Notes under the pieces: generated by a model
Seen by the model: only the letters and a program-made list of their open reading frames with translations
Database searches by the model: none
Told to the model about the DNA's origin: nothing
In this document: piece after piece, positions 1 through 25,879 of the stretch
Numbering within the stretch: the stretch's first letter is position 1
Layout: the number at the start of each line of letters is the position of its first letter
Source of the DNA: Vulcanimicrobiota bacterium
GTDB lineage: Bacteria; Vulcanimicrobiota; Vulcanimicrobiia; Vulcanimicrobiales; Vulcanimicrobiaceae
Direction of reading: 5' to 3'
Assembly (NCBI GenBank): GCA_003135555.1
Contig: PLCF01000064.1
Location: 1-25,879, forward strand
DNA: 25,879 bases
Made by a program: the position numbers and the translations under genes

Positions 1-528
1 AGCACCGGGTTCCGCTACCTCGCGGGTGCGTCGTTCGCATTCTATCTGCCCAACCTGCTCACCGCGCGGGGCTTGCCGCTCACCGCGGTCGGTGCCGTCG
101 TGACGGCGTTCTTGGTCGCGGCGGCGGTGGGGCTGTACGCCGGCGGCGCGAGCGCCGACCGGTTCGGACACGCGCGCGTCGCGATCGCCGGGTTGGTGCT
201 GTCGGTCCCGCCGTTGATCCTCGCGCTGGCGTTCCAAGGCCCGCTCGCGGTCGCGATGTTGCTGCTCGGCAGCGCCTTGCTGTCGATTCAGAACGCGCCC
301 GGCGTCGCCATGGCGCAGGCACTGTTGCCGCGCAACCTCGGTACCGCGCTCGGCCTGATGAACGGCGTCGCGTTCGGGCTGGGCTCGCTCGGCGTCGCCT
401 TCGTCGGCGTGCTGGTGACCCGCCAAGGCCCCGACGACGCGCTGCGCCTGGTCGCCTTTACGCCGCTTCTCGCCGCCGCCGCGTACTTCGTCGTCGAACG
501 CCGCCGAGCGCGCGTTACGGCTCAGTGA
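1..528 (+). CDS. MFS transporter, FSR (fosmidomycin-resistance)-like, 5'-truncated
   Basis: Frame is open from base 1 (STGFRYLAGASFAFYLP...). It has several TM helices, an MFS loop motif (GGASADRFG) and an FSR-like segment AMAQALLPRNLGTALGLMNGVAFGLG. The stop overlaps the convergent dehydratase gene. Confidence 0.85.
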   Translation, partial: STGFRYLAGASFAFYLPNLLTARGLPLTAVGAVVTAFLVAAAVGLYAGGASADRFGHARVAIAGLVLSVPPLILALAFQGPLAVAMLLLGSALLSIQNAPGVAMAQALLPRNLGTALGLMNGVAFGLGSLGVAFVGVLVTRQGPDDALRLVAFTPLLAAAAYFVVERRRARVTAQ

Positions 529-2294
529 ATCTCGGGCTCGGCAATTGTTTTTGGGATCTCGGAAACGTCGAAATCGCAGCCCGTGTCGGCCTGGCGCACG
601 TGCGCGGCGAAGAGCGCGCCGTAACCGCTGACCGCGCGCCGAGGAGGCGGAACCCACGCGGCACGACGCCGGGCGAGCTCGCGTTCGTCGATATCGAGGT
701 GAAGCCGGCGCAATTCGACGTCCACTTCGATCGTATCACCGGTCTGAACGCACGCGAACGGGCCGCCGACATACGCTTCGGGTGCGACGTGCAGGATGCA
801 GGCGCCGTACGACGTACCGCTCATCCGCGCATCGGAGATGCGCACCATGTCGCGCACGCCCGCGCGCACCAGCCGCAACGGGATCGGCAGCATCCCCCAT
901 TCAGGCATCCCCGGGCCGCCCTGCGGCCCCGCGTTCTTGAGGACCAGCACGTGATCGGCGGTCACCTCGAGATCCTCGCGCTCCACCGCGGCGGCCATCT
1001 CGTCGTAGCTCTCGAAGACCAGCGCCGGACCGCGATGGCGCAACAGGCGTGGATCGGCCGCCGACGACTTCATCACCGCACCGTCGGGAGCGATGTTACC
1101 GCGCAGGACGACGGTCCCGCCTTCGGAGAACACGGGGTTGTCCAGGGGTCGAATCAGCTCGTCGTTCCAGACTTGCGCGCCGGCGATGTTCTCGCCCAGC
1201 GTGCGCCCGGTCACCGTGATGCAAGCGAGGTCGAGGAACGGCGCGAGGCGGTTGAGGAACGCACGCAAGCCGCCGGCGTAGTAAAAATCTTCCATCAAGA
1301 AGCGCCCCGACGGCCGAACGTCGGCGATGAGCGGAACGCGTCGTGCGATCTCGTCGAAGCGCTCGAGCTGCAACGGGATCCCCGCCCGGCGCGCGATCGC
1401 GAGCACGTGAATGATCGCGTTCGTCGATCCGCCCAGGGCCTGCTGCACGGTGATCGCGTTGTCGACCGCCGCCGCATCGAGAATGCGGTCCGGGGTGAGG
1501 TCGTCCCAGATCATCTCGACGATGCGCCGTCCCGACTCGCCGGCCGCGCGCGCGTGCGCCGAATCCGCCGCCGGAATCGACGACGCGCCGGGCAGCGTGA
1601 ACCCCAGCGCCTCGGCGACGGACATCATCGTCGCCGCCGTTCCCATCGTCATGCACGTGCCGAAGGATCGTGCGATCCCGCCCTCGATCTCGTGCCAGTC
1701 GTCGTCGGTGATGCGGCCTGCCCGCAACTCGTCCCAATACTTCCAGGTGTCCGATCCGGAGCCGAGCACCCCGCCCCGCCAGTTCCCGCGCAGCATCGGC
1801 CCGGCCGGCATGACGATCGCCGGTACGCCGGCCGAGATCGCGCCCATGAGCAGGCCGGGGATGGTCTTGTCGCAGCCGCCCAGCAACACGACGCCGTCGA
1901 TCGGCTGACTCCGAATCAGCTCTTCGGTCTCCATCGCGAGCAGATTACGATAGAGCATCGTCGTCGGCTTCATGAAGTTTTCCGACAGGCTCATGGCCGG
2001 GAGCTCGAGCGGAAACCCGCCCGCCTGCCAGACGCCGCGCTTCACCTCGTCGGCACGCGTGCGCAAGTGGGCGTGACACGGGTTGATGTCTGACCACGTA
2101 TTGATGATCCCGACGACCGGCTTGCCGGCGAAATCCTCGCGATCGTAACCGATCTGCAGCAGCCGCGAACGATGCCCGAACGAGCGCAGGTTCGAGACGC
2201 CCAGCCAACGATGGCTGCGGAGCTCGTCAGGACGTTTCTTGGAACGCAACGGTCCTTCGCAATCCACCGTGGCGGCGTTCGCGGCGATCGCCAA
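522..2294 (-). CDS. araD: IlvD/Edd-family dehydratase, L-arabinonate (sugar-acid) dehydratase subtype
   Basis: Motifs NPCH, GCDKT, GTCMTMGTA, GGSTNA, GPGMPE and SDARMSGT, with C-terminal EPEIH and N-terminal LRSHRW..RSFGHRSR typical of the arabinonate dehydratase clade. The true start may be the TTG at 2249 (after GAAGGA). Confidence 0.9.
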   Translation of the reverse strand: MAIAANAATVDCEGPLRSKKRPDELRSHRWLGVSNLRSFGHRSRLLQIGYDREDFAGKPVVGIINTWSDINPCHAHLRTRADEVKRGVWQAGGFPLELPAMSLSENFMKPTTMLYRNLLAMETEELIRSQPIDGVVLLGGCDKTIPGLLMGAISAGVPAIVMPAGPMLRGNWRGGVLGSGSDTWKYWDELRAGRITDDDWHEIEGGIARSFGTCMTMGTAATMMSVAEALGFTLPGASSIPAADSAHARAAGESGRRIVEMIWDDLTPDRILDAAAVDNAITVQQALGGSTNAIIHVLAIARRAGIPLQLERFDEIARRVPLIADVRPSGRFLMEDFYYAGGLRAFLNRLAPFLDLACITVTGRTLGENIAGAQVWNDELIRPLDNPVFSEGGTVVLRGNIAPDGAVMKSSAADPRLLRHRGPALVFESYDEMAAAVEREDLEVTADHVLVLKNAGPQGGPGMPEWGMLPIPLRLVRAGVRDMVRISDARMSGTSYGACILHVAPEAYVGGPFACVQTGDTIEVDVELRRLHLDIDERELARRRAAWVPPPRRAVSGYGALFAAHVRQADTGCDFDVSEIPKTIAEPEIH

Positions 2295-2297
2295 TGG

Positions 2298-3851
2298 TCA
2301 TCCCGAGTTCGCGGGGAGCCCGGCGAAATAGGCCTCGACGTCTTCGGCGAAGCTGTATCGCGCCGGCGGGCGCGGCATCCCGTGCGCGACGAGGGCGCGT
2401 GCACAACCCAGCCAGTCGCCGTCCGATTCCGTCTGCGCACCCGAAACGAAGCTCAACGTTCCCATGACGTTGTCCTCATAGCCGTGTTCTTCGGTCCAGC
2501 GTGCGCCGTGTTCGAGCAAGAACTCCGTGAGCTGCGCGTCGCCGCGAAATACCGCGAGGTTGAGCGCGCTCGCGCTCCAGTCGCCGCCGCGCACGTCGAT
2601 CGGCCATCCCAACGCCACCATCAGCTCGACCGCGTCGCGCCGCCCGCTCTCGGCCAGCACCGGCAGTAGCCGCAACTGCTCCTCCGAAAGCTCGCTCAGC
2701 AACGCCGGCTGCGTTGCGAGTAGCGCGGCGGCCGCGTCGCGATCGGCGCGCGCGCAGGCGCCGAGAAAGCGATCGTGCGCCGCCGGCGGCTCGTCGCTCC
2801 CGAACCGCGCCACGATGTCGGTGCGGCCGAACCGAAATGCCAGCAGCTCTGCGGAGACGCCGCTCGACGCCGGCGCGGTCGGATCGGCTCCGGCCGCCAG
2901 CAACGCGTCGATATGCGCGAGCGAACGCCCGCGCCGGATCGCGTGATGCAGCGGACGGCCCAGGCTGTCACTGAACTCGTTGGGGTCGCCGCCGTGCGCG
3001 AGGAGCAGTTCCAGGCCGGGGAGATTCTCGCGGTCGAGCACGTGGAAGAGCGCATTCCCGCCGCTCACGATTGCGCCGGCTTCGAGCAGCAGTCGGGTGC
3101 ATTCCAGATCCGGACCGTCGAGCGAGTGGTAGAGCGACTCGCCGTCGTTGGGATCGGCCCCGGCCTCGAGCAGCATCCGCGTCAGCGCAGGATCGTGCGC
3201 GTGCCCAGCCGCTCCGTACAATGCCCCGAACGCGGCACCTGGGAACGCCGCCGGAGCCCAGGTCGCGTCGCGATCCGCGCCGGCGTCGAGCAGGATGCGC
3301 GCGCAACGCCGCAACCCGTCGGCGAATCGCGGGAGCCGCACGAGCGTCGAGAACGTTACCGCCAGCAGCGGCGTCATCTCCAGCAAGCTGCCGGCGCGGT
3401 TCACCCAGCCCGGGTCGCGTTCGAGCGTCTGCCGTATGACCGCCTCGTCGCCGGCCGCACACGCGACGAAGGGGTCGGCGCGCCGTTCAGCACCCAGCTC
3501 GTCGTAGACACGTTCGGCCGCCGCCGGACGCGGCGGGTCGAACCCGGCGCCGTAGACCAGGTCGAACCAGCGGCTCAGCGCGCCGTCTTCGGCGCGAACG
3601 CGTTGCCATTCGACGTAGGTCCGCAGCTCGGACCAGGATGGAAACCCGTATTCACGTCCGACGCACGACTGCATGTCGTGCAGGCGCAGCGCGAGATCCG
3701 CCAATTCGGCGTCGTCGCGACCGCGAGCAACCGGCAGCGCCTCGCGCAAGCGCTCGAAGGCGCCGCCGTCGCCCGCGCGATAGTCGCGCAGCAGATCCTT
3801 CGCCTGCGCCTTGAGATGGGCGACGCTGGGCCGCGCCGGCAACCGTTTCAT
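2298..3851 (-). CDS. Ankyrin-repeat protein with an N-terminal helical domain (LPARPSVAHLKAQAKDLL...GREYGFPSW)
   Basis: Repeated ankyrin consensus units (TPLLAV..LLDAGAD, LLEAGADPN, LLAHGGDPN, RPLHHA..LLAAGADP, SALNLA..LLEHGA). ATG at 3851 has a GAGGT Shine-Dalgarno at 3860-3856, preferred over the ORF-track start at 3899. Confidence 0.88.
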   Translation of the reverse strand: MKRLPARPSVAHLKAQAKDLLRDYRAGDGGAFERLREALPVARGRDDAELADLALRLHDMQSCVGREYGFPSWSELRTYVEWQRVRAEDGALSRWFDLVYGAGFDPPRPAAAERVYDELGAERRADPFVACAAGDEAVIRQTLERDPGWVNRAGSLLEMTPLLAVTFSTLVRLPRFADGLRRCARILLDAGADRDATWAPAAFPGAAFGALYGAAGHAHDPALTRMLLEAGADPNDGESLYHSLDGPDLECTRLLLEAGAIVSGGNALFHVLDRENLPGLELLLAHGGDPNEFSDSLGRPLHHAIRRGRSLAHIDALLAAGADPTAPASSGVSAELLAFRFGRTDIVARFGSDEPPAAHDRFLGACARADRDAAAALLATQPALLSELSEEQLRLLPVLAESGRRDAVELMVALGWPIDVRGGDWSASALNLAVFRGDAQLTEFLLEHGARWTEEHGYEDNVMGTLSFVSGAQTESDGDWLGCARALVAHGMPRPPARYSFAEDVEAYFAGLPANSG

Positions 3852-4003
3852 GGGAACCTCACATGCAGAAGAGCCGCGACCCGCAATCTCGGCATGCACG
3901 AAGGTTCGTGACGTGCTCGGCTACCGGCAAGTGGGTTCAACCCTTCCCGCGGGCCCGGAGGCGGCTTGCATCCGCCGACGGCGCAGTTGGCCTCCGGTCC
4001 GCG
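3852..4003 (-). ncRNA. Candidate structured cis-regulatory RNA leader of the ankyrin gene
   Basis: Complementary segments seen directly: CGCGG-A-CCGGAGGC (4003-3990) with GCCTCCGG-GC-CCGCG (3962-3948); hairpin GGGTTGAACCC (3943-3933); GAACCTTCGTGCA (3907-3895) with TGCATGTGAGGTTC (3867-3854), which covers the SD; competing hairpin CACGAACCTTCGTG (3910-3897). Confidence 0.55.
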
Positions 4004-4032
4004 CGTTCCCTCGTCGGCGCCGGCGAGCGTCA

Positions 4033-4059
4033 AGGAGAAGGCATCGTCCGCCTTCTCCT
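4033..4059. terminator. Perfect 10-bp hairpin just downstream of mmsA; possible terminator or processing stem
   Basis: AGGAGAAGGC-atcgtcc-GCCTTCTCCT. T-tracts are weak on both strands (CTTTG on +, TG on -). Confidence 0.5.
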
Positions 4060-4079
4060 CTTTGAATTCCGCCGCGTGG

Positions 4080-5588
<1,509 letters not shown>

Positions 5589-5704
5589 ACCACTGGGTTT
5601 GCGGATTCGGGGCGTTCACCTATACGCGACCTCGCCTCGGAAGGAGCCGCTCCCTGGGGGGTGAAGCCCCGCGGACCTCTCCCGTGATCGCAGGAGGACA
5701 GCCG

Positions 5705-7735
5705 GTGGACGACATCGCGCGCCTTAGGAATATCGCCATCGTCGGACCGCACCATGCGGGCAAGACGACGCTGGTCGAGGCGCTCCTCGCGCACTGCGGC
5801 GCGATCCCGCGGCGAGGCACGGTGCGCGACGGGACGACGACCACTGACTGCGAGCCCGAAGCAATCGGCCACCTGCAATCGGTCTGCGTCGGCTTCGCGC
5901 ACGCGGCGTGCGGCCCGGTGGAGTTGAACCTCGTCGACACCCCGGGGTTCATCGACTTCTTCGAGGAGACCAAGACCGTGCTCATGGCGGTCGACGCGGC
6001 GGTGATCGTAATCGACGCCGAAGCCGATCGCGTGGCCCAAACGGCCGGGATCGTGGAGCACCTCGAGATGCGGAAGACCCCGCATCTTTTTTTCGTCAAC
6101 AAGCTCGACCGGCCGGGCGCGAACTTCGACGCCACGCTGGCGGCGCTACGCGGCGCGTACGGCCCGCACGTCGTGGCGACGCACCTGCCCGTCGGCGTCG
6201 GCGACCGCTTCGGCGGCTACGTCGACCTGGCGACGCGTAAGGCGTACCTCAACGGCGACGCCAAGGCCAGCGAGATCGAGATCCCGGTCGCCATCCGCGA
6301 CGCGGTCGAAACGCAGCGGACGATCCTGCTCGAAGCGCTGGCCGACTTCGACGACACGCTCATGGAAGAGCTGCTCGACGGCAAAGAGCCGCCGCAAGAC
6401 GAGATCGAGCGCGACCTGTGCGACGACTGCGCGCACGATCAGATCATCCCCGTGCTGGTCGGCAGCGCGCAAGAGAACGTCGGGGTCTCGACGCTCGTCG
6501 ACGCGATGGCGCGCATGTTCCCCTCGCCGGCGACCGAACCGCGTCAAGACGCCGCCGGCCGGCCGGTCGTCCCGCGCGCCGACGGCCCCGTCGTGGCGCA
6601 GGTCTGCAAGACCATCGTGCACCCGCAACAAGGAAAGCTCTCCGTGGTGCGGGTGTTCACCGGGACGCTGACCCCGTCGACGCCGCTCGTCGACGCATCG
6701 CGCAACAACGCGACGGTGCGGCTCTCCGGGATCGCGCGGCTGTTCGGCAAGCGCCAAGAGCCCGTCACCTCGGCCGGCCCCGGCGCGATCGTCGCGCTGG
6801 CGCGGCTCGACGGCGTGTGCACCGGCGATACGCTGAGCTCGCCCAATGCGGGGGTCGTCATGCCGACCGTCCCGCTCGCCGAGCCGCTGTTCGCGGTCGC
6901 GATCGCGCCGGCGCAGCGGCTCGACGAAGCGAAGCTGTCGCAGGCGCTAGGACGTTTGATCGACGAGGATCCGGCGTTGCGCGTCGCGCGCGCCGAGTTC
7001 ACCAACGAGCTGCAGTTGCTGGGCAGCGGCGAGACCCACGTGTCGACGGCGACCGAACGGCTGGCTCGCAAGTACAACGTCGACGTCAAGACCCACGCGC
7101 CGTCGATCGCCTACCGCGAGACGATCCAGAGCGGGACCGAGATCCACTCGCGCTACAAGCACCAGACCGGCGGACACGGACAGTTCGCCGACGTGAAGCT
7201 GCGCTTCGAGGTGCGCGAGCGCGGCTCCGGCGTGAGCTTCGCCGAGAAGATCGTCGGCGGCGTCGTGCCGCGGCAATTCTTCCCGGCGGTCGAGAAAGGC
7301 GTGCGCGAAGCGCTGCTCACCGGCGGGCCCCACGGTTTCCCGGTCACCGACCTGCACGTGACGCTCTTCGACGGCGCGTTCCACGACGTGGACTCCAGTG
7401 AGGCGGCGTTCAAGACCGCATCGGGGATGGGCGTGCGCGACGCGCTGCACAAGCTGGGGACGGTCGTGCTCGAGCCGCTGATGCGCGTCGAGACCACGGT
7501 GCCGTCGGTGTCGCTCTCGGCCGCGGTCTCGCAGCTCACCGCCAAGCGCGGTCAGATCCTGGGCTTCGAGGGCGCCGAGAAGCAAGGCTGGGACCGCATC
7601 TCGGCGCTGGTCCCGCAGGCGGAGCTGGCGCGGTATGCGACCGAGTTGCGCACCGCGACCGCCGGGCTGGGGACGTACAGCGCGCGCCACGAGCGCTTCG
7701 AGGTCGCGCCGGAACGCGCGGTCGCGCACGCCTGA
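5705..7735 (+). CDS. fusA: Elongation factor G paralog (EF-G2/EFG II type)
   Basis: G1 GPHHAGKTT, G3 DTPG, G4 NKLD, domain III/IV motifs EDPALRV and IAYRET, YKHQTGGHGQFA, DGAFHDVDSS. GTG at 5705 lies 7 nt after AGGAGG (5692-5697). Not in an rpsL-rpsG-tuf context. Confidence 0.92.
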   Translation: MDDIARLRNIAIVGPHHAGKTTLVEALLAHCGAIPRRGTVRDGTTTTDCEPEAIGHLQSVCVGFAHAACGPVELNLVDTPGFIDFFEETKTVLMAVDAAVIVIDAEADRVAQTAGIVEHLEMRKTPHLFFVNKLDRPGANFDATLAALRGAYGPHVVATHLPVGVGDRFGGYVDLATRKAYLNGDAKASEIEIPVAIRDAVETQRTILLEALADFDDTLMEELLDGKEPPQDEIERDLCDDCAHDQIIPVLVGSAQENVGVSTLVDAMARMFPSPATEPRQDAAGRPVVPRADGPVVAQVCKTIVHPQQGKLSVVRVFTGTLTPSTPLVDASRNNATVRLSGIARLFGKRQEPVTSAGPGAIVALARLDGVCTGDTLSSPNAGVVMPTVPLAEPLFAVAIAPAQRLDEAKLSQALGRLIDEDPALRVARAEFTNELQLLGSGETHVSTATERLARKYNVDVKTHAPSIAYRETIQSGTEIHSRYKHQTGGHGQFADVKLRFEVRERGSGVSFAEKIVGGVVPRQFFPAVEKGVREALLTGGPHGFPVTDLHVTLFDGAFHDVDSSEAAFKTASGMGVRDALHKLGTVVLEPLMRVETTVPSVSLSAAVSQLTAKRGQILGFEGAEKQGWDRISALVPQAELARYATELRTATAGLGTYSARHERFEVAPERAVAHA

Positions 7736-7740
7736 ACCGC

Positions 7741-7770
7741 AGCCCCCTCGCCGCCCGGCGAGGGGGTTTT
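7741..7770 (+). terminator. Rho-independent terminator of the EF-G paralog
   Basis: CCCCCTCGCC-gccc-GGCGAGGGGG followed by TTTT, starting a few nt after the stop codon. Confidence 0.85.
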
Positions 7771-7783
7771 GCGGCGTACCTTG

Positions 7784-7796
7784 GAAATTGCTGGCA
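7784..7796 (+). repeat. 13-bp direct repeat GAAATTGCTGGCA, copy 1
   Basis: Identical to 8337-8349. The match extends to 16/18 with the preceding CCTnn. Confidence 0.75.
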
Positions 7797-7821
7797 ACAC
7801 CCCGACCGCGTAAGGAGCGAT

Positions 7822-8328
7822 ATGAACCTTCGCCTATTGACGATGTGCCTGGCCTTGCCGATGTGCCTCGCCGCCTCGCCGCTCGCCGGGAACGCGGCCG
7901 ACAAGCCGGCGCTGCCGCCCGGGATGACGCCGGCGATGATGCACGCGCTGATGACCCCGTTGGGCGGTCCCCACCCGCCCTCCATCCCCGCCGACGCGAA
8001 GAGCTGGTTCGGCTGCATTCCGACCATGGGCTATCACTACATCAACCCGAAGAACATCCCGCGCGGGCCGCTCTACGGCTACTACGAGGGCAAAGCCACC
8101 TTCACCGAGCTGATGCTGACCAACGCCGAGATGTTGAAGGGCGACTGGAACGACCAGCTCAAGCCGCTCCCGGGCCACACGATCGACCACGTCGACATCT
8201 GGTACGAGGCGCACGGTCATCCGGGCTACGAGGTGCCGCACTTCGACATCCACGCCTGGTACGTGCCGCATGCCGAACACATGAAATACTGCGGGAACAC
8301 GTCGGGAAAGAAACCGGCTTGGCTGTAG
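7822..8328 (+). CDS. Secreted His-rich protein, DUF5602/TTHB210-like, putative metal-binding
   Basis: SD TAAGGAG; signal peptide ending in ..AGNAA; motifs MGYHY, DHVDI and HGHPGYEVPHFDIH. Family name is from motif recall. Confidence 0.75.
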   Translation: MNLRLLTMCLALPMCLAASPLAGNAADKPALPPGMTPAMMHALMTPLGGPHPPSIPADAKSWFGCIPTMGYHYINPKNIPRGPLYGYYEGKATFTELMLTNAEMLKGDWNDQLKPLPGHTIDHVDIWYEAHGHPGYEVPHFDIHAWYVPHAEHMKYCGNTSGKKPAWL

Positions 8329-8336
8329 TTTCCTGA

Positions 8337-8349
8337 GAAATTGCTGGCA
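8337..8349 (+). repeat. 13-bp direct repeat GAAATTGCTGGCA, copy 2
   Basis: Identical to 7784-7796; begins 8 nt after the stop of the His-rich gene. Confidence 0.75.
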
Positions 8350-8510
8350 GCGCGCGGCCTGAGGCAGGTCGTGCGCTCGCTCGCGTCGCCGACGATTCCG
8401 ACGTAGCAACTTCGCGCCGGGGATTGCGTTAGGGTTACCAGCCGAGCACTTCGGGTCCCCGGGGTACAAACGCAATCTCTCCCGTTCGCGCCGCCCGTCA
8501 GGAGGTCGCC

Positions 8511-8978
8511 GTGCGCATCTTCAGTCATCATCCCGCGCGCCTCACGCGCGCAGTTTTCGTTGCATCCCTCGCCTTGGTCGCCGCCGGGTGCGGCGGCGGC
8601 AGCGGCAGCGGCCTGCCCAATGGCAATCAAATCTGCGACTCGAACGCCGGCTCGATCTCGATCGCGCGCCCAACTCCCGGGTTCTCGCAAAACGGAAATG
8701 CCATCGAGATCGTCGACAGCACGAACACCGATCAGCTCAACGGGTTCACCAACCAGTTCGACTTGAACATCGTCGACCAAAGCAACAACAGTAACGAGGT
8801 CGACACAGGTTTCCTGACGGCGGTAGCCGACGTCGGCGGTCCGCATCCGTACACCAATGATTTCTTCTACGCCGGCACGCTCAACAGCAATCTTCTCGCC
8901 GGCCGCACCTACAATGTGTTCTTGAACGCACCGAACACGAACTGTACACGCGGTTTGGTCGGCCAGATCTTCACTTAG
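8511..8978 (+). CDS. Lipoprotein of unknown function
   Basis: SD AGGAGG before GTG; lipobox-like VAAG-C followed by a Gly/Ser linker; Asn/Thr-rich mature part with two further Cys. Confidence 0.8.
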   Translation: MRIFSHHPARLTRAVFVASLALVAAGCGGGSGSGLPNGNQICDSNAGSISIARPTPGFSQNGNAIEIVDSTNTDQLNGFTNQFDLNIVDQSNNSNEVDTGFLTAVADVGGPHPYTNDFFYAGTLNSNLLAGRTYNVFLNAPNTNCTRGLVGQIFT

Positions 8979-8982
8979 GACG

Positions 8983-9816
8983 CTACGACGATTCGCGGGC
9001 GCGCTGGGCGAACGACGCCAGCGCCTCCGCGGTCGCCGCGGGCGCTTCCCACATCGGAAGATGGCCGGCGTCCTCGAGCAGCACGAACGCGGCGTCGCGC
9101 ATCGCGGCGGCCGTCGCGCGCAGCGTCTCGGCCCCCAGGTAGCTGTCGGCGCCGCCGGCCAGCACCAGTGCCGGGACCTCGACGTCGCCGAGCAGGTCGT
9201 GCGAGTCGAGCCGCTCCTTCATCCCGCGCACGAGCTGCGCGCAGCCGTGCGGGTTCTGCCGCTGCATCATCGCGCGCCCGCGTTCCACCAGATCGGCCCG
9301 TTCGCGGTAGACCTGCGGCGCGAAGTAGCGCGGCAGGTAGCTCGCGACCGCCGCGTCCATCGAGCCATCGCTATCGAGCCGCGCGGCGAGCGCGTCGCGG
9401 CCGGCGGCGAGCTCGCGCTGCGCGCAATCGGCGCTCGCGTCGCGCCCGGCGTCCTGGGCGACGTGGCTGGCGATTAGCGCGAGCCCCGCGACCCGCTCGG
9501 CGAACATCCGGAAGAACGACAGCGCCACGTAGCCGCCGATCGAGTGGCCGGCCAGGGCGGCGCGCCCGACGCCCAGCGCATCGAGCACCCCGGCGACGTC
9601 GCCGGCGAGCGCTTCCATCAGCGCCGGACCGTCGCTGGGCTCGGACTCGCCGCAGCCCCGCAGATCGATGCGGATCACCCGCGTGCCCGCGAGCGCCGGC
9701 ATCTGCTCGTCCCACACGGTGCGGTCGAGCGGAAAGCCGTGCAGCAACACCAGCGGCACACCGGCGCCGCCGGTATCGTCGTAGGCGATCCGGCGGCCGT
9801 CGATGGTCAGGGTCAT
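8983..9816 (-). CDS. Alpha/beta-fold hydrolase (PcaD/MenH-like esterase)
   Basis: HGFP oxyanion motif, DLRGCGES, nucleophile elbow GHSIGG, acid in GGADS, His in AGHLPMWE. Confidence 0.92.
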   Translation of the reverse strand: MTLTIDGRRIAYDDTGGAGVPLVLLHGFPLDRTVWDEQMPALAGTRVIRIDLRGCGESEPSDGPALMEALAGDVAGVLDALGVGRAALAGHSIGGYVALSFFRMFAERVAGLALIASHVAQDAGRDASADCAQRELAAGRDALAARLDSDGSMDAAVASYLPRYFAPQVYRERADLVERGRAMMQRQNPHGCAQLVRGMKERLDSHDLLGDVEVPALVLAGGADSYLGAETLRATAAAMRDAAFVLLEDAGHLPMWEAPAATAEALASFAQRARESS

Positions 9817-9823
9817 CGGAGGC

Positions 9824-10453
9824 TCAGAAGTCGCTCTCTTTGAGGTTCGCCGACGTGTTGACGTCGGTGATGTCCTCGGTCTCGACGACGGTGTCGCCCG
9901 CGTAGGTCACGCGACGCGCCGGAAGGTGCGTCGTGCGCGAGAGGAAGATGGTTCGCTTCGTTGCGCCGGCGTCGTCCTTGTATGGGTACGTGACGGTGTC
10001 GTACGCGGTCCCGTTCACGGTCTCTTCGCCGTTCGTCACCGCCGGAGCGGCCTTGATCCCATCGGCGATGTTGTCGAACGATCCTTGGTCGATCGTGTGA
10101 CCGCGCAGGTCCACCGCACGGCCGTCGTGGATCGAGATGTTCAGGTGGATCCCGCTCAACATCCCGCCCTGGTGGCCACTGACGGTGTCACCGCCCTTCC
10201 AGGAGGCTCCGCCGCCACGTCCCGGGCCGCCGGTGATGTCGACTTTCGCGAAGTGCGGCTTGAGGTAGGCGTAGTGATACGTCCGGTCCTGAACGTCGGT
10301 CCCTTTGGTCATGTGGACCTTCAGGTTGGCCGTGTAGCTCGGGATTTTCGCCCAGGCTTCGAGGAACGCCGCGGCCGCACCGGTCGGCGCCGCACCCAGG
10401 AGTGCGGCGCCCAGCGCCAGAGCCGCAACGGCGGAGAGCGTCCGGCGCGTCAT
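9824..10453 (-). CDS. Secreted LolA-like / lipoprotein-sorting-fold protein
   Basis: ATG at 10453 overlaps the upstream stop (ATGA). Signal peptide MTRRTLSAVAALALGAALLGA; LolA-like pattern SYTANL..YLKPHFAKV..GEETVNG..C-terminal VNTSANLKESDF. Confidence 0.72.
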   Translation of the reverse strand: MTRRTLSAVAALALGAALLGAAPTGAAAAFLEAWAKIPSYTANLKVHMTKGTDVQDRTYHYAYLKPHFAKVDITGGPGRGGGASWKGGDTVSGHQGGMLSGIHLNISIHDGRAVDLRGHTIDQGSFDNIADGIKAAPAVTNGEETVNGTAYDTVTYPYKDDAGATKRTIFLSRTTHLPARRVTYAGDTVVETEDITDVNTSANLKESDF

Positions 10454-11988
10454 CGGACCGAACGACCGATGCTGAAGCCGGAGACGCCGTTCCCCGGCGC
10501 ATACGGATCGGTCGCGTACACGGCGCCGACGTTTACCTGCGGGATTCCGAGGTTGTACGACGTGTTGAGCTGCGCGATGAAGGCGTTGGCGATCAGCGCG
10601 TAGCCGGTGTTCGAAGGGTGCAGCCCGTCCAGGCTCGAGAGCCCGCCGCGATACACCAGGCTGCAGCACTTGGGCGGATTGACCGGTACGCCGCCGGCAG
10701 CGGCGATCTGGGCGAAGAGCGCGTGGATGTCGACCAGCGCCGCGCCGCTGTCGGCGGCGGCCTGCCCGATCGCAACATTGTACGAGGCGTTGAGCGCCTT
10801 GACGTTGTTCGCCACCGCATCGGCGATGAAGTCACCGCTGCTGAGCGTGGGCGCGACCGGCAGGGCGTGGGCCGGGATCTGGGCGGCAGCCGTCTGCAGC
10901 GTCTTGAACAGCGCGTTGATCGTGAAGTAGCCGTTCGGGCCGAGGCCGGTCTGGGCCGACTCCTGCGAGGCATAGGCGGTCGAGTACAGCACCGCGGCCG
11001 CCTGCGCTTGAGCGGGGGGCACGCCTTGCGCGATGAGTAGGCCCGTAATGTAGGCCTGCAGCGTGGGCTGATATGCCGGTTGCGGGATGAACGTCGCCGC
11101 CCCCATCACGTCGACGAGGTTGGCGACGGCGACCTTCGAGCCGGCGGCCTGCAGCTTGTGGACGATCGTCACGATGTCGTCGTGCATCGATTGCGGCGCC
11201 GTCACCGGGGCCTGACCGCCCGAGAACGCGACCTTGAGCAGATCGTTCGAACCCAGCCAGACCGTGGCGACCTGCGCGTGCAGTGAGACGGCGGCGTCGA
11301 CTTGGGTGACGCCTTGCCCGAAGCCGGCCAGGATCGGCCAGAAGTTCTGGCTCTCACCGTTGACGAGCGAGTTGAGCGCGACGAAGGTCGGCGGAGCGTT
11401 GACCGGGTTGATGCCGCAGTCGCCGGTCGCGCCGTTCATGAACAGCGCCTCGTGCACCGTGGCGCCGGGGATGCCGACGTCCCACGGGTTGAGCGCCGGG
11501 TTCAGGCGCAACGACAGCGCGGTATTGAACTGATTGGCCGGGATCTGCGACGCATCGCACGTGTTGCTCACCGGCGCGGGGAAGATGTGGGTCGCCGTGG
11601 GGGCGAGCAGACCACCGACGCCCGGCGGCTTGAGCAGCGGCAGCGGCGACTTGCTGGGGTCGCTCAGGGTGTTGATGTCGACGCTGTTGGCCTGTTCCCA
11701 GAGCAGCGCGAAGAAGCCGTGTTCCTGGGTGCGCTGCACGGGCCCGATCTGGCCGAGTTGCGGGTCGACGCCCAAAATCGGAAGGTCCGCGCCCATGGTG
11801 CCGCCGGACTGCGTGCCGGCGGTGAGGCTGTCGCCGATGCCGGCGATGCTGAGCTTTTGCGCCGGCGCGACGGTGCCGGGTTGGCCTTGCGGCGGCACGG
11901 TCAGCGGATTCGAGCTGCCGCCGCCGCCGCAGCCTGCGAGCAGGACGGTAGCGGCGAGCGCGGCGGCGATGCGATTGCGGCGCGTCAC
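10450..11988 (-). CDS. SGNH/GDSL-family hydrolase lipoprotein
   Basis: Lipobox LLAG-C; block I IGDSLTAG, block II VGIPGA, block III LGSND, block V DGLHP. Confidence 0.9.
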   Translation of the reverse strand: MTRRNRIAAALAATVLLAGCGGGGSSNPLTVPPQGQPGTVAPAQKLSIAGIGDSLTAGTQSGGTMGADLPILGVDPQLGQIGPVQRTQEHGFFALLWEQANSVDINTLSDPSKSPLPLLKPPGVGGLLAPTATHIFPAPVSNTCDASQIPANQFNTALSLRLNPALNPWDVGIPGATVHEALFMNGATGDCGINPVNAPPTFVALNSLVNGESQNFWPILAGFGQGVTQVDAAVSLHAQVATVWLGSNDLLKVAFSGGQAPVTAPQSMHDDIVTIVHKLQAAGSKVAVANLVDVMGAATFIPQPAYQPTLQAYITGLLIAQGVPPAQAQAAAVLYSTAYASQESAQTGLGPNGYFTINALFKTLQTAAAQIPAHALPVAPTLSSGDFIADAVANNVKALNASYNVAIGQAAADSGAALVDIHALFAQIAAAGGVPVNPPKCCSLVYRGGLSSLDGLHPSNTGYALIANAFIAQLNTSYNLGIPQVNVGAVYATDPYAPGNGVSGFSIGRSVR

Positions 11989-13153
11989 AGCGGGAGCACC
12001 GTCGGCGACCCGATGCCGAACTGGATCTGGACCGACGCCGCATGCAGTCCCGCAAAATGCGGCGCGACCTGGCTGGTGTTACAGGGAAGGCGTTGGCAGG
12101 TCAAGCTGGTGATCCCCCATTGATTGTTGTAGTTCGTCGCGCCGCCTTCGACGACGGACATCTGCACGAACGTTTGCTTCGTGAAGTGGTGCGAGAGCCC
12201 GTAGATCAAGGTGGGAGTGTATTCAGGATAGGGATCGACGGGGTTGTACGCGACCAGCCGCGACGGCTCGACGAAGAACGTGGTCTGCTTGTTCGCACGA
12301 TACTCCAGATATCCGAGCATGAAGAGCTGGGCCTTGTTGGTTTGATTGAGCCCGGAGCGGTGGTTGAGCCATTGCGGGGCGACGGTGAACGTGCCGAACA
12401 TCCGCGGCGTCGAGAGGAACGGCAGCGTGATCGGCAGCAGCCACTCCTGTTCGGTGCGCAGCCGCACGACCGCCGGAAAACCGCTGTCGGTCTCGACGAG
12501 CTGGCTGTCGGAGTGGCCGCCGATGATGGCGGTATGGGCGAGGTAGGTCGGCGTGATCACGATCGGCAGTTTGTTGCCGATCACGAAGAGGTTCTGCAGC
12601 CCGACCTGAAAGATCTTGTCTTTGGTGGTCGCATCGACGACGCCGGTGTTGACCGTTCCCAGCGAGGTGCCGGGCAGGTTGGTACCCGGGCCCGGTGAAG
12701 CCTTGCAAGTAGAACGGGACGTTCACGTTGGAGAAGTTCGACCGGGACTTGCTGGATCTCGAAATAACCGACCGTGAGGCGATGCGTACGGTCGAACGCG
12801 TAGGCGAAGCCGGCATCCACGCCGCCCGGGTCGCCGGCGTTGAAGCCGACGTTGCTCAGCGGGTACGCGAACGACACGTCGAGGTTGTAGGTGAAGCCCT
12901 GCGGTAGGCTCGGCCGGTGGATCGGCGCCTGCGGCGCGCCGGGCGGATTGCCCTGCGCGACGTCCCGCGCCGCGGCATCGCGCTCGGTCTTGATGTCCTG
13001 ACAGCACGCGCTTGCAGCGACGCGTTGGCCGGTTCGACCAGGCCCGAGTTCATCGCAGAGGCTCCCGGCCACGTCGGCGCGGGCCGACAACGGCGCGAAG
13101 ATCGACGCGGCGCAAACCAAAGCGCACGCGGTGCCCAACACACGTCTCATCAT
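11985..13153 (-). pseudogene. Secreted, probably outer-membrane beta-barrel protein; one gene broken by frameshifts (assembly error or pseudogene)
   Basis: Signal peptide ending in ARA-D at the 13153 start. Coding-like GC3 pattern passes between frames, joining ORFs 12581..13153, 12223..12816 and 11985..12584. Amphipathic strands (FTYNLDVSFAY, MLGYLEYR, LIYGLSHHF, VQIQFGIG). Stop overlaps the SGNH start (GTGA). Confidence 0.75.
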
Positions 13154-13247
13154 GTTCCAGCGCTTGCGTGGCCTGCCCGCGGGTTCCTTCGCAACGTCGC
13201 ATCTGCCGACGCCGTCGCGCGCGATTCCTCCGGCCGAAGAGCGAAAG

Positions 13248-13277
13248 TTGCGCGCGAGTGTGCATTAGTGGTATAAC
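13248..13277 (+). promoter_or_regulatory. Sigma70-type promoter for the histone-like gene
   Basis: TTGCGC (13248-13253), 18-nt spacer, extended -10 TGgTATAAC (13269-13277); an AT-rich patch in GC-rich DNA. Confidence 0.65.
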
Positions 13278-13364
13278 CTATGCAACTCGCCGGCGGCCGT
13301 GCCGCCGGATCTCCGCGCGTCCGTCGGGTACCGCGGACGCGGAAAGGAACGGTATCACTACCGC

Positions 13365-13697
13365 ATGGCCGCAAAGAAGGCCGCGTCGAAACGTAAGTCG
13401 ACGCGCAAGAAATCCGCGCGGAAGGCCGCGCCGCGTAAGGCCGCCCCTCGCAAGAAGGCCGCACGCAAGAAGTCGTCCGCCCGCAAGAGCACCAGCAAGA
13501 AGGGCGCGGCGCGCAAGAAGACCGGACGCAAGAAAGCCGGTGGCCGTAAGAAAGCCGCTCGCAAGAAGACGTCCGCGCGCAAGAGCACCAGCCGCAAGGG
13601 TGCGGCGCGCAAGGGTGGAGCGAAGAAAGCCGTTCGTAAGACCGGCGCTCGTCGCACGGCGCGTAGAAAGACCGCGGGTCGCAAGAAAGCGGCCTGA
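13365..13697 (+). CDS. Histone H1-like / protamine-like basic protein (110 aa)
   Basis: MAAKKAASKRK...RKKAA; 52 of 110 residues are K/R and none are D/E; RK-x-x-x periodicity; consistent AAG/CGC codons; flanked by a promoter and a terminator. Confidence 0.85.
   Translation: MAAKKAASKRKSTRKKSARKAAPRKAAPRKKAARKKSSARKSTSKKGAARKKTGRKKAGGRKKAARKKTSARKSTSRKGAARKGGAKKAVRKTGARRTARRKTAGRKKAA
13449..13613 (+). repeat. Internal 69-nt duplication in the histone-like gene (13449-13517 and 13545-13613)
   Basis: RKKAARKKSSARKSTSKKGAARK versus RKKAARKKTSARKSTSRKGAARK, 96 nt apart, with mostly synonymous differences. Confidence 0.8.
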
Positions 13698-13720
13698 TAC
13701 CCGGCCCATCGAGGGTACGA

Positions 13721-13760
13721 AGCGCGTCGCGAGCACTGCTCGCGGCGCGCTCTTCTTTTC
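13721..13760 (+). terminator. Rho-independent terminator of the histone-like gene
   Basis: AGCGCGTCGCGAGC-act-GCTCGCGGCGCGCT (14 bp, one G-U) followed by CTTCTTTT. Confidence 0.85.
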
Positions 13761-13842
13761 CTACGCCGCGGTCGCGCCTTTCGTTCGCGCTCAGCTCCGT
13801 TTCAGGGACGACCGCCACCACGCCCGCGCGGGGCGAACTTCA

Positions 13843-14691
13843 TCAGCCGAGCAGACGCTTCAAGAACGCCTCGTGCTTGTACGATCCGGAGTCGCCGAAC
13901 TTCACCACCACCACACCGTCGGCCGGCAGCACGTAGAGCGCCTGCCCGCCCGAGCCGCTCGCGTACACGATGTCGGGACGATCGGCGAGCGGGCTGAGCC
14001 ACCAGCACCGACCGTAGCGCGGGTTCGCGCGTGAGCCCTCGAAGCAGCGGGCGAGGGCTGCTGCGGGGACGATGCTCTCGCCCTCCCATGCGCCGCGGTC
14101 GCGGACCAGCTGTCCGAACTTGAGCCACTCGCGCGCGGCGACGAAGGCGCCCGTCGGCAACGGGTTGCTCCCGTCGCGCAAGGCGCGCCACGCACCGATG
14201 CGCAGCCCGATCCGGTCGAGGATGCGCTCGCGCAGATACGCGTTGGGCGTGAGCCCCGCCGGCTCGAGCTTGCGCGCGAGCACCGCGCCGAACACTTGCA
14301 GCGGGATGCCGCCGTAGGTGAACTTCGCGCCGGGCTCGTCCTTGAGCTCGACGGCGATCGCGGCGGCAAAGGGCGGCACGGCGCTGCCGAGCCCGCCGAA
14401 ACCGATCCCGCTGGTCAGCGCGAGCAAGTCGCGCAACGACACGCGGGACTTGGGACCGTCGCGCCAGGAGTCCAGCGTGCGCGCCACCGTTTCGTCGAGA
14501 TCGAGCAGCCCGTCGGCTTGGGCCGCAACCGCGAGCACGCCCCAGAAGCTCTTCGTCCCGCTGTACAGCGCGTGGGGTTTGGAATCGTAGCCTGCGCTGT
14601 AGCGCTCGAACGCGATGCGCTCCCCCTGCGCGATCACCAACGCGTGCAGCGCATGCCGCTCGGCGTAAGCCAGCGCGGCCTCGACGTTCAC
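13843..14691 (-). CDS. Serine hydrolase, beta-lactamase class C / NylB-like family
   Basis: SxxK in YSGTKS, LRDLLALTSG, PGAKFTY, ASGSGGQ. GTG start at 14691 overlaps the upstream stop (GTGA). No signal peptide. Confidence 0.9.
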   Translation of the reverse strand: MNVEAALAYAERHALHALVIAQGERIAFERYSAGYDSKPHALYSGTKSFWGVLAVAAQADGLLDLDETVARTLDSWRDGPKSRVSLRDLLALTSGIGFGGLGSAVPPFAAAIAVELKDEPGAKFTYGGIPLQVFGAVLARKLEPAGLTPNAYLRERILDRIGLRIGAWRALRDGSNPLPTGAFVAAREWLKFGQLVRDRGAWEGESIVPAAALARCFEGSRANPRYGRCWWLSPLADRPDIVYASGSGGQALYVLPADGVVVVKFGDSGSYKHEAFLKRLLG

Positions 14692-16040
14692 GGGCCCGCG
14701 ACGCTCAGCCGCGCGATGTGATCGAGGACGCGCAGGTGGATGCGGTGGATGAGCGCGTCGGACCACAGCCGCCAGTACGCGGCCGGAAAGACGTGATGGC
14801 GATACCACGTCGTCCCAACGAGCTCCGTGCGGCCGCCCCCCAGCGCGTTCAGGCGGAACTCGCCGGCGTCGGCAACCAAGAAGTTGGTGAGGTGCGGCGT
14901 ATCGATCGCGCCCCACGGCGAGAGCTCGCGCATCGCCGGCGGGTTGCGCGTGACGTCGAAGGCCAGGCGGCGCGGCGCGTCCCAGGCGGTGATCGGCTCG
15001 ACGAACGCGCCGGTCGAGAACTCGCAGTAACGCGTCGCACCGACGCCCCATCCGTCGATGTGGGCACGCTGCGGATACGATACGCCGGCCAGGAACACCG
15101 GATCGTCGGGCGGCGGCAGCGGCGAGAAGGCGATCACGTGCGGCCAGACCCGCTCGGGCGGCGCGTCGACGACGACCCGAGTGACGACGGCGTAGCGCGG
15201 CGCGTCGCGCGCGGGCGAAGGCGCGGCGCCCAGTGCCGCGATCGGGAGTGCGGCGACGCCCGCGACGAGCAGAGCGGCACGATGCATCGGCAGGGTGAGC
15301 ATGGCGCGTCCGACGAGCCCGCCCGCGACCGCCAGCGGCAAAGCCAGCGGCAGGGCCATCGCGATGCAGATCAATCCCTCGAATGCGAAGGCCAGCAGCA
15401 ACGCGCCGGCCAGGGCGACCGAGGCGAGCGCGAGCCCGATCGCGCCCGCGGGCGAGGGCGCTCGGCCGCGCGCCGTGCCGGCGAGCCACACCGCGAGCAT
15501 CCCTTGCGCGAAGGGCAGCGCGATGAACACGCCCCATCCGTAGTCGACGAAAACCCGCGTCGACAACGCCACGAACGCGACCGCTCCAAGGGCGACGGCG
15601 ATCGTCGCAACCAAAGCGGCGCCGAGCGTCGAGCCGGGAAGCCAGTGCCGCCACGCGGCCGCCGTCGCGCCGGCTCCGGCGCTACGCGCGGCGCGCGGCG
15701 GCGCCACGCAGAGCGCGGCGAAGAACGCGAGGTTCAGCAGCGGCACGAAAAAGAGCAGCACCAGCCAGGGCGACCAACCTGCGGAACGCAGGCGCGCCAG
15801 CGTAAGCCAGGTCCCGAGCGCAACGAACGGCAACGCGATGGCGACGAGCACCGCGAGGTAGCTGCGATCCGCGGCCGCCACCGCGTCGAGCCGGCCACCC
15901 GCGCCCAGCGGCGCGACGTAGATCGACGGCGACCAGACGCGGTGAAACGCGGCCTCGGAGACAAGCCGGTCGATCGTCAGCTTTACACCGCACAGCGTGA
16001 TCCCGGCGACCGCGTACGTCGCCCGGTCCAGCGCCCTCAG
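14688..16040 (-). CDS. Membrane protein: DUF805-like N-terminus, TM core, C-terminal SRPBCC/START-like domain
   Basis: LTLARLRSAGWSPWLVLLFFVPLLNL (DUF805 pattern); FEGLICIAMALP; VVTRVVVDAPPERVW..GVGATRYCEF..IHLRVLDHI (SRPBCC). Start uncertain: CTG at 16040 or GTG at 15881. Confidence 0.8.
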   Translation of the reverse strand: MRALDRATYAVAGITLCGVKLTIDRLVSEAAFHRVWSPSIYVAPLGAGGRLDAVAAADRSYLAVLVAIALPFVALGTWLTLARLRSAGWSPWLVLLFFVPLLNLAFFAALCVAPPRAARSAGAGATAAAWRHWLPGSTLGAALVATIAVALGAVAFVALSTRVFVDYGWGVFIALPFAQGMLAVWLAGTARGRAPSPAGAIGLALASVALAGALLLAFAFEGLICIAMALPLALPLAVAGGLVGRAMLTLPMHRAALLVAGVAALPIAALGAAPSPARDAPRYAVVTRVVVDAPPERVWPHVIAFSPLPPPDDPVFLAGVSYPQRAHIDGWGVGATRYCEFSTGAFVEPITAWDAPRRLAFDVTRNPPAMRELSPWGAIDTPHLTNFLVADAGEFRLNALGGGRTELVGTTWYRHHVFPAAYWRLWSDALIHRIHLRVLDHIARLSVAGP

Positions 16041-16717
16041 AGCGGGCGCCGGCGCGACGGCCCGGTCGCGGTGGTGATCGAGAACGTGACCGTCTCGATG
16101 ACGGTGACGTTGGCCGTCAGCCGGGCGAGGTCGAGCTGCGCCGAACCGAATCCGCCCATCGATGGGTCGATCCCGTACGGGCAACCGCCGGCTTCGCTGA
16201 CCGCGGCGACGCCGTCGATGCTGACGCCGGTGAGTGCCGCGATCGCGTCGGCCTTGTGCCGCGCGTCGTCCAATGCGGCGCTGCGCGCACCCTGCTCGTG
16301 CGCGGCGCATTCCTCGGGCGTCGCGAAGACGTTGACGCCGTCGAGTGCGGCACCGGGATGCGCCGCGATGTACTGCGCGGCCGCAGTACCGATGCGATCG
16401 AGCTTCGCCCGGCTCACGTCCCGGATCGTCCCGCGCAACATCGATTGGGTGCCGCGGTAGAGCTGGGCGCCGGCGGGGCCCACGACCGGATCGTCGATCC
16501 CCGCGGCGCGCATCGCGGCGATGACTCCGGCTTCGTCGGCGGCACCTCGGACCTGCGCGCTGAATTGTACGGTCTTCACGGGATAGCGAACCGCGCCGTG
16601 CCCTTGCACGGTGATGCCTCCCTGCGCGGCGGGCATGCCGGGACGGGGGATTGGAACTTGCGCGCTCGCCGCGAGCGGCAGCAGTGCGAGCGCGGCGACG
16701 GCGAGCGACCTCTTCAT
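16037..16717 (-). CDS. SIMPL domain (DUF541) periplasmic protein
   Basis: Signal peptide ending in ASA-Q; ITVQGHG; ARSAALDDARHKADAIAALTGVSIDGV; C-terminal VTVIETVTFSI. Confidence 0.85.
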   Translation of the reverse strand: MKRSLAVAALALLPLAASAQVPIPRPGMPAAQGGITVQGHGAVRYPVKTVQFSAQVRGAADEAGVIAAMRAAGIDDPVVGPAGAQLYRGTQSMLRGTIRDVSRAKLDRIGTAAAQYIAAHPGAALDGVNVFATPEECAAHEQGARSAALDDARHKADAIAALTGVSIDGVAAVSEAGGCPYGIDPSMGGFGSAQLDLARLTANVTVIETVTFSITTATGPSRRRPL

Positions 16718-16730
16718 ACGCCGCGCTTCG

Positions 16731-18326
16731 CTACCCGAGCTGAGACTCCGCGAGGTCGAGGTCCCACTGCAGATGGCGGAAGAGGTCGTCGGTCACCGTG
16801 CCGGCGTGCCGCAGGTTCTCCAGGGCGCGGCGCTCGGCGGCGTACGCCTCACGGCGCAGGCGACGCTCGATCTCGTGCTGCTGCGCGTCGCCGTCCGGTA
16901 CGGTTCCACCGGCGTGCGCCGTGAAGTGCGCGACGCGCAGCTCGTAGTGGGCATGCAGCCGGCCCGCGACCTCCCACTCTGCGGGCGACGCGAACGACGG
17001 CTCGAGCGCGTGCAAGTGGTCACGGACCGCTTGGGCGAGCTGCACGCGGGCCGCCGCGACGGCCTGCTCGTCCTCGTCGTCTCCGGTGACGCCCAAGCGC
17101 CGGATCAGCCACGGCAGCGCGAGCCCTTCGCCGACCAGCGTCACCAGGATCACGACGAAGGTAACGAACAGGATCAGACTGCGCTGCGGAAACGGGACGC
17201 CCGGCGCGATCACCTCGGGCAGCGCGAGCGCCGCGGCGAGCGAGACGATCCCGCGCATCCCCGCCGCGCTCATCACGAAGATCGACTGCCACGGCGGATC
17301 GGGACCTTCGGACTCCCGAATTTTCGGGAAGAGGTAGCGCCGTCCGTACGCGGCCGGAAACATCCACACGAAGCGCACCAGGATGACCGCGAGCGCGATC
17401 ACCAGCGACGAACCGATCACCGTCGCGAGCGAGTAGGGTGCGAGCGCACGCACGATCGCGGGAAGCTGCAATCCGATCAGCACGAATGCGGCGCCGTTGA
17501 AGGCGAAGAACAACAGGTTCCACGTGTAAGCAGCGGCTATCCGCGCGTCGGCGTCGAAGATCTGGGAAGACTTGCCGCTCATGTAGATCCCGCCCGCCAT
17601 CGCGGCGAGAACGCCCGACGCGCCGATCGCGTCGGCCGGGACGTACAGCGCGAACGGCGTCACCAGCGAGATCGAGACCAAGATCAGCTCGTCGGCCAGC
17701 CCGGCTTTGCGTATCGCGATGGAGATCTTTGCGATCAGCCATCCAACCGCGAGCCCGACCGCGACGCCGGCGACGACGACGTAGACGAAGCGCAGCGTCG
17801 CGTCGAGCAGTGAGAACGCGCCGGTCAGGACGGCAGCGACCGCGAAGCGGTAGATGACCAGGCCGGTCGCGTCGTTGACCAGACTTTCGCCGCTGATGAT
17901 CGTGAGCAGCGTGCGCGGCAGCGGAACCTCTTCGGCGATCGCGTCGGTCGCGACCGCGTCGGTCGGCGAGAGGATCGCGCCCAGCACGAACCCGAGCGCG
18001 AGCGGAAAACCCATCAGCCAGTGCGCGACGTACGCGACGATCACCGAGGTGAATGCGACCAGCCCGATCGCCAGCATGAAGATCGGCTGGTAGAATCGTT
18101 TGAACGCGGGATAGTCGGTCGTCCAGCCGTCGCCGAAGATCAGCGCCGGCAGAAACAGCAGAAAGACCAGATCCGGCCGCAGCTCGATCGCGGGCACGCC
18201 GGGGATCAGCGCCAGCGCGATCCCGCCCAGCACGAAGACGACGGGGTACGGGACGCGCAGCTTCTTCGCCAGCAGCGCGAGGGCCACGATCGCGGCCAGG
18301 ATCGAGACCAGCAGCACCCCGGTCAT
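16731..18326 (-). CDS. Na+/H+ antiporter, CPA1 (NhaP/YjcE-like)
   Basis: VPYPVVFV, LFLPALIF, GAILSPTDAVA, GESLVNDATG, GMRGIVSLAAALALP. ATG at 18326 overlaps the MFS stop (ATGA). Confidence 0.93.
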   Translation of the reverse strand: MTGVLLVSILAAIVALALLAKKLRVPYPVVFVLGGIALALIPGVPAIELRPDLVFLLFLPALIFGDGWTTDYPAFKRFYQPIFMLAIGLVAFTSVIVAYVAHWLMGFPLALGFVLGAILSPTDAVATDAIAEEVPLPRTLLTIISGESLVNDATGLVIYRFAVAAVLTGAFSLLDATLRFVYVVVAGVAVGLAVGWLIAKISIAIRKAGLADELILVSISLVTPFALYVPADAIGASGVLAAMAGGIYMSGKSSQIFDADARIAAAYTWNLLFFAFNGAAFVLIGLQLPAIVRALAPYSLATVIGSSLVIALAVILVRFVWMFPAAYGRRYLFPKIRESEGPDPPWQSIFVMSAAGMRGIVSLAAALALPEVIAPGVPFPQRSLILFVTFVVILVTLVGEGLALPWLIRRLGVTGDDEDEQAVAAARVQLAQAVRDHLHALEPSFASPAEWEVAGRLHAHYELRVAHFTAHAGGTVPDGDAQQHEIERRLRREAYAAERRALENLRHAGTVTDDLFRHLQWDLDLAESQLG

Positions 18327-19564
18327 GCGTCGCGCACCTGCGGCTTGGCCAACCCGATCCACAGCGCGAACAGCAGCGCGATGATGCCCGCCAGCACGAA
18401 CGTCCAGCGCAGCTCCAAAACGGTGGCGAGCGCCCCGACGATCAGCGAACCGAAGGGCACCAGGCCCAGCAAGATCATCGAGTACACCGAGATCGCGCGA
18501 CCCCGCATCTCGTCCGGCGCGAGCGTCTGCAGCAAGATGTTCGAGGAACCGATGAAGCTCATGGTGGCCAGGCCGATCACCATCAGGCACACCGCGGCCA
18601 GACCGAACGAGGTCGTCAGCCCGAGCGCGGCCACGCCGACCGCGCCCAGGACCGCCGAGCCGACCCAGATTCGCCCGCGCCGGTCGGCGCCGGTCGCCGC
18701 GGTGAAGAACGCTCCGGCGATCGCGCCCAATCCGGTCGCCGCCATGAGCCAGCCCAGTCCTTTGGCATCGGTATGGATGACGTGCACCGCATACGCCGGC
18801 AGCAAGAAGTTGTACGGCCGGATCGTGACCGAGCTGACCACCAGCAAGAGCACCACCCAGCGCAGCACCGGATGCTCGACCAGGAACCGCACGCCTTCGC
18901 GAATCGCCGCGAAGACGTTGCCGCGATGCGTGCTCGAAGGCGGCGCGGGTTTCATGAAGACCAGCGCGATCACGACGGCGAGCGTGGTGAGCGCGTTCAC
19001 CAGGAAACACGGCGCGACGCCGATCCCCGCGATGAGCAAGCCGGCCAGCGGCGGGCCCGCGACGCTGGGCGCGTTGAACGCGACCGAGTTCAGCCCGATC
19101 GCGCCGCCGACCATCTCGCGCGGAACCATCAGCGGCACCCAGCTCTGGCGCGCCGGGGCGTCGAACGCCTGCGTCGCGGCGTTCATCCCGCTGGTGATCA
19201 TGAGCGCCCACAGCGGAGCGTGCTCCGTGGCGATCAGCGCGAAGATGACGAACGACAGCACCGACGTCATCCCGTTGGTGACGAAGAGCACCAAGCGGCG
19301 CGGGTAGCGGTCGGCGACGACGCCGGCCAGCGGCGAGAGCACGAGCACCGGCAGCGCGCGCGCTGCGCCGATGAGCCCGATGTCGAGCGCGCCGATGCGC
19401 GCGTTGGGCGCCAGCGACGCGACGTAGTACCCCAGCGCGGTGAACTGCACCCAGGTGCCGAAGTTCGAGACCAGCAGCCCACCCCACAAGAGCCTGAAAT
19501 TCTTGAAGCGGAACGGGTCGAGAAAGCCGGGGCGGCGATCGGGTATCCGCGGTTCTGCGTTCAA
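18323..19564 (-). CDS. MFS transporter (MFS_3/DUF894, EntS-like)
   Basis: FRLLWGGLLVSNFGTW, GVVADRYPRR, FDAPARQS, APDEMRGR; about 12 TM helices. TTG start overlaps the upstream stop. Confidence 0.92.
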   Translation of the reverse strand: MNAEPRIPDRRPGFLDPFRFKNFRLLWGGLLVSNFGTWVQFTALGYYVASLAPNARIGALDIGLIGAARALPVLVLSPLAGVVADRYPRRLVLFVTNGMTSVLSFVIFALIATEHAPLWALMITSGMNAATQAFDAPARQSWVPLMVPREMVGGAIGLNSVAFNAPSVAGPPLAGLLIAGIGVAPCFLVNALTTLAVVIALVFMKPAPPSSTHRGNVFAAIREGVRFLVEHPVLRWVVLLLVVSSVTIRPYNFLLPAYAVHVIHTDAKGLGWLMAATGLGAIAGAFFTAATGADRRGRIWVGSAVLGAVGVAALGLTTSFGLAAVCLMVIGLATMSFIGSSNILLQTLAPDEMRGRAISVYSMILLGLVPFGSLIVGALATVLELRWTFVLAGIIALLFALWIGLAKPQVRDA

Positions 19565-20172
19565 ACTGCTGCCGCGCGCACCGCGCCGATCACGATCTCG
19601 GCGCTGCCGTCGACCCCGAAACGCGACGAGTCCAGGACCAGGTCGTAGTTGCGCGGATCGCCCCAGGTGACGCGATACCCTTCGCGCGCGTAGTTCCGGC
19701 GCGCCTCATCGATGCGCGCGATCTCGGCTCGCGCCGCGGCTTCGTCGACCGCGAGCGACTCGGCGACGTGCGCCACCCGCCAGGCCAGCGGCGCCTGGAT
19801 GAAGACGCGCACTACGTCGGTGCGCGGCCCGAGGATCGCGCTCGCCATCCGCCCGACGATCACGACGCTTCCGCCCGCGGCTTCGTCGCGCACGGCCGCT
19901 TCGATCGCGCGCCGCGCATCGGCCGGAAAGTCGTCGGCCGCCGGCGGCTGCGCCGCCTCCGGTATCCCTCCGCCCAGATTGGCCAGCACCCGCTCCCCGA
20001 ACCCCCGCGGCCGCTCGGAGACGGTTTGGACCACCTCGGCCGACGTGCCCAGCCGCCACGCCGCGACGACGGGCAGCTGCTCGTCGACCAGGCGGTACCC
20101 GAGGCGCTCGGCCACGATGCGCGACACCGCCTGCCCGGACGCGCCGTAGGCGCGCGAGATCGTGACGATCAT
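19561..20172 (-). CDS. Cytidylate kinase-like family protein
   Basis: IVTISRAYGASG..VAERLGY..D, VIVGR, RVFIQAP..WR, D..R..Y, WGDPRNYDLVLDSS. Start is ATG 20172 (alternative GTG 20205). Confidence 0.88.
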   Translation of the reverse strand: MIVTISRAYGASGQAVSRIVAERLGYRLVDEQLPVVAAWRLGTSAEVVQTVSERPRGFGERVLANLGGGIPEAAQPPAADDFPADARRAIEAAVRDEAAGGSVVIVGRMASAILGPRTDVVRVFIQAPLAWRVAHVAESLAVDEAAARAEIARIDEARRNYAREGYRVTWGDPRNYDLVLDSSRFGVDGSAEIVIGAVRAAAV

Positions 20173-20249
20173 GCCGCCGGAGTTCGACTGCGACCGTTCG
20201 ATCACCGGCGGGCGAAGGAGACCGCTGCCCGTGAGTCCTACGCCGCGGT

Positions 20250-20531
20250 ATGGCGAGTCCGAGCTTCGAGCAGCGAGTCGCGCAGGTCGACCGCCGCATC
20301 CGTGAGATCCGGTCCGACGTCGCGGGTGAGATCAGCCGCGACGACGCGCCCGAGAACACCGCGACGTGGAAGCGCAGCGGCGTGTGGGCGACGCTCAGCC
20401 TGCACGACGACGCGCGCTTGGAGCTCTCGCTGCACCCCGCCGCCGAGGTTCCCGACATCCTGGAGATCCGGATCGACGACGCCGACGTCGTCGACATGAT
20501 CGCGGTCCCGGTCGCCGATCATTTGAAGTAG
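20250..20531 (+). CDS. Hypothetical protein (93 aa)
   Basis: Fills the gap between two minus-strand genes; GC-rich third positions and globular-looking sequence; no recognised motif. Confidence 0.65.
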   Translation: MASPSFEQRVAQVDRRIREIRSDVAGEISRDDAPENTATWKRSGVWATLSLHDDARLELSLHPAAEVPDILEIRIDDADVVDMIAVPVADHLK

Positions 20532-21412
20532 CCGTCGTCGAGCAGCGGGATCGCAACCCCGGGCGCCGGCGCCTCAAAGGCGAAGAGCGCGCCCCCCAGC
20601 GGTTGCGGTTCGGCGCCGGGCGGGTTGGCCGTGGTGACGTAGGCCGTGCGCAGGCCGGGGCCGCCGAAGGCGATCATCGTCACGGCGGCGACCGGGATCC
20701 GCACCTCGCGCTCGATGCGGCCGTCAGGCGTGAAGCGCACGACCTTGCCGGCGTTGTAGACCGCGTTCCAATAGCAGCCGGCGGTGTCGGTCGCGCCGCC
20801 GTCGGGGCCGCCGCGCGGTACCTCGACGCGGGCGAACGTGCGCCGCTCCCCGATGATGCCGCGCTCGGCGTCGAGCACGTCGTGCGCGTAGATCTCCCAC
20901 GCCGCGGTGTCGGCATGGTACATGATGCGTCCGTCCGCGCTCCAGGCCAGCCCGTTCGAGATGCGCACCGGCGGCGACTTCGCGACGTGCGTGCCGTCGG
21001 GAGCGATGCGGCACAACGGCGCGACCTTGGGGCCTTCGCCGCGCCGGTCGAGCGGCCCATATGCCGGACCGACCCAAAAGCGGCCCAGCGGGTCGGCCTT
21101 GCCGTCGTTCCAGAAGAAGCGGCGCGCGTCGAACGGGGCGGGAGCGAACGCGTCGAGCCGAGCGGTGCGGCGGTCGAACCGGAACAGACCGGTACGCAGC
21201 GCGATGAGCATGCGGTCTCCCGAGCCCAGCGCAAACGATCCGGTCCACGCCGGCATCGTCCATTCCTCGTCCGTCCCGGTGCCCGGATCGTAACGGTGCA
21301 GCTTCTCGGCGAAGGTGTCGCACCAGTACACCACGTTCTCGGCAGCGCACCACGTCGGGCACTCGCCGTTGACGGCGTGCGCATCGAGAACCAGGTCGAC
21401 CTCGCTCTGCAT
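20519..21412 (-). CDS. SMP-30/gluconolactonase/LRE family lactonase
   Basis: GECPTW, NDGKADPLGRFW, ISNGLAWS, PDGGATD..GCYW, AFGGPGLRTAYVTT; ATG at 21412. Confidence 0.93.
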   Translation of the reverse strand: MQSEVDLVLDAHAVNGECPTWCAAENVVYWCDTFAEKLHRYDPGTGTDEEWTMPAWTGSFALGSGDRMLIALRTGLFRFDRRTARLDAFAPAPFDARRFFWNDGKADPLGRFWVGPAYGPLDRRGEGPKVAPLCRIAPDGTHVAKSPPVRISNGLAWSADGRIMYHADTAAWEIYAHDVLDAERGIIGERRTFARVEVPRGGPDGGATDTAGCYWNAVYNAGKVVRFTPDGRIEREVRIPVAAVTMIAFGGPGLRTAYVTTANPPGAEPQPLGGALFAFEAPAPGVAIPLLDDGYFK

Positions 21413-21438
21413 CCGGTACAACTCGCCGCAGCGGCCGG

Positions 21439-23364
21439 TCAGACCTTGAGCGCGACGCCGAACTCGATGATGCGGTCGGGCGGGATCCCCAGCGAATCGG
21501 TGAGCGGGTTGGCATTGCGCATCATGTAACTCAACAGCCAGCGGCGCCACTTGGGGAAGGTGCGCGGTCCGGTGTCGGGGACGATGCGCGGACGCGCCAA
21601 GAAGTAGTCGGCGTCCTCGAGGTCGATCGCGCGCGGGATCTGCGGGCGGCAGCGCCTCAGGACGTCGCCGACGTCGGGCGTCTCCATGAACCCGTAGTGC
21701 GCGGTGATCCGGGTGAGCCGCGGGACGATCTGCTCGACGTGCACGCGTTCGGCCGGATCGACGTAAGGCCGGCGGTGGTTGACGAGGGTGAGCAGGACGA
21801 CTTCCTCGCGCAGCACGCGCGAACGCAGCCAGTGGTGGCGCAGGATGAACGGGATCCCTTCGGGATGCGGCGTCAGGAAGATCGCGGTGCCGTCGGTGAT
21901 CGTAGCGGGCTTCTGCTTGACCTCGCGCACGAACTCCGCGATCGGCGTCGACAGCGCGGCGAGCGCGGTCGCGAGTCGCCGCCGCCCCGAGAGCCAGGTC
22001 GTGAAGAGCGTGAAGATCACGACCGCGATGCCGACGGGGATGTAGCCGCCCTCGGCAAACTTCGGCAGGTTGCCGGCCAAGAACGCCAGATCGACGACGA
22101 GGAAGAGCGCGATCAGCGGCACGATCTGCGCCAGCCGCCACCCAAAGCGGCCCCGCAGCACCCACCCGATCGTCAGCGAGTCGGCGAGCATCGTGACGGT
22201 CACCGCGAGACCGTAGGCGGCACCGAGCCGGTCGGAGCTGCGGAACCAGAAGACCAGCGCCAGACACGCGATCGCCAGGCACATGTTGACGAACGGCATG
22301 TAGATCTGCCCCTCGACGGCGTGCGAGGTGTGCACGACCTTGAGCCGCGGCAGGTACCCCAGCTGTACCGCCTGCTGGGTGAGCGAAAAAGCCCCGGTGA
22401 TCAGCGCTTGCGACGCGATCACCGTCGCCGCCGTCGCCAGCATCACCATCGGAATGAGCGACCAGCCGGGAAACATCGCGTAGAACGGGTTCTGCAGGGC
22501 GGCGGGATCGGCCAGCGTGAGCGCGCCCTGACCGTAGTAGTTGAGCAGCAGCGCCGGGAACACGATGCAATACCACGCCATGCGGATCGCGTTGCGGCCG
22601 AAGTGCGCCAGATCGGCGAACATCGCCTCGACGCCGGTGACGCACAGGACGACCGCACCGAGCACGAGGATCGCCGCGAAGCCGTTGCGCGCTACGAAGG
22701 CGAGGGCGTACAGCGGGTTGAGCGCGACGAGCACGTGGGGGTCGCGCACGATCTCGAACGCGCCGCCGGCCGCCAGCGCGGCGAACCACGCCACCATCAC
22801 CGGGCCGAAAACCGCGCCGATCCTCCCGGCGCCGCGCGCCTGCACCGCGAACAATCCGAGCAAGATGGCCACGGTGATCGGCACGATGAACGGTTGCGCC
22901 GCCGAGGTGGCGACGCCGATCCCCTCGACCGCCGAGAGAACCGAGATCGCCGGCGTGATCACGCCGTCGCCGAACACCATCCCGGCGGCAAAGAGCAGCA
23001 TGAACCCGACGAACGTGAGCCGGGCCGGAATCCCGACGCGGCTGGTAGGCCGCAGCTGCGCGAGCAGCGCGAGCGTTCCGCCTTCGCCGTCGTTGTCGGC
23101 CCGCAGCACGATCGTGGCGTACTTCACGCACACCACCAGGATCAGCGCCCAGGTAATGAGCGACAGGATTCCCAGCACGTGCTCGGGCGCCGGCGAGAAA
23201 CCGCGGCCGGTGGTGAAACATTGCTTGAAGGCGTACAGCGGGCTGGTCCCGATGTCGCCGAACACCACGCCCAGCGCCGCCAGCGCGAGCGGGCCCATCC
23301 GCGTCTCGCCCGCCGGACCGGGTTCGCTCGAGCGCAGACGCGCGGCAGCGGCCGTGGTGTCCAT
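21439..23364 (-). CDS. kup: KUP/HAK/KT potassium uptake transporter (copy 1)
   Basis: GVVFGDIGTSPLY, RADNDGEGG, GDGVITPAISVLSAVEG, TGVEAMFADLAHFG, IASQA, GQIYMP. Confidence 0.96.
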   Translation of the reverse strand: MDTTAAAARLRSSEPGPAGETRMGPLALAALGVVFGDIGTSPLYAFKQCFTTGRGFSPAPEHVLGILSLITWALILVVCVKYATIVLRADNDGEGGTLALLAQLRPTSRVGIPARLTFVGFMLLFAAGMVFGDGVITPAISVLSAVEGIGVATSAAQPFIVPITVAILLGLFAVQARGAGRIGAVFGPVMVAWFAALAAGGAFEIVRDPHVLVALNPLYALAFVARNGFAAILVLGAVVLCVTGVEAMFADLAHFGRNAIRMAWYCIVFPALLLNYYGQGALTLADPAALQNPFYAMFPGWSLIPMVMLATAATVIASQALITGAFSLTQQAVQLGYLPRLKVVHTSHAVEGQIYMPFVNMCLAIACLALVFWFRSSDRLGAAYGLAVTVTMLADSLTIGWVLRGRFGWRLAQIVPLIALFLVVDLAFLAGNLPKFAEGGYIPVGIAVVIFTLFTTWLSGRRRLATALAALSTPIAEFVREVKQKPATITDGTAIFLTPHPEGIPFILRHHWLRSRVLREEVVLLTLVNHRRPYVDPAERVHVEQIVPRLTRITAHYGFMETPDVGDVLRRCRPQIPRAIDLEDADYFLARPRIVPDTGPRTFPKWRRWLLSYMMRNANPLTDSLGIPPDRIIEFGVALKV

Positions 23365-23400
23365 ATTCCCGAAGCCTACCCGCTCAGGCGCCGGATTCGA

Positions 23401-25272
23401 TCACATGGCAACCGTTACGCCGAGCTCGACGCGGCGTTCGGCCTTGATGTGGAGATCGTCGGGAAGCGGGCGTGCGTTCCGCTGCAGCGCCGCGAACAGC
23501 TCGCGCCGCCAACCCGGCATCCCACCGTGCTCGGCCGGCTCGATCTTGGGGTCCGCGTAGAAGAACGACGTGTCGTCACGGTCGAGATTGAGGCCGAACG
23601 CCTCGCACGAGCGTAGGATCGGCCCGATCGCGGGCGCCTCCATGTAGCCGAAACGCGCGATGACGCGCACGAGCCGCAGCGAAAGCCGCTCGACGGTCAC
23701 CCGTTCGTGATCGGTCAGCAAGTACGGCGTCGGCGCGCGCGAGATGTTCAAGATGACGATGCGCTCCTCTTGAGCCCGGTCGCGAATCCAGCGATGGCGC
23801 GCCAGGAACGGCACGCCGCGTGGGTCGGGGGTGAGAAAGACCATCGTCCCGTGCTCGCCGACGCCGGCGGGCAGCTTCTCGAGCACCGTTTCGATCGGGG
23901 TCTGCTGCTCCGCGAGCGCTTTGGACAGCGAGCGCCGCCCTTCGAGCCAGGTCAAGCTCATCAGGACGAGCGCCGCGCTCGTCGTGAGCGGGATCCAGCC
24001 ACCCGCGAGCACCTTCGGCAACGACGCCAGCACCAGGCTTCCGTCGACGACGACGAACAGGCTGACCAGCGCGAGCGATGCGATGCGGTTCCAGTGCAGC
24101 ACCTTGGTGATGACGACGAAATACGTCAGCGACGTGCACAGCATCGTGAAGCCGATCGCCAGCCCGTACAACGATGCCAGCGCATCGCTGGACCGGAAGC
24201 CTAGGACCAGGATCGCGCAGCCGATGGCGAGCCAGCGGTTCACCGACGGGACGAACACCTGGCCCTTGTAGCGGTGCGAGGTGTGCTGGACGAGCACGCG
24301 CGGCGCGAGGTTGAGCGCGATCGCCTGTTCGACCAGCGTGAACGTCCCGGAGATGAGCGCTTGCGAGGCGATGACCGTCGCGCACGTCGCCAGCACCACC
24401 ATCGGAATGAGCGCCCAGGCCGGCGTCAACGCGTAGAACGGGTTGGCGATCGTGCGCGGATCGTTGAGCAGGTTCGCGCCCTGTCCGAAATAATTCAGCA
24501 CGAGCGCCGGAAAGACCAGCGTGTACCAGCCCGTCACGATCGGCCCGCGGCCGAAGTGCGACAGGTCGGCGTACATCGCCTCGACCCCGGTCACGGCGAG
24601 CACCACGCCGCCCAGGATGGTGAACCCCGCCAAACCGTTGCGCCCGGCGAACTGCATCGCGTAGCGCGGGTCGAGCGCGTGCACGACCTCGGGGTGCGCC
24701 ACGACCGCAAGCGCCCCGAGCACGCCGATCACGACGAACCAGGCGAGCATCACCGGGCCGAACAGCGCGCCGACGCGCTCGGTGCCGCCGCGTTGCAGCG
24801 CGAAGAGTCCGACGATCACGCCCAGCGAGATCGGCACGATGTAGGGGTGAAACGCCGACGAGACGACGCCGATCCCTTCGACGGCCGAGATCACCGAGAT
24901 CGCCGGCGTGATGATGCCGTCTCCGATCATCGTCGACGAACCGATGATGACGATCACCGTAAGCACGGTGCGCCGGATCATCGCGCCGTTCTGGCGGGCC
25001 GGCGAAGCCAGCGCGAGCAAGGCCAGGATACCGCCCTCGCCTTCGTGGTCGACGCGCGTGATGAAGGTGGCGTACTTGATGCACACCACGATCACCAGCG
25101 TCCAGAACAGCAGCGAGCAGATCCCCAACACGTCGGCGAGTCCGCCCTTTGAACCGGCCAAGCCGAGGCAGACCTTGAGCGTGTAGAGTGGGCTGGTCCC
25201 GATGTCTCCGAACACGATGCCCAGCGCGGCGACGGTGAGGATCATTGGGGTTTTCGAACCGGGCTGGGTCAC
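23401..25272 (-). CDS. kup: KUP/HAK/KT potassium uptake transporter (copy 2)
   Basis: GIVFGDIGTSPLY, GEGG, GDGIITPAISVISAVEG, TGVEAMYADLSHFG, IASQA. Start is GTG 25272 or ATG 25245. Confidence 0.95.
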   Translation of the reverse strand: MTQPGSKTPMILTVAALGIVFGDIGTSPLYTLKVCLGLAGSKGGLADVLGICSLLFWTLVIVVCIKYATFITRVDHEGEGGILALLALASPARQNGAMIRRTVLTVIVIIGSSTMIGDGIITPAISVISAVEGIGVVSSAFHPYIVPISLGVIVGLFALQRGGTERVGALFGPVMLAWFVVIGVLGALAVVAHPEVVHALDPRYAMQFAGRNGLAGFTILGGVVLAVTGVEAMYADLSHFGRGPIVTGWYTLVFPALVLNYFGQGANLLNDPRTIANPFYALTPAWALIPMVVLATCATVIASQALISGTFTLVEQAIALNLAPRVLVQHTSHRYKGQVFVPSVNRWLAIGCAILVLGFRSSDALASLYGLAIGFTMLCTSLTYFVVITKVLHWNRIASLALVSLFVVVDGSLVLASLPKVLAGGWIPLTTSAALVLMSLTWLEGRRSLSKALAEQQTPIETVLEKLPAGVGEHGTMVFLTPDPRGVPFLARHRWIRDRAQEERIVILNISRAPTPYLLTDHERVTVERLSLRLVRVIARFGYMEAPAIGPILRSCEAFGLNLDRDDTSFFYADPKIEPAEHGGMPGWRRELFAALQRNARPLPDDLHIKAERRVELGVTVAM

Positions 25273-25327
25273 AGAATGTGATACTCGCCTGCGGCGCGCA
25301 GGATTCCCCCGCGCCGGACCTCCGCGC

Positions 25328-25879
25328 TCAGAGGGCGGCTGCCGGCAGGGCGACGATCCCGAGCGCGACGGCTCGGGCGACGGCACGGGCGCGGGAGTTG
25401 ACGCCGAGCTTCCCGGTGACGCGCGCGACGTGCGTCTCGACGGTTCGTGCGGAGAGCACCAGACGCTGCGCGATCTCGCGGTTGGTCAGCCCGGTCGCAA
25501 GCAGCTCGAGGATCTCGCGCTCGCGCCCCGTCAGCGTCTCGAGCGGCGGCTCGGCTTGCGCCGGCGCGGCACGGCCGCGCAGATGCGGCGCGGCAAGGCG
25601 CGCCAGCACGTGCGTCTCGAACCGCGGACCGCTGCGCGTCGCCACGGCGAACGCGTCCTCGAACGCCGGCGGCGCGAGCGTCCCGCGCGCGACGCGGTAG
25701 ACCATCGCGGCGAGCGCAGCGAGGCCCACAGGCTCGGCGCGCCGCGCGAGCAGTCCCTCGAACGGCCCGCTGCGCAGCGGCGTCTGTACGGCGCGGCCGG
25801 CGAGCGCATCGAGCGCGTCGAGCATCTCCGCCGCCGACCACAACGCGACCGCATCGGCGCCGTCGACCGGCGTCGCCTC
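25328..25879 (-). CDS. LuxR-type C-terminal HTH transcriptional regulator, 5'-truncated
   Basis: LTGREREILELLATGLTNREIAQRLVLSARTVETHVARVTGKLG; frame stays open to the window edge. Confidence 0.9.
   Translation of the reverse strand, partial: EATPVDGADAVALWSAAEMLDALDALAGRAVQTPLRSGPFEGLLARRAEPVGLAALAAMVYRVARGTLAPPAFEDAFAVATRSGPRFETHVLARLAAPHLRGRAAPAQAEPPLETLTGREREILELLATGLTNREIAQRLVLSARTVETHVARVTGKLGVNSRARAVARAVALGIVALPAAAL

Follow-up and report, generated by a model that had tools for sequence, protein, structure and literature searches.

How does a bacterial gene for an ankyrin-repeat protein come to carry a small helical domain of another kind in front of its repeats, and is this domain the partner of the structured RNA that immediately precedes it? 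The question arises from one locus of Vulcanimicrobiota bacterium, lying in a stretch of 25,879 nucleotides (contig PLCF01000064.1 of assembly GCA_003135555.1) that is here called the window. A sequence-only reading of the window had proposed that the N-terminus of the ankyrin protein is a portable nucleic-acid-binding module which recognizes its own leader, with the ankyrin array as a sensor or effector, giving a two-part system of RNA and protein. Here, we go through the module, the leader and their distribution, and then ask what kind of tie may hold them together. Coordinates of all features are collected in Table 1.

Table 1. Features of the ankyrin-protein locus and its leader, in window coordinates
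Feature	Position	Strand	Basis or detail
Ankyrin-protein gene	2298-3851	minus	517-aa ORF, ATG at 3851
N-terminal helical module, residues 1-85	3597-3851	minus	Without Pfam family; AlphaFold2 model
Linker, ankyrin-repeat array and stop codon	2298-3596	minus	Pfam Ank models
Main-type structured 5′ leader, ending at the start codon	3852-3984	minus	R1 match
P1 hairpin	3960-3976	minus	GGCGG 3976-3972 pairs with CCGCC 3964-3960; from sequence
P2 5′ strand GGCCCGC 3955-3949, then conserved purine junction GGGAA 3948-3944	3944-3955	minus	
P3 hairpin GGGU-UGA-ACCC	3933-3943	minus	94.2% paired, 4/4 pairs covary
PK1 3′ strand CUUGC, pairing with the P1 loop	3927-3931	minus	85% paired
Anti-Shine-Dalgarno strand CCUUCGUGCA, pairing with 3867-3857	3895-3904	minus	Covariation
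P4 hairpin	3873-3893	minus	GCCG 3893-3890 pairs with CGGC 3876-3873
Shine-Dalgarno strand UGCAU-GU-GAGG	3857-3867	minus	5 nt upstream of AUG 3851
Strong hairpin just behind the stop codon of the aldehyde dehydrogenase gene upstream (4080-5588, minus)	4033-4059	unassigned	

The N-terminal module of the ankyrin protein

By its Pfam scores the protein belongs to the ankyrin-repeat proteins of the Ank clan (Ank_2 53.8, Ank_4 53.0, Ank 40.0, Ank_3 38.1 and Ank_5 28.5 bits, all above cut-off). Every repeat is C-terminal to residue ~248, the array occupying residues ~248-452 of the 517, and the first ~85 residues are blank in Pfam. Because Pfam finds Ank only from residue ~248 and none in these first ~85 residues, the range 3600-3851 that had been given for a separate, non-ankyrin domain of ~80 residues is right, and residues 1-85 correspond exactly to 3597-3851. 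AlphaFold2, run with an alignment of 52 sequences, predicts an all-helical fold for the module (mean pLDDT 86.5, pTM 0.71) with five helices at residues 10-25, 29-38, 47-53, 57-67 and 73-99, the first of which carries the basic residues K14, K18, R22 and R25, in agreement with the earlier description of a helical stretch that starts with a basic helix. Near-invariant positions are P5, H12, L13, Q16, A17, K18, L20, A31, R34, P40, L57, D59, Q61, A65, R66, G69 and W73; D59 is invariant in the alignment of 52 module relatives, whose consensus reads MxxLPxRPNLxHLKKQAKDLLR...LRLHDAQSCIAREYGFxSWxxL. The charge of the module is only weakly positive, with a median net charge of +2 and a pI of 8.9 over 212 domains.

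Does this module belong to a known family or fold? A Pfam search with residues 1-168 gave no family, the sole match being OST-HTH/LOTUS (PF12872) at 11.7 bits and E 0.25, below its cut-off of 23.8 bits. Two relatives score 23.3 and 20.5 bits against OST-HTH, also below 23.8. The likeness consists of weak matches over a short helix-turn-helix-like stretch near the conserved G-F-x-S-W segment, but all scores are below the cut-off and the window module is modelled as all-helical. Searches of the PDB by sequence and by profile gave no significant relative. Foldseek, which the sequence-only reading had proposed as a check, returned no match in the PDB at E<=1e-3 for the AlphaFold2 model; VIA-align of the same model against 48,161 chains reached a best Z of 4.5, which is not above background, and a search of the ESM Atlas yielded unnamed clusters only (scores 0.84-0.88). 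In Foldseek, VIA-align, PDB profiles and Pfam, the module thus resembles no known RNA-binding fold or family.

A likeness to the helical domain of Glyoxalase_8 proteins (PF20066) had been noted in the sequence pattern, and here the N-terminal part proved to be homologous. The window protein itself has no match to PF20066 at E<=10, either with residues 1-168 or as the whole protein, and module relatives reach the model at 21.6, 21.4, 17.4 and 15.1 bits, over model positions ~26-62 and all below the cut-off of 23.7 bits. When the module alignment is compared by hhalign with a profile of 13 full-length PF20066 proteins from 301 Pseudomonadota genomes, the two are related with a probability of 92.2% and an E of 5.9e-7 over 76 columns. 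This comparison pairs helix 1 and helices 4-5, and leaves helices 2-3 as a 24-residue insertion in the window-type module. Thus, helices 1 and 4-5 of the window module have their homologue in the N-terminal ~55 model positions of PF20066, whereas the window protein differs from the family in scoring below its cut-off, in the insertion of helices 2-3 and in having ankyrin repeats in place of the C-terminal part (model positions ~65-143). The first ~60 positions of PF20066 are also found alone, in ORFs of 179-486 aa; since this N-terminal part occurs alone elsewhere, PF20066 as defined combines two things, a portable module at the N-terminus and a C-terminal part.

How widely is the module spread? 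With these 85 residues as query, phmmer retrieved 2655 of 1.84 billion cluster representatives (50%-identity clusters) at E<=1e-3, and 307 when the threshold is E<=1e-10; among the matches listed the module starts within the first 13 residues in 140 of 150. Where the match starts later, the ORF may have been called too long and extend across the leader, a situation seen in loci. The stretch is therefore far beyond chance and nearly always N-terminal. What follows it varies greatly. Pfam annotation of 148 module representatives found LON_substr_bdg in 25, ankyrin repeats in 21 and BFN_dom in three; one has three module copies together with ClpX zinc fingers and Clp_N, another has FliG_C, five have sub-threshold Pfam matches only, and 92 are Pfam-blank, many of these being short fragments. 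Individual loci add PhyH (L009), WD40 (L137) and PF00903 glyoxalase (L054, L152 and L153). In view of these varied fusions, to Ank, Lon N-domain, BFN, ClpX-ZnF/Clp_N, FliG_C, PhyH, WD40 and PF00903, the module is indeed portable, as had been supposed. Module and leader span at least five phyla; no copy was found in E. coli.

A pseudoknotted leader that pairs with the Shine-Dalgarno sequence

The 130 nt that precede the start codon are conserved across phyla. R1, a covariance model built from 16 leaders, matches the window on the minus strand over 3846-3984 with 89.7 bits (E 1.4e-21). The loop of P1, GCAAG (3969-3965), is the 5′ strand of a pseudoknot, PK1, all four pairs of which have changed on both sides. 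P1 itself is present in all groups, with a varying register; it is poorly aligned, with 65% of its cells paired in the alignment, because loop lengths vary between groups. P2 is paired in 99.8% of cells and shows GC/AU/GU and UA/CG exchanges; its 3′ strand, GCGGGUC (3884-3878), is contained in the loop of P4, and therefore P2 is a loop-to-strand pseudoknot. P4 is 80.6% paired with covariation at four of its five pairs, and the anti-Shine-Dalgarno strand stacks under it. Two helices make up the pairing of the Shine-Dalgarno sequence; 76.5% of cells are paired in one and 94.2% in the other, and as many as six pair types occur.

Covariation was assessed in an alignment of 100 sequences. The structure of 32 pairs has 86.2% of its cells paired, against 77.4% in shuffles, and 0 of 500 shuffles reach that value; cells with a double change number 350 against 128 in shuffles, and pairing drops to 38-48% when the partner strands are slid along each other. 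As PK1, P4 and the Shine-Dalgarno helix were absent from the structure of R1, their covariation is unbiased. RNAalifold on a MAFFT alignment of the leaders recovered P2 alone. Rfam 15 has no match at E<=10 overlapping 3852-3984, and at E<=0.1, 12 loci with main or compact leaders are likewise without an Rfam match. A conserved covarying structure joined to an expression platform is one of the marks of a riboswitch, and the main leader has both, as has the Glyoxalase_8-type leader described below.

Where does the transcript begin? The hairpin behind the aldehyde dehydrogenase gene was called on the plus strand, and the minus strand has no clear U-tract there; it is likely a terminator, in which case the leader would be a separate transcript. 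A scan of 3700-4300 for sigma-70 promoters found no site. Several other loci show, by eye, TTGAC and TAAGAT-like boxes immediately upstream of P1. A look-up of sequencing runs yielded no RNA run covering the locus.

Main-type leader and module occur together

If leader and module form one unit, they should be found side by side, and the sequence-only reading had staked its proposal on their occurring together across genomes. They do so. In the window, and likewise in 38 of 41 genome loci, the start codon of the module gene is where the R1 match ends; the other three are a locus with a partial match (L023, 18.8 bits), one without upstream DNA (L036) and one whose protein match is dubious (L041). 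An alignment of Lon-type fusions was used to retrieve 80 metagenome loci as a second and independent set; R1 matches all 80, two of the matches being truncated by contig ends, and LON_substr_bdg was confirmed in 38 of the 41 of these loci that were matched over the Lon part. Does the RNA follow the module or its fusion partner? Partners encoded downstream of the module in R1-bearing loci include Ank, LON_substr_bdg, PhyH and WD40, and since R1 is present with each of these four, the RNA tracks the module and not the partner, a point that the same reading had set as a check. It is to be noted that both sets of loci were chosen via the domain and are therefore uninformative on the exclusivity of the RNA.

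Scans of genomes with R1 start from the RNA. The window's own genome (3.57 Mb, 84% complete) has a single match, adjoining the only module gene of that genome. In 151 genomes of the same phylum all seven matches are directly 5′ of a module ORF, and in five further genomes all eight have a module ORF directly downstream; one of these five has three module paralogues, each with its own copy of the leader. Among 151 Acidobacteriota genomes there are 15 matches, 13 of them new, and all 12 evaluable new ones have the module, the remaining new match being truncated by a contig end; in 151 Pseudomonadota genomes both matches have it. One ORF of the window's own phylum, in genome G138, encodes a short variant of the module that had been overlooked by the protein profile and was found via R1. 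In the ~450 genomes searched, the main-type RNA was found upstream of no other gene. The main-type leader thus has the adjacency by which protein-binding autoregulatory leaders are known, and this adjacency is near-obligate whatever the phylum or the fusion partner. Flanking genes show no conservation, the most widely shared one occurring in no more than three of 107 loci.

Not all module genes carry the full leader. One (G113) has a degenerate first helix and has lost most of the leader motif, and two loci, G099 and L023, have compact versions scoring 15.3 and 18.8 bits. Judged by eye only, a compact leader with a local hairpin in place of P2 precedes the PF00903 fusions (five loci) and a compact leader is also found in L023 and L057 (two loci).

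A second leader class and the MatE genes

Genes of the PF20066 family also have a conserved leader, and it is a distinct one, with a closing helix, a hairpin and a GGUGAA junction, in which an upstream strand again pairs with the loop of the 3′ hairpin. In 12 sequences of this Glyoxalase_8-type leader, 96.7% of cells are paired, whereas shuffles have 81.3% and none of 500 is as high, and 11 of 13 pairs have changed on both sides. Rfam gave none at E<=1 on 10 loci of this type. By eye, 13 of 16 ORFs with no more of PF20066 than its N-terminal part, followed by VOC-like, Lon-like or other C-termini, have the leader in front of them, and the three without it are the weakest protein matches. It is also found upstream of genes annotated 'glyoxalase superfamily protein' on a plasmid of Klebsiella variicola and on pMRAD01 of Methylobacterium radiotolerans JCM 2831. 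R2, the covariance model of this leader, matches none of 12 main or compact leaders; there are therefore two leader classes, which are distinct, and the cross-search gives no support for their common ancestry.

Is the second class equally tied to the module? In 151 Pseudomonadota genomes R2 has 13 matches, 12 of which immediately precede a module ORF, many of the 12 having served to train the model; the remaining match is 5′ of a MatE transporter gene (PF01554, E 2.4e-29). Within one bacterial order R2 has 58 matches in 54 of 151 genomes, and of the 51 examined, 47 precede module ORFs and four precede MatE genes. These four MatE genes have no module and are 70-92% identical to one another, and all four genomes, which may be close kin, also encode a module gene with its own leader. 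As the MatE leaders have no module in cis, the RNA can work without a module encoded downstream. Of the proposed two-part system, then, the adjacency of RNA and module stands, and the Glyoxalase_8-type leader before module-less MatE genes in four of 51 cases speaks against a strictly cis arrangement. The MatE cases fit a ligand-sensing riboswitch as well as they fit regulation in trans.

What ties the module to its leader?

Our explanation, which we hold tentatively and at somewhat less than even confidence, is an RNA-protein cassette in which the module binds the leader directly. Module and pseudoknotted leader are passed on as one cassette, the 3′ hairpin of the leader burying the Shine-Dalgarno sequence. 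The module would be the protein half, binding the folded leader of its own mRNA, perhaps in trans as well, and this binding would set how frequently the message is translated, presumably by repression through stabilizing the closed fold. The variable C-terminal part, here the ankyrin repeats, would be an effector or a sensor. A functional pair is favoured because adjacency is near-obligate, because each paralogue has one leader, and because module and leader have diversified in step, the long module going with the main leader, the short one with the Glyoxalase_8-type leader and the glyoxalase fusions with the compact leader. The simplest way to read such a pair is direct binding.

Several points weaken it. 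The module has no RNA-binding signature, it is mildly basic, and its invariant residue is an aspartate. A 5′ UTR adjoins the first codons in any case, so that co-inheritance alone could link the two. Some module genes, such as G113 and the glyoxalase fusions, are without a full R1 leader. A riboswitch would account equally well for the MatE cases, for the small-molecule partner domains and for there being two leader classes. In addition, the rationale for placing a homeostatic loop on so many unrelated effectors is not obvious.

Could the leader then be sensing something other than the module? It may sense, in the manner of a riboswitch, a small molecule (toxic perhaps) or another non-protein signal, opening and closing the Shine-Dalgarno helix by itself, and the module, acting off the RNA, may bind the same ligand or may regulate or target the effector. 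We regard this as the main rival, only slightly less likely than the cassette with direct binding. A complex pseudoknotted fold with a conserved purine junction and a platform that sequesters the Shine-Dalgarno sequence is what such a sensor would look like, two distinct leader classes before homologous genes are known for several riboswitch ligands, and the module is without an RNA-binding signature. Four leaders stand before module-less MatE efflux genes, and some partners deal with small molecules (PF00903 glyoxalase/bleomycin-resistance, the C-terminal part of PF20066, PhyH). Nearly all genes downstream of the leaders share the module, and it is the four MatE genes and the VOC and PhyH partners that hint at a small molecule. 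However, riboswitch regulons normally span several unrelated gene families, whereas here one domain is common to every evaluable main-type match and to 47 of 51 Glyoxalase_8-type matches, the rest of the protein varying among Ank, Lon-N and WD40, and no biosynthetic or transport neighbours are conserved. That all four genomes with a MatE leader encode the module protein also speaks against a ligand sensor, weakly, as these genomes may be close kin.

The cassette with direct binding may also be carried further. The module could be a new RNA-binding output domain and the leader its operator, the whole being a portable one-component regulator of mRNA. The module, fused to sensors or effectors such as Ank, Lon-N, VOC, PhyH and WD40, would then autoregulate its own leader, and in some Alphaproteobacteria it would control MatE efflux genes in trans; the pair would be an RNA-level counterpart of TetR-type repressors. 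We consider this extended form rather unlikely.

It is quite improbable that mere linkage holds the two together, the leader being a constitutive or temperature-sensitive throttle and the module a domain for protein-protein docking, oligomerization or targeting, for example in AAA+ protease systems, with new fusions swapping only the 3′ part of the gene: the protease-adaptor partners (Lon N-domain, Clp_N and ClpX zinc finger), the protein-binding repeats (Ank and WD40) and a helical, near-neutral and always N-terminal module would suit it, but both halves are under joint selection across at least five phyla and have diversified in step, RNA thermometers do not as a rule keep two pseudoknots and invariant junction nucleotides, and the main-type RNA is never upstream of another gene in ~450 genomes.

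Relation to known regulatory RNAs

Ribosomal proteins and some similar proteins bind the structured 5′ UTR of their own mRNA and thereby regulate themselves. The present leaders are like these autoregulatory leaders in being structured, in lying directly 5′ of the gene of one family with one-to-one adjacency, in occluding the Shine-Dalgarno sequence, and in that differing leader structures serve one protein family across lineages. The difference is that the constant element here is an N-terminal module of ~55-85 aa on unrelated C-termini, and that its binding is putative. Another likeness is to orphan riboswitch candidates such as the yjdF motif (PMC4793209), a conserved structured leader tied almost exclusively to one gene, whose protein is of unknown function. 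With such candidates, rare other downstream genes hint at a ligand, as MatE does here. Compared with the yjdF motif, the tie here is to a domain and not to a whole gene family, there are two leader classes, and Rfam has no match to them.

Full-text searches of the literature found no description of the motif or of the domain, and the riboswitch papers listed in one of these searches do not mention ankyrin. A term search within Weinberg et al. 2017 (PMC5737381) gave 0 occurrences of 'ankyrin', 'glyoxalase' and 'autoregulat', and its supplements could list such a motif. Leader and domain both appear to be undescribed. The pair thus seems to be uncatalogued, with a domain of thousands of members and two pseudoknotted leader classes outside Rfam 15 that sequester the Shine-Dalgarno sequence, and a leader that follows a domain rather than a gene is unusual among cis-regulatory RNAs. 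If the module binds the leader, a new RNA-binding domain and a portable cassette for autoregulation would be at hand; if a ligand binds it, the leaders would be new classes of riboswitch, with a regulon delimited by a protein module. As culturable, named carriers are known, among them Methylobacterium radiotolerans JCM 2831 with its plasmid pMRAD01, the study of this pair can move beyond metagenomes.

Leaders and architectures of Glyoxalase_8-type and other module genes

The Pfam model PF20066 (Glyoxalase_8) is a merger of two things, the portable N-terminal helical module of about 55 aa and a separate C-terminal part; open reading frames of 179-486 aa with other C-termini match its N-terminal part alone. 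One metagenomic protein of 747 aa (cluster representative P0178) has the module in three copies, which alternate with three ClpX zinc fingers and precede a set of Clp_N repeats; P0261 combines module, BFN_dom and Clp_N. Upstream of PF20066 or "glyoxalase superfamily protein" genes in Pseudomonadota (loci L176-L209) lies a second, distinct class of structured leader, with a GGUGAA junction and a loop-strand pseudoknot, for which Rfam 15 has no entry. Among its carriers are a Klebsiella variicola plasmid and pMRAD01 of Methylobacterium radiotolerans. In four genomes, all from a single alphaproteobacterial order, this Glyoxalase_8-type leader also stands immediately ahead of genes for MatE efflux transporters, which lack the module. 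One genome, G664, has both leader classes.

Locations of leaders and neighboring features (L, loci compared)
Feature	Location	Remark
Glyoxalase_8-type leader	L208:1355-1500	example locus
Glyoxalase_8-type leader	L209:1370-1480	example locus
Glyoxalase_8-type leader	L222:1501-1650	before MatE
Glyoxalase_8-type leader	L258, L267, L268	before MatE
Glyoxalase_8-type leader, G664	L200	5' of short-module Lon-like gene
Main-type leader, G664	L271	5' of module-Ank gene
Perfect 10-bp G+C-rich hairpin	window 4033-4059	20 nt past stop of aldehyde dehydrogenase gene
Aldehyde dehydrogenase gene	window 4080-5588	minus strand

Possible boundaries of the main-type leader, and compact variants

In the window, the G+C-rich hairpin is likely a terminator that divides the aldehyde dehydrogenase gene from the transcript of the leader. 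By eye, several loci (L005-L007, L032, L004, L008 and L018) have TTGAC -35 boxes and TAAGAT-like -10 boxes only a few nucleotides before the first hairpin, P1, which suggests that transcription would start at P1; the window itself has no recognizable boxes of either kind.

Inspection by eye also picked out compact leader variants, about 100 nt ahead of the start codons in L152, L153, L054, L172 and L173, and further ones in L057 and L023. To the eye, these seem to have a local hairpin ahead of the GAAAGG junction in place of the long-range helix P2, a change that might possibly represent a circular permutation.

Follow-up and report, generated by a model that had tools for sequence, protein, structure and literature searches.

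The locus

The window, by which the whole analysed stretch of 25,879 nucleotides from a Vulcanimicrobiota bacterium is meant (contig PLCF01000064.1), carries on its minus strand the gene of an aldehyde dehydrogenase (Pfam Aldedh, E 1.6e-143), whose stop lies at 4080, followed by an ORF of 517 amino acids (2298..3851) that encodes an N-terminal domain (N-domain) and ankyrin repeats. The protein opens with MKRLPARPS...LKAQAKDLL...REYGFPSW. Between this stop and the ATG of the ankyrin gene (3851) there is a gap of 228 nt, as an earlier note on this DNA had stated, and the Shine-Dalgarno (SD) sequence of the ankyrin gene, GAGG, lies at 3860-3857. The next ORF, of the dihydroxy-acid/6-phosphogluconate dehydratase type, has a listed start that overlaps the end of the ankyrin gene (2294-2300), so that a leader in front of the ankyrin gene may govern two genes in this genome.

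The upstream part of the gap (4028..4059, minus strand) holds a hairpin behind the aldehyde dehydrogenase stop (4059-4033) and an overlapping TTGACG (4033-4028). The hairpin is strong, with 10 bp, and has no trailing U-run on the strand of the gene; in the terminator scan it appeared terminator-like on the plus strand only, where no gene stops. TTGACG is the same as the -35 box found in front of orthologous genes in related genomes. The window has no -10 box that would match it, and a promoter scan of 3700-4300 gave no sigma-70-like promoter.

The DNA of the window is present in peat metagenome runs. Contigs from one RNA run span 3912-3983 at a depth of 2-5 and carry no information on start or strand.

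Folding of the window and database searches

The earlier note had proposed that the gap forms an unnamed cis-regulatory RNA that buries the SD of the ankyrin gene, and all the complementarities it listed exist where it had placed them. The minimum-energy fold calculated with ViennaRNA includes its long closing helix, the small hairpin GGGU-UGA-ACCC and a 13-bp anti-SD stem. Taken alone, the fold of the window is no better than chance: 3852-4003 gave z = -1.40, with 16 of 200 shuffled sequences equally stable, and the z of -2.45 for 3840-4079 comes in part from the unrelated hairpin at 4059-4033. The single-sequence fold is thus too weak, and the case rests on comparative evidence.

The earlier note had recognised no named riboswitch here, and Rfam 15 agrees, giving no match at gathering score either for the whole window or for 20 loci of other family members. 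Searches by E-value produced only noise: the window scored 9.9 bits against a gathering score of 145.1, on the other strand, and two member leaders gave sub-threshold scores of 12.6 against 39, 15.6 against 45 and 16.2 against 94 bits. The leader is therefore a family that is catalogued nowhere in Rfam 15. The passages retrieved by full-text searches (ankyrin with riboswitch candidates, structured noncoding RNA, RNA motif or pseudoknot, orphan riboswitch; discovery papers based on GC-rich intergenic regions, GC-IGR) contain no description of it, and neither do the main texts of PMC11109978, PMC8632094, PMC6429828, PMC5737381 and PMC2864571, in which the word 'ankyrin' was looked up. Motifs listed in the supplements of these papers that lack Rfam entries, e.g. 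Burkholderiales-1, Soil-1 and Solibacter-1 of PMC2864571, may coincide with the leader.

Distribution of the leader

The earlier note had stated that a similar core precedes other genes with the same N-terminus. This core, with three positions left free, served as a search pattern for a scan of one genome per species, and the statement was borne out: the matches comprise at least 120 loci, spread over about eleven phyla. About 4 would be expected by chance at even base composition, and no more than about 40 were all the DNA to have 70% G+C. Among the matches listed were Pseudomonadota, Acidobacteriota, Verrucomicrobiota, Planctomycetota, Gemmatimonadota, Actinomycetota, Armatimonadota, Latescibacterota, Eremiobacterota/Vulcanimicrobiota, Bdellovibrionales and a Kapaibacterium; cultured carriers among them include strains of Variovorax, Bradyrhizobium, Paraburkholderia, Burkholderia, Dokdonella, Delftia, Herbaspirillum, Mesorhizobium and Streptomyces.

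Nearly all the pattern loci listed lie 70-110 nt 5' of an ORF that opens with LP.RP..L..LKKQAK.LL. By regular expression, 109 of the 120 loci listed have, shortly 3' of the core, an ORF whose product contains an L[KR]KQAK-like motif; the distance from core to start is 68-122 nt in 105 of them, and the remaining 4 had a mis-called start.

Three further data sets were used. Alignment A1, made with MAFFT from 108 leaders, was not fitted to any structure. Covariance model R1 was built from 27 cleanly aligned members of the proteobacterial type and contains the nested helices P1-P4 only. Alignment A3 (101 rows), which results from the search with R1, is fitted to these nested helices. As the loci were collected by pattern, the invariance of the 19 core positions that it specifies is built in.

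R1 matched all 100 sources searched. It also matched each of the 15 pattern loci for which the ORF search had given no downstream ORF or only an oddly spaced one, two of them weakly; among the 120 pattern loci listed, L033 (27.6 bits) and L068 (core only) seem to be decayed or fortuitous. The window matches R1 with 98.6 bits (E 3.9e-18) at 3980-3849, over model positions 1-131 of 131 and ending at the ATG, and this is the only copy that the model finds in its genome. A full-length match directly 5' of an ORF with the N-domain is what defines membership; judged by its sequence, the segment 3980-3849 is thus a member of a widespread, uncatalogued family of putative 5'-leader RNAs of about 125-135 nt.

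In related bacteria the distribution is patchy. Among 60 related genomes, R1 found the leader in 8, and within the genus in 7 of 36. It lies directly upstream of 8 of the 10 N-domain matches in these relatives (one match to the model spans the 5' half only), and the other 2, both weak protein matches, have no R1 match upstream. Conversely, four further R1 matches each precede an ORF with the same N-domain; their cores depart from the pattern (CCGCGU; P2 loops UUA, UCA and UUU). Weaker copies (37-43 bits) lie 5' of diverged paralogues in the genus of the window and have P2 stems of the type GGAC...GUCC with loops AGA, CGA or AGAA. A search of plasmids gave one match, on a 2.48-Mb replicon of Variovorax paradoxus, 5' of a gene annotated as hypothetical protein. 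In this V. paradoxus (VAI-C) the gene is single and stands alone, and no annotation lies under the leader itself. The members of the family are related and have probably spread by transfer.

A BLAST search of the gap against the same 60 genomes found a 48-nt piece (approximately 3975-3927) with 94% identity 5' of the orthologous genes of two relatives, G003 and G004, whose proteins are 54-65% identical to that of the window. In both, a promoter (TTGACG-N17-TATGAT or TATCAT) lies directly 5' of the leader piece, and in the majority consensus of A1 the motif TAnnnT is found nine bases 5' of P1. For most members the RNA is therefore predicted to start a short way behind a promoter of the sigma-70 type. 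The window lacks this family feature, having no promoter immediately 5' of P1.

Some copies in these two genomes deserve separate mention. The orthologue in G003 (L003/L012/L015, G003:C3 ~480769-482216) matches in three pieces with one in-frame TGA, and the gene looks broken; the leader in front of it is intact (124.5 bits). In G004, L002 (G004:C171) and L025 (G004:C68, at a contig end) have the same 118-nt start of the leader and different upstream DNA, so that they are two copies or the result of an assembly fork. The DNA 5' of the G004:C171 copy includes a low-G+C stretch that differs from the rest, and a third, diverged leader copy was found at G004:C315.

Structure of the leader RNA

The whole family leader corresponds to 3849..3980 of the minus strand; as delimited by the R1 match, it begins with the 5' side of P1 and reaches the start codon. 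All its elements are described here 5' to 3' on this strand, with pairing frequencies from A3 and energies for the window.

The first element is hairpin P1 (3960..3976), in which GGCGG (3976-3972) pairs with CCGCC (3964-3960) around the loop AUGCAAG (3971-3965). P1 is 90.0% paired with compensatory changes in 3 of 5 pairs, and its energy is -9.1 kcal/mol. The loop contains GCAAG (3965..3969), the 5' strand of pseudoknot PK1, which pairs with CUUGC (3927..3931) behind P2, from which it is separated by A3932. This helix (-4.4 kcal/mol) is 90.9% paired; its pair 15:102, for example, is GC in 63 rows, AU in 31, GU in 3 and unpaired in 2. P1 is followed by junction J (UCCG, 3956..3959) with two near-invariant C residues: C occupies column 25 in 100 of 100 rows and column 26 in 91, and neither is imposed by the search pattern.

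The next strand, GGCCCGC (3949..3955), forms a long-range helix with GCGGGUC (3884-3878). Its duplex energy is -12.3 kcal/mol and it is 98.3% paired, with pair 31:194 being UA in 63 rows, CG in 26, UG in 3 and unpaired in none. Behind it lies a core of unpaired purines (3944..3948), consisting of GG and then GAA, the latter being RAA across the family; it is invariant in A3 as imposed by the pattern. Among the five full-length divergent copies shown it reads GG-(A/G)AA in 4 and GG-AGA in the fifth, and GU-AAA in one further copy. The stretch GRAAGG was considered as a mimic of the SD, and shows no variation on which covariation could bear. Hairpin P2 (GGGU-UGA-ACCC, 3933..3943) is 99.8% paired, and its fourth pair changes between CG (45), UA (42) and AU (11). 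This is the small hairpin that the earlier note had drawn, and it is both conserved and covarying.

A linker of variable length and sequence (3908..3926) leads to the second sub-domain and contains an extra hairpin in some members, such as L055, L134 and L089, in which it lies after PK1. The anti-SD strand of P3 (3895..3907) pairs with 3867-3854; the 3' strand (3854..3867) contains the SD GAGG at 3860-3857, and U3861 is bulged. This stem of 13 bp, which has one bulge and covers the SD and was already described in the earlier note, proved to be a conserved element of the family, 93.8% paired with compensatory changes in 9 of 10 pairs. P3 encloses hairpin P4 (3873..3893), in which GCCG (3893-3890) pairs with CGGC (3876-3873), and which is 96.3% paired with compensatory changes in all 5 pairs. 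The loop of P4 contains the invariant GCGG (3884-3881), which takes part in the long-range helix. In members of the Planctomycetota type (L130, L096, L072, L042, L102, L121) an extra hairpin lies between P4 and the SD strand.

Taken together, the six helices are paired in 94.7% of 3382 cells of A3, against 38-54% when the partners are slid by 1-3 columns. Compensatory changes occur in 25 of 36 pairs. Double-sided changes were counted in 465 cells, against 164 +/- 13 in shuffled alignments, and none of 500 shuffles reached the observed number; these counts ignore the kinship of the members and so overstate their independence. PK1 and the long-range helix lie outside the structure of R1. These two pseudoknot helices alone are 95.0% paired, against 31-51% when slid, and have 97 double-change cells against 28.9 +/- 4.0 in shuffles. 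RNAalifold applied to A1 recovered the long-range helix unaided, with one pair being UA 76, CG 29, UG 3 and none broken, as well as P2, with its fourth pair being UA 49, CG 47 and AU 11. A1 also shows GCGG as a second invariant block, which is absent from the search pattern. The comparison of regions upstream of homologues, which the earlier note had suggested, thus yields a conserved core and covarying stems across phyla. U-G pairs are frequent in P3 (e.g. UG 62 and UG 49 in A3), so the structure fits an RNA of the sense strand only.

Three parts of this fold, i.e. the conserved P1 (GGCGG/CCGCC), the pseudoknot of its loop and P4, are absent from the earlier drawing, which had instead closed the structure by a longer helix, also called P1. 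The pairings of the latter are present in the window: CGCGG with CCGCG (4003-3999 with 3952-3948) and CCGGAGGC with GCCTCCGG (3997-3990 with 3962-3955). While this helix belongs to the ViennaRNA fold, it is not conserved. Its 5' strand at 4003-3990 lies beyond the 5' boundary of the family (approximately 3980), in an extension specific to the window (3981..4003, minus strand), and relatives hold the promoter at that position; as a feature of the family it had to be abandoned. Inside P1 the window is longer than the orthologues of G003 and G004 by about 28 bases, at the place where the orthologues carry the -10 box, and it is from this insertion that the long helix arose. In the window the old 5' strand of P1 (GCGCGG) is stranded upstream and the -10 box is gone. 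Contigs of other strains share the element up to 3978/3979 and then diverge. The long helix alone has an energy of -25.6 kcal/mol, and conserved P1, long-range helix and PK1 together about -25.8 kcal/mol with loop costs ignored; thus the 5' extension, if it is transcribed, could rival the conserved fold at about equal energy.

The two alternative pairings that had been thought to compete in a switch fared differently. The pairing of GGCCCGCG (3955-3948) with TGCGGGTC (3885-3878) is present, and it is a constant part of the fold, paired in nearly all members as given above, rather than a competitor. The hairpin CACGA-ACCT-TCGTG (3910-3897) also exists in the window; as a hairpin that frees the ribosome-binding site (RBS) by tying up the anti-SD strand it is found in 25 of 95 members, against 24.9 +/- 3.4 for shuffled sequences and 22.6 +/- 3.2 for non-cognate upstream segments, and was rejected as a conserved feature. 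For a pairing of junction J with the 3' strand of P4, the one variable position gives Watson-Crick pairs in 61 of 87 cases. Comparisons within the family gave no conserved alternative (ON) structure, and switching between two conserved structures stays a proposal.

The N-terminal domain

The constant part of the proteins behind the leader is an N-domain of about 80 residues, which consists of LP.RP..L..LKKQAK.LL, an optional middle and L.DAQ..LAREYGF.SW..LK. Its predicted model has five helices (pLDDT 88.8). The rest of the protein varies. Ankyrin repeats follow in 18 of the 26 ORFs scanned, in one of them below the Pfam cut-off; the other C-terminal parts are LRR, PcfJ-like, the Lon substrate-binding domain with an RNA polymerase alpha C-terminal domain, a weak match to the N-terminal part of Glyoxalase_8, or none. 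Homologues of the N-domain show a similar picture: of the 120 matches listed, ankyrin families are present in 111 and the Lon substrate-binding domain in 7, and 2 have no further domain. The fusion to both the Lon substrate-binding and the RNA polymerase alpha C-terminal domain is found in L079:2091-3230, where the leader RNA is kept; fusions with the Lon substrate-binding domain also occur in P0092, P0102, P0103, P0107, P0112, P0115 and P0121.

Database searches gave no function for the N-domain. The best match in a profile search of the PDB was a designed protein (E 0.017), the Atlas clusters were named hypothetical only with all scores below 0.9, Foldseek gave nothing at E <= 0.001 and the best Z in VIA-align wide was 4.5. 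In NCBIfam a single member had a weak N-terminal match, to PRK05973. None of these searches matched the N-domain, by fold or sequence, to RNA-binding proteins.

Possible function of the leader

The comparative data very probably describe a conserved cis-regulatory leader RNA that sequesters the SD, a confidence that covers this general statement and not the identity of the trigger; the proposal of an unnamed leader burying the SD of the ankyrin gene is supported to that extent. In the compact double-pseudoknot state the SD would be out of reach of the ribosome, and the folded state would correspond to OFF. The amount of protein would then be set by a trigger, which would either stabilise or loosen the 5' domain and the way it docks to the loop of P4.

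As to the trigger, a small ligand seems the most likely candidate, if a tentative one, and would make the family a new class of riboswitch. What is expected of a riboswitch is found in part. There is a conserved, covarying, structured RNA that could serve as an aptamer, and there is an expression platform, in which P3 pairs the SD and the loop of P4 docks on the 5' domain. Genes that hint at the metabolism or transport of a ligand were not found among the downstream ORFs, which encode ankyrin, LRR, Lon N-domain, PcfJ-like or unknown proteins. These are scaffold-type proteins and not enzymes or transporters, and so they give no pointer to a ligand. The near-invariant unpaired or tertiary bases (C25 and C26, GG-RAA, the A after P2 and GCGG) favour a specific partner over a simple damper.

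The partner might also be the product of the gene, and we rank this second, as a rather unlikely reading. The all-helical N-domain would bind the folded leader and repress its own translation in the style of ribosomal protein leaders. Consistent with this, the RNA tracks the N-domain and not the C-terminal part in the ORFs scanned; the N-domain homologues listed carry ankyrin families in most cases and the Lon substrate-binding domain in a few; RNA and N-domain co-occur in both directions in relatives; and the domain is confidently modelled and has no known function. On the other hand, adjacency alone would hold the leader and the first codons together through domain shuffling, the N-domain resembles no RNA-binding protein in sequence or fold, and the contrast between an RNA core with 94% identity and proteins with 54-65% is a pattern more usual for ligand pockets.

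Another explanation could be that the structure has no effector and serves only to damp translation or stabilise the mRNA, or that it melts with temperature. P3 is local and should form unaided, and the lack of a conserved ON structure means that the fold could be constitutive. A damper or a thermometer would need neither two covarying pseudoknots nor the roughly twenty unpaired or tertiary positions that stay near-invariant in about eleven phyla, which makes this explanation improbable. That the conservation reflects a DNA-level element (operator palindromes, e.g. CCGCGG and GGGTTGAACCC) or a short coding leader is more improbable by far: two short palindromes do lie within the core, which adjoins a promoter, but long-range pairs about 65 and about 35 nt apart covary, G-U pairs are frequent and strand-specific, and loop and linker lengths vary freely.

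Returning to the ligand-sensing leader, its fullest form is slightly more tentative than the assignment of a small ligand as such. The leader would represent a new riboswitch class, in which the RBS is part of a double-pseudoknot aptamer; it would sense a cellular signal widely shared by soil and peat bacteria of about eleven phyla and control a portable module of leader and N-domain. If this is true, the leader and the 80-residue N-domain form a module that is joined to differing protein-recognition domains (ankyrin, LRR, Lon N-domain). To our knowledge, bacterial ankyrin-repeat proteins outside pathogens are largely unexplained. The trigger, once found, would assign a function to both the leader RNA and the N-domain, and the carriers include cultured, tractable bacteria (Variovorax, Bradyrhizobium, Paraburkholderia, Dokdonella, Streptomyces). 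The leader family is also an entry that genome annotation pipelines now miss.

Comparison with known leader RNAs

The leader of rpsO, encoding S15, is an autoregulatory pseudoknot around the ribosome-binding site. The leader described here similarly forms a pseudoknot around the RBS and is tied to one protein family, which makes feedback by the product plausible. It differs in that the product is no known RNA-binding protein, and, unlike the vertically inherited leaders of ribosomal protein genes, it is near-identical in about eleven phyla and, within a genus, patchily distributed.

The ZTP riboswitch (pfl motif, RF01750) has two sub-domains, a variable linker and long-range pairing, and the two sub-domains of the leader likewise span a variable linker and are tied by long-range pairing. 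Membership in RF01750 was considered and rejected: the match, on the opposite strand of one member, had 12.6 bits (E 9.9) where the gathering score is 39, and both the core and the helices differ.

SAM-II, preQ1-II and preQ1-III are pseudoknot riboswitches with the SD in or beside the aptamer. In these general features the leader resembles them, being cis-acting and pseudoknotted with the SD paired when folded, and, as it has no terminator, its control would be translational as in these riboswitches. It is larger than they are, with six helices and two pseudoknots, has no Rfam match and precedes genes of scaffold-type proteins rather than those of a metabolic pathway.

The yjdF and raiA motifs are orphan riboswitch candidates, each associated with one gene family, for which the natural ligand was missing at discovery. 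Unlike these motifs, which are in Rfam, the leader is absent from Rfam 15; like them, it combines a complex conserved fold with a narrow gene association. Broadly distributed and structurally complex leader RNAs that are in no catalogue are rare, and past cases have led to new ligands and new biology.
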